DNA of 64,000 bases from assembly GCA_907165135.1 (NCBI GenBank), contig OU015569.1, forward strand, positions 11,904,001 to 11,968,000, in the 5' to 3' direction. The stretch is from Oikopleura dioica. Lineage: Eukaryota > Animalia > Chordata. Below, piece after piece: positions 1 to 64,000 of this stretch. The position numbers were made by a program, and so were the translations under genes. Within the stretch, counting starts at the first letter, position 1. Every line of letters starts with the position of its first letter. Under the pieces are notes generated by a model. That model saw only the letters and a list, made by a program, of their open reading frames with translations, made no database searches and was not told where the DNA came from.

Positions 1-2052
1 TCTCTGGTCAAACCAGTAAGCGCTGTGGATGAAGCCGTTGGCTTGGACTACACTGACGGCAACGAGGTCACTTACATCAACACTCCGATGATCGACGAAG
101 ACAACGAAATGGAACTCATCCAGAAGCAGTACGAAAAGGCGGAGAAAAAACGAAAGAAATCGCTGGAAAAAGAAGCAAAAGAAGCCTCAGAGCAGCGAAT
201 GCGCCTTCCCCAAATTAAAAACATGACGGCAAAGTTGAAAACAGAGCTTCTGGAGAAAATCGCCACGAGTTGCGGCAAATGCGGAAACAGCGAACCGCTG
301 CTCGACATTCCGCAAAAAGACTACGACGTGCTCTTCCGGGAACACATGATGCAGGTGCACGGAGAAAAGGACGTCACCGCGCTGCAGAGCGAGTACGACG
401 CCGAAATGCTGCTCAAATACAAAAACGCCAAGACTAAAGTCGTCGACGGAAAGACGCGTTACATCTGCACCAAGTGTCCCGAGCCACTTTTGTCCTTTGA
501 AGCGTATAGAGATCACGCTCAGTGGCACGCAGAAATTGTTGAACGCGAAAAAAATTTCAGGAATGGATTTATTAGAATTACTTTCACAGTTTTTTATTTC
601 ATTTTTTCATCCAACGAAAAGTGCGAAGGAACAGACGTACCCCTGCTCGGAAGAAAACTGCCATAGTATTTTCACTAGCTTCTTGGGCGTCTGGAATCAC
701 ATGAAGGTCGTGCACCCGCGCTTCGTCTTCCCATGCCGAGTTTGCGACCAAGTCTCTCGCACCCAATTCGGAGTAAGTTCAGCATAGTGACACCTTTATT
801 TCATCCCTTTCTTCTCTGCTGGAGATGAAAAACATGCTCTGTTGATTTTTTTTTCAAAAAAAATTCACTCAAGAAAAAAAATCATCAAAGTATTTTCTTT
901 ATAAAAGCTTCATTTCAAAATTCATCTGTAAGACATAAAAATTGAATGAGCCATTTATATGTTCCAAAAACACTGGTCAAGAAATATCGTCTAAATTCAA
1001 GATCGGAGAGGAACAGTTGGGATCGACAAAATGAAATGAAAAGAGGGTTGAAAATGGTCAGAAATAATCATGTTTTATCAAGTTCCCTCCTTACCATTAT
1101 CCTTTTCTAGCGTCAGCAGCATTGGCACAAGTACCACTATGACGAGGGGACAATCAATGTCTGCGAAACTTGTGGCGAGTCCTTCACTTCTCAGTTCGCC
1201 CTCTACCATCACACCAAGCAACACCGCGCAAAGAAGAAGAAAGAGGAAGACGAAGAAAACGGCATCGGCAACTTGGCATGCGAGTTCTGTGGAAAAGTTT
1301 ACACGCGAAAGATGTCGCTCAGAAAACACATTGAAACTGTTCATGGAGAGCCTAAGTACAAGGTGACCGAAAAGAAACAAACTCTTCCTTATAAAACTGT
1401 CATTCTAGTGTCCATTGTGCCCAGCAAAGTTCCACCATCGCAAAAACATCCAACCACATTTATGTCGAGAGCACGGGGCGCCGCGTAAATTCGCCTGTGA
1501 GCTCTGCGGCCAACAGGTAAAAGAAAAGACAGATAGGATTGATGCTAGAGGTCTGTTCAGTTCATCCACGGAACGCACTACAAGAGGCACATGAAGCTGC
1601 ACGAAGAAAACCCGGGAAAAGTGCGGACGCCGAGGGCGAACCGCAGCGCCAACGGAGTCAACAGAAAGGACCAACTCAAGAAGGACGGGCAAAGCAGGCA
1701 AAAGCTGCCCACTTACGAGCCTGAGCCGATTTCGATCGCGACATTCGGGTTTAGAATCTTCCTTGATTACTGTTTCAAACGAGTTTTCGTGTATTTTCTT
1801 GGGTAATAATTCTGAGAAATTCTTTGAAATTCCGTTCTAAACCCGTCAAAAGTTCCCATCGAAGACGATGTCCAAGGAGAGCCCTCGACTTCTGCTCATC
1901 CACACGCCTCGGGCCCTATTTTCCCGCCCTTTCAACCCTTCGCCGGACAAAACCCAGACCCAAATGGGGGGCCCCAACAGCCGCCTTTTAACTACAACAA
2001 TTTTCACTCCATCCTGGGCAGCACTTATCTCAATCAAATGCTCAACAACTAG
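1..2052 (+). CDS. Multi-C2H2 zinc-finger protein, 5' end outside the window, about 6 exons
   Basis: Frame 1 is open from base 1. Spliced fingers include YICTKC..HAQWH, YPCSEENC..HMKVVH, CETCGESF..HTKQH, ACEFCGKVY..HIETVH and FACELCGQQ|F..HMKLH. A Pro/Asn-rich last exon (VPIEDDVQGEPST...QMLNN) ends at TAG 2052. Confidence 0.85.
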
Positions 2053-2296
2053 CCGTTTTTGTCCCTATTTTTTGCATTGAAATCCCAAAAGTCCAATTTT
2101 TAGTCTTTCACGGATATTTTTTATGAAACAGGCTTTTTCAAATAGCCCACCTGTAATTGATAAATCAAACTGATTGAAAATTTCATTGGAAGTCATATTT
2201 TTGAAAACTCAATCTCGCTTATGTATTTATTCCTCCCTTTTTTAATCATCAAAAACTCTTCAAAATCTCCATTTTTAACTACTCCTTGTTTATCAG

Positions 2297-2395
2297 AGCT
2301 CGCCAGCTTGTGTAGATACCCTGAGTCAGGGTCCTGAAGGAGCTTTAAGGTCAAGCAGGAGCCTACCTCAGGTTTTCAACACAGGTTGCCGAGCC
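2297..2395. mobile_element. MITE family A, short copy A1
   Basis: Degenerate TIRs gctcgccagcttgtgtagataccctgagtcagg ... cctacctcaggttttcaacacaggttgccgagcc. Confidence 0.75.
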
Positions 2396-2543
2396 AAGTT
2401 ATTCTCAAAAATGTTATTCATTTTATTTTCTTCTGAGTATTCACTCCTTTCTCTGCTGATTTTACTGCCAATCGACAAAATGCTGTTTTTGTCAATTTTT
2501 TTCATAAAAAGATGAAAAATATTGTTTCAGAAATTTCATCGAA

Positions 2544-3447
2544 ATGAAAATCATCGGCGCTGGATTGTGTCGAACTGGAACCATGTCAACGCGGAAATTT
2601 CTTGACGACAACGGCTTTGGTCCCTGTTATCACATGCAGGAATGCATCTTGCACGGGCACAGGTCGATTTGGGAATCAGTCTTTGAATCACAGGACTATC
2701 AGCCAGTCGATCATCTTCTAGGTAAATTTCCACCATTTTCGCCGACCCCAGATCATAGCTCATTCTCTTCTCCCTAAATTAACTCCAGTAATCCAACCCT
2801 TCTTTTTAGAAAGCTACAACTCCGGATTGGATCTTCCGTTCATCGCCTTATTCGAAGAAACGATGGAAAAGCATCCCGATGCTAAAGTAATACTGGGCGT
2901 CCGAGACAATCCACAAGTTTGGGTAAAGTCGTGGAGAGCCACTGTTGCAAAAATTTGCGAACTGCCGTTCTGGACGAATATTTGTTTGATGAGCGAGAAG
3001 CCGATTTCTGATATGGCTCAGTGCAACATGCAGCGCTTTCACAACTATTTCTGGAAAGTGGTGATCGAAAAAGGAAACTCGATTTCGGAAAAGAAAGTAG
3101 AAGTGAGGCCGACTTGGGAAATGACGGACGAGCAAATGGAACAAGTCTACTTGAATTGGAACGAATACGTCATTCGAACGGTGCCAAAGGAGAAACTGCT
3201 AATTTACAACATCAAGGAAGGAGTAGCGCCGCTAGAAAACTTCCTGGGTCTTTCGCTGCCGGAAAATTATACGATGCCCTTTGTAAACGATACGAAGCAG
3301 TTTGAACAACTGACAATCGCCGTCAAGGCATATTCCACAATTCAAATTATGGGATACTCCCTCTTCGCCGCCAGTTTAGTCACCAAGAGCAGAGGCCATT
3401 TAACGGGCGCCCTGACCTTAATTATTGGCTCGGTAAGAGAGATCTAA
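2544..3447 (+). CDS. P-loop sulfotransferase (Sulfotransfer_4 / Schistosoma SULT-OR-like), 2 exons
   Basis: MKIIGAGLCRTGTMS P-loop, GPCYHM, DLPF..., HPDAKVILGVRD..WVKSW, VIRTVPKEKLLIYNIKEG, MPFVND; GT-AG intron at about 2722-2809; hydrophobic C-terminal tail. Confidence 0.85.
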
Positions 3448-3561
3448 GGGGATCGTCATAAGAAACCGGGATCTTTCATCGGAATTTTCTCCTAGAATTA
3501 ACTTAAAAACGTGACATCCTTATTTTGTTTCGCGAAAATAATGAAACAAGGCTTTAGTTCA

Positions 3562-3681
3562 AGCCCGGCAACCTGTGGAGAAACCTGAGTCAGGTTTTAT
3601 CTCCTCAGGTAAAGAACTATTTATATTTAATCAATCTCTTTCAAGACCCTGACTCAGGTTTCAACCCAGGCTCCAGAGCCC
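3562..3681. mobile_element. MITE family A, short copy A2
   Basis: gcccggcaacctgtggagaaacctgagtcagg ... cctgactcaggtttcaacccaggctccagagcc. Confidence 0.75.
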
Positions 3682-4108
3682 AGGCGATACCTGTAACTTC
3701 CTTTTGTTGAAATAAATAAAGAATATGCCTCCTAAATCTAAAGAAAATAAAGATGAAAGATCCCGATTCATTATGCTCACTCCCTTAATTTAGAATAGCT
3801 AGAATTGACCGCTTCATTATTCAGCTTGGCGTGCACAGAATAGTCCAAAAGGCGAAGCTCTCCGACCCTGTAAATCCGTTTTCTTTCAAAGACCTGTTGC
3901 CCAAGTTTTGAAAAACAGAAACACTCTTCGTTGTTGTCGGCGCCAAATAAAACATAAAGTGCTACGCAGCGCAACGTCAGTGCAACGTGTCATGGCGCCT
4001 CTCCCGCTGGCGTCGAATTTGCCATTTTTTCTGCCTCTTCCGCCTTTTTTCTTTAAATTCTAATTACCACAACTAGTTTTTTCTCATTTTAGAGATAATA
4101 ACAAAAAA

Positions 4109-4708
4109 ATGAAGCTTGCCTCGATCTTCGCCGCTGTTCTTGGTTCAGCCAGCGCTCTTGACGAGCTCAAGATCGAAAAGACCCACGAAATCGCCGGTAA
4201 GTGATTGATACGCTTAATTTAATCGGGCAGACTACATTTATTCCAAAACGCAGGAACGGTACTAATTAAAATTCTCAGAAGCTGACTGCAAGCACAAGTC
4301 GCAGAAGGGAGACAAGCTCTCGATGCACTACACTGGCACTTTGATCGACGGAAAGAAGTTCGACTCCAGCCGGGACAGAAACCAACCCTTCCAGTTCACC
4401 CTCGGCGCTGGAATGGTCATCAAAGGATGGGACCAGGTACTTCGACTTCAATAACTTCAATTTTTTCTTCAAATTTTTTGCAATCCGCCCCAATTTTGCT
4501 TGACAATCTTGACTAGATCTTTTCCTTTTTGTTGAGCATTGATTTTCAGGGCCTTTTGGACATGTGCATCGGCGAAAAGCGAACACTGACGATCCCACCT
4601 CACTTGGGCTACGGCGACCGAGGAGCTGGAGGAGTCATCCCCGGCGGCGCCACCCTTCTCTTCGACGTCGAGCTGCTCAAAATCAAGCGAGGAAACGATG
4701 AACTCTAA
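4109..4708 (+). CDS. FKBP2: ER-luminal FKBP-type peptidyl-prolyl isomerase, 3 exons
   Basis: Signal peptide [16 protein letters not shown]; [23 protein letters not shown]|[32 protein letters not shown]; C-terminal NDEL-stop. Confidence 0.92.
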
Positions 4709-4979
4709 ACTCTTTGACAAACAAGAAATTATTAGTGCAATTCTTCCCACGACTATCGATTCTGTAGTTCAAAATACAAACTAAAAAGAAATATTTGAAA
4801 AAGGAGATCTCTTGAACATAGTTTAGAAGATTTTCTTTGGTTTTCGTCATCTACGTGGATGCAAGATAAAACCACCACGATATAATAACTGGGAGGTATG
4901 TATTTATTAGAAAGGTGAAGTTTGAAGATGTGTGGCAGTAAAGATGTGAACTATAAACATATTTTGATAATCTTCCCAG

Positions 4980-7900
4980 TTACTTTTTGTAGTCGATTTG
5001 TTCAGGCAATCCCTTTTCCCAACCCTGAGGGATATTGTGGCAGACAGGGATTAGCCCGTAGTTGACAGTTGCACCGGCGACGACATATGGCAGCTTGCAA
5101 GCTAAAAATTGGATAAAATTTGATGATAAACAAAGTTTATTCACCTCGTGAGCACTCGTTGATGAATCGGGAGAGGCACGGTCCTGTTTCTTTAGACGAG
5201 TTGCTCGCCGCGGAGAACCAGTCTTTGTACAAGCGTAACGTAAATCGGTCGATGTCTCTATCAGTAACGTCCCAGAGCATGCCCATTACTGATGAAGAGC
5301 CAGAGTTCAAGACACTGAATTAATTTTGATTTAGTTACCTTATATTTGCCATATATTTTCAAACTTACCATGTCACTGCACCCCTCGGCTCAGTTCGACC
5401 ATAATCGAGAAGTCTGCCGGAAGCACAGCCGATAAGATGCATGGTGCTTGTTACACCTTTTCTGGCCACACCTCCCCAGCCGCCAACGAAGTCGGAGCCG
5501 CTTCCATGCCCAGCAAAGACGTAGAGGTCGAATTTATTGAGTTTCTCAATCAACTCCCTTGAATTCGGAATGATGGAAACGTAGCCATCCCATTGCTGAA
5601 CGCTCTTGAAGAAGTTTCCAACTGTAGTGGCCGAAGTCGCTAGGTTGACGTGGTTGTCTACGACGTAGAGTAGATTTGAGATGTCTACTGACCGTTTGCT
5701 CGCCGGTTGTCGAAGGATGTACTCCGCGTGCCTCACAGAAAGCATCCTAGAAATACGCTATTCCAAACCTTCAAAGCAACAAGTTCTTACCTAGACATTA
5801 GAATTCCCTGACAAATAGGCATCCTTTCCATGGCGATCGATTGAACCACTCGTCCAAGGATGAGATATGTAGCGGTTGTCCGCTGATAATCCAACTCTGC
5901 AAAGACGTGGTTCTTTGCGAGATGGTCGAGATCCAGTTTATTCACTCCAACGAGTTCAGCGACATTCGTCCTGCCAAGAGTGTTCATATGAGACCAAGCC
6001 CGAATCGCATGGCTCAAAAAGTCGGCGTGAAGTGAGTTTTTGGGCTTGGGAACTGCATCGGTCCAAGTAATGCTTTCAGAGAATGTGAATAGAGCAAGAG
6101 CTGGACCAAGAACATCTAAAATGTCATATATAAAAAGCCAAAGTAAAGATATTTTACCTGGGAGAATGGACAGCACTAAATCCTTACAGTACTTTTCTCG
6201 TTTCTCGCGCACCTTCCACCATTTGGTAGGGTTTTTGACATCTTTGCCAATCTCTTCAGAAATCTTGTGACACATGTCGCGCATTTGCACAGCCTCCTTG
6301 GCAAATGCATGACCATCAAATCCGATCGAAATACATTTCCCGTTGGGCTCCAAACGAGTGATAAGTGCGAGGCAATTTTCGTATGTGCAGGATAATGTCT
6401 TCGAAAGAGCTGGAATCAAACTCACCAAGACGACGGTGTCCTTCAGTTCCTGTCGCAGGAAAGGAAACTCAATACTTATATTATCGGCCATGTCTTTGGC
6501 TTGTATCCAGTTCTCTTCCGGAACAAAGCTGACATTGTTGGACATGCGAGCATGAGCGTAGTACTGCGCCTCAAGAACTGCTCCAATGCCGTTGACATCA
6601 GTGTGAAGCGCGGCGAGCTTCGAAGAATTGCTCAAGACCATCGTGCTTTGCTGGGACACTTGTTCCTGGCGAAGAATCTGCCCTATGCGTAGATTGTAAA
6701 TCGCTCTGATGGTTTCCATGTCGCTGTTTTTCTTGGCGGTCGCGAGAGCTTCATCCAGGACTGCCTCTTCTGAAATATGCTTAGGCGGATCGCCTGCTCC
6801 AGTATGAGTACTGAAGATCGTGTTGATCTCAGACTCGATTGGAGAGACTGGTCGTGAACTGAAATTCTGGAGACGAACACCCTCCGTCTTATCTTTTTGG
6901 CTCGTTTTGATGGGAGACAGATCTGGAATATCACCCATCGGTACGACTCTCGCTTCTTCCTCAGGATCTTCAAAAATTGTGTCCCCGGCTTGATCTCCAT
7001 CAACGGCTTCTATTTTCATTCGACGAGCTGTAGCTCTCGTAATCCGAGTTGTTCGAGTGGCCGAAACGGGAGTTCGAGGCGTATAGTCAGCGTCTTTGAT
7101 TTCATTCTTGATTTTTGCCCTCTTTGGAGTTGCCAATGAAATCGCCGCGTCGTCATTGAATATTCGAAGCATGTCTTTCTTCCTTTTCTGTAGCTTCACA
7201 TTGACCGGTTTCATCGGAGTAATCGCTGGAGTTTGATCGCTAGTTGTTTTCACTCTACCCCGTCGGGCGGGCATCTTCACATTGCTGGTGTTGGCCATTT
7301 CTTGAAACGGGGCGGTTAGCTCAAGATTTTCTTTGTTTGCGTCGAAGGTTCTATTGTAAATGACGATTGCCACTTGCAATTTCGCGAATCGGCCGCACTT
7401 CTTTGGATTGACTTTCTCGGAGTTTCGGACAGGCTCGAGAGCAATTTTGACGTGCTCGACAGCGTCAGATGGTCTATCGAGTTCCGTCGCGCGAAGAACG
7501 ATGACGTATGCAAGCTCCAGGAGCAGCTGCGGTAGTTGATGACCAGCGATAGCGATCTCTTTAAAAAGGAACAGGCCAGCGTTGACAGCTCGAGTAGGAT
7601 CTGGATGAACACGGAAAAAAGTTGTAAGTGCAATAACATAGTTCCGCGCAACATCGAGATCAAGCTTGCCAATCTTAGGAAGAACTGGAAGTTGAAATGT
7701 GAAGGCTTCTGTTGTTTCCGTTTTCTTCATTATTTTCTCTGCCATTTGCGAGTTAAGTGAGTTCGCCTGTGCTTTTGCTTGAGGATTGACGTCGCGCATA
7801 AATGGGTTGTCCTCGTTGATATCGAAGACTTTTAAAAGCGCTGGAATTTCCTCTTCCCACTTGCTCGTTTGACCTTCAAGCTCCAGTGCTCGTATTTGGA

Positions 7901-10734
7901 GTGTCTTTGCCATTATGTTGACAGTCTGCAATCCCCAAATATCGGATAAAACAAGCAGCTCGTTGGAAAACATTCTCGCCTCGGTCGACATGCCTCGTTT
8001 GATGAGATCATCGATGAAGTCGACACTTATCCAGATGGTTTTCTCAAGCGCACGCAGGGTCGCAATCATTTCTCTTCCAATTTTCTGGACTTTCATTGAA
8101 CCCTCGGCCTTCCCCGAAGTAACGAAGATCGTTTTGTAGAATTGCCGATCGCATGCCCTCGACAGGAAAGTGATGATGAGTTGAAGAGCGTAACGAAGGC
8201 CGCTTGTTTGATTCGCAGTTATCATCGAGCCCACATGACCAAAGGCCTTGTCATGATAATCTGACCAGCCGGAAGATCCAGAGAGAGAGGTTTGTAACAT
8301 GATTCGGGTGATAGCCTCATCTATCCAACCAATGTAGCTCTTTTTTGTCTCTGGGATACCGTCCTGGAACATCATATAACCAAAAGCAAGATGTTTCTTA
8401 TCTTTCGAGGTCAACTCGCAAGCATTCGCTCGTTTCAGGGTCCAATGAATATCCTCGTCGTATTCGGGCTGAGTAGAGAAATAAGAATGCCGCCGCGCAA
8501 CCCAAAGTGACGATCCCAAGTCCATTACAAGATCACCGAGAAGCTCACTCACAGAAGCGATAATTTTAGTCTTCTGAAAATACCAGTCGACGAGGGCTGT
8601 AAGCAAGTCTTTCAGGACCCTATTCCCAGCTTCTCGTTTTCCAAGAATCAAAAGAAGTTGCGCCGCAATGTAGACCGTGTTGACATAGTTGCATACCTGC
8701 ATCTCAGAAGAAGTCTTCTTGAATTGAGTTTTGACTTTGATCTTGGATAATTTTTCAACGTCGAGTGTCGGGGGCTTCGAAGTGGCTTTTGCCATTTTCT
8801 CGCTCCACGCGACTTGAAGATCGCGTTGCCAAACGGACAGCATCTTCCAGACAGTGATGAGTTCGTCATCCTCATTTTTTATTATCGACGCAAGTTTTTT
8901 CGTCTCCTTCGGGAAGAATTCTCGCAGCTGAGCAATGACGAGTTTGAGTAGGTCTTGATCTTTTTCTGGAAGTTTTTCGACGTCTCCGAACTCAACAAGG
9001 GTGTCAACAATTAGCACAACGGGCTCAGTTTTGTCGGGGACGCCATACTCGCTCAGCGTGCTGATTAATATGCTCAAGAATCGGGCGCGTGATTTTTTCA
9101 CTACTCCGAACATATCGAAGAGCGAATTCTCGGAAAAACCACATCGTTTATAAGGCTGAGAAAAAAGTTGATTGAGAAATGCCTTCATGTAGACGATGTC
9201 CATTTTTGAGGGTTGACGGTTTTTACGAAGATCGATTTCCATCTCTCTGAAGATTGTCATGCTGTTCGAGTTTTTCCGGCTGCAAAGATTGTTTGTTTCG
9301 CAAGTAATGGCAAGCTCGTTGATTGTCAGTTCGATGAGATTCCAATGCTCCAGATTTGTGAAGTTGTCATCGTGTTTGGAAATCGAGTAGACGTACTTGA
9401 AGGAACCTCCAAGATTTTTGAGCCCGGTCTCGACGATCTCGCGCTGCTTCGTTTTATCAAGATCGTTTCGTTTAGCAATCGTCTGGAGTACTCGACAAAA
9501 GCTGTAGACAGAGAAGGCAGCATATTTGTGATGGTGTTTGAAGTTAGAACCTGTGAATTTACTTAAAGCTTCTGCCATGTTGCCTATCGATTCGTTGAGC
9601 GGAATAAGAACAGTCTCGAGAGCAAGGAGCACATTCGAGTCTTTTTCGGGCAGGGTGACGAGGTTTTCACAGATATTGTGACAGATTTGCGCGAAGCCGT
9701 AGATGATCTCCTGGATGTCGTTTTCAAAGATCCCGCTAGAAGGCGTGATGAACTTCGGAGTGAGATCTAAAATAAATGATTAAAAAGTAATTCTTACTAT
9801 TGAATCTTACATTTGCTCAGATATTTCATCAGTCGAGCCATGCAGACGAACTCGTGCTTTCTCCAGTTCTTGCCACTTGGAAAACGCTCGAAGATGTCCT
9901 GCTTGAATGCGCTCACGAACGCTGTCAATTCTTTGAAAGTTTCTCCGATCGGCGGTCCGAGGTGTTTTCTGTCGTCGAGGTCCATCATCTTTTTGTCGAG
10001 CGCTGGCACTTTGAATTTCTCGTCGATGAACTGTAAGAATTCGTTGATGAGACGGAGGCCGAGCCCAGGGACGCTTGATTGTTGGATAATGTCTTCGCGG
10101 AAGTCGTTGTAGAGCCGGCGACACTGTTGGTGAGTCGCCAACCACCAGGTGTGGAAGAACACGCGCAAAAACTGAAAAATATATTATTGAGATGATAGCT
10201 ACCTTAGAACCCTTTCTTCGAATGTCAAAACACGGGCGGTAACGGGTTCCCTATACCCCCGAAAAAATGGGTAGATTTTACATTCTAATTACTTACCCGA
10301 CTGTCCTGATTCGATTGTCTCCAACGCTCGAGCTTCAGCCACGCTTTTCGCCCGTCAATCCAAAGCTCATCATCCCGCGTCATCATCAAAGTTCTGTGAG
10401 CCGCTGTGCTGTAAAGATCCCACAGAAAGCCCTGTAAGCGAGCCTTGATGGTTGCCATTATGGAACTCGAATTTACAGAAATTATGGGAAAGAGTTCCAT
10501 TAGGTTATTTACGACCAAGGAAAGCTTTTTGTAGTCGACTGGGTTCTCCCTCTTTGCCGTCTCCTTCACATAGTTGAACTGCGTCTTAAAATTATTGTCA
10601 GACTTGATTTTTGACCACCAACATTCCACTAGAACTCTACTCTAAGCTTTCCTGCTTCCTGATCTTACCTTGAAGGCCGCGATAACATTGCCAGAAGCGA
10701 CCAGCTTCTCGTACTGAGCTTGGTCGTGGTCCAT
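4980..10734 (-). CDS. ESPL1: Separase (peptidase C50)
   Basis: Catalytic FDLYVFAGHGSG and MHLIGCASGRL; spliced C-terminus GMLWDVTDRDIDRF ... ACKLPYVVAGATVNYGL; very long helical N-terminal exon (5787-9632 ORF, which reads through a 42-nt in-frame intron at 6116-6157); ATG at 10734. Confidence 0.93.
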
Positions 10735-10743
10735 CGTTTTTCT

Positions 10744-11432
10744 CTAGTTCGACCTTCTCTTGCACGTGGGAATGCCCGGATTAGACACAAAAAGAAAGTC
10801 TCGACGAGCACACTGACGTGAAAGCCGAGAGAAGAAGAGATGTTTCGCGAGATAAAAAAAGATGAAAATTTTTGATAAAGTAAAGAAGCTTTTTTGTCCT
10901 TCGAGTAAGCTTCGATTCTTGCTGACGATCGTTTTTTGAACTGAAGTTATCGTCCATTCTTCAGATCTACAGGCTGGGCTTATTTGTGACGAGATAGCGG
11001 GGCCTTTGATAGCGGCCCTACGCCAGCATTATCGAAAATTCCTATTATCCGACCCACAGGTTGAATCATTCTGGATGTCGCTTATCGGAGGTTATTGCGC
11101 GCGCTTCAAATCAACAATGCTGGCGGATTAAAGGAATTTTGATAGAGGTTGCTCAGTCATTCTATCAGCGTTTCCTTATCTCGTCACAAATAAGAACAGC
11201 CTGTAACGTCTCCGAAAACATCTTGGCAAAAAATTTTTCCTTTTCCATTTTGAGAGATGACCTGCTCCCAAAGAGCACAACGATTATCATCAAACTCCAT
11301 TCTTTCGACGGACAAAATCAGCCTGTCCAAATCATCTCTGCTGGTCGTTCTCTTCAACTTCTTTCTAAAATCTTCCAACCATTTCTCAACAGCTGCTTTT
11401 GTCAACTCTTTTGGATGCGTCGTAATTAGCAT
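10744..11432 (-). CDS. Unknown protein of about 155 aa whose ORF is interrupted by a MITE that can be spliced out
   Basis: The ORF from ATG 11432 runs into the MITE. The frame continues beyond the MITE (SEEWTITSVQKTIVSKNRSLLEG...) to TAG 10744, either by clean excision or by GT(11187)-AG(10967) splicing. An acceptor-like tttttctttcgag precedes the ATG. Confidence 0.55.
10970..11203. mobile_element. 234-bp Tc1/mariner-type MITE with TA TSD
   Basis: TA-caggctgggcttatttgtgacgagata ... tatctcgtcacaaataagaacagcctg-TA: 27-bp TIR with 2 mismatches; TA at 10968-69 and 11204-05. Confidence 0.9.
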
Positions 11433-11712
11433 TGCTCGAAAGAAAAACAGTTAAAACAGCTCGAATCGCAGGCTTTATAATTGAAAGTCAAATATGGGGA
11501 CTTTCTGACAGTTTGAAGACTGCTACTCTATTTGCATGACATTTTAAACAGGAGATAATGAATCTCCAATACTCTCGTATCGCTAATATTACACGCTGGG
11601 AATTTCTCCTGAAATTGTTTATTTTTTTCCAGGTCGCAGTAAAACTTGAAGTCCGTGAAAAATCGTCTCGGCTTTGGCCTACTTGCAAAGGATGAGTGCT
11701 TCTGTTCCGCTT

Positions 11713-11720
11713 TATAAAAG
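11713..11720 (+). promoter_or_regulatory. TATA box of the serine protease gene
   Basis: TATAAAAG about 37 nt upstream of ATG 11750. Confidence 0.5.
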
Positions 11721-11749
11721 CACCTTCAAGGTTCAAATTCGAAAAAATA

Positions 11750-13472
11750 ATGAAGAAAATTGCTGCGTTCTTGAGCTTTTCTCGTGTTTTGGGAGCTTCC
11801 GTTTTTGGCAGTGGAGATTCAAATTTGAACCCGGAGAGCTGTGGCGACTCTTATCAGCTTTATGTTTCGCAGTGGATTCTCGACAATGCCCAGTTGACTA
11901 CGGACAGAGATTACGCCTACTACTATGATGATTACTACGACTACTACGGCGAGGAAGTTGACGAAGAGGAGGAAGGAGGGAACGAAACGGCCGAGGCGGC
12001 GAAAAACATAACTGTCTCTTGCGGAGTCCCGATGTTCGCAGACGAAGCAGACCGAACTCCCACCTGTTCGTTGGTAACGGAAGAAGACGAGGAACACATT
12101 GTCGATACAGGAAGAATTTTGGGCGCCAACGAGGCGATTCCGCACTCGCATCCTTGGCTAGCCGCGCTGCAGATCAAAAAAGTAAAATAACATTTTTATT
12201 TTGTGCTTTATTTTTGACTTCAGTCGAAAAAGCACTTTTGCAGCGGATCGATTCTGAACTCGAGGTGGATCATCACCGCCCAGCACTGTCGATTCAACGT
12301 GGAAAAGGACGAAATTGTGGTTGGAGCTCATAAACGGTAGGATGAATCTAAGGGAGTTCGCGTGGTTATATTTTATATCGGCTTCGTGAGGATCTAGACT
12401 AGGGTTTGAACAACAGTTTGAGAAAATAAAATAAGGGTGTTGCTTTATCAAATCCAGAAAAATTGTGGCTGAAAATCAAGCTGACCTTGTACCGTGGTAT
12501 ATCCCCTTAATCCAATCAAATCCGATGGAAAGCCAGACTATGTCTTTATAGAGATCGATTTGAAAATTCGGATGGTGGGTTAATAACATAAACGGTGAGA
12601 TAAGGAACAACAGCTTGGGTCCCAAGTCTTGGGAAAATGAAATAAGGGTGTCGCCATATGAAGTTCATATCATGAACTCTGGAAAAAGTTATGATCAAAA
12701 CCCGGGTTCGCGCTGTCCGCCCCCTCATTTAATTTAATCCGGTAGGAATGGATAAAGCCAGACTTTGTCTTTATAGAGATCGATTTGAAAATTCGGATGG
12801 CGAGTTTTACGAAGCCGAGCAAAAAGTGGATCATCCGTTGACCCGAGCCGCTCGCGGGGGAATCCAAGACTTCGACATTTCATTATTGCGAACGAAAAGA
12901 GCGATTGATTTTTCGTCGAGGGTTTTTCCAATTTGTTTGCCTTCTTCGCCGCCGGAACGGGATTCCTGCTTCTTTGCCGGCTGGGGAAGGACTGTTGCGA
13001 TGCCGCCAGAGGTTGTTCTAGTCCTTGTTCTTGTTCTTTTTGAGTTATGAAATTACAGTACCCCGATAATCTGCTGGAAACGCACATCGAAATCAACGCA
13101 AACTGCGGCCCATTTGAACTGTTGCTCAGCGAGCACTCCTTCTGCGCCGGCTACCACGGAACCAGCTCTGGCTGCGTTGGCGACTCTGGCGGCCCCCTCG
13201 TCTGTGCGCGAACTACTGATGATTTTACTTACACAAGATTCGAGATTTCTGGCATTTCCAGCTGGTCCGGCCGAAGCTGTTACCCCGCCAATCCTACTGG
13301 CTTTATGAAAGGAAAGGTTCAGTCAGCATGATATCAAGAAATCATATGGTCAATCAAAAACAGGTCAAAAGCCTTTCAATCCTCATCGTATTTGTTAAAC
13401 GTACTGAATCTTCTGAAAGTTTACTCTCCGCCGATTCTTGGCTTCATTCAAAGAACCATTTCAAATATTTGA
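11750..13472 (+). CDS. Secreted trypsin/chymotrypsin-family (S1) serine protease with acidic Tyr/Asp-rich propeptide
   Basis: Signal peptide; activation site R-ILGANEA; HFCSGSIL..WIITAQHC (His), DFDISLL (Asp), GDSGGPLVC (Ser). The last exon is inferred through a GA-AG intron (KVYSPPILGFIQRTISNI-stop 13472). Confidence 0.9.
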
Positions 13473-13869
13473 ATTTCTGTCATGTATAATTTTTAAATTT
13501 ATCAAGTTTTCTTGAATTTAATAAACTTATTTATTATCAAACAAAAAGTGTTTTTTTTTCCCCAAAATAGTTTTTTGATGCCTTTTTGTTTTTGAGTAAT
13601 TTAATCGCCGGTTTCTAAAATTCATCCTTGTCTACCTCGCCGCGGGGCTGTTCCAGATGAATGGGTTTTTCTGCACTGACGGGTGTCAAGCTAGAACTAG
13701 TCCTTACCCGTCGTAAAGAAGGACTAGAGCACTAAAACGCTGATAAAGAGCGCGCTCTTCATCGTCTTCTTCGTAATTCCTGGCGCCTTTGTTTCTGTCC
13801 GGCCACTTCGTTCTTTCAGAATTTACGATTTTGAGCGCTGCGCTCGAATCAATCAATTTTTGTTTTTTT

Positions 13870-16800
13870 GAGAAAAAGCATGAAGAAAAAGAGAAAGAGA
13901 AAATCGACCTGTCCAAAGGAGAGACGACTAAAAAGGATGAAAAAGAAAAGAAAGAGCCGCTGAAGAAAGTTTCTTATTTCAAACTCGTAAGTTTCAAATT
14001 CAAAAAGAAAAGATCGTCGGATTGATTTTTTCCGAGAAATCTAAGATCGTTTTTGTTAGTACCGATTTGCCACGAAGACAGACTGGCTGTTGATTTCGCT
14101 GGGATGGTTTGCCGCGATTTTTGTTGGCGTTTCTCAGCCGGCGATGATTATTTTCTTTGGAAATGCACGGGATCATTTATTCTCAATTACAGTTTTTTTT
14201 TACTGTATATTTACTGATGCATTTTTTCAATCATATTACTTTCATTTTTATCTCGGCTTGGCAACCTGAGTAGAAAACCTGAGCCAGGCTCTGGAAGAGC
14301 TAAAATGAAAAGCCGCGTAGCGGCTTTTTTAAAACGAAGCCGCAGGAGTTTGAAGAACCTTTATGAGGTTCATTTGCGAAGCCGCTTTGCGGCTTCGGTT
14401 TTAAAAGCCGCTAGGCGGCTTTTCATTTTAGCTCTTTCAGAGCCTGACTCAGGTTTTCTACTCAGGTTGCCGAGCCCAGATTTTTATTGTTAGGAAAATT
14501 ATGGGTAAAAGTTCTTGACTTTCAAAATGCTGTTGGTTATAATTTCATAATTATCAATCACTAGAATAATAATAATGTAAGTTGCTAAGCGACTTTAGTA
14601 TCCGGTAGTAGACACTTTGTTCGAAAAGGTAACTCAATAAAGATGAATGAGCCCCTCTCTAGTCTGTAAATGACTTTACATCTGCTGGAAAGTTCCAGGC
14701 CTGCTTTCCTGGCGATTCCGAAGCATTGGCTGCTTTGGGAAATGGAACTGGCTCGCTGGACCAAGTTTCTGATTTCTGTAAATTGACGTTGGCGACTCTC
14801 AACGAGCGGGAAAAGGCGCTGTATACCGAAGGAGATGGAGCTGCGATTTCTGGAACGATGATGGACAATATTTGGTGGTTCATCGGACTCGGCGCAGTCG
14901 TCTGGCTCGCTGGGTGGATCCAGACCGCGTGTCTTATGTACTCCTCGGATCGACAAGTCAACCAGCTCAGGAATGGAGATAACGAGCGTCAGCTTAGAAT
15001 TCGACGTGTCACAATGATTTTGAAAAGAAAATAACTCAAGCGAGCTTTAGATTTAGATTCGACCACCCAAATCAAAAAATAGCTGATCTTTCATTAATTC
15101 TTCCATGTGTATTTAACGTAATGATACCCTTAATTTATTACATGAAAAGATAGCCATGAAATATATTTTCGAAAATCTCCATAAAAGAGCGACTTACTTT
15201 GCCTCGGTAGTGCGCCAAAACATCGGATATTTCGACACCCACGACACTGGCGAGTTAAACACGCGTATGTTCGACGATGTGAAGAAAATACAAGATGGAA
15301 TCGCTGAAAAAGTCGGCATTGCTATTCAGTCACTCGCGCAGTTCATCGGAGGCATCATCATTGCCCTTGTTTACGGCTGGAAGCTCGGGCTTGTTTGCGT
15401 CGCTCTTTTGCCTGTGATCGGCATTTCCGGCTTTTTGTTCTTTTACATGACGACTTCCGCTTCAAAAGCAGAACTCGACGATTACGCCGAAGCTGGCGGC
15501 ATCGCGGAGGAAGTTCTTGGCGCGATTCGCACCGTCACTGCTTTCGGCGGACAAGCTTTCGAAAACAAGCGTTATTACAGCCCACTTTTGCGCGCCCAAT
15601 TTTCCGGAATCAAAAAGTCAGCGCTGGCTGGATTCGCCATTGGTTTCTTCTTCCTCGCCATGTTTTGCGTTTATGCTCTTGCCTTCTGGTACGGGGCGGA
15701 GCTGGTCATTACTGACGGCTACGATGTTGGGCGAAAGCTCATAGTGTTCTTCGGCGCGATTATTGGGGGCTTTGGACTCTCCCAAATGGGCCAAAACTTG
15801 GAGTACTTGGGCACAGCGCAGGCAGCAGCCTACAGCGTCTTCGAAATCATTGACCGAGTTCCAGAAATTGACGTTTACTCTACAAAAGGAAAGAAGCTCG
15901 CCGATGTGAAAGGAACCATCACCTTCAAAGACGTCAAGTTCACTTATCCGTCCCGACCCGAGCAAGAAATTCTGAAGGGCGTAAGCTTCACGGCCGAGGC
16001 TTCTCAGACAACCGCTCTGTGTGGCGCTTCTGGGTGTGGCAAGTCGACATGCTTCCAACTCATTCAACGGTTTTACGACGCCATAGATGGTCAGGCAATG
16101 AGTTTATTACACTAACCGAGGTTCGAGAAAATTCGAACTTTTTACGGCCTGCAATTCATCTTTCTTTCGGCAGATTTATTGAAAACCTGAGTCAGCATCT
16201 AAAAGAGTTCAAATGAAAAGCCGCAAAGTGGCTTTTTTTGAAGACAAAGCCGCAAAGCGGCTTCGCCAGGAGCTAAAAATAGACTGATATCGTGATGATT
16301 GGAAGCCGCTTTGCGGCTTTTCTCAAAACCTGACTCAGGGTTGCCGACCAGAGACTCCTATCTCTTCACTTGTTTGTTGTTTGTCTAAACTCTGACAGGT
16401 TCTAATTGACGGACATGATATAAAAGACTTGAATCTCGCCTGGTTCCGTGAAAATGTCGGAGTCGTCAGTCAGGAGCCGATTTTATTTGACGGCTCTGTG
16501 GAAGAAAACATTCGACTAGGACGACTCGATGTGACGAAGGACGAAATCATCACAGCGTGCAAGCAAGCCAATGCTTACGACTTTATCCAAAAGCTTCCGG
16601 CAGTTTGGGAGACCAACGTCGGCGAAGGAGGCGCCACTCTTTCGGGAGGGCAAAAGCAGCGAATCGCCATCGCCAGAGCTCTTGTTCGAAATCCGCGAAT
16701 TCTTTTGCTCGACGAAGCCACTTCCGCGCTCGACACTGAGTCGGAAAAGATTGTTCAACAGGCGCTAGAAACTGCCTCGCTCGGAAGAACAACACTTGTC

Positions 16801-19800
16801 ATTGCACACAGGTAAATAAATATTCCAATTCACTTGAAAATAAAAAATTTAGATTGTCGACGATCAAAAAAGCGGACAAAATCATCGGTTTCAAAAATGG
16901 CGAAAAAGTGGAAGAAGGAAACAACGAATCGTTGCTCCAAATCGAAGATGGAGTTTACAAGACACTCTCGAATATGCAAACCTATGTTGATGAAGACAAC
17001 GAAGACGGAAAGACGGAAAAGGAGGAATCACTCAAAACCGTTTCCAAAGATGATGTGATTACGGAAGTAAGCAAGAAGGGAGCTGAAGGACCGGATTTTT
17101 GACAGCAATTTTTGTTTTCGTATCAAAAATATTGATTTTTTTGTTAATAGAATTGGTCTTCTATGTTGTCAAAAACCGAGAAAAAGAGAAATCAGCTTCG
17201 AAAATCGACGAAAAGAAAAAGAAAGAAGAAACAAATGAAGATATTGCGGAGCGAGAAGGACTTCCCGAAGTGAGCTGGGGCCAAATCATGAAAATGAACA
17301 GTCCCGAGTGGCCTTTCATCGTTGTTGGAGCCATTTTTGTCAGAGTTTTTCACTATTTTTTATGACTTTAGAAATCTATTGCCACTTCTGTTTTGAAAGC
17401 CAATTATTTATTGAAAAAAACTGACATTGAAAAACTCACGGGCAGCGGTTTCAACTGGCGCGATCCAGCCGATTTGGGCAATTGTCTTCGCAAATGTACT
17501 TGAAAACTACTCCGAGTTCAATTGCGCCTACAATCAAGACATCAGCGCATTGAGCGGGAATCAGACTTTGAACTTTGGCCTCGGTGATTTCACCGTAGAC
17601 GTGGACGCCTTGAAAGCAGATGAGAAAGGGTGCAGATTGGATGGATTCAGAGACGAGATTCGCTTCTGGGCTGGAATGTTTGCTGTTCTAGGAGTCGGGC
17701 AGTTCATCGGCTACGGCTTTCTCAACTGGATGTTCGGCTTTTCTGGCGAATACATGACCACGAGGCTCCGAGCGCAGTCGTTCGCCAAACTCCTCAGACT
17801 AGATATGGGCTATTTTGACGAGCCACTGAACTCGACAGGTAAAAACAATCGTTGTTGATTTCCTCAAAAGATTGACACTGATTTATTTCAGGTGCGCTTA
17901 CCGCGAGATTAGCTTCGGACGCCGGCAAAGTTCAAGGAAAGTATTCACTTCACTCTTCAGTATCCATGGTTTTTTTTATTAAATAATCAAACAAATTAAT
18001 GAATACGGATGAAAAGGTGCAACGGGCCGACGAGTGAGTCAAATGTTCATCAATATCGGCGCCCTTGGATGTGGTCTCGGAGTGGCCTTCTATTATGAAT
18101 GGCGACTTTGTCTCCTCACCTTTGCTTTTCTGCCGTTCATGATTGTTACTCAGGCGTTGATGATGAAACTGATGACGGGCAACTTTGGTGGAAACGAACA
18201 ACTCGCGATCGAAACCGCCAGCAAAGTAAATCGCTAACAATCAAAGCCATTTTACAAAAAAAAACTGTAGGTAGCGACAGAAGCAACAACAAACATCCGA
18301 ACAGTCGCAGGACTCGGCCGAGAAGCCCATTTCGGCAAAATCTACAAAGAAAACATCGACGCTACTTTCCAAGGAAAAGGCAAGAAGATCAACATTTATG
18401 GAATCCTCTACGGCGCCAGTTTGGGAGTGATGTTCTTCATGTACGCCGGTCTCTTCCGCTTCTCGATGTTTTTGATCGACGAGGGAATCATCGATATTTC
18501 GAGAACTTCGGACATCTTCAGAGTCTTGTTCGCGCTTGTTTTCGCCGCTTTCACTGCAGGATCGGGTCCAGAAAAGACAAGACTTGACAATTTAAATTCA
18601 ATAATTTCTGATTCCAGCATCCATTCCAAAAATAGTTTTGCGACTCTTGAACAGGCCAATCCGCTGGAATGGCACCAGATTACGGTCAAGCAGTGTTAGC
18701 AGCTCGCCGTGTCGTTAAACTTCTCGAATACCCGCTCTTGATTGACCCCGAATCTACCAAAGGCCAAAAGCCTCAAATCACCGGCAAGGTGGAATTCTCC
18801 TCCGTCGAGTTTTCCTACCCAACTCGCAAAGACGTACTCGTGCTAAAAGGACTCAAGACCATCGTCGAGCCAGGCCAAACACTCGCGCTCGTGGGCCAAT
18901 CTGGCTGTGGAAAATCCACATGCATTTCGCTCCTCGAAAGATTTTACAACGCATCGGCTGGTGAGGTCAAAATCGACGGTGTCGACATTACTGACATTAA
19001 CTTGAAATGGCTGCGTTCCAATGTCGGACTTGTCCAACAAGAACCTGTGCTTTTTGCCAAACCGGTTTTTCATTTCTGTGATTTTGAGAAGGCACTTTAG
19101 GGTGGGCTCGGCAACCTGTGCAGAAAACCTGAGTCAGGGTCTAAAAGATCTCTAGACAAAAGCCGAGTAGCGGCTTTTTAATAAACGAAACAGAATTCAA
19201 AAAATGAGTGAAATAATTTAACAAGATAATTTGGCGAAGCCGCTTTGCGGCTTCGTTTTCAAAAGCCGCGTAGCGGCTTCTTATTACAGATCTTTCAGAC
19301 CCTGACTCAAGTTTTCTATACAGGTCGCCGAGCTCAGGCCCTTATAAAGTGAAATTCTCCGTTGATTTCTATGAAAAACCATGAAAAGACACGACAATTA
19401 CCAACAACATCTTGTACGGACTAGATGACGAAATTTCTTCTGGAGATCGAAAATCGAACAAAGTCGGAGTTGAACAATTCTCAAGAGAAGACATCGAAGC
19501 GGCGCTGAAAGAAGCAAATGCGTATGACTTTGTTATGGAGCTTCCGCAGGGGCTAGAAACCCGCTGCGGCAAGAAGGGATCGCAACTGAGTGGAGGACAG
19601 AAGCAGAGAATCGCCATCGCCAGGGCGTTAATTCGAAAGCCAAAGATTCTGTTGCTGGACGAGGCGACAAGCGCCCTCGATACCGAAAGCGAAAAGGTAC
19701 AAATTGGCTTTTCTGGGAACAAAATTTGAAAATCTGTTTAGATCGTGCAAGATGCGCTTGACAAGGCGCGGCAAGGGCGGACTGCGATTCTGATCGCGCA

Positions 19801-19933
19801 CCGACTTTCCACCGTTATCAACGCGGACGTCATCGCCGTCGTCGACAACGGCGTCATCGTGGAAAGCGGCCGCCACCAAGAACTACTGGACAAACGAGGC
19901 GCTTACTACAACCTCATCAGATCCCAATTATAG
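13870..19933 (+). CDS. ABCB1: ABCB1/P-glycoprotein full ABC transporter, about 12 exons, start codon not resolved
   Basis: KVSYFKL N-terminus; TMD1 ([23 protein letters not shown]); NBD1 [35 protein letters not shown]; TMD2; NBD2 [32 protein letters not shown]; stop at 19933. Confidence 0.95.
14255..14476. mobile_element. MITE family A, long copy A3 (ABCB1 intron)
   Basis: ggcttggcaacctgagtagaaaacctgagccagg ... cctgactcaggttttctactcaggttgccgagcc, with internal AAGCCGC/GCGGCTT palindromes. Confidence 0.9.
16167..16349. mobile_element. MITE family A, degraded long copy A4 (ABCB1 intron)
   Basis: gaaaacctgagtcag ... aaagccgc/gcggctt modules ... cctgactcagggttgccgacc. Confidence 0.8.
19105..19334. 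mobile_element. MITE family A, long copy A5 (ABCB1 intron)
   Basis: ggctcggcaacctgtgcagaaaacctgagtcagggt ... accctgactcaagttttctatacaggtcgccgagc. Confidence 0.9.
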
Positions 19934-20453
19934 AATTTTAAGAAAAACAAGTTCAATCTTTTAAATAAAGCAAATCAAACGCTTCTTTATCAATTTTCCG
20001 ATTTCTCCTCAATCATTCAGGCTTGGTGACTAACAACAATTTCTCGTGCTACTACTGTATTATCGCTGCAAATTACAGTTAAATAGACCCTCAATTTTAA
20101 TTAAAAAACCTACTAAAAATTACTTTTACTGATATTCTATTGAGTTCTTCATTTCCTAAATAATCCCTTTTTGAAATTATGAAATTTGTCTTCAATAAAA
20201 TTTCCAAATAAGAAAAGTTAAAATGTTTACGTATTTTTCCCGCATAAAATATGAAACGAAAAATTATTTGATCGCGCGCTGATTTGACTCTGCGACGTCA
20301 AAACCAGACGGTGCTCTTGTTGCGCTGAGCACCGCGCGGTCAAACTGACTTCAGTCGAATTTCTGCGTTCAAAGAGGTAAGAGCAGAGATAAATTTCCGA
20401 ATAAAAAATTGGTTTTTGAATGAAACCATCAAGAATTTAAAAGGGCTTAAATA

Positions 20454-20600
20454 AAAAGCCGCGTTGCGGTTTTCGCGAAAACGAAGCCGCGAAGCGGCTT
20501 CGCCAATTTTCAAAAAAATTATTTTGTAAAAGCCGCTGCGCGGCTTTTTTATGAAAGCACTTTCGATTGAGTTGTAGTTCGAAGCCGCATGCGGCTTTTC
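20454..20600. repeat. Cluster of four AAGCCGC-N2-4-GCGGCTT palindromes (family A internal module without TIRs)
   Basis: aaagccgcgttgcggttt, gaagccgcgaagcggcttc, aaagccgctgcgcggcttt, gaagccgcatgcggctttt. Confidence 0.75.
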
Positions 20601-20809
20601 GATTTTAGTCAAAAGAAAATTTCAAAAAGGAAAGGATTATTTTCCATCCTGAGAAATTCCCATTTTACGGCCTGGGGTGGTTCATATTTGTGCGCACTTA
20701 AAATTTGCTTTGCTTCAATAACGACCCAGGGCGGCTGCGTGAAATCAGTCTCACGTCGAGTCGTCAAGGGCGCTCAGCATAGCGAAGCAAATATGGCGCC
20801 CAGCGCGGG

Positions 20810-20850
20810 CCAATCAAGGCGCGCCGACTCGAATGCGCGCGAGATTTGAA
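20810..20850 (+). promoter_or_regulatory. Putative CCAAT plus CDE/CHR promoter of RacGAP1
   Basis: CCAAT at 20810-14; CGCGC-gaga-TTTGAA at 20836-20850; ATG at 20894. Confidence 0.45.
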
Positions 20851-20893
20851 CGAATTTATTTTAGATTCTGGACTGCCAAAAATACGCTCAAAA

Positions 20894-23267
20894 ATGGCAA
20901 AGAGGGTTGCTCCACCACCACCACTGAAGAATTTCCAGAGCTTCAGAGAAACACTAAAGAACCTCAATGAAGCGCGGGTAAGTTTCTATTTTTTTTAGTA
21001 AATATAAGAATTTTTAATTTATTATCAAAATTTGAAATGTTTAACTAAAAAAATTTTTCAGGAGGTCAATCAAAACTCGTCTCTTCTTTCGATGTTTGAT
21101 GACATCACGAATCAGATGAAACAAACAACGAAAGAAAAGTACGAAGCTGAAGACACCCTACTCCTTTTGGCGCAGAAAATGATGACCCTCCAACAACAGT
21201 ATCAACAGCGCGACCAGGACGCGACTTCCCTCGCAAAAAAGAACCGTGAATTGCAGAAACAGCTGCAGACGGTGACGACGCAACTCAATCACAACTCCAA
21301 GTAAGTCTTCTCTTTTCAGAACAGTCAAAACATTCTATATTACTAATTTCTAAATAGTATCTATTTGAAAACAACAAGGTTTGGGGCTTTTTTTTTTCTT
21401 TTGAGTTGAAAGATTTTTATCGTTTTGTTTTGGATTTGAAATTGAGCTAAAAATTGTCGATTGAATTTGTTTCTAACTATTTTTTTTCAGGACGGTGGTG
21501 AGCTTGGAGACGGAGAACGCCACTCTCCAAGCCGAAATCGGGGAGTTGGAGGACGTCGTCGCGCTCTGCAAAGAAGTGATCCTGGACAATGAAGGAGGAC
21601 AAATCGGGAGCGACATTGGCCCGGAGAAGAAGCAACGGCTGATCCGGGCGGTCTCCCGACAGAAGTCGATGAAGCGCCGGCCGATCCCGCAGAACCGAGT
21701 CATTCACGAGACGTTCGAGGATGACAGCCAGTACGACTTGCTGAACAACTCGGACGTCATCGACAGGACGACGGAGGACGCTCTCGACGATGACGTGATG
21801 AACTCGTCGCGATTGAACATTTCGATCAACTCGCGAAAGCGGCAAATGTCGAGAACGATGCGGCGGCGATCCGGCGATCGAGAAAGCGAACAGACCGACG
21901 ACACGGACTCGTTCTGGAACGTGAAGACTCCAGTGCGCGCCAAGCTCAAGATGTCCTCGCTGACGAGCCCGGCCAAGATGGGAAAATCGCCCTCGTTTGT
22001 GAATCACTGCTGGGAGAAGCGGTCGATTCACAATCCCATCACCAAGGAATGCGAAGTTTGCTCCAAAAAGATCAAATTCGCGTCCGAAGCGTTCAAGTGC
22101 AAGACTTGCCGCTTGGCCGTCCACAGTCAGTGCAGATTCGACGTCGCCAAAGCTTGCCTGGTCCAGTCCGAAGCCATCACCACAAAGCGTCCGCTGATTG
22201 AGGTGAGCTCAAACTCGAGCTATCAAACGTATTGACGCGTTTTTTTTAGTACTGCGCGAATCGCAATGTTCACCCGCTGATTCCGCAGTTTGTCTACCAA
22301 GCGGTTCACGAAGTCGACGCTAGAATCCTCGAGGAAGGCATCTACAGAATCTCCGGAGCGGCGAAAGAAGTCAACGAGCTGAAAAAGGTAATAACTTTTC
22401 AATCTTTTTAACAAGCTGAATTATTTTTAAGAAAATGATTTCTGGCCGAGTCACGACGCAGCATCTGAAGACGATCACGGACACAAACGTGATCTGCTCG
22501 ACGCTGAAGGACTTTTTCCGGAACATGATCGATCAGCCTCTGTTGACCTGGGCGCAGATGCCGTCGTTCATCCAAGCCTACAAGGATGAGAACGCGACGC
22601 TGCTGAAGGATCTCTTCTCCGAGCTGCCCGACGTCCATCGAGATACCCTCGCATTTATGCTCATTCATCTGATTCAGGTAAACACGAATCAAGTCTTTCT
22701 CCAATAATCTCTTGAAAACATAGGTGTCCCAACGCTCTGACCAGAACCGAATGACGATCGAGGCTATTTCAAAAAGCGTCGGCCCAAGTCTCATCGGCTT
22801 CGTAACTGAATCGCCCGATGCCAATCAAATCCACGAGGCATCCATCTATCAGGTAAAGCAATTTGGAAATCAAGGAAGACTTCCTGGTTGAATTATCTTT
22901 AGTAAAGGGCATCATTAATTTTTGAGCATTTTCTTTCGCCCTCTACTTTGGACAATTCTCTCTTCTTTCATTACTAATTTTTTATTTCTAGCACGGACTT
23001 CTGAAAGCACTACTCAACCTGGGCAGTGCTTTCTTCGAAAAGTTCATGAAAGGTGATGATACAGTGACAAGTCCGGTCTCTTCATTCGCCACCACTTGCG
23101 TCACCAACCACTCCTACGACGCTTTTGGCGACATAAAGGTAAGCTTTCAATTTTCGACTCGCGAAATTGCTAACTTTGAATTTCAGACGACCTACACGAA
23201 TAAGTCGATCCTCGGGAGGGGCTTCCCAGATGGACGAAAGTCCAACAACAAGAAGCTCTTCTCGTAA
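20894..23267 (+). CDS. RACGAP1: Rac GTPase-activating protein 1 (MgcRacGAP/CYK-4, centralspindlin)
   Basis: N-terminal coiled coil; C1 domain HCWEKRSIHNPITKECEVC..AFKCKTCRLAVHSQC; RhoGAP EEGIYRISG, DTNVICSTLKDFFRNM..PLLT, HRDTLAFMLIHL. Confidence 0.88.
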
Positions 23268-23729
23268 CTGCACTTCCGCCGCTCCACGCAGATCGACTCT
23301 ATTCACTTCACCTCACTGTCACTTCATCTCACCTTTACCTCCGGCTCTGTATAATAAAAAAATAGTAAAAAGCCAAAAAAGTCTTTGTTAGTCTTCCTTG
23401 ATTGCAGTCGCAGCATTGTCAAAATAAGCAGTTGCCTTATCATTAATCCAAGCAATTAAGAAAACCTTCATCTGCAAATAAATCTTGAACATCGAACAAA
23501 GGGATTAAGGGTGTTCTTATGAAAATATAAGCTTTAATAAGGGTGACCTTTAACTCGTGAGACGCTGGGGCAAGATTGTGCAGCCTTGCCTGGGGCGGTG
23601 CTGCATTGGTGCTCGGACTGGCTACGCAGCTACCACTCCACCACCACCCGCACCACCATTGACTACTTTCGTAAAGCACCCGCTCGTACACTAGAGAAAT
23701 AAAAAAGAGAGAGAGGCAGAAAAAGAAAT

Positions 23730-26700
23730 ATGCTCGTGAAATCGCTCCTCGCTGGGCTTGCCAGCGCCCAAGGATTCAGAGATTTGGAAAAGAAGTCCGT
23801 CGAAGTCCCAAGAATCGGAACAGATGTCATTGTCTCCTGCGAAGGGACGAGAATCGCCGCCAAGGTCATGAAGAGCTACATTGAGCGCAACTCCAAGTGG
23901 CTTGGAAGCGGCAAAGACCTTTCCCTAGACGTCGATAGATACACGGACGTCAGGGACTGCGCTGGAAAAGCCGACGAAGAGGGCAATTACATTTTGGAAG
24001 TGACCGATGATTTCCAAAAGTGCGGAATGCAGATTTCCCCAGAGACAGAAGTCATTGATGGCGAAGTCACTGTTACCGGATACAAGGTAATTTGCGAAAA
24101 ATTTTAAAACTCGAGAAGCGACTCTAGAATTTTGACTCAGCACGTTTTGCATATTTTACATTTTTAAAATTCAGCGGTCGTGAAACATGATTTACAGTCA
24201 AAGTTTACATTCTCGTGACACCCATATTTTATTTTCAAAAAATTGTTTGAAATTTCACCTAATACATATTTTGAATTTAAGGGGGTAACCTATGTTAATT
24301 ATTTTTTTTAGTTAAAAAAGAGCTTAATTAAGGTTCAAATCATCTTTTTGAGCGATAAAAATAAGGGTGTCACTATGCTTAATTTCAGAAAAAGTCAGAA
24401 TAAAGCTTCGAGTAGAAATTTACAGCCGTTACCCCCTTAATTTCATCAATTCTAACGCAATAAGCAAGAGAAAAGATCTTCGGCTTTCATTTCTTTTTGG
24501 ACCGAATAGTAATGAAAAAATACAGATTTCTGAGCAATCAGCTGTTCGAGTGGCATTTCCGACCGGTCGGTTAGAGCATCACGTTTTCGGAGGAAAAAAA
24601 GAGCCACGCAACAGCTTGTGGGAATTTGGTTTTGAACAGGCGCGCGGCAGATAGTTTTCGAATATTTGAATTTAAAACCAAAATGTTGGTTTTTCGATTT
24701 TAAGTTTCTTCGTTTATCTTTCTTTATCGCCAAGAATGTTTCTTTCTCCGGAACAAATCCACAAAAGGTTGTAAGCCCAGTGTTGCAGAAATCGACTGGT
24801 GTCACGTGTTTGATTTCTAAACTGTTCGGATCCAAAATAGCACGTTTCGTATTTTTCACCAAAACACGTTTTTTACAAACCATTTTAATCATTCCTGATC
24901 GCGTGGAATTTTTTAAATTTAGAATATTGACACCCTTATTTTACTAACTAACCCTAACTCAAACATTTTTTGTTTGTTTTTTTTCGAAGGTAAAACACAT
25001 ATTATTTAAAAATAAAAATTTTACAAAAAAAAAATTTAAAAATCATATTTTGTTTAAATTTTATTTTAAATTAAAAATTAAAATAAAAAAATTTAATTTA
25101 AAATAAAATTAAAATGAAATTATGATTTTAAATTTTTTTGCTAAATTTTTATTTTTAAATAATATGTGTTATACTTTACAAAAATATACTTCTATACTTT
25201 AACAAAAAATATTTAAAAAATTAATTTTCGGCCATCAAAAGCATTAACTTTTAGTCCCACCTACACGGAAACTAACCCTAACCCCTATTTTAAATATTTC
25301 TTTTTCTAGTTCAAAAACCACGTCTACAACCAAGATGGAAACGTTCTTGACGCAGCAGATCGAGCTCTCGATCTCGTCGAATTCGAGTGTGTCTACCCCA
25401 ACGTGCAAATGACGACTGGCGAGATGAATCCTTTGGTCCAGTAAGTAGCTTTTGAAAAGGAGGTCTTCTTGCTCGCGCGATGAGCCGGTAATCCTGTCGC
25501 TCGCTCCCTGAATCGCCTTGACAAGTATTCGCTCCTAATCACCACTTGGCGCGCGCGAATTCCACCCATATCACGTGACCGCGCCAACCACACATTAACC
25601 TTTCCATATTGAAAAATCCTCCAAAGGGCATTTTGCATTTATCAACTCAATAAATTTAGGTCGGCTGTTTCCCGAAGCAAGGTCAAAGAAATCGTCGGAG
25701 ACATGCGACTCTACTTGAGTTCCAATTATACCGACTTTTACACAAGTAAGTCATTCAGCTCTAGAATCGAAAGATATTCCTCCTTCAGGTCCACCCGTGC
25801 TCTCCCTCAACGACGACCTCTTCATCGAAGTTAATCTCGAGCGACCCTTGATCTCCGAAGCCTTCGCCCCTTACACCGAATTCTCGACCGTCATGGAGAA
25901 CTGCTGGGGTACACCAAGCCAGTCACGTGACGGCGCTCTCAAGGTAAGAGAAGAAAATATGCGCGAAATCCGAATTGGCGATTTTGTGATTCTAATCTCC
26001 GTAAAAGCCACTTTCCCTCTCTCTCTTTTGGTATCCAACTATTTCTCGCTCTAGATCGAGCTCTTGCGGTGGGTGTGAGATAAATTCCACCTCTGCCGCA
26101 ACAGATCGGATCATCGAGGCGCGACTGGCCCTGGTAGCTTCTTCTAACCGCTTCTTTTTCAGTACTACATCATCAAGAACCAGTGCCCCGTGGAAGGAGA
26201 TACATCTTTGGAAGTATCGTCTAACGGCGAAGGATTAACCTCGCGATTCAACTTGAAAATGTTCAAATTCATCGGCGACGAATACAACGACGTCTGGCTC
26301 CACTGCACCGTGCGCGCGTGCAACGCCACCGCAGGTTAGTTTTACTCAATTATTGGATCAATTAGCTTTTCGCGGCCTTTCTTCAAGAGGGAGATACAGC
26401 TTATCTTTTAAAGCTTTACCTGCTTTAAAGCGAAAAGGAAAATGCGTCTAAAAGCTGCGTGTTTCGCGGCTAAATTTTCTTTAACTCGAAGCCGCAAGCG
26501 GCTTCTCGATATTACTTAACATAACCCAAACCCGAACCCAAATAAAATCAACATTTAGATTCCTGCATCCCCGACTGTGGAGACAACAGAAAACGTCGTT
26601 CCGCCACTCGACGAGAATTGCCCTTCGTTTCTTTCGGAAAAGAACTTTTGCCGATCTCCCAATTCAGCGAAAACTCGAAGAAAATGACATGGACAGCCGG

Positions 26701-26919
26701 CTCGTTATGGTCGAGAGTGAAACCAATGGCTCTATCCTCAGACGTGAGTCCCTAAAGACTAAATCTTCCTTGCCATGCCGACCCGATTTTCAACCCTCTT
26801 TTGTAGCTGGATCGATGGCTTTCAACGTCCTGATCGGCATCGTCGCCGTCGTACTGATCCTGGTCTTCGTCTTTGGCCTAACAATCGTGGTGATTCGCAA
26901 GAAACAGCCAAGAAAGTGA
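23730..26919 (+). CDS. Zona pellucida (ZP) domain transmembrane protein
   Basis: Signal peptide; ZP-N cysteines; ZP-C motifs ENCWGTPS, YIIKNQCP, RFNLKMFKF..VWLHCTVRAC; furin site RKRRS; C-terminal TM AFNVLIGIVAVVLILVFVFGLTIVVI-RKK. Confidence 0.88.
24281..24436. mobile_element. Short TTAA-flanked element with GGGGGTAAC TIR (Kolobok-like MITE)
   Basis: TTAA-gggggtaac ... gttaccccc-TTAA, perfect 9-bp TIR. Confidence 0.55.
24357..24943. mobile_element. MITE family C (AAAATAAGGGTGTCA TIR), in a ZP-gene intron
   Basis: aaaataagggtgtca at 24358-72 and tgacacccttatttt at 24928-42, perfect 15-bp inverted pair. Confidence 0.6.
24994..25170. repeat. AT-rich foldback inverted repeat
   Basis: Perfect 28-bp outer arms aacacatattatttaaaaataaaaattt / aaatttttatttttaaataatatgtgtt, extending imperfectly to about 50 bp. 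Confidence 0.8.
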
Positions 26920-27281
26920 ATTAAACCTATTATTTAATTTCTTATGACCCTAAAAGGTGCCTTTTCAATCAATTCTAAAACCAAAAAAAGAATACTTTTC
27001 GTTTTTAAAAAATACTCTCATTATTTACTACTGTACATTTCGTCACTTTTCCAGTTCCAGTGTTCCAGAATGATCCTTGACACCAATTGAAACACGACAC
27101 AAAAAACAAAACAAGCTCATTTAAAAGTCTCTTTATTCCGCAGAAAGTAAGGATAAGCAGGAGCATTTTAATGTATTTATATTTTCTAAGGGGTCCTTGT
27201 TGATTTTTATTTTTATGTAAAGATACCCCTTGTTTGTGTTTTTTTAGTTAATTATTATTCTATCGTCAGGTCCCTTTAATC

Positions 27282-27725
27282 AAAAGAGACTAATTTTAAT
27301 CAGAAGAGACTAAAAGAGACTTTAAAAAGAGATTTTAAAAAGAGACTAAAGAGAGACTAAAAGAGACTAAAAAGAGACTAAAAGAGACTAAAAGAGACTT
27401 TAAAAGAGACTTTAAAAAGAGATTTTAAAAAGAGACTAAAGAGAGACTAAAAGAGACTAAAAAGAGACTAAAAGAGACTAAAAGAGACTAAAAAGAGACT
27501 AAAAGAGACTAAAAGAGACTTTTAAAAGAGACTAATTTTAATCAGAAGAGACTAAAAGAGACTTTAAAAGAGATTTTAAAAGAGACTAAAGAGAGACTAA
27601 AAGAGACTAAAAAGAGACTAAAAGAGACTAAAAAGAGACTAAAAGAGACTAAAAGAGACTAAAAAGAGACTAAAAGAGACTGAAAAGAGACTTTTAAAAG
27701 AGACTAATTTTAATCAAAAGAGACT
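27282..27725. repeat. Tandem (AAAAGAGACT)n minisatellite with higher-order structure
   Basis: Roughly 40 copies of a 10-11 bp A(4-5)GAGACT unit; the spacer taattttaatc recurs at 27291, 27533 and 27703. Confidence 0.95.
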
Positions 27726-28076
27726 AATCAAATCAAAATAGACCCGGAAGAGACGTCAAACTAGGGCCTCTTCTGGGTAAAGAAAAGACCAAAAAGAGAC
27801 TTTTACAGTAAATAAATTCGATGAAATATTTTTCCACTAGCTGTTGTCTGAAAGATAGTACGAGTGCTTTTGCTGCTGCTTGATTAGACATCTTTAGAGC
27901 TCAAGTGGTTTAATTCCTGCTTTTTGGCGCAGATTGCCGGATTCTGAAGAGCGGAATTAAACCACTGCCCTTGATTGGGTTCTGTTGAGAATGAGCGTGT
28001 CAGTCGAAACTGACAGGGAGCGCTTCTTTTGCTTCTGGGGCGGAGACCCTTCTTCTAAGGATAATTTTTGATAAGG

Positions 28077-31000
28077 TCACGTGATCACCTGCTAATTAAA
28101 TTAAATACCGCCAAGCGAGTGATCGGCGCTGGCACCACCCAGAATATCAAAGCCTTGGCCATGCGCAGCACCAGCGTCGCGAAGAAATCAATTATTCCGC
28201 AAAGAGTCGCTAAGAAAAAGGTTAATTGATCCAGAAAAAGAGAGCGAAGAGATACCTAAGCTCATTCCAGCAATGAGCCCCGCCGTGCCGCCAATATCGG
28301 AAACCAGCGAGAGCAGCGGATAGTCGAGCTTCTCTTCGCGGCGAGTTTCGTAGTCGTCGTTGAGCGAAATCGCGAAACTGGCCAGATCCAAGTTGACGAT
28401 TTCGTGGTTGTTTTTTTGAACTGGAAAAAGAAAGAAATAAATTAATTTTGGACCGCGGTTGACCGCAATTTAATAATACCGCGGGGACCGGCCATCTGGC
28501 CGGTTTTTTTTACTTCTAAAAGAAAAGTTTTGTGGAAACTACAATTTTTACCTCTTGTTAGTTTTCGAAAATCGTGTTGATGAATCCCTTCATATTGGAT
28601 CTAAATTGATTTGTTAGCACTGTCCAATTAAACAATTAGACTCTTTTGATGTAGCAAACCTTGTAGTTGTAGGAGAGGACACCCTTACAAGAGGGAATAC
28701 ATCTGCACTTGTTCTTTTGATTGACCATAATCGCTGAAAGAATTGATTCGTGGGCATTTCCGAAATCAGCTTACATGAAACGCACTGGACATGTCTCGTA
28801 AACGGACAATATCCTTCTTCGTCCAGCTTTCGAATTTTCTCGCAATCTTCGCGGGCCACGACGAAGTTCTTGTCGCACTGGTAGGTGAATTTGAACCACG
28901 GGAGGCTGCAATTGCAGCTTTCCATGATCTGCTTCACCAAGCATTTTTCCATGCAGTTGTTGTACGAATACTGGAACTCCTCCGTGTCTGCTGGGTTCGT
29001 TTCGCCACAGCTTTCGTCCACTTGTTCTTCCAGCGACGCGTTTTTCCAGCAACAAGGGGAGCGAACTCCACCCACTCGGCTGGTGTTCAGTTGGTTCAAT
29101 TCGATGATTGGATTCATTCCTTTCACGACCTTGAAATCAAAATGATGCTTACCTCGGCAACCTGAGAAGAAAATCTGAGTCAGGCTCTGGAAGAGCTAAA
29201 ATGAAAAGCCGCGTAGCGGCTTTTTTAAAAACGAAGCCGCGAAGCGGCTTCGCAAATAAACCATTTATATTTTCTTTAAACTCTTGGCGAAGCCGCTTTG
29301 CGGCTTCGTTTCTAAAAAAGCCGCTACGCGGCTTTTCATTTTAGCTCTTCCAAAGCCTGACTCAGGTTTTCAACACCTTAATAGGTTTGCCTACCTTAAC
29401 GTTATCAGTAAGACTGGGGCTTGGATTAGGGTTGGACGAGTTAGCATCGATGAAAAGCGTGAGATCGTCACGAGAATGCGCCCATCCAAGGACGAAATCG
29501 CTCTGGTTGAAGGCAATTGTCACGGAGAGCTGATTCTTTCCCGTGTTTTCGTCCGACCAGGTCAGATTTGGCGGCTTGAAGTGATAGCAGTATCCAAGGC
29601 GGGTGAAGATAAGCGACCAGGCTAGAATTTCGAAGTCGAGTAATTCTAAAAATTATAAAAAAAGGCGTACATTCCCATTCTCTCCCGTTTTGGCGCATCA
29701 GCTCTTCCCAATGCTGGCATTTGCGATTTCTATACGTGCACGTGATTCTTTAACTGAGGCTTCATACTTATAAATATGACCGTTTTTCTATGATAAGAGG
29801 ACTCTAAAATCCCTTGACGTTGAAGCCCTAAATGTAATACTCTGGCGGCGTTTTTTCATAAAGCTTGGTCATATTTATCTCGTCGATTTTCTTCGAAAAC
29901 ATTTTGCTTTTATGATAAGCCTTCTTTGGCCGGATTTTATGTACGTGTTTATCAAAGTACATAAATTGGGTTTGTTGAGACTGGTTTATTTGTATTCGGG
30001 AGCAGGATACAAAAAGAGTAAAGTTAGTTTTGTTGGTAGTGAAGTTTTGTGTGTGTGTGTGTGAACAGAGAAATGTTTCTTATATAGTGTTTTGTAAGAC
30101 GTGGTAGAGTGTTCTATGGTGGGTGGTCAGATATTCCGTGAAGTGTGGCTGAGCCGTTTGAGGAATGTGGCTTGAGCTTTCACGGAGCGCGGCGGGCGCT
30201 TTCACGGCGCGTGGAATAGAGCTTCGCGGACAGTGAATGAGAATGGCGCGCAGCGCGGAGCAAATGTGCATTGATAAACACCACTACATATTCCTCCCTC
30301 TTTTATAAAAGATCGTTACTCGCAGGGGGGTTTCCTGAGTTTATAAGCTGATCAATGATGTTTTGTCCATACGAGGTAACTGTATCAAAGTTGGGAACGT
30401 CGACGAACTCCATTTGTTGATCGGATTGAGGAGCATTCTCATTCTGGTTATCGACGAACTGTTCTTCTTGTTGAGGTTGAGCAGTGTTTTCCAAGAGACC
30501 GAGGAATTCCAAAAGATCAGTGAGGATAAGGTAAACTTGTGAAGCAATAAGTTGTATCTCACTGCTCTGTTTACAATTGAGCTCCTTCCAGCAGCCACGT
30601 TTTTTAGCAAATTTTGCCTCATATGTATCCAAGATTTTCTTGCGAGTTTCTTTTGAAGCTGATTTCGCTGTATAGAGCAAGCACTTGCACGAATAGAGGA
30701 GCAAGGATTTTAGGTCAGCGCTGGTTACTTCAAGATCAAGTGGCTTTTGTTGGAGTATTTCGAACCAGTCCTCGCGCTCTTGGATCGAAAATTCAACTTT
30801 TTCAAGCAAATTTCGGATGATTTTCGTTTTCTCGCATTCGATTTCGTAGAGCGGGATTCGGATGCCAATAACATAATTTAATGCAAATTGTTGAAAACGT
30901 CTTTTTGTGTCACTCGTTTTTTGAAGTAGAAAGATATCGCTAGTGAGTGTGGTCGGCATGCTGGGAGTATCTCTTTTATCATGAAGAATTCGATTTCAAT

Positions 31001-34000
31001 TTGGTGAGATGTTTTTTCTCTTTTCGAGTTCTGAATAGAGTCACATTCTGATTGAGCAGTTTGGAACACATGCTTCGAACGGTACATGCTAATTTTATCG
31101 GCGGATGAGTATCGGGGAGCTGTTTTGAATAGCTTTCTTTTGTCCAGGCGCGGAGATTTACGAGCATTGCAGCGCGCTGAGATTTCTTCTTTTTTGAATG
31201 AGTCCTTCTATCGATTTGGATTCTCGATTCTGATTTCGAGCTTTAGATTTTTCAGAAAGTCGAGTGAACTGAGAAGTTGACTATTTTTGAACAAACGAGC
31301 AGTTTTCATTCGTCTCTTCCCCCTTTTCAGAAAAAGGAGATTCGCATTATGCCATTTGAGCTGGGAAAATGCCTCTTTGGTCGAACATTCGAATATTTGT
31401 GAATCGGCAACTGCACACATTGCCAACATCTGGAGAAATCCGGCGCAAGGTTAAGAGTAGCGGTCCAAGTAGAGGGGCCCAGTTACTTGTACATAATCAA
31501 TTTTATGCGGTCGGAAGTCCACAGAGGCCTGATTTAACTTCAGCAGCGATTGAGCGGAACTGGACTCTTTTCTAGTGTGCATCATATCGTTGAAGTTGTG
31601 AAATTCATTTTGAGCGGCGATATATCTTTTGAGAGCAGGGCTTTAATACTCATGTATTCGAATTAATTTGAGCTTGGTAAAACGTGATGAGCTTCTCTTT
31701 TTACTTATTGTGTCTTGAGCGGAGACGATCTTTCCATACTGAATCCTTGTTTTCACTTTCATTGAGCAGTAGTTGATCATTCGCTGTAGAAGTGGGAGCA
31801 TCAGAGCAAGGATTTTGATCTTGAACTGTATCATCGGTCGGAGCAGATCGATTTTGCTGAGCTTGTTTAAGAGCTGGGACTTGAGTTTGTTTTGGATCAG
31901 GAACAGGAGCTTGAATTGGAGCACTTTTTTCTTTTGAGCTGGAATTATTTGGATTTTCATCCTTGCAAATCATTTCCGTTTTGTCGTTATCAGTTTTTAT
32001 TTTGAGCGGTCTGATCAAACTGATATTTCTTCGATATTCTTTTCTTGTGAGCGGGCACTTGACAATGTAACTGTCTTTGGAGAGTCTTCTGTGGATCTTG
32101 AACGGTCCAGACCATGATATTCCGAGTTTTCCAGAGTAATTGTCTGGTTTCCAACAAAGAACGGATGTTCCAATCGGGAGCACGGGACAGTTGTTTTTGT
32201 CACGTTTTAATAATGACTGGTATCGTTGGACTTGGAAGTTGAGCAGAGCAGGGTGCAATTTTTTCAAATACGAATTTAACCCTTTAATGAATGGCTGGAT
32301 ATTTTCAGCGATCGGCTCTTTTAGCGAAAATGGAACATGAAATTGTCTTCCATACACAACTTCGTTACTTGACAAACCGTCCAGGGAGCCTTTTGGGGTG
32401 TTGTTCAGGAAGTATTGTACCAGTGGCCAGTAGTTTGACCAAGTGCGATTAGTAGCGAGTTGGTTCTTGAGCTTTTGGTGAATTTCTCGATGGATTCTTT
32501 CGCACTTTCCATTTGACTTACTGTAATAAGCACTTGTAGTACTACGGCGTATTTCAAATCGGTCAAGAATGGCTGTTGTCTTTGAGCCAAATTCTTTACC
32601 ATTGTCGGAAATACAATTTTCGGAGATTCCGTGCCTCAGTATTATTTGCAAGAGAGCTTTAGCAACGAGGTTGTCGGACTTGTTCGATAGTGGTTCTCCA
32701 TCAAGGTAGCCGCTAAGGCTGTCGACGACGGTGAGCAAATAACGTTTACCAGCTTGGTCGGGTCTACCAAAATCCACTATGTCTGTGTGGACCTTTTCAA
32801 AGGGGAGTTGAGCGAATTGGCGATCTTTTATCAGCGAAGGTCGCATTTGTTTGATCGGTTTTAGGCGAATGCATGTTTCACATGAGCTTGTGATTGCCCT
32901 TACTTTTTGTTGGATGTTGCTGATGAAAAATTTCTTGAGCATCTGAAGGAGCTGTTGACTTCCGGCATGAGCTGTCAAGGAGTGTAGGTAAGAGATAAAT
33001 TCATCGGCAATTTGACTGGGTAGAACAAGTCGATCATTCGAGTAGAGAACATTATCTTTCAGCATAAGGCGTTTCTGAGACTTGTTGATCTTGGCTTTTT
33101 GAATAAGGTTTTTCGTAATGGAGCAGGCTTCTTGAGCAGCAGTCATTTCTTTCGCCGTAAAGGATCGATTTTCGTATGAGAAGATAGCATCGTCATTCGA
33201 AAGAGTTGACAAGGCGAAGATTGTTTCATCAACGTCGAAGAAGTTTTCTGAGTCCTTATCAAGATCAGAACTCTTTGATTTAGGGAGCCGGCTAAAGAAA
33301 TCTGCAGAGGCCATTTCCGGACTTGATCCGCTTTTGTGAATAATCGTGAAGTTAAAAGCGAGCAGATAATTATGCACATTGCATAATTTGATGTCCAGTT
33401 TCTGTCTTCGTGATTCTCGGAATAAATAGAGCAGTGACTTATGGTCGACATAACAGTCGAACTCGCAATTGATCAGGTAGTACTCGAAAAATTGGATTCC
33501 CCAGCAGAGAGCGAAAAGTTCCTTGATCCTCATTGGTCGCTTGAGGTCGGGACCGGAAAGAGCTTTGCTGAAGTATCCAAGGGGAGCGAATTGATCGTTT
33601 TGGACTTGATACAGTGTTCCTCCGACTGCGTATCCAGATGAATCAGTAACAAGAACGAGTTTACATCCGGGCTTGAAGTGCGCTAGGGTCGGCTCTTTCA
33701 GGAGTTCACTTTTTACTGTATCAAAAGCCTTCTGATGGATGTCGGACCACTCGTATTTCGCTTTGACTGATGTCAAACGATAGAGCGGGGACAGAATCTC
33801 ACTTCCGCGTTTGATGAATTTGACGTTGAAATTGACCATACCAAGATATCGTTTCAGTTCTGCTTTATCTCTTGGTGGTGACATCTTCTCTATAGCTTCT
33901 AGGTGCTTTCTGAGCGGTTTGATTCCGTCTGCGGTTATTGAGTGACCAAGAAAGTCTAGTTGTTTGCTGGCAAGTTGGCATTTCGCAGCATTTAGTACCA

Positions 34001-37000
34001 ATCCGTGCTCAAAACAGGTTTGAAACACATATTCCAGAGCTTTCAGATGGCTTTCCCAATTATTGTCAATCACTATCAAATCGTCCAAATAGAGCAGAAT
34101 AGAATCATGTTTCATCAGCTTGTTCATAATTCGAGAGAAACAGGCTGGAGCATTGCATGATCCATAGAGCATTCTATTGGTTTGGTAATGGCGTCCATCG
34201 TAACTGAAGGCCATTTTGTGGGCATCAGCTTCATGAATAAAGACGGCCCAGTAGCCTCTCAAGAAGTCTACTGAACTGATAAAACATTCTTTTCCGGAGA
34301 GCTTCTTTCCGATGGAGGTGAATACACTTTGCATGCTTGGCAATGGGAAGCGATCTTTTTGGAGTAGTTCATTTAGCATTCGCGCATCAAGAGAAATTCT
34401 GATTGAGGAATCACTCTTTCGTAATATAATGAGCGGTATGTTGAATGCCGATTGTGTTTCTTGGATGACATTGAGCTTTTTCCAATTAGTCATTTGATCA
34501 TCAACTTGCGGTTGAAGATGAATCGCAATTTTTCGGGGCGGCTGATGAGCAGATTTTGTTTCATCATAAAGTGGGAGCGAGTATCGGAAACCAAAAAGTC
34601 TTCCGAGATCATTTGAGTCCATGTTGAAGGAGAGTCGCCATTTGTAAGTTAAATCTCCGAGCTGTTTCTTTTGTTTTGGATTTGCAGCGCCATAAGATCC
34701 AATGGCGGGAACGAAGTTGATTTTTTGAGCTTTTTCTGATCGTTGTTTTACGAATTCATCGTACTCTTCTCTTTCACGACCAGTTTCTTTATCAATTTCA
34801 ATTAAGCCGGTTAAGAACAAGTCAGGTGAGCTTGGGTCGATTGTTGGGATAGATTTATTCTTCAAGATAACTGATTTTTCTCCAATTGTTATTCCTTTAA
34901 GAGCATCCATTCCCAAAATGATCGGGCAAGATAGGTTACGAACAATGAGCGGGTCCAACTTCAATTTAAGTGGCGAGGAGCTTGTTTCGAACTGAACATC
35001 AATAGGGGTTCTGAGCGTTTTGACTTTTACAACTTCTGAATTTGCGCACTTGAGCATTATTGAAGATGGGATTTGTTGATTGATTGTTGACGGTAAAACA
35101 TCGAGAACATCAGAGCGGAAACAGGTTCGACTTGCACCACTATCAATAAGGCAAGGGAACTTGAATCCGTTGAGCAAAATTTGTACAAATTTGAGCGAGG
35201 CCGGTGCAAAATGAGCGTATTCGCACGTTTCGATGACTTTTGATAGTCATGCCCCTTCCTTTATAATTTTAAGGATGTCTTCAGGGACTTCTTCCGCATG
35301 GAGATATTTGCACTTTTCGCCAAATCGACAGCGGCGATTACGAACATAGGCAATGCAGTGTCCCTGAATCTTGTCAGTTGGAATTCTCGATCGTGGTTTT
35401 CGTTTCTTCTCCTTTGAAGGTTCTTTGGCAGAAGCGATCATTTCTTTGAGCTGGGAGCAGAGCTGCGCCATTTCAGATTCTTTTCCACTATTTGAGCATT
35501 CAGCAGTGAAGACATTTTCTCGTTTGTAGAAACTTCGTTCTAGTTCCATAGCACGGTTAGCGATATTTCGGAGATTGAGCAGGGATTTTTCTCGTCGCAG
35601 TAATTCGGCAAGTCGAGGATCCTGGCATTCGATGAATCGATCGCAAATGATTGACTCGTCTGCTGCATCGAGCACGAGTTTTCCATAACCCTTTTTGAAA
35701 TATGCTTGGAGCTTCGTAACGGCCATTTGTTGGGTTTCCTGGCCTCGTTGAAACGATGTGTAGAGATGTTTGAAGTGTTCCTTGTCTTTGCCAAGAACTT
35801 GCACTAATTTCGTTTTAAAGCTTTCCCAGTTCTTCTTTTCTTCTTCGGTAATGGCTTCAATCAAGGAGGTTCCACTTTCTTCCATCAGAATTTGAGACAA
35901 GGCGACGCTGATCAGATCCGCGTCGGTGATCTTTGAACATTTACCGTAAAGTTCCATGTTGACGATCCAGTTTTCTACAGGGAGCTGGGAGTCGAATTTG
36001 GGAGTCTTCATTTTTACTTGTCCAAATTTTGGTTGATCGGGCGATGATTCTTTTTGCTGTTGATTAGGTTCCTTTTGAGGAGCATTTCTAGGATCGTTTC
36101 TAGGAGCAGATCCAGATGGCTTGGAATCAGGAGGTGGTGGTCGGAACTTCGGTTCTACCTTTTCAGACTCATCAATTCGAGCGAGAATTGAGTTCAGGTT
36201 ATCCATTTCAATAATTTCATTTATTTTATCGATATCAATTTTATGATCTGCACGAGCTGTCTTTTGAACAGCTTCTTGGATATTATTCACATCGAAATCT
36301 GGGTCAAATTCAATTCTTTGGTCTACCTTTCGGAAAAAATATTTTCTATCTAATTGGTCGAACAAGTCTGGCTGAATATTGAGCAAATTCAGGACACACC
36401 CTGACTTGTCAAATCGGGGAATAGGGAGCGGGTATTTCTTATCCGGGTGCTTGTCATAAATAAGCATAAGCTCTTTAGCAGTCAGATCAACTACCAATTT
36501 ATAATAAAGTTCTCCCATGATATCAAAACTTTAGCCTATTGGGTAACCTGTACTTACGTGAGTCTGTTCTTGGGAGCGGCGCTCTGCAGAAGGTCAGGAT
36601 AAAATCGCTTTTTTTGATTCTTTCTTCTGGTTCTTTCTTCTGGTTCTTTCTTCTGGTTCTAGCTGGGTTTTGTTGTGGGCGTTCCGTTTTCTTCAGTCAC
36701 CAAAATATGTACGTGTTTATCAAAGTACATAAATTGGGTTTGTTGAGACTGGTTTATTTGTATTCGGGAGCAGGATACAAAAAGAGTAAAGTTAGTTTTG
36801 TTGGTAGTGAAGTTTTGTGTGTGTGTGTGTGAACAGAGAAATGTTTCTTATATAGTGTTTTGTAAGACGTGGTAGAGTGTTCTATGGTGGGTGGTCAGAT
36901 ATTCCGTGAAGTGTGGCTGAGCCGTTTGAGGAATGTGGCTTGAGCTTTCACGGAGCGCGGCGGGCGCTTTCACGGCGCGTGGAATAGAGCTTCGCGGACA

Positions 37001-37986
37001 GTGAATGAGAATGGCGCGCAGCGCGGAGCAAATGTGCATTGATAAACACCACTACATTTATTATCGATAATTTTTTCGGCAACTTTGGACAGGATTTATT
37101 TAGACCGGTTCCTGGAATCCTTTTACTTCGCTTTCTAGGATGTAGCCGTAGCCGTAAAATGCCCACATTACTTGACTCAAGTCGAAATCACTTACCAGGG
37201 ATCTTATAATTAGAATTTGATCTTAGATTAAATAAAAGTTAAGGTTAGGGTTAGTCGAATATTTAGCCGAAAAGACCAAATTTTAGTCTAAAAATAGTCT
37301 TAAATTTGGACTAAACCAAAATATGGAAGTGCATTTTTGATTAACCAATAAGATTTCTGTATTTAGCCTACCGACCAATCAAAACCCTGATCCTCAAAAT
37401 CACTTCTATTTTTTGCTTCTGCCCCAAATTTAAACATTTAGACTTGTCGCGACGCTTAGTAAGAACCCTTGTTCACTTATCAACGACGCAAGTAGCTGTT
37501 TCGAATGCATGCTGTTTAGACAGAGCGTAATCTCCGGAAAGATGATTTCTGCGTCGATGACATTTTGCGACTGGTAGAGCGTTTGCCCGAGCGCGTACTT
37601 AAAAGTTTCAAAAACAATAATTACTTTTACTCGTTTCTTTTTTTTTTACTTGAGTGTAGTCGACGTTGAGAATCAGCAAAGTGTAGAAAACGCCGATGAT
37701 AACGACAGAGCTCCAAAAAATCAGGCGAGGAAGAGGAATCCGCTCTTTCAAGAGAATCATCGAGCCTTGAGGACCGACATGGGCGAAAACGTTGGAGCTC
37801 CATTTTTGCACCCATTTTGGGGGCTTCAGAGATATTCCTCGGCACATTTTCTCTTTTCGAGTTTTTTGACTGATTATTGAAAATTAAAATGAAGAAGATT
37901 TCGATTCCAAAATTCGAAGTCAATAATTTGTGGCCATTTATGGATTTGAGATGACATAAGTAGCAATCAATATTCTGAAAAGGCAT
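28077..37986 (-). CDS. DEG/ENaC (ASIC-like) sodium channel, split by an intronic LTR retrotransposon
   Basis: TM1 region FAHVGPQG..RLIFWSSVVIIGVFYTLLIL (about 37650-37800); FPEITLCLNSMHS (about 37500); Cys-rich CMEKCLVKQIMESCNCSLPW (about 28900); pre-TM2/TM2 EEKLDYPLLSLVSDIGGTAGLIAGMS (about 28260-28340). Start and stop are approximate. Confidence 0.85.
29153..29376. mobile_element. MITE family A, long copy A6 (ENaC intron)
   Basis: ctcggcaacctgagaagaaaatctgagtcaggctctggaagagctaaaatgaaaagccgcgtagcggc..., nearly identical to A3; right end cctgactcaggttttcaacac. Confidence 0.88.
29940..30288 (-). repeat. 3' LTR
   Basis: Direct repeat of 36708-37056; TATATAA and AATAAA on the minus strand; (CA)n tract. 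Confidence 0.97.
30291..30304 (-). other. Polypurine tract
   Basis: AAAAGAGGGAGGAA just upstream of the 3' LTR. Confidence 0.85.
30303..30959 (-). CDS. Retrotransposon accessory ORF C, 218 aa, helical, no signal peptide or clear TM
   Basis: ATG-initiated ORF in the env position; its stop overlaps the PPT; preceded by actcccag|c-ATG. Confidence 0.7.
   Translation of the reverse strand: MPTTLTSDIFLLQKTSDTKRRFQQFALNYVIGIRIPLYEIECEKTKIIRNLLEKVEFSIQEREDWFEILQQKPLDLEVTSADLKSLLLYSCKCLLYTAKSASKETRKKILDTYEAKFAKKRGCWKELNCKQSSEIQLIASQVYLILTDLLEFLGLLENTAQPQQEEQFVDNQNENAPQSDQQMEFVDVPNFDTVTSYGQNIIDQLINSGNPPASNDLL
30979..31167 (-). CDS. Retrotransposon accessory ORF B, 62 aa, basic
   Basis: ATG-initiated; tiles between ORF A and ORF C with 40-nt and 19-nt gaps. 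Confidence 0.4.
   Translation of the reverse strand: MLVNLRAWTKESYSKQLPDTHPPIKLACTVRSMCSKLLNQNVTLFRTRKEKKHLTKLKSNSS
31208..31429 (-). CDS. Retrotransposon accessory ORF A, 73 aa, basic
   Basis: ATG directly follows a strong acceptor ttaac...gatttctccag|ATG. Confidence 0.5.
   Translation of the reverse strand: MLAMCAVADSQIFECSTKEAFSQLKWHNANLLFLKRGKRRMKTARLFKNSQLLSSLDFLKNLKLEIRIENPNR
31701..35246 (-). CDS. pol: Pol polyprotein (protease, RT, RNase H, integrase), in frame with gag
   Basis: PR LIDSGAS; RT LYLDDLIV; RH VTDSS..IKELFA..VDHKSL..ADFFSR; IN HSLTAH..CETC, VHTDIVD, SDNGKEF, KCERIHRE; WSGPFKI; no stop between the gag UGA and the protease. Confidence 0.95.
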   Translation of the reverse strand, partial: LSKVIETCEYAHFAPASLKFVQILLNGFKFPCLIDSGASRTCFRSDVLDVLPSTINQQIPSSIMLKCANSEVVKVKTLRTPIDVQFETSSSPLKLKLDPLIVRNLSCPIILGMDALKGITIGEKSVILKNKSIPTIDPSSPDLFLTGLIEIDKETGREREEYDEFVKQRSEKAQKINFVPAIGSYGAANPKQKKQLGDLTYKWRLSFNMDSNDLGRLFGFRYSLPLYDETKSAHQPPRKIAIHLQPQVDDQMTNWKKLNVIQETQSAFNIPLIILRKSDSSIRISLDARMLNELLQKDRFPLPSMQSVFTSIGKKLSGKECFISSVDFLRGYWAVFIHEADAHKMAFSYDGRHYQTNRMLYGSCNAPACFSRIMNKLMKHDSILLYLDDLIVIDNNWESHLKALEYVFQTCFEHGLVLNAAKCQLASKQLDFLGHSITADGIKPLRKHLEAIEKMSPPRDKAELKRYLGMVNFNVKFIKRGSEILSPLYRLTSVKAKYEWSDIHQKAFDTVKSELLKEPTLAHFKPGCKLVLVTDSSGYAVGGTLYQVQNDQFAPLGYFSKALSGPDLKRPMRIKELFALCWGIQFFEYYLINCEFDCYVDHKSLLYLFRESRRQKLDIKLCNVHNYLLAFNFTIIHKSGSSPEMASADFFSRLPKSKSSDLDKDSENFFDVDETIFALSTLSNDDAIFSYENRSFTAKEMTAAQEACSITKNLIQKAKINKSQKRLMLKDNVLYSNDRLVLPSQIADEFISYLHSLTAHAGSQQLLQMLKKFFISNIQQKVRAITSSCETCIRLKPIKQMRPSLIKDRQFAQLPFEKVHTDIVDFGRPDQAGKRYLLTVVDSLSGYLDGEPLSNKSDNLVAKALLQIILRHGISENCISDNGKEFGSKTTAILDRFEIRRSTTSAYYSKSNGKCERIHREIHQKLKNQLATNRTWSNYWPLVQYFLNNTPKGSLDGLSSNEVVYGRQFHVPFSLKEPIAENIQPFIKGLNSYLKKLHPALLNFQVQRYQSLLKRDKNNCPVLPIGTSVLCWKPDNYSGKLGISWSGPFKIHRRLSKDSYIVKCPLTRKEYRRNISLIRPLKIKTDNDKTEMICKDENPNNSSSKEKSAPIQAPVPDPKQTQVPALKQAQQNRSAPTDDTVQDQNPCSDAPTSTANDQLLLNESENKDSVWKDRLRSRHNK
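35247..36518 (-). CDS. gag: Gag with C-terminal CCCH zinc finger
   Basis: 423-aa ORF after the PBS; Pro/Gln linker; capsid-like KTPKFDSQLPVENW..KKNWESFKTKL; C-x8-C-x5-C-x3-H at 35298-35357. Confidence 0.9.
   Translation of the reverse strand: MGELYYKLVVDLTAKELMLIYDKHPDKKYPLPIPRFDKSGCVLNLLNIQPDLFDQLDRKYFFRKVDQRIEFDPDFDVNNIQEAVQKTARADHKIDIDKINEIIEMDNLNSILARIDESEKVEPKFRPPPPDSKPSGSAPRNDPRNAPQKEPNQQQKESSPDQPKFGQVKMKTPKFDSQLPVENWIVNMELYGKCSKITDADLISVALSQILMEESGTSLIEAITEEEKKNWESFKTKLVQVLGKDKEHFKHLYTSFQRGQETQQMAVTKLQAYFKKGYGKLVLDAADESIICDRFIECQDPRLAELLRREKSLLNLRNIANRAMELERSFYKRENVFTAECSNSGKESEMAQLCSQLKEMIASAKEPSKEKKRKPRSRIPTDKIQGHCIAYVRNRRCRFGEKCKYLHAEEVPEDILKIIKEGA
36691..36702 (-). other. Primer-binding site (tRNA not assigned)
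   Basis: TGGTGACTGAAG, 5 nt downstream of the 5' LTR. Confidence 0.6.
36708..37056 (-). repeat. 5' LTR
   Basis: Direct repeat of 29940-30288; TATATAA at 36848-54 and AATAAA at 36753-58 (minus strand). Confidence 0.97.
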
Positions 37987-38157
37987 CGTTTTTTGTCAAA
38001 AAATAAAAATGAGATGCTCGAAGATTCTGGTGTTTTTTTTGAAACATGAAATTTTGATTTATTATTATTTTTTTTTCTCATTTTTCAGAGAGAGAGACAA
38101 GCGGTAAATGAAATAATGAGTAGCAGGGTCATTTTGTTTTTTCAAATAAAATAGTGC

Positions 38158-39245
38158 TTATTCTGGTGTGCAAGTGCCGCCATCGCAGAAGGTGTCGGTA
38201 TCCGATGATGTTGGGAGATCGAAGAGATTGTAGTAGGCGTTGTAGTCTGGGACGCTGTATTGGCCGAAGTTGGGCGTGATCTGGAAAGAAACGTTTGACA
38301 AATTTTTCAGTGTAAAAAGTATGAAAAGGTTTCTACGCAAAAAAATCTTGTATTTTGTTTACCTCTTTTCTGCACCAAGCAACTGTTGTTTCGCAGTCGA
38401 AGGCGGTCTTGTCTGGAATTTCTGGCTCGCCCGCGGTCGAGCTCTTGTAAGGAAGATGGTTGCACAAGTAGTTCTTGGTGAGGGCGTCTCCGGTCATGCC
38501 GTCCTGGTAGTAATGAGGCGTGGCGAGGCAGCAAGCTCGGCAAATCGAAGGGCCAAGTCGGAGGGCAGCCTTGGGTCCGTCTTTCTCGTGGAGACGGAGG
38601 CACTGGTTGAGCCCGAAGCCGCCGTGGAGTCCCATCCATCTGTTGTCCTTGAGATTCTTCTTGAAGTCATCATCGGTGTCTCCGCCGCTTCTGCTGTCGT
38701 AGCCGTTTTGGGCTGGGAGCGCGAGGCAACCGCCGATGCCGTAGTGGTAGCTGATTTCGTCGCCTCTGGCCGCTTCTTTGTTGTAGTAGAGTTTGTAGAT
38801 TTGGGAGACGAGGTCGCTCTCGTTGGCGATGGTGGAGCCGGGATGGTTCATCATTTGGGCGCAGCCGGCTTGGATGTTGACGATTTGGCCGAACTGGGCG
38901 CGCTCTTCGATGTAGCAGAACATGTCGTGGCCGAAGCACTCGACTGGGTAGTAGTTGCCGCTGCTGAAGTAGCCGTGCTCGGTGATGTCCCAGTGGCGGA
39001 TCTGCTTCTGTTTGGGCGTCGCGTGGCAGTATCGACGGTTTCCGTTCGCCAGACCGTACTTGTTGTAACTGGCGTCCTGGCCGGTCTTTCCAGCGTAGAT
39101 ATTTGTGTTGTAGTAGTCCTAGAATGAAAAACAGTTGTCTAAAACTGCAGCTTCTTTGATTTGTTCTCACCTGGAAATAGTAGCCTCGGTCGGCTTCGTC
39201 GCTTTGCGCTTGGGCAATGACGAAAAGCGCGGCGGAAAACTTCAT
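38158..39245 (-). CDS. Secreted Cys/Tyr/Gly-rich protein with an expanded Ly6/three-finger-like cysteine pattern, 3 exons
   Basis: Signal peptide MKFSAALFVIAQA; C..FCYIEER..AGC..QC..CRACC..LCN pattern; GT-AG introns at about 39120-39171 and 38282-38370. Confidence 0.75.
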
Positions 39246-39519
39246 CTCTCTTTTTTCACTCTCTTACTTGGGGCAGAGGGTTAATCTGGGCACCCGTTCC
39301 GCTGGTTTTTATTCCCTGCTCAAGGCTCCTTTTTCAGCAGAATCACGCAACGAAGAAATAATTATTTGTCAACAAGGTGGTTTTAGATGAACCTGCTGCG
39401 AGGAAAAAACGTTTCTGATGCAAAAATATTTCCACTTCTGCAGTTTTAAGGAAAAATAAAAATTAGTAGTACCTTGATTTTCCTCTTTGATTTTTGAATT
39501 CTTTGAGGTCAGGAATTCA

Positions 39520-39631
39520 GGCTCGAAAACTGTGTAAAAACCTGAGTCAGGGTCCTTTAAAAGCTTTAATAAAAGAACAGTTTTATAAGCCTTATTTCAG
39601 GGCCCTGACTAAGGTTTTCACACAGGTTTGC
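39520..39631. mobile_element. MITE family A, short copy A7
   Basis: ggctcgaaaactgtgtaaaaacctgagtcagggtcc ... ggccctgactaaggttttcacacaggtttgc. Confidence 0.75.
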
Positions 39632-41112
39632 AAAAAAAGACCGAGATAAGGGCTCGAACGTTCAATTAACGATTGAAAATAAGGGTCTCACAATTTTAAC
39701 TTCGACAGAAAATTCTGCTGGCAATTTGCGAAAAATACCCTCATCATCAATAAATCAAGTCCCGAAGCAGTCAGAATCACCCGTTTCGGAAACAGCGCTG
39801 CTTGATAAAGAAGTAGAGCCAGATTTGTTCGATTACTGAGTCGCATTAAATTGAAAACAGCGAGCAAATAGTACGTCCTGACGTGTGTAAACTAGCTGAC
39901 CACTTGTCTTTTAGATCTTCCAAGAATTAGCGATCATTACGCGCCATATCGATTTCCCTCTCAGGCGCTGGAATTCGAAAGAATCGCGAAACAGAGAGAG
40001 AGGAAGTCGTTTCTTTGAAGACAGTGTCGACAAACTGGCATTTCCATTTTTCATTTGGCGTGAATTGACTATTCAAATTTTCAATTTCAATTCAACGGCG
40101 GCGGCGAAAAAAAAAAGAATATAAATTTTGAAAATTGAATTGAACACACTTGAAACCAGCGAGAGAATAAAAAAAAGCCGCACAAAGGTAACAGCTGCGG
40201 CCAAAAGCTAAATTAATCATATTTCCTGCTTGAAAAATGTGCAAGCGGGTTCATGTTCAATCGCTACAGTCAGAAGTTAACTGTAACTTAGCAAGCAGCT
40301 AAGCAAAGAAAGATTGAACCAACAACGCTTCGCGGAAGCTCTTTATTTTTCCACTTGTTCAAGTACAGAATCGAAAGTTTTGAATCAAATTGAAGTTTTA
40401 TTATCTTTGAGAAAATATCGATACTAAATACTGATAAATAATAATTATTGTATTCTTGCCGGGATTTATTTGACTAATTAAACGATAGAGAGATGATCGG
40501 AATCCCAACGATTGAAGATCAAACAGCAGAAACATCTGATCTTGAGCGGTAAGAAAGATTTATTAGTTTATTGCACTGTAATTTAATAGAAAGTTATGCT
40601 AGAAGAAATTCTCATGAATCATGATTTTGATTGAGACTTACTTACTTCTAAAGATATTCAATTAGGACACCATTAGGTTTACTTTTTGATATACAGTTAT
40701 TTTCCTCTTTTGTGGACATTTTTTGTCCCAAATTTTCGGAAAAATGTCCACAAAAGTGGGCAAGGGTTCCCAAAAAATGTCCCGCCGTAGTATATTTAAA
40801 TTTTTTCAAATATAAGTTTTTATGGAAAAATGGGAAATTTCATCCTCGAAACGCCTTTCTCTTGCTTATGTTTATCTTTTTTCGACAAATTTAAATGCTT
40901 TTGTCCTTCATTTCTTGAAAATAACCCTTGATTTTTGAAAAAAATATGTCATTTTTGCCTCTAAAATTTTCTTATCAGGGAAAATGTCCACAAAATTGGA
41001 ACATTATCTTTGCAATAGTGTCCCACGAGTACCCCTTAAAATGAAGAAAATGTCCACAAATTTGGGGTCCACAAAAGAGGAAAAAAACTGTAAAAGTATG
41101 TTTCAAAATTAA

Positions 41113-41156
41113 GAGGGTAGAACTAGGTTTTTCGAAAATAGCATAGTTCTACCCCC
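41113..41156. mobile_element. 44-bp TTAA-flanked mini element (Kolobok-like termini)
   Basis: TTAA-gagggtagaacta ... tagttctaccccc-TTAA, 13-bp TIR with 1 mismatch. Confidence 0.55.
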
Positions 41157-41307
41157 TTAATTTCAGAGATTCTCGAGAATATCGAGGCCATTTTTCAGGC
41201 AGAATTCGCTGTCAATGTTTTCGTAGTGATACCCTTAAGACTTGCGTAAGAAAGTAGCTTTGAGTCTTGAGTTTATTTCCACAGAAAGCAATAATTTGAA
41301 TCCTCAG

Positions 41308-41745
41308 TGCACGAAAAAGTGAAAAAAGTCTGGTGATCGATGTCCGGCTCAAGCAAGAATTCAACGAAGGAATCATCGACGCGAAGAACTGGTTGAACAT
41401 TCCACACTACGAAATTCGCAAATTTTTCAACCTCTCCGACGACGACTTCCAGAAGCATTTCAAAAGGTTCCTCCTTATAATTTGGCTCGACTATCTTTTA
41501 AGTAGAGTAAAGCCAAGCGAGAGCACCGAAATAATACTGTATTGCCGCGATGGGCGCCGCGCTCAGGACGGGGCAATGGCGCTCTTTGAACTCAATTACA
41601 GGTAGTTGCTAATACTGTTACTTGACAGTTGCTATGAGCACTTTACTTACAACTGCTACTCTATTTCCACAGGCAAGCGAAGAACTACTTTGCCGGATTA
41701 AATGGCTGGATCAAAGAAAACCGCCCTGTCAAACGAGTTGTATGA
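41308..41745 (+). CDS. Single-domain rhodanese / thiosulfate sulfurtransferase (TSTD-like); 5' exons (possibly 40493-41250) unresolved
   Basis: LVIDVRLKQEFNEGII..NIP; active-site loop IILYCRDGRRA; KNYFAGLNGW. Confidence 0.85.
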
Positions 41746-41882
41746 AGCGTAAACAAAAACTCACAATTCTCGATTTTGAAAAATTCTTGCAAATAAATTT
41801 TCATTCAAAAAAATTGTCTTGAAAATCGCCCGAAATCATAGAAGAAATTTCAAGTAATGAATCATAAAAAAGTCAAAGCCTG

Positions 41883-41988
41883 GGTTCGGCAACCCGTGTA
41901 GACATCCTGAGTCAGGGTATTCGCTAAATAAGTTTTTGCCAAGCCGCTGCGAACCCTGACTCAGGATTTCTACACAGGTTACCGAGCC
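41883..41988. mobile_element. MITE family A, short copy A8
   Basis: ggttcggcaacccgtgtagacatcctgagtcagggt ... accctgactcaggatttctacacaggttaccgagcc. Confidence 0.88.
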
Positions 41989-42656
41989 TAGGCACAGGCT
42001 CTCGTTTGATGCTATAAAATTAGGTAGTAGGGGCTATCGGTCGGACAGCCCCTAAGCCTAACCCAAGGGGACCCCCTTTGGGCTAACTCAGGGGGTTAGC
42101 CCCCGGACTCCCTGTTCCCTAACCCTAACCCTTAATTGAGAAAAGGGTTCAAACTAACAGTTACTTTTGGGTGTCTAACTGATACCCCGCTTCACCGAAA
42201 ATAAGGGTATCACTTAAGGTGTGCATACCTAAATTAACTCTTTATAAGTAATAATTAGACGCTATTTGGTTTTATTGCCCCCTAGTGTGGCGGTTCTTCT
42301 TTTATCTTTCTATTACTCGGTATAATAAGATAAGCACTACTACTATTGATAGCCAGATAAAAAAAAGAACTAGTAACATTACTCGATGGCAATAAAACCA
42401 AATGGCCTCCAATTTAATAAAGATAAAGATAACAACGAAGAAAATTGTTCGAAATTACTTCGAACGGTGATTATTAAGTATGACTACTGAAGATTCAGTT
42501 TATCAAATGAAAAAAACTATCGAGTCTGTTGATTATTTTATTAATTCGAGATCTCATCTACAATCTGAAGGCTGGTTCATTTTGTAATTAAGAAGCGCGG
42601 ATGCTACCGAAAAAGCTCGGAAACTGTAACTGGCAGTAACTGAGACCCTGCTGCTA

Positions 42657-43605
42657 CTAGACAGAGGTGACGGAGAGGTCGACAGAATCGTCGTTGGTCA
42701 GCACTCGCCGCTTGCAGAAGTCATACCACAAAATAACGACTGAAAACATATGTTAAAAAGGCTCTTTTCTCCGTCAACAAAGTGACAACCTTATCTTAAG
42801 GAAATATATTTAGAGTTGATTTACAACTTTGAGCTATTTTCGGACGGAATGATATAAGGGTGTCCCTGTCTTAACTCTAGAAATCATATTTAGTTCAAAT
42901 CTTCTTTTGGTCGAATAAAATAAGGGTGTCACTTTGTTTCATCTCGAAAAAAGCAGGGTTTTTTTACGACTTTTCCTTTGATAATTAGTAATTACAGTTG
43001 AACTTACTGAAGATGACTCCATAAAGGACGACGGAGACGACGCCGATTCCGATGGAAATCATCAGCCACTAGTTAAAACACAATTAGTTTTAAAGTAAAA
43101 CGGGTTGAATGAAACCTCTACCTTGTCATGAGTCATCGGGAAGATTGTCTACAATTTAAAATAGCTCTTCCTGAATGATAATGATAAGTACGATCTTCGA
43201 TTTATTTATATCAAAAATCGGCCCGACTAAGATGGTGGCAGAGAGCAAGCGTTACGAAATACAGCCACTTCGAATATTCAAATCAATTTAATTTTGAATT
43301 TTATAAGCTAGCTAAATGCCTATCAATCAACTACTATTCCGATATCAGATTTTCAAAGAATCAAAAAAACATACGAATATTTTTAAAAATCTTTTGGTGG
43401 AATGAAATAGGGGTGTCATTAGGTTAACTTTTGGAGAAAAACATTATCCTCTTTATCTTCATTTTTTCAAACAAAAGCCGCTTTTCTTGCAGAATTTTTG
43501 ACAGTCTGATTATTAATTATGTTCCCCGCCGTATGCATAATATAAAAGACAGTACTTAACCTCTTTCTGGTCTGAGAATTCAAACAGAAGGCGATAAGAG
43601 CTACA
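42657..43605 (-). CDS. Small membrane protein, only the 3' exons supported
   Basis: Phase-compatible GT-AG exons give TIFPMTHDK|WLMISIGIGVVSVVLYGVIF|IVILWYDFCKRR..SVTSV-stop (TAG 42657); upstream exons uncertain. Confidence 0.4.
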
Positions 43606-44621
43606 AAAAGAAAAAATTATGAATTTTATGAAAATGTTCGCCCCGCTGAGTGTTGTCCCACGTACGTACTAAACCCTCTCTTTTTCAAGCGCTTTACAAG
43701 CGTTTTTTCAGCAAAGAACATGCACTCCTATCACCCAGAGAAATATAGAGTCAGGAATGGATGAAAGAAAAATCGAAATTCTTCTTCTTGAAATCATCGA
43801 ATTTCCATCCTTTTCGAAGCCAGTCAGCTAGGCAGCAATTAATTCAGGACTTCAAAAAGCTCAATAACTTCAGGAAAGAGGTTTTTAAAAAATAATTAGC
43901 TAATATTGAAAAATTCTAGTGATAAAAATTCAAAAATTTTAATTTCAAAATGATAAATAACGATTTATCTTCGTAAAATAGAATATCATTTTTAGATAAG
44001 ATTATTTATTATCAATACAGCAATAATTAGACTGAAGAGGGGGCAATAAACGAGAGTTATTAAAAGGTAAAGATGTAGAAACAAGGGATTTATGTAACGA
44101 GTTGACGCATATAAGCAAGAGCTTACATTCAATTATCAAATTGAAGCCTCTTGCAAAGACGATCTTTGAACTGCGCAAAATTTGATTCGCCAAAAATGTA
44201 AAAATAAAACTACACTTGTAAGAAACTGAATGACCCTCCTCTCTGTTCTAGTTTGACACATGTTCCGATAAATGGAAGATCTATTGCTCGAATCAATTAA
44301 TTTTTCGTGTAAATTTTTTTGATGACAGAAATAAGGGTTTCATTATGTAAAAATCGCAAAAATAACCTTATTATTTGAAGTAATTCATTTCCGATCAGAA
44401 TAAATTGTTCATTTTCGGACACATTAAGCTGCATGATCCAAGAATTATCCACAGCTAATTAGAACTTTTATCCGAAATAATTATTTCGAGAATTGCTTCG
44501 AATTATGTGATTAAATGTAAAATATAACGAAATGTCAACTTATCCAATCTTGTTATAAAAAAGTTAAAATAGGGAATATTCGGGTGGTTTTCTCAAGTTT
44601 GGGGATGAATGGGGGACACAG

Positions 44622-44665
44622 TGGCCTCTGATTGGCTAAAACAATCTATACTGGCCTCTTATTGG
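44622..44665 (-). promoter_or_regulatory. Paired CCAAT module with 30-bp spacing
   Basis: tggcctctgattggct and tggcctcttattggct; shares a 17-bp exact match with 58910-58926. Confidence 0.4.
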
Positions 44666-46554
44666 CTGAAATCTTCAATAAAAGCATTCAGAAGTAATAT
44701 CCGTATTTTATAATTTTGAGTAATAATGATTGACAGCGGCACGAGCTGCATAATTATCATATTATTGGAAACAAACCCACGGGAGTGGATTCGTTTATGA
44801 ATAAAATTCAGGATTAGGATAATCCAAATTGAGCTGAATTCGAAGCATTACCGTACAAGCCCCCTTCCGAAAATTCCAGATTATAATTCTCCTATTTATA
44901 ATGAAAGAAATTGCCAGTTGAACTTAGTGATTACAGACATTTGAAAGATAGAGTTTGGGGATTTCTATTGATGATTAAAAAAAAGCAAAAATAATCAAAT
45001 TTTTGAATACAATTTCAATTGAGCCCAAAGAGTACTATTCTCTCTGTCTATTGAGTCTAAGCTGATTGACGCGGAAATTATGGTAATCAAGGAATTATCT
45101 CCCATAGACACATGAAACTTTTTTGAAGCCACACCTTGAGTTTTCTGAATTAATTACACTTAATTAAATATAATTAGTTGGGATTGGAAGAATATTAAAT
45201 AACACCGTTTTACCGACATTTTACAAAGCCGGTAGATTTCCGTAAATTTATAAAATAACCGCCTGGTTGCTTCTTCGTTTCTATTGAATTCTGTCAAGAA
45301 AATCAACCCAAATGAAGCATTGAACGCATTGTAGACATTTGTTTTACAACCTGTAATTGTACTTTAACAAATGGATGTTATAATACTTTTTACGGTCTGA
45401 AAATAGAAGATAAAATCTTCCTTATCTATTATTTTTAGAAAAAGAACTAAAAACAAGATAATTCATACCTATCGTCCCCGAGTAATTTCATCTAAATTAA
45501 ACTAAATAAATATCAAATTAAATTTATTTTAAGATCCTCCTTCCCCCACGTTTTCTAAAAAAACAGTAGATTGTTGAATCAGCAGCTAAGAAATAAAATT
45601 CGGAATAAACAATGTTGCCTGCAGTTATTTTCTGTTTTCCATCTGCAAGCCTGCATAAAAACAGAACCAACACGGAAACAGGAAATTGAAGTTTCCTGTT
45701 TCTTGGATAATTTCTTTCGATTTTAAACTTTTTTTATTATTTGTTGTTGGCAAGAGTGCTCATTTTAGGCGGTAAATGGAGATTTATTAAATGAAAAGAT
45801 ACGAATTCGATTCGAAAAAGTACTGTATAAACAAGAATACAGAACTGTGGGCTCTTCGCGAACGCCGAGTTGGGATTTGTACAATTGATGCTTTTTTGTT
45901 GAAAAAAAAACGGGAATCTTGGCAGAAATTTTCAGAAAAAAAAATACATAAAAGATAAAAAGCATGGATTCGTTTTCAAAAGGGAGGAGAAAAAATAGGG
46001 AAAAAATTATTGAACTGCTGAGTTAAATATTAAAAACTGCATCATCTAGGCAGGTAGACTTAAATTGGTGCCAACTTCCTCCTTCTCGCGTTTAGCAAAT
46101 AACAATAAATAATAATAAAACAACAAGTTGATTGATGAAACGGAACGTACTTGAACTGGCTTCGTCAGTGTCACGTGACGCCATTTCTAGTCAAAAATGG
46201 TCGTGACGGGTGAGAATAGTAGAAACATCGGACTTTGGACAGGAAGGGTTGAAATTTTATAAAGCGATTTTTATTTGTGTCTTTTCCGCGAATTCGGAAT
46301 AAATTTGGGTTTTTATTTTCGTGTTTTTGAGCCTCCCAGTAATTCAAATTCAAAATTCTCACAATCGCTAGAAGAGGAGGAGGATCAACTAAGAGACTAG
46401 CGCATTTTTGAACTGTAAGAAATCAAGACAAAAAAACAGTGACAGTCGAGAGTAAAAAGAGAGTAAAGAAGAGAGAAAGTAAAGAGGAGATTTTTATTTA
46501 CATTGTGCGCGGTTGTTCATTTTTTGCAAAAGAAGCGAAAGAAAAAGGTCGCTT

Positions 46555-48354
46555 TTACCATTCGCCGTCGCCGCTGGCTTTTTGGAAGACGAAGTCGCGC
46601 CCGTGCAGGTGCATGATCCCGTCTTTGAGGCAGAAGCGCCACTTGTTCTTGACGCGCTGGATTTTGTCGTACTGGCACACTATTTGGTTGTCTGAAATGT
46701 GCTGCTTGAAATCAAGGAGGAAAAACGCGCTCAGACCTGTTTCGAAAATTGCGTCGTCGTCGTCCGCCCCGTCCAAATCATCGTCGGAGCCGAGTGGGTT
46801 TTCCGCCTCGGCCGGCTCGCTGTTTTGGATCTCCTCGGTTTCCTCGTCGCTATCTTCTAAGCTCGAGTCGCTGTCGAATTCGTCGTCGCCCAGTGGACCG
46901 TCCGTCTTCAAGTTCAAGAGTTAGGAAGAAAAACTACAGCTACAGAGGCTTCCACCGACAACGACCTTCCATCATCGAGCGGCTGATTGACCTGGAGATG
47001 TAAAGAAAGTTCTGGACCAATCAATAGCTCGATGAAGAGTTTCGTTATCAAGGGAACCAACAGTAGAAAAGCAGAATGATAAAGTTAACCTGTGAAAAGT
47101 AGATATTGTTCTGGCTGGCTGAGCTGGAGTACGCCGATTCGACTCCGTATTCGTTTGAGCTGTAACTGTCGTTCAGATTCGACTGCTGTTCGTGGCTGCT
47201 TAGCTGAACGGACTGCTGCCCGTTCATGCTCTGTAACTGTCCCCCTGCCTGTTGATTACTCTGCGCTTGTCCTCGATGCTGGGCCATCTGAGCCTCGTTT
47301 TTCTGGGCGATTTGGTTGGAATATAGCGGCATCCGTCTGTTTCCGCTGATTACTGTTTGCGTGTTCTGTTTTATCACTGCCTGTCGCTGATTCTGGCCGC
47401 CAGAGGTAGGGCTGATATTCACTGGCGCTGTTGAGTGAACTACTCCTCCTGTTCGCGCTTGTCCGTACGGTTTCTTGAAAGAAAAAAAATGGGTGAAAAA
47501 GAACAGTTGTTGACTTTCTTACCGGGTTTGGCCGGACCGCTCTATTGACAGTACTGCTAGAAATAGTTTGATACTTTTGCTGAATCACTCCTGCACTGTT
47601 ATTTGAAGGGATTTGAATGAAACGTCGCGTCGAATCTGAAAAGGAAAGAATTAGGGGATCTCATACTTTTCAGATTTTACAAAAAACTAAGTATACCGAA
47701 AATCCGCCAAACTTACTTCCAATTTGTTTATCTCCGCTCGTGAAATTCGTAAATCTAGGTTTCTGATTGGGAAAGCGGCTGTTTTGGCTAGTCGAGTTGA
47801 CGATCGTCGTTCTCTCGGGATAAACGACTCCATCTGGTTTTTTGTAAACTGGATGCCTTCCCGGCAGCGTTAGATTGTTCCTTCCTTTTGGTCCGACGTA
47901 GACGACATTGCTTCCTCCGTGCTTAATATAATTATTGAAATTTCTTGAAAATCGAGAGTGCCTAAGATAGGGTCATAAATGAGTTTAAAAAGAGCCGCGT
48001 GGCGGCTTTCTGAAAAATAACTATCTCTATATTTTTTACCGAAATTTTAGCGAAGGAAAACGTAAGTTAGAGTTCGGGTTGGATTGGTTAAGTAAGGTTT
48101 TTTATACAGGTAGCAAGAGAGTGACTAACCGAGTCTGAAACGTTTTTGTTGATGGCGGTGACAGCTGAAGACGTAAGTGTTCTCGTCGCGCCCGTGTCCT
48201 CGAGCTTCTTGAGCCAGAGTTTGTTCAAGTCCTCGAGCACGGATTCATCGATCGACTCGTTCATGAAGTCGTCGCGCACCGAACTGATCACATCCTTGAT
48301 GATGTCGTTGTACAGCTTCGGCACGGCATTGTGCGTCGCGTTTTTCGACGCCAT
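46555..48354 (-). CDS. GTF2A1: TFIIA large subunit (alpha/beta precursor)
   Basis: VPKLYNDIIKDVISSVRDDF..VLEDLNKLWLKKL; acidic linker; IVCQYDKIQRVKNKWRFCLKDGIM..GRDFVFQKASGDGEW-stop. Confidence 0.95.
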
Positions 48355-48385
48355 TCTGAAACAAAAAAGATGTCAAACTTTTTTC

Positions 48386-49513
48386 TCAAAGCTGGATTGC
48401 GGCGATACGCGATATCTCTGCAGCTATTTCTGGATTCTCTTCAATAAATTTTTCGGACAGGTCTCGGATGGTCACGCACAAACGGCGAGAAGTTATATGT
48501 TCTGCCTGGAAAACAGAGTTGGCCAATTGCCAGTTAATTCTACACATCGTAAAATATAGCTGTACAAAATATACCGTGGAGGCAACGAAAATACACCTCT
48601 TCCTGAATTCGGGCATTGTCGAAATATTTGAAAATTGTTTTTTTTGTAGAGCTATATTTTACGATGTGTAGAATTAGCAATCGATACATATCGTTCCTTC
48701 TTTGAAATGACTAACTCTGGCTTGATACTGTGCTTGAGCTTGTGGCGACTGTCGCCGGAGAGGACGAGCAGCGAGCGGGCAGGAATCGGGACGGGGATTT
48801 CAACGAGACGCCCTGGCGAGACTTGACGAGACAGAGTCATAACACTATCGCTCAGCAAAGACAGAGACATGATACATTCGCCCTTTCACTGAGGATACAA
48901 CTAGCGCTTTCAATTAATTGAAATTCACGATCGAAATTCGGAATCGCTGCACCCTAACCAAAGCCAGTTGTCGTCGAAATGGGGATCGATGTGAGCGCCT
49001 TTCGTAGGCTCGTACTCTAGAAACAAGCACTCCACGGGCGCGTAGTTCTTCAGAATCGGATGTAGTCTGTTTATTCTCTCGTATAGCGGAAACATACAAC
49101 TGGGCATCCCCGAGAACGAGCCGAGCTTCGCCTTCTTTTTCTTAAAATTGGCTTTCGGCCCAAAGTCTTGCTTCCTTCTCCCGGACTGCGAGTTCACCCA
49201 TTTGCTTCCATCATCAGAGTCCATTACCGAGGCGAGTTGTTTCTCTTCTTCGCGGGTTAGAAAATCGGGGAAAACAAAAGCACCGATTTTGGATAACTCA
49301 TCGCTGCTCATCAAATTAACTTCTACAGTTACATCTGTTTCCTCCGGCTTCTTCGCGCTAGCTAGGCAGTAATTAGCAACTCATTGTTTCACAAGATATT
49401 GAAAACAAGGAATGTTTTTACCGAGAAATGCGTTCTTTCGTGCTCTCTAGCTCGCAACAATCCATACAACTTCGAATGCCCGTGCACGCACATACAGTCA
49501 CTCCCTCTGTCAT
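48386..49513 (-). CDS. ALKBH4: AlkB-family 2OG-Fe(II) dioxygenase ALKBH4
   Basis: N-terminal CACTGIRSCMDC; SQSGRRKQDFGPKANFKKKK; LEYEPTKGAHIDPHFDDNWLW (HxD); SRHKLKHSI; RRLCVTIRDL. Confidence 0.92.
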
Positions 49514-49760
49514 TCACTTTTCTTATCTCTGATATAAGCTTTTAACATTATAAATTTTATGAATAGTTATTTGACCAATTATTGCACAAACGAAAGAATA
49601 AGTATGAACTTTAAAAGGCGATAAATACTTTTTTGCACGAAAAAAATAAAAAGAGTTCAAGTAGAGAAACAATAGTTTATACCAGTTACAGTAGTATTTG
49701 ATGAAGATATTGTTTGAAGAGTGAAATGAGGATTTAAACGACATGTAAAATTCATGTTTT

Positions 49761-51309
49761 TTAGGAAGATTCGACGATATCGCCCGGGATGCGGCAATAA
49801 ACGTAAGGGTAGTAGTCGCCTGAGTCGAATTTTAGACCTACGTCTCCGTCGTTTGCCGTGTTGCTGAAATTGGCGGAATCCAGCTCCGAGTAAATCTGAA
49901 ACAAAGAATTGAGAATTGGGAACGAAGACGCAACATTATATGATAAGGGTATCACTCTGCTGTCTTTCTACGCTCTGCCGTACCTTATTTAATCGCTCAC
50001 GGAGCTTTCTGGGCTTGGCAGGGATAAGTACAGCGGCTCGGAAATTCACAGGCAGACCATATCTCAAAACGCTTTCGACGAAAATCCTCAACGCCTAAAA
50101 ATTAGGATGATGCTCTTTTTCCTCGAAAAGAAATCCGCACCTTGATATGGAGCCAGGCAGAAAAGGCCTCGCTAAAGTTGACCTTCAGCCATTTGAACAA
50201 AACTGGATAGGTCTTTGATTTTTCAGTAGATAGAGTCGTCTGTTGCTCTTTTTCGTTCTTGATGTCGGCGGCTGAGTAGTTGAACTCGCGCACGATGTAT
50301 TTTCGCTTTGAGCACTCGTTTTTAAACTCAGCCACGGCGCGTCTGAACAGCTAAAAAGAGCATACCGAAATTTATATAAAGTAAGGACTTACAGTCACTG
50401 AGAAGATGCAGTATTCGTTGTCGCCGACGATCTTCTTTGACGACCTGGGCACGATCATGTCGGTCAGCGTTTCGTATCCCTTGAGCCATTCTTCTTCGCA
50501 ACGAGCGGGCAAGGCGACGAACAAGGTTTCCAGATACTCGCTGGCCTGGACCAAATCCGCCTGCTGAAGAGAAATCGTTTAAAATCATCATAAACGTATC
50601 GATTAAAGTGTACCTTTACAACATCAGAAAGAGGCCTCGTGACGAGCGAGGCATTGGAACGCTTTTCAAACTGAGACAGTTGGCTTCTGATGCCGTTGTA
50701 GTGCGCGCTTTTCTTCTTTACCGCAGTGTCGATTTCGCTCAAAGCCCGGTTGATCACACCGAGCAGTTGTGGCAGTGCGACGCGAGAGGGGAACTTTGCT
50801 GCGTCCCACTTGAACTTCGTCACCCACACTACAAATCAAGGATGTTAGCAACCAGGATTTTTGATCAATAATTTTGTTAAAAATCGTATCTACAAAGCCA
50901 CTACTTTTGTCAACGTAAAACCCTAACCCTTAGCTGGCCAATCCTAACCTAACCCTAGGCCTCAGTTAATCCACAAAGCTCCTTCTATATTCTACGAACT
51001 TTTCAAAAAGAAAAAAAACAACTCACTGTTCGCCGAATCTTTTCCATTGTTCATCCTCAAGTGTTCGGACGCCTGGGCTCTGTCCCCATCGAGAATGTCG
51101 AGCATACAGCCGGATACTTTTCGACAAACAGATTCGCCGAAGGCATCCGCCTTGGAAAGTTCATCGCTCAGCTGGATGAGTTGATCGAGCGTGCCGACCT
51201 TTAGCTCGGGCAGTTTCATCTCCGCCTTCATCGCGCACAAGTCGCCCGGGAGCGTGTTCATTTGATTGTACTGCTCGCCCGGCACGGAGACAAGCCACAG
51301 TTCTGACAT
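49761..51309 (-). CDS. ATP6V1C1: V-type H+-ATPase V1 subunit C
   Basis: [86 protein letters not shown]. Confidence 0.95.
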
Positions 51310-51521
51310 TTCTTTTCTATTCTGAAAAGATGCCGTGTAAAAATCAACCTTTTAGCTTTTTTTCATGGTTCGAAATTGAACTTGATTATTTTTAGTTTGT
51401 TTGTGACGCAGTGGTTTATAGCTGTTCCGTTGTGAAGTGATAATTGAAAACTAGTCAGTCAAAAATAGAAAAAAAAAATAGTAAAATGTGCCTAGAATTG
51501 AATCTTCTTCATTTCAATTTT

Positions 51522-53885
51522 TCATGTTTTGAAATCGGTGAAGACGCTCAAGAGATCGAGGCCAGCAGGGCCAAGGGAGACGCCAGCGATTTCGCCGTGA
51601 TTTTCTTTGTTCAGCATGTAAAGAAGCAACAAAATGCTCTGGAGGGGATTGTATCGCCCAGCTGGGAACTGAAAAAGGGTTGGTGGTGGTATGAAAGCAA
51701 GTGAAAAAGTAACCTCTTTGACTTGATACTCGATCTCGCTGTTTCGTAGCTTTTCTTGGTCCAGGTGCTGGACATAATACTCTGGCGGGTCTTCTGAAAA
51801 TTCGACGATCGAGACTGGAACTCGGACCGCCACGGGAAAGGCCACTTTTTTCTTCGAGTTGGGATTAATCCGCATGTCCTGCTTTCGTTTCACTGAAGGT
51901 CTAATAACAATTGGAACGGAATGAAAAGGTATTACCGAGAGACTTTGCTCGAAGAAGGAATCTGTCTGTGAAAGCTCTAGCGTCTACCCCGGCGGAGGGA
52001 TCTGGAGGCATGTGATTGTCCATCCAGCAGGAGAAGATGTGCATCAGAATCGCCGTGTCAGTTGGAAATTGCCTTGAAAGAGGGAAAAAATGTTATTTGA
52101 GGATGAAGTTGGTGAACCTTACTTTGCCCACTTCTGACCGTTGTAGTCTTCGCCACCGTTCCAAATGTAGCTGGAGAGATAGCCCTCTTGGGCGAGTGTC
52201 CGGAGACGTTTGACGAAATAGCCATGGTTGGATCCGACCTCCAAGTAGGGGATAATGCGCCGGATGTCCTGACTCAATTGAGGATTGGAAACCATTTGGA
52301 GATCCGAAATCGATGTTTTGCCGATTTGAACGTCGGGGAGGACAGCTGAAGCTTAGAATTAGGACAGCAATATTTAACAATCCTGCTTTTTCGTTTGCAC
52401 GAAAGTAGGTTATCGTTAGATCGTAAGAAGGACGTACAAACATACTTGCAAATATCCAACTTAGACTTTAATGCAGTTTATACAAAAAGTAGCGCTCTTG
52501 GGTGATTTTGACTGTATAAAAAGTGAAATTGCAGTCAGTCTCCACGAAAAATAATGCTACAGCACGATTTATCATTTTAGTTATAAGTAAAAGATCCTGT
52601 CGAAAATATGATCCACTCTGGCCCAGAAATTGTTTAATGAAACTTATAAACAAGTTTGCTCTACAGCAATGGAACTAGACTGTTATTTTTTTTGTCATTT
52701 TTAATAAATAATCATTGTGAAAAAGCTTCTTCAGTGTATGTCTTATAGGTTCCCAGGGAGGATCCCCCTTTAGTTTCTTTACTAACCCTTGAGCTCGTTG
52801 TTGACCCTGTCAATTTCTTTGGAAAGCGGGTTGACTATGCATCGCCAGAGGACGGCGCGGAGGTTGAGTTGCCAGTTGTTCAATTCGCGGTTAGTGACGC
52901 CCAGCTGAATCCAAGCATTGGTCGAGGTCTCTTCGACGCCAGTGGTGTCGAACGGAAGATGAGGATTCGCTGGCTTGGATGGAGGCGTCTTTGACAGTTG
53001 GAACTTGAACTTGTTCGGGTAGTCGGAGAAGCGAATCGGAGACTGCCACACCTACAATTTTGATAATTTAGCAACGCTGATTTTGAATCAGTTTTTTACC
53101 TCTTTTGGTGGGCAAATCAAGGTCGATTTGTTATCCGGGCCGACAAAGGATTGGAGGTATTCTTCGAGGTCTTTTTCGGTGTTGATTGGCCTAAGAAAGA
53201 GAAGTTAGTTCGTCAGTGAGAAAAAAAAGTAGTGATGCCAACTTTTGTGGTGACTTGATGCGGTGGCGGAGTGACGAGTTGAGCGATGCCGGCGAGCGGC
53301 TCTCCCGTTTGTTCGGATCGTTGCGCTTGAGACACGCGGCGATGGCTCTTGTGTGATCGCGAAGGTTGATCTCCGGCGCCTGAACAACGTTAGAGAGATA
53401 TCGTTTCCTATTTGAGAGCTTCCTGTAAAGAGGAAAGAAAAGCGGCTAGTAATGAAGGTAATTATTTCTTACAATGATGGCCGGCTGAGGCAGCTCTTCT
53501 TTTTGTTCTTTCTTTGGCGACGATTGCGGCGGCTTTGGAATTCCAAGAGAAATGACAACCATGATTTCTGAGACGAAGAAAATGCCGAAGAGCCCGGCGA
53601 TGTAGAGACTCAGCCGGTCCCAGTAGCCATTCAGGAAGCTGAAAGTGGAAGGTAAAATGGAGAAGTTTCCAAAAAAAAGAGGAAAAAGAGAAGATTTTTA
53701 TGTCTTTCTCTTCTTTTTTGTTTGAAGAAGTTGTTGTTTGAAAAGTCTAACCTGGCAAAAACGAGCGACAAGACGACAATGAATCCATAAAGTGCGATGC
53801 GGAGCACACACAAAACCAGCTTCGTGCTCTCCTGCTGTTTGAGTTTCTGACTTGCTTCGTTCGCGAAACGGCGGCTCATGATCAT
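51522..53885 (-). CDS. TMEM209: TMEM209 nuclear-envelope protein
   Basis: Two N-terminal TMs; NWQLNLRAVLWRCIVNPLSKEIDRV; RLRTLAQEGYLSSYIWNGGEDYNGQKW; GRYNPLQSILLLLY..GEIAGVSLGPAGLDLLSVF, which match recalled TMEM209 motifs. Confidence 0.8.
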
Positions 53886-54745
53886 CGTTGCATTCTGAAC
53901 ATTCAACAATTAAGAAAAAATGACCATCAAAGAAGAATTAAGAATCGGGCGGGATAACAAGCGCGGGACAAAAGGAGAGCGCGTCCGAATTACAATCAGA
54001 AGACAATACAATTAAAAAAGAGTGATCGAGGAAGACTTGAGTGGCGATTTTCTTTCATGTTTGACAAAAGCTCAAATTTATTTTTTGCGAATGATTACGA
54101 AATTAGCAAACAATTCCGCGTTTCGCGCTTCTGGCCATCGAGCAATTATAAACAGTAAATCTATTCAGATACGGTGCCCGATTTAAATCGATTCGTGCGT
54201 TTTGCTTCTTTCTGATAAAATGCGAGCCTGAGGTAAGAGGAAAAAATAATATCATAATTGGAAAATGAATTACTGGAATTATTTCTGACGGGAAAAATAA
54301 CGTATTTGGAACTCAAAATTATTACACAAAAATATGAATACCCTCGGTCAGGCATCATATTTTCTACAAGCTAATTTTGAAAAATATTTTTTTGGAAAAT
54401 ATCTTTCAAAATATTGCTAAATTCGGCAGGTTTTAGGTCTTTTTCATTAGAAAATTATGGAAAAATGACCAAAAATGTCTCAAACTAACAAAGTTTTGTA
54501 AGATGGTGTTCGTAAAAAAGTGTATTTCAAAATGAGCTTGTAGAATGTGTTTGGTTGAGGGTATACATATATTTTTGGATATTATTTTGTTGGGCGTTCC
54601 AATATCCCCGCCCAGGGCAAACTCACTGATGCGGGGATGGACGCAACGCTGACCCAAAAAGGGCGATAGCGCTATTCCATGATTGCAATTAATTGATTTG
54701 CAAGAGAACGAACTATAGAGCAATTAATGAAGCAACTGTAGGTGC

Positions 54746-55857
54746 ATGTGCTACGCAATGGCCATATGGGTATCATTCGTCAGCGGTGTTCGGCGATTTG
54801 CCTGTTGCTCAGGGGACAAAGGGAAAAGAAGACAGAAGTACAACGGTAATCAGAATTTTAGCAGGCTTTTCTTCTTAATTTAACAATTGGATACCCTTAT
54901 TTTTTCGACGTAAAGTGTTCTTTTGCAAGAAACCCTTCCCAACGACCGATATTTTTTTTTTGCCGATCTCTCCTAAATTCTTGGTTCAGAGAAAAATGAA
55001 ATAAACAACAACGAGCTCGAAGAACTCGAGGCGTCAAATGCAGAGGCTCGCCGACTCCTGGACGAAGAAAAGCAACTGCTTCAAGAACAACTCAACGCAG
55101 CGAATGCGCGAATCGCTGAGCTAGAATCTCAGGCCGCCGAAGCTCCTCCCCTTCCTCAAACTTTTGCTGCTTCTACTCCTAAAGGTACCTTTTTAAAATA
55201 CTTTCGAAATACAAAAATTGGCCTTTAGAAACGCGCGTTCGAATTGAAAAAGACGAAAAGAATGAACATGCTCCCCAAAGTCCCGAAGCAGCTCCTGTTG
55301 TAGAAAAACTCGACCTTGAGGAAAGCAACATTTACGCCGAGTGCGAATCGCTCCAGTGGGTCGTTGAAAACCTCAGGGACGAGCTTGCTACTTTACGGAC
55401 GAAAATGAACGAGTCGATTCTTAGGGAAGAGGCAAGCAGTAGTAAGTCATTTAATAAAAGCTTCAGTAACAACAGTCATGGTTCCAATTTCGTCTGAGCG
55501 AGCGGAGTTATGAATAAAGTTCGAGCGCAAGTCCCTCTCTAGGCCCTCTCTAGTCTTATTAGTTACTCCGGTCGCTCAGCGAAAATTGGCATTTAAAACT
55601 ATTACACATTCGTAAAAAGCCCACTTAATTATGAGGTTGCGGTAAATAACAAATTTTCTCAAGGGGAAGTCTCAAAACTCGCCTCTGAGCTGCAGAAGTC
55701 GATGGAAACGAGCGAGCGCTTCAACGACACGCGCTCGCATTGCAACGACCTCCAGCGCGAGTTGAACGAGAGCGAGCAAAAAATTCTAGAGCTCGAAAGA
55801 GCCAACGAAAAACTCTCCCAAAAAATCGAGCAGCTTGAGTACAAACAGTCTTTGTAA
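54746..55857 (+). CDS. Coiled-coil protein with a short hydrophobic, Cys-containing N-terminus, 4 exons
   Basis: MCYAMAIWVSFVSGVRRFACC..KYN|EKNEINNNELEELEA.. in compatible phase; heptad-rich exons end at TAA 55857. Confidence 0.55.
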
Positions 55858-55959
55858 AGTTGTGTTTCTTTTTAACGTTTTATTTAATAAGAATATATCC
55901 TGCCCAGCCAACGAAAAATACATTTCAATAAACTTAAAATCACAATCAAACAGTTACAG

Positions 55960-58761
55960 TTACAGCAGGGCATCAAGAACACTATCAAAGAGCTCAATGT
56001 CTACTAGACAGAGGCAGCTTTTCCGCCTGTCTTTACAGTGCTCCCGGATTGTGGAAACGAGAAAGTCTTTCTTGGTCCCGTAGTATGCTTCGTTAGCTTC
56101 CGGAAAATATGATTCGCGCGTATTTTTCAGCTTCTCACGGAATTCCTTCGAGCAGGTCTTTGAATACGAATCAAAGTCACTAAGTTGGGATTAGAAAAAT
56201 TTTAACATACATCATAATAGATAGACAAATTAGGAACTAGCGGATAAATCTACACATTAGCAGATTTTTGGTAGAATAAAAGCCTTGTGGAAACGGTCTT
56301 AGTTAGGTGCGAAGCTCATTGTTGAAGACTGTTTCCAGACGGCTCTTATTCTCCCAGAAACAATCCAATTTGTTGATTTATCCGCTATCTTCTGATTTTA
56401 TTTCTCTCTGCTCTTATCCCTGCCTTAATCTTTCGCGAGTATAAACTTCAAATTTATGTCGATCTTTACAAACACCAACTTTTTTATAAACGTCCTCTGT
56501 CTCCGGCTCCGCCATCACCAGTTCCGACATTTTTCCTTCCAGTTTCGCGGCCGCTTCCACAGTCGCCACGGCTTCGCGAAAGGGCCAGAGTTCGCTTTGG
56601 ATGACTCGGTAGTCGAAGGTGCGTTGCATTTCCTCTTCTGGCGTCCGTTCTAGAGCGGATTTCTTTGAAATCTCGTCAAAGCGGCTCTTTGATTGCTGCG
56701 CGAGGCCTTCGATCGAGTGGAATAAGTAGCCAATAGTGGTTGAGTTTAGGGGGAGGAGAATACGATCAGGCTTGAGATCGGACACGGTTCTAGAACATCT
56801 GGAAGCTAGTGATGGATCTGTATCATCCACGGCGAGGAGGGTGACGTTTCCAATTTGTTTGATAAAATCGTCAATGATCGGTTCATTTTCTTTTTCTCTC
56901 CCTTGATCTCTCCTCGCATTCCGGAATTGAAATTGAAATTCCTGAAGAGCATTATTTCGTCCAAGCAGATTGAGAACGATTTTGGCGCGTTTTATCACGT
57001 GGAAGTCGGCAATTTCCGCCGGTTCGATATTCAGCGCTTCCAAAATCAATCCATAAGCGTCGCTCTTCCCTTCCAATAGCGCTCGGTAAAGCATATTCTC
57101 CAAGACCCTCTCTTCTCCATCTTTTTGAAACGACTTTTTGAACCCTTTCAAAATCACTTTTGCCATTTGAATTTGCCCCCGCGCCAGAACAAGCGTAAAC
57201 GCCTTCTCCAAACTCTCGCTGCTCGCAAAATCGATGATTTCTTCGACCAAGGCGATGTCGTCTGCCAAACAAAGGCGGCAGAAGATCGTTGGGTCCTCGA
57301 CGAGCTGGCGCTTTTCCTCGGCTTCGTGGTCCAGGTCAAAGGCTGTGGCGAAATTGTCCACTTGTTCCAGGGCGAATTCCTTTTTCTCGCTGTCGAAGGT
57401 GGTCACGTTGAAGGCGTTAAATTTGTCACCGTGCGAATCTATAAGAAATTACAAGGACACTGTTTTTTTATGCTTCCGATAACTGGGGAGTCTATGTTCT
57501 CCGACCAGAGAAGTCGCAGAGAGTCCCTAAGAGTACCAAAATGTAGCTTAGGGTCTGATTTGTGGCGTAGGGACACTGATCAAATGTCAATGTCAAGTGA
57601 TATTTCACAAATGACGTCATCAACTCGGAAATACCCGATTTCGCCAATTTTAACCTCATTTTGGGAGTCGATGTTCTCGAAGTACTTTGGGCTCAAATAA
57701 GAGCTGAACTTCAGCTGCTGAAGGTCTACTCTGTGGCGTAGGGTGGTTAAGATAACCTCATGATGTACTCATCCCTTTTTTACAGAGGGTCGAAAATGAG
57801 GTCGGAACATAAAAACAGTGTCAAGTTATTTTCCAGATTGCAGAGCCTAATTTCAAGACTTACATCGAGATCTGGTAAACTTGGAATAGGCAGTTTCGAC
57901 GACGGCGCGTTTTATGTGAAAGGGAAGTCTGACGTTTACATTTGCTCCTGCCCGGATGGCCTGAACGATGAGCTTCGCGTCGCCAGTGTCGATGATGTAT
58001 TCGAGCACGCTTTTTCCTTTTTCAGAGGCGTTCACGTCTGCTCCAAGCGCGATCAGTTCTTGAAGCACTTCTGTCTTCTCGAAGTGCCCGCTAAAAATCG
58101 AATATAAATCGGTTTAAGTCAAAAAGAAAGTGTTTTACTTTTTGATCAAATTGATGAGAATGTTGCTGTTGGACAAGCGCGAAAGCTGAAGGAGGATTTT
58201 CGGGTGTTTTCGAATCTCAGCCAAGACGAATTCGAGAGAACGCTCGTTCCGGAGCAGTTCCCACCAGACTGGTTCTTCTTCGCGATCTCGGAGGAGAGCT
58301 AAAAGCTCGATTTTGACGTTGTCAGGCAATTCTACAGATGGATATTAACCGCCCGAGCAAATAATTTATGATAATAGTCAATCAAAAATCTTCACTTTTA
58401 GGTGAAAAAAATACTCTCTGATTGAATATCCATCATTATAGAGCTTTAGCCATCTGGTCCAAACATTCAAATCGTATTTTCGATCGACCAGTTCCTCAAA
58501 TTGGCCATAAACCCGATAACGTTTGATTTTGTCTTTATTCGCGAAGTAGACAGCCGCGGAAATTGCACCTATCGTTCCAAAGCGTAGAATCCAGTCCCAG
58601 CGCGCGAACTTCGAGTAATCTTTCGAAGAAAGCTGCGTGACGGAAATCCCCTCTTCCCCGCTGTTCTTTGCTCTTCTCAAGTGCTCAGGGACTTTTCGAC
58701 TGTTTTGGCGGACGGAGAGCAGATTCGCGAAGGGACCGTTTTTTCGTCCGATTCGATTCAT
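55960..58761 (-). CDS. Ankyrin-repeat protein with an N-terminal TM and a degenerate TraB-like C-terminal domain (could be two genes)
   Basis: TM WILRFGTIGAISAAVYF; ANK LQELIALGADVNA..IRAGANVN; TraB-like VTLLAVDD..TVSDLKPDRILLPL, PFREAV, YFPEANEAYYGTKKDFLVSTIR..CLVDIEL. Confidence 0.6.
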
Positions 58762-58909
58762 AATTCAAGATTTCTAAAACGCATGTTACGAACTTGGGTG
58801 GGGCAAAGCTGGGAAAGGCCAGGTTTTGGGGCTTTCGGGCATCTGTGATTGGCTGTTCCAGGAAATACAGGTTTCTTATTTGCCGAAGGGATAAAATAAC
58901 GCCTCTCAT

Positions 58910-58947
58910 CCAATAAGAGGCCAGTATTTCGTACGTCAACCAATCAG
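58910..58947 (+). promoter_or_regulatory. Paired CCAAT module with 30-bp spacing, upstream of the ankyrin gene
   Basis: ccaataagaggccagta at 58910 and ccaatcag at 58940; a third, reverse-oriented gattggct near 58848. Confidence 0.45.
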
Positions 58948-59007
58948 AAACGATCAAAAATACCTTAAAAGTCTCCTCTCCCTTTTTTGTTAACCCTCAA
59001 GTGAATG

Positions 59008-59898
59008 CTAGGACAAGGCTTTTTGTTTTTTACAATCAGACAGACAGTTTTCTTCATCATCATTTTTCCTCTTCAAAACAACAGCACACTTGCGCGTTTT
59101 TCTCTTGAAAGCGTTGACCGCGCAGTTGGTCGGATTGCGTTGGACGAGGGAGGGGAGGCAGTTTTCGGGAAATCGCGCGAGCGCTAGAAGATACGACGCA
59201 TCGCCCGGCGCGCGAATGTCGCTGGTATTGTAGCACTCGGAGCTGAGGACGATTCCGGCGTGGCGAGACATCTCGCCGAGGCGGAACGCCAACTGGATGC
59301 CGTGTTTGCGCTTTTGCGAGTCCATCAGCCATGAACTGAATTTTCTGTGAACAAGAAGTCTCGTGTTTCTGCTGCTACCTGTAATTAAACTCAAATTGAA
59401 CATTTCTCTGCAGCGCCGAGCTGACCGCTCCTCGTCGCACATCAAAAGACAGCTTCTCCGCCAAATCGAAACTGATCAAATCGCAGTCGACGTCTTTGCA
59501 GCAGTCTTGGAAGATCTTCTCCGAGCCGGGAATCACGCAGATTATGTCGTAATCGGTCAAATTCGTCGAGCTCTTCCCGCTGCGCACATTGTACTTGTCT
59601 GTGTTTGTCACCACTTCTACCTTGGATCATTTGATTAATCAACATCAAGGGGAAAAACAGGTAAAGGAAAAGGCACTCACAGTAACCCTCGTAAAAAGCC
59701 TCAATCCAAAATCCTCCTTTATCACGGGCGGCTTCGGAATCTCCTTGCCGCTTGGAACATAAACTGACACTGCCGCACCGCTCCAGCCCAAATCCTTGAT
59801 CGTTTTCAACCTTTCCGAGAGCTTGTCCTTGCCATTCAAAGGGACGTTCAAATCGATCGGGATGTGCTTTTTCGATCCGCGAGTTCCAACGGATCCAT
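59008..59898 (-). CDS. RPP30: RNase P/MRP subunit p30
   Basis: IDLNVP, KDLGWSGAAV, LRLFTRVTV, YDIICVIPGSEKIF, DLISFD, AL.RNVQFEFNY, GIVLSS, DIRAPGD. Confidence 0.88.
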
Positions 59899-59971
59899 TC
59901 TTAAAAAATGAAGTTCGTTACGGAAAAGTCAAAATGAAAATGCTCGCTAGTATTTTTTCTGGCAGTAAATT

Positions 59972-61297
59972 CTAAATGGCATCGCGGATAAAATCGGGCA
60001 GTTTGAGCTCAGAAACGACCTGCAGCGGCGACATCTTTGAAATTGCTGCTAATTCTAGGACTGATTGTGTTCCAACTTGCTCATACGGGCGCTGCTCTTG
60101 TCATTTTGAGCTGTTTTGCACGGAATTGAATCTTTCTCGAGTCTTTGAACATTTCCTATTTCCACGCATTTGTCCCGGAACTCTGAATATCATTATTAGA
60201 TATTCTAAAAAGACAAAGAAATCAGCTCGTTATTCGAGCTAGGCCTATTCTATTGCTACTTTGGACTGCTTGGTTAACTAGTTTTTCCATCCGTTGTCCT
60301 GATTGATTGCATTCTAGCACAAAAAGCTATGCTCGACATGGATAAGTAGGCTGAACAGTCGACTACTGTAGATTTTTGCATAATTTGCCCTAAATCGTCG
60401 AAAAGGATTTCATTCGACAATTTCAACTTTAGACAAGTGCTAACCTAATTCTTCGGCCTGAATTTCTTCCAAAGGCTGCGCTGCGAGTGATTTTGACAAC
60501 GCTGACATCTTTTTTATTTGCTCTCCGAGACTATCATCTTCAGAGGCCATCTGTCAAATAAGGTTTTTTTTTGTTGTTTTGCTTTCGCTTATATTTTTAT
60601 TCAGTCAATCTTTTTGTATTCAGACCAGTTACAAAAGTAATAATTAAATAGTAGTAGATCAAGTTTTAACCATTTTGAACCAATTTCCTTTTGCATTTCG
60701 TCATACATTTCGGAATCGGACATGGTTTCATCGGGTTCTGACTCAGACTCTGACTCAGATTCAGAGCCGGACTCAGAGCTAGACTCTACGTTTTCTTGCT
60801 CCTTTGAACCACCCTGGCCACCTGGCCACCTTTTCACGGCTCTTTCGATGACAGCCATAGTTTCGCGAACTTGCGCGTCTCAAGTGGGGATCAGAATTTA
60901 TCCTAATCAAAAAATGCGGATAAGCAAGGAAATTTTCTCTTCCTTGATTGCAAATTCTCTTTTGATTCTGATAAGTTTGAGAATTAGAAATCGCTTCTGA
61001 AATCAATTTCTCATGATCAATTCTGATCCCGACGCTACAGCAGCTACAGGGGTCGCCATCGATAAAATTTACAGAGAAGGGCTGATTTTAAACCACAGCG
61101 ACCCACAACTGTATAGTTGGAAAACGGAATCAAAAATAAGTTAGAAGAATGTTAATTAATTAAACCGCCCCTGGTCTAAAAAGGAAAGCAGCGGGTAGTG
61201 AAACTTAACGAAAAAAGAGAGGGACGAATGGCGACCCCTAGTGATCTTTAAGTTTTTCATACTCTTCTTCGGCTTTTTCGGGATCATGGTAACTCAT
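59972..61297 (-). CDS. Unknown multi-exon protein with an acidic Ser/Glu-rich tract
   Basis: ATG 61297 (MSYHDPEKAEE..) follows taacag; exons SVGIRIDHEKLI.., DAQVRETMAVIERAVKRW..SESESE, MASEDDSLGEQIKK.., ..KLPDFIRDAI-stop 59972. Confidence 0.5.
61047..61238. mobile_element. TA-flanked MITE (GGGGTCGCCAT TIR) filling the first intron of the 59972-61297 gene
   Basis: TA-ca-ggggtcgccat (61049-59) ... atggcgacccc (61228-38)-TA, perfect 11-bp TIR. Confidence 0.7.
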
Positions 61298-61634
61298 GTT
61301 CTGTTACGTCAACAGAATCGCTAAAAAAGACACGGGAAAAGGACACTTTCAAAACGGGAAAAAAAGGGATTATTGGAATTCTTAAATTATCCATTCAAAA
61401 GCATAATTATATTTACAAGAGGAGTTTGGAGGGTGTTATCCTTTGATAGAGAAGATGAAGCGGTAGGAAATTGAAAAGATAGAAACAGTAGTTTTGTTTT
61501 TCTCCGTTGATCCTCGGGAGATAGAAATCAAAAAAGAAAGTAAGGTGGCAAAGAAAAGGAGACAACAGTCAAAAAAGGGTATTATAGATAGAGATAGTCT
61601 TTTGGTTCTGCTTTTAAGTTTGTTAATTTAAAGT

Positions 61635-63224
61635 TCATTGCTGCTTGATTTCGGGAGGAATCATCGGCTCCGAATCCGCCATGACGGCAGCAGCCTCGGC
61701 CAGGGCGGAAACTTCTGTTCCTCGGTAGATCGCGTTGTATTCTTGCAGCTTTTCTTTGATATCCAGAATTTCAGACCTGAAAATAAATGATCAATAATTT
61801 GATTTGTGCTTCGAAGCCTGTTGAAGCCTTCCACGGAGACTTTTATTGATAACTACTATTGCCATCATTCTAGTACTGCATGACTGGCCGATTTTGGACA
61901 GAACAAGTTCGACCAAAGGGCCTATTTCTCTGATAATTTATCAGAGACCACGAAAACCAGTCAGCTCTAGGCTTTCGACAAACCCTAGGACCGCCTGAGA
62001 AAAGATCTATATTTACCTGACTTGATTAATTTTCTCCCTCAATTCCATGTTTTCATTTTCCAAAAATCCCGTCCTCATCGTCGTCTGATTATCCCGAAGT
62101 CTTCGAGACTCTCTCGATCGCTTCGCTGCGAGGTTGTTTTTCCGTCTCTTTCGAAAGAAGAATCGTTACGTTTGCGATAAGCGCTTATCAGCAACTTACC
62201 CTTTCCCAGTAGAGTTCGTCTTTTTGGTGCGCCGGCACCGGTCGTTTCTTTCCTTTTGGCTTGATCAGCGGTTCTCCCGGCGATTTCTGAGCAGCGATTT
62301 TCGGAGTCGGGGGGCCGTTTTCTTGAATCGCTTCTTGACCAGTCTGTCCTTGCTGGTTACTCTGCAGCTGGCTGCTTTGCTCAGATCCGCTCAAGCTCAC
62401 CGGCGACGATTGCTGAAATGTGTTGTCTTTCATCACTCCCTGGATGTAGCTAGTTTGTGGTGCGATTTTTGCTCCATCGTTTTTCGCTGAAAATAAATTT
62501 TGAATTCAAAGCGCGGCTTCTCGGTTTTAACTTGAGCACCTGTTTCGACGATGAGATTGTTTCCCGCTTGAATGACGTTTTTGACTTGATCTCTGATGAT
62601 GAAGACGCGGACCTGGCCACTTCCAGTTGCCTAAAAACGAGTTAGTGCTTTTTCTTTCATTTTAAGGTGTTGCTTACATCTCCTGGTTGTTGAACTGTGA
62701 TAATCGACTGCTGTCTGGACTGATCGTTGCCGTGTTGTCCGTCGTTTCCTGAAACAAATATCATCAGAAGACTTTCTTTGGCCTAGGTAAACAATGTCTA
62801 CTAGACATCATGAACAGAATCTATTTGAGTCAATTTAATGAATTATATCAACAGAAATGTTGGTCGAAATGGGCATTTTATCAAAGTAAGAGAACATTTA
62901 TTAAAATCTTTGTGAAAAAATATGATCGAAATTTGAAATTTTGGTCATTTGAGAAAGAAAATAAGGGGTTAATCATCCATTTGACTATACAAAATAAGGT
63001 ATCATTTTGCTAGTTTCCGGAAAAAGGAAAAAAAAGACTTTTGATTAATCCCACTTCATGATCATTGATCATCTTTGTTTATCTAAGTTTTTCTTACCAA
63101 GAAGCTCTCTCCTCAAGTTCTGGTCATTCATGCAGATTCCGATGTTCTGAGCATTGTTGATTCCGTTGTCGCTGAGGTGCGGGTGTCCTGGCTCATTAAA
63201 ATTCAAATAGTTATCTAAGTCCAT
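61635..63224 (-). CDS. PAR-bZIP transcription factor (TEF/HLF/DBP family)
   Basis: KKRPVPAHQKDELYWER|RRKNNLAAKRSRESRRLRDNQTTMRTGFLENENMELREKI; GT-AG intron inside the basic region; ATG at about 63224. Confidence 0.9.
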
Positions 63225-64000
63225 CTTTTTGTTTCTCGTAAGAACACTGTTTTGGAAAGTGGGGAATACGTAATTCCGCTCTGGCGCGCTGCTGAAACTC
63301 GTCGAAAAGAAACTATTTGACTTTTTCTGTTTTACCAGGAGCTCGAGAGTCAGACACGCCCAGAAAGGAGCTCTTACATAACCCTCCTCTTTTTTTTCTT
63401 TTTCGCTTTTTGAAATCAAGGAAGAGGAAGGAGTCTCCTGACGTGAATTAGTGAACTCCGCGAAAATCAACGGGTCCAATTTTTACCGATTTCGGCATCG
63501 GGTTAACTTCTTTCGCCACTACGAGTTACAGTAATCAACTGAAGACTATTCTGTTTCGCGGTTATATAATTGTTACACAATCCAAACGATCAAGCCTTCA
63601 AGAGAGGTCAATTTGTAAAATGGGCAAAACTGAGAAAGAGCACGAGACTTTCTCCCCACACCTTATTTTTTACGAATAATGCATATTTAGCATGAAGTTC
63701 CATCTCACCCAAAAAAAATAAGCCGCTTGCGGCTTCGAGATACAAATACGAATTAGCCAGGCATAGCGGCTAAAGTATCTCGAAGCCGCAAGCTGCTTTC
63801 CATTATGTTCAAGTTCGATTTTTACCCAAAAAATGTCCTAGAGAAAAAAATCCAAAAAGGAACGCTAGAATCTGTAATTTGCGGCACCCTTCCTTGACTG
63901 TATGAGAACGACTTCTTGCGCTTTCACAATTTGCTGCCCGTTGTTGTTGTGCGCCATTTACTGCGTATTATTGTGACTGTAACTTTACAGCTTCACCGAT

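Follow-up and report, generated by a model that had tools for sequence, protein, structure and literature searches.

A Conserved Non-Env Gene with a Predicted Bcl-2-Like Fold in the env Slot of an Oikopleura dioica Ty3/gypsy Retrotransposon

Which genes occupy the env position of a gypsy-type retrotransposon in which no Env can be recognized, and how might they be expressed? The question is raised by an element on the reverse strand of a 64,000-nt stretch of Oikopleura dioica DNA (contig OU015569.1, positions 11,904,001 to 11,968,000), referred to below as the window. A preliminary description had placed an accessory cassette of three non-overlapping, ATG-initiated reading frames (A, B and C) between pol and the polypurine tract (PPT), with an apparently new retrovirus-like or trans-spliced mode of expression. 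The element itself is a Ty3/gypsy LTR retrotransposon, intact and of recent insertion (Table 1), with gag followed by PR-RT-RH-IN between LTRs, together with a primer-binding site (PBS), PPT and target duplication. Its two 349-bp LTRs are identical to each other, the 4-bp duplication TAAA flanks it on both sides, and a contig of DNA run X6 joins across it (29940-37089), revealing the empty site. Pol gives Pfam matches to RVT_1, RT_RNaseH, rve and Integrase_H2C2, and a protease motif and open frame are also seen. Gag ends in UGA-CUA in frame with pol, as it does in L001, a related element considered below, and the sequence of this junction points to likely readthrough. The first 11 nt of the PBS-like sequence are also the same in L001; Rfam and tRNA scans were empty.

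Table 1. Features of the retrotransposon and its env slot, in coordinates of the window.
Feature	Position	Strand	Remarks
5' LTR	36708..37056	-	349 bp, TG...CA; TATA box 36854; AATAAA 36758
Primer-binding-site-like sequence	36691..36702	-	TGG start, 5 nt past LTR end; putative, by sequence
Candidate splice donor GTAAGT	36552..36557	-	in leader, 39 nt before gag ATG
gag	35247..36518	-	423 aa, C-terminal CCCH finger
pol	31701..35246	-	protease, RT, RNase H, integrase; uninterrupted
pol-ORF C spacer	30960..31700	-	741 nt
44-aa ATG ORF	31585-31451	-	in spacer
ORF A	31208..31429	-	73 aa, ATG start, basic; YAG directly before ATG; status uncertain
Second PPT-like purine run	31313..31328	-	within ORF A
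ORF B	30979..31167	-	62 aa, ATG start; chance frame likely
ORF D	30878..31087	-	69 aa, ATG start; frame of A; overlaps B and start of C
ORF C	30303..30959	-	218 aa, ATG start; conserved accessory gene
Polypurine tract (PPT)	30289..30304	-	ORF C stop runs into PPT
3' LTR	29940..30288	-	349 bp

Judged by its sequence relatives, ORF C is a real conserved gene and a member of a protein family. These relatives fall into seven divergent clusters (P0001, P0011, P0012, P0013, P0014, P0026 and P0027) at 27-43% identity, with P0001, a cluster of 10 members, matching at 28% identity over 99% of ORF C (E 3e-12) and P0013 comprising 12 members. A near-invariant KRRFQQ block as well as Y113, R121, W124 and L127 stand out in a 10-row alignment (A6), and the codon score of ORF C is +0.099, whereas its other frames score -0.194 and -0.036. 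DNA context is available for one of the seven clusters, that of L001, where the order is integrase end, 581-nt spacer, ORF C relative, PPT, LTR, PBS and gag. The ORF C relative in L001 is 37% identical over residues 1-129 and the Gag identity is 36%; by this sequence comparison ORF C diverges about as fast as Gag while holding the same position between pol and the PPT. The L001 spacer also contains a PPT-like run, at 888. Related loci were found in none of the viral contigs or prokaryote genomes searched, and one of 17 matches from a metagenome pattern search was confirmed. Two family members give a Pfam match to DUF5099 at E 0.005, and Atlas returned no usable match for P0013.

That the env slot holds an accessory gene rather than an Env, as first proposed, is borne out by the full-length relatives of ORF C, which are 220-412 aa long and contain no transmembrane (TM) segment. 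The statement that none of the three frames has a clear TM segment holds for A and B (best 19-residue hydropathy 0.49 and 0.55), but C is borderline at 1.62, a value unshared by six relatives (0.70-1.51). ORF C has no N-x-S/T glycosylation site, and the models of ORF C and of its L001 relative are all-helical and soluble. A truncated Env is ruled out for ORF C by the hydropathy together with the full-length relatives, and a FAST/sORF2 fusogen is ruled out for A and B by their low hydropathy and the lack of a Met-Gly start.

Does the slot contain one gene or three? The positions and lengths of A, B and C are as described, with gaps of 40 and 19 nt and with C ending in the PPT. They do not overlap as placed; nevertheless, the trio is a selection, since ORF D (69 aa), the 44-aa ORF and a second GTAAGT within pol, at 32521, had been left out. 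Three separate accessory genes, each with an acceptor of its own that is either joined to the leader donor or used in SL trans-splicing, would draw on the outcome of dinucleotide shuffling of the 741-nt spacer: two non-overlapping ATG ORFs of at least 60 aa arose in 67 of 3000 shuffles, and in 3 of 3000 when each of the two ATGs was also required to have a YAG within 9 nt, both thresholds (60 aa, 9 nt) having been set after the data were seen. This test favours the three-ORF view, as A and B together are unlikely by chance. The stop content of the spacer is also non-random, and short ORFs could diverge past recognition over the distance that separates the two elements. Moreover, the acceptor of ORF A is followed by an A, as is usual after O. 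dioica trans-splice acceptors (PMC6389100, in the part drawn on here).

Against three genes, no counterpart of A or B is detectable in the differing spacer of L001 (shuffle p 0.17 for A and 0.73 for B, with low power at 60-70 aa). ORF B combines a weak acceptor with a codon score of -0.148, resembling the off-frames of pol, and is likely an off-frame shadow. ORF D, whose codon score is +0.039, begins 1 nt after a YAG, the same spacing as for ORF C, and conflicts with B. Finally, a 1-nt insertion at 31308, within ORF A, occurs in related copies in all four DNA runs (depths 409/779, 71/200, 53/393 and 6/10), although compensating indels could still be present because this evidence derives from 12 of 107 indel rows. 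Pfam gave no match for ORFs A, B, C, D or the spacer segments, and exact sequence look-ups of the four ORFs were equally empty. We thus regard three genes as improbable; the evidence supports one gene, ORF C, and it is unlikely that A and B are conserved genes in their own right. The spacer does contain one stop-poor frame, made up of segments of 63, 80 and 109 codons and holding the 44-aa ORF, A and D, with 3 stops as compared to 12 and 11 in the other two frames (P=0.005, 3000 shuffles) and a codon-position bias like that of pol. It shows no significant similarity to the stop-poor frames of L001 (p 0.15-0.77), and most likely represents what is left of another gene, either changing rapidly or in decay.

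As to expression, the splice-like signals are where they had been placed. The acceptor-like AG at 31431-30 abuts ORF A with no nucleotide between, that at 31178-77 lies 9 nt upstream of B and that at 30962-61 lies 1 nt upstream of C, and the leader GTAAGT at 36557 precedes gag as described. The site at A, which had been called textbook, does abut the ATG, but with 7 of 10 pyrimidines it is equalled or beaten by 29 of the 123 YAGs of the element; that of C has 6 of 10, a score reached or exceeded at 52 of the 123 sites, and that of B is purine-rich (4 of 10) and below the median. GTAAGT occurs 29 times in 128 kb (both strands), giving a chance of about 1 in 20 for a leader of this length. A YAG stands 1 nt upstream of the ORF C ATG here and 3 nt upstream in L001, hence within 3 nt in both elements for which DNA is available, where the base rate for such spacing is 6/92 in gag-pol and 154/1640 in the window. 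Based on this sequence arrangement it is plausible that ORF C is expressed via the acceptor adjoining its ATG. A transcript begun in the 5' LTR would have its leader donor (36557) spliced to the YAG 1 nt before the ORF C ATG, as for the env of Tor3a, a route to which we assign somewhat better than even confidence.

A distinct possibility, if well short of probable, is that an internal promoter within the spacer drives ORF C instead, in the manner of Tor4b env and with or without SL trans-splicing at the YAG, the spacer then being kept as a promoter with its short ORFs as by-products. Tor4b always has an interval separating pol from env, with the env start site (PMC4402516), and L001 has no canonical GTRAG donor between the TATA box of its LTR and the first gag codons, yet keeps both the YAG and the second PPT-like spacer run. 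However, a perfect donor lies in the usual place in the present copy, its spacer contains no TATA or TCTAGA motif, and an internal promoter leaves the stop-poor frame unexplained. The choice concerns expression alone and is compatible with the fold assignment given below. RNA runs X8, X10, X11 and X12, which carry the same species label, yielded 21 reads in total (4-59% of each run). No read reached 99% likeness or showed a joint, and the spacer, ORF C and the host flanks received none, an outcome that has no bearing on expression. A cassette of three genes served by one donor is not upheld, given that L001 lacks both A/B homologues and a canonical donor and that B looks off-frame. Nor is the mode of expression new, as both leader splicing (Tor3a env, whose donor lies close to where gag begins) and internal promoters (Tor3b and Tor4b env, with the Tor4b promoter in the pol-env space) have been published for Tor elements (PMC4402516).

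What kind of protein is ORF C? Its model comprises a helical core of approximately residues 1-155 followed by an acidic low-confidence tail, with an AlphaFold pTM of 0.54 as compared to 0.74 for the L001 core model. When the models were searched against 48,161 PDB chains, Bcl-2-fold chains filled ranks 1-18 and 31 of the 50 best rows for ORF C (best match Z 5.6, rmsd 6.3, 139 aligned). For L001 they made up 19 of the 20 leading rows and 28 of the 50 best (best match Z 6.6 at rmsd 4.8 with 114 aligned, as against Z 5.3 for the best unrelated chain). The two models are not independent, because most of their alignment is common. A second look gave BAX (5w62) at Z 6.9, rmsd 4.6 and 134 aligned. 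The Bcl-2 fold is the top-ranked family in all four VIA searches, but Foldseek produced no match at E 0.001 or better, Pfam no Bcl-2 family match (0 of 7 and 0 of 16 members) and PDB profile searches chance rows only, none of them Bcl-2. With Z of 5.6-6.9, none at 8, and rmsd of 4-6 Å the fold is likely, not proven, and the search tool warns that helical bundles often reach such scores through arrangement alone. The canonical BH1 motif, NWGR, is absent from the family alignment by eye. F117 and W124 are conserved in 7 of 7 alignment rows and may correspond to the two aromatic residues that precede the last helix in a BH2-like motif.

The same numbers would suit a real accessory gene with an unrelated, new helical fold whose Bcl-2 likeness reflects a common arrangement of helices: the best scores are in the tool's range for models without a clear match, and both a sequence-level match and the BH1 motif are missing. 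Such a fold is possible but on the whole doubtful, for a single family fills the top ranks in two wide searches, the alignments span nearly the whole Bcl-2 domain (∼110-135 residues), and viral Bcl-2-fold proteins without sequence similarity are known (PMC4358236). On the basis of the models we describe ORF C, with moderate confidence, as a very divergent helical bundle of predicted Bcl-2 type to which one more C-terminal helix is added. Neither this fold nor the PPxY-type tail featured in the preliminary description.

The tail carries PPGY near the C-terminus in all six ORF C relatives checked. Motifs of the PPxY type would recruit a WW-domain (NEDD4-type) ubiquitin ligase. The ORF C of the window ends in PPAS, and P0024 has PPGW; the ligase-recruiting step would not apply to the present copy because its tail has no tyrosine. 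We tentatively suggest that ORF C would act as a soluble protein-binding scaffold, used by the element against host defence, and that it would not regulate mitochondrial apoptosis, with the disordered tail of most relatives recruiting a WW-domain ligase through its PPxY-type motif in the style of vaccinia A49. Alternatively, ORF C could be a viral-type Bcl-2 with anti-apoptotic action, binding BH3 helices and preventing the death of cells in which the element is expressed. The top matches do include viral proteins that bind BH3, namely that of tanapoxvirus, A179L, CNP058 and KSHV Bcl-2, and BCL2-like and BIR motifs are present in the Burro elements of planarians (PMC6431247). However, O. dioica is reported, in the part of the source drawn on here, to have no Bcl-2 genes and tunicates no obvious Apaf-1 (PMC8998228), so that the host would likely offer no Bcl-2 family partners, and the family has neither a conserved membrane anchor nor a canonical BH1. 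In addition, BAX is aligned as far as residue 189, its C-terminal part pairing with the last helix of the ORF C model; the C-terminal helix of BAX fills its own groove. An anti-apoptotic role consequently seems to us very unlikely.

Taken together, we see an even chance that the env slot holds one conserved non-Env gene, ORF C, predicted to be Bcl-2-like and likely expressed from a spliced subgenomic RNA, with A and B not separate genes. A bolder reading, to which we give somewhat less than even credence, is that of a larvacean LTR lineage in which a stand-alone, deeply diverged Bcl-2-fold protein with a ligase-recruiting tail replaces env, possibly as the last Bcl-2 fold in its host, and in which A and D may be expressed from tandem upstream acceptors. 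If true, this would place a poxvirus-style host-manipulation protein within a transposon. We know of no described means by which env-less Tor elements deal with the host, and the conserved env-slot gene is a small, expressible candidate for a counter-defence that a transposon of a chordate itself encodes. Should the fold be correct, a retrotransposon would have adopted the Bcl-2 scaffold as a free-standing gene, in parallel to poxviruses, and its retention in a host reported to be without a Bcl-2 pathway would point to a non-apoptotic target.

Among known systems the Tor elements of O. dioica (PMC4402516) are similar in having gag, pol and a third ORF, near-identical LTRs, polymorphic insertions and a target duplication of 4-5 bp (4 bp here). 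The third ORF of Tor is a membrane glycoprotein Env, whereas here it is a predicted soluble helical protein of 218 aa; env-less Tor elements are mentioned, with no other third gene described in the portions of that source drawn on here. The sORF2/FAST-like accessory ORFs known from insect LTR elements that lack env, those of the MDG1 group among them, are likewise short and sometimes downstream of pol, but sORF2 has a TM helix and usually a myristoylation start (PMC11952523), and A, B and C have no such helix or Met-Gly. Burro/GYPSM1, a giant planarian gypsy, is also a gypsy-type element with a BCL2-like module, but there the motif lies inside a polyprotein of 4,900-5,100 aa beside Env (PMC6431247), and the hosts belong to a group that does possess Bcl-2 genes (PMC8998228), while ORF C stands alone, replaces env and has no sequence-level Bcl-2 signal. 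Our literature searches brought up the Burro review and no free-standing Bcl-2-like gypsy ORF, although Volff 2004, Denoeud 2010 or the Henriet supplement may describe such a third ORF. The vaccinia protein A49 has a Bcl-2 fold, does not bind BH3 and captures an E3 ligase through a disordered motif (PMC4358236). In each of the two wide searches it takes rank 3-4, though as a weak match (Z 5.2-5.8 at rmsd 4.0). The ORF C family would resemble it in combining a predicted fold without sequence similarity and a short disordered motif for the capture of an E3 ligase; the motif of A49 is N-terminal and binds beta-TrCP (PMC4358236), whereas that of the ORF C family is C-terminal and PPxY-like.

The env slot of this Ty3/gypsy retrotransposon holds one real gene, ORF C, rather than the three-gene cassette (ORFs A, B and C, at the 3' end of the element) that the preliminary description had proposed; the positions of all features are collected in the table. 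The two 349-bp LTRs do not differ from each other, a TAAA duplication is present on both flanks, a primer-binding-site (PBS)-like sequence follows the 5' LTR and a polypurine tract (PPT) precedes the 3' LTR. The frames for Gag (423 aa, with a CCCH finger) and Pol (protease, RT, RNase H and integrase) are unbroken and are shared as one frame across a UGA-CUA stop, as they are in L001, a metagenome contig carrying a related element; UGA followed by CUA is a context that favours stop-codon readthrough. The insertion is polymorphic, since a contig of another DNA run joins across the element site. The host is presumed to be Oikopleura, following the preliminary description. The element has the same orientation as the host DEG/ENaC sodium-channel gene that contains it (Pfam ASC, E 8.5e-05 for one exon), so that splicing of the host gene could be perturbed by the element's donor and acceptors. 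In the leader, a purine-rich unit of 13 nt is present three times, and a stretch of sequence there differs in related subfamilies of the element. The window also includes a MITE-like family of short palindromic repeats and a tandem array with a unit of roughly 10 nt.

Positions of features in the window and in L001
Feature	Window	L001	Remark
Retrotransposon	37056-29940		minus strand
Region of host DEG/ENaC gene	28100-37850		minus strand
Subfamily-variable sequence	36520-36681		
Purine-rich units	36609-36657		
Candidate leader donor	36557		
UGA-CUA stop	35244-35249	4285-4290	
Broken integrase frame		near 470	
Stop-poor frame	30878-31642	886-1466	
ORF A	31429-31208		73 aa, minus strand
1-nt insertion in close copies	31308		inside ORF A
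Second PPT-like purine run	31313-31328	888-901	
ORF B	31167-30979		62 aa, minus strand
ORF D	31087-30878		69 aa, minus strand
ORF C	30959-30303		218 aa, minus strand
Region of LTR junction		2402-2930	
MITE-like repeats	14250-14481, 19103-19337, 29153-29374, others		
Tandem array	27269-27727		

ORF C is a gene with a family of relatives, which three protein searches recovered in seven clusters at 27-43% identity; two of the clusters hold 10 and 12 members. A core of ~155 residues is common to the relatives and the long acidic tail varies, ending in PPGY in all six relatives checked and in PPGW in one further family member, while the tail of the window's copy is without the tyrosine. In L001, the one contig that gives DNA context, the order is integrase end, 581-nt spacer, ORF C relative, PPT, LTR, PBS and gag. 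As the ORF C proteins of the two elements are 37% identical over residues 1-129 and the Gag proteins 36%, ORF C has likely been inherited together with the element. The single LTR of L001 links the 3' end of an element to a PBS and gag, which points to a tandem array or to a circular assembly that was collapsed; the integrase frame of L001 is broken. With neither a conserved transmembrane helix nor an N-glycosylation site, ORF C is neither Env, in agreement with the preliminary description, nor a piece of it.

Every coordinate and motif described earlier is present in the sequence and the three non-overlapping ORFs do exist; the list is selective, passing over a 44-aa ORF ahead of A as well as ORF D, whose YAG-to-ATG spacing equals that of C and which overlaps both B and C. 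Two long non-overlapping ORFs occurred in 67 of 3000 shuffles of the spacer between pol and ORF C, and in 3 of 3000 when acceptors were required too, which sets the spacer apart from plain random sequence. By pyrimidine content the acceptors are ordinary, with those of A and C in the top 29 and top 52, respectively, of the 123 YAG sites in the element and that of B below the median. No counterpart of A or B was detectable in the L001 spacer (p 0.17 and 0.73; power is low for frames so short). The codon score, a rough measure that reaches only +0.028 for ORF C of L001, is off-frame-like for B (-0.148, compared with -0.13 +/- 0.09 for pol off-frames and +0.12 +/- 0.07 in frame), ambiguous for A (-0.004), and +0.039 and +0.099 for D and C. 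Close copies from four of four DNA runs have a 1-nt insertion inside ORF A among the 12 of 107 indel rows listed, and compensating indels may occur. Three contig pieces spanning A and B contain 8, 29 and 1 gap letters. The frame that includes the 44-aa ORF, A and D is coding-like, with 3 stops versus 12 and 11 in the other frames (P 0.005), and L001 has a similar stop-poor, coding-like frame in unchanged phase relative to ORF C (P 0.047); no sequence similarity was found between the two. We read this frame as a fast-changing or decaying further gene. By rough estimate translation of ORF A is possible if doubtful, that of D unlikely and that of B quite improbable. The spacers of both elements contain a second PPT-like run, which may prime plus strands or mark an old 3' end predating the gain of ORF C.

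A YAG adjoins the ORF C ATG in both elements, at 1 nt in the window and 3 nt in L001 (base rate 7-10%), which favours a spliced ORF C mRNA. The candidate leader donor is a perfect match, and no canonical equivalent was found in L001. Reads of four RNA runs covered neither the element nor its flanks. Henriet et al. (PMC4402516) showed that env of Tor3a, one of the Oikopleura LTR retrotransposons, is expressed by leader splicing, the donors being non-canonical GA sites close to the start of gag, and that of Tor3b/4b from internal promoters.

AlphaFold models of ORF C (pTM 0.54) and of the core of its L001 relative (pTM 0.74) have the same helix pattern. Foldseek returned no significant match for the ORF C models, its weak rows being rich in BAX, CED-9, Mcl-1, vaccinia A52 and A49 and viral Bcl-2 proteins. 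When the two models, which have most of their underlying alignment in common, were compared independently of Foldseek with 48,161 chains, Bcl-2-fold chains took ranks 1-18 and 31 of 50 rows for the window model (best Z 5.6, best unrelated chain 4.4) and 19 of the top 20 and 28 of 50 rows for the L001 model (best Z 6.6, best unrelated chain 5.3), low Bcl-2 scores of a kind that, by the search tool's own warning, may reflect a common helix arrangement. A second look gave BAX at Z 6.9 (rmsd 4.6, 134 aligned). Sequence searches with the ORF C family gave no Bcl-2 signal. On the strength of the models we lean slightly toward a Bcl-2-like fold for ORF C.

A classical anti-apoptotic role is unlikely because O. 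dioica is reported to be without Bcl-2 genes (PMC8998228). The closest working model for the predicted fold and tail is vaccinia A49, whose Bcl-2 fold does not bind BH3 peptides and which captures an E3 ligase through a disordered motif (PMC4358236). By analogy, ORF C might be a soluble adaptor acting against a host defence factor, its PPxY-type tail recruiting a WW-domain ligase; we hold this tentatively, as rather improbable, and the missing tyrosine in the window's copy counts against it.

Accessory ORFs in place of env are of a kind already known. A literature search whose scope excluded Volff 2004 and the supplement to Henriet et al. found no Tor-type element in which env is replaced by a free-standing Bcl-2-like gene that sequence comparison does not reveal. 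Planarian Burro polyproteins carry a BCL2-like motif (PMC6431247); there the motif lies within a polyprotein, whereas the window element would have a Bcl-2-like gene that stands alone and is invisible at the sequence level.
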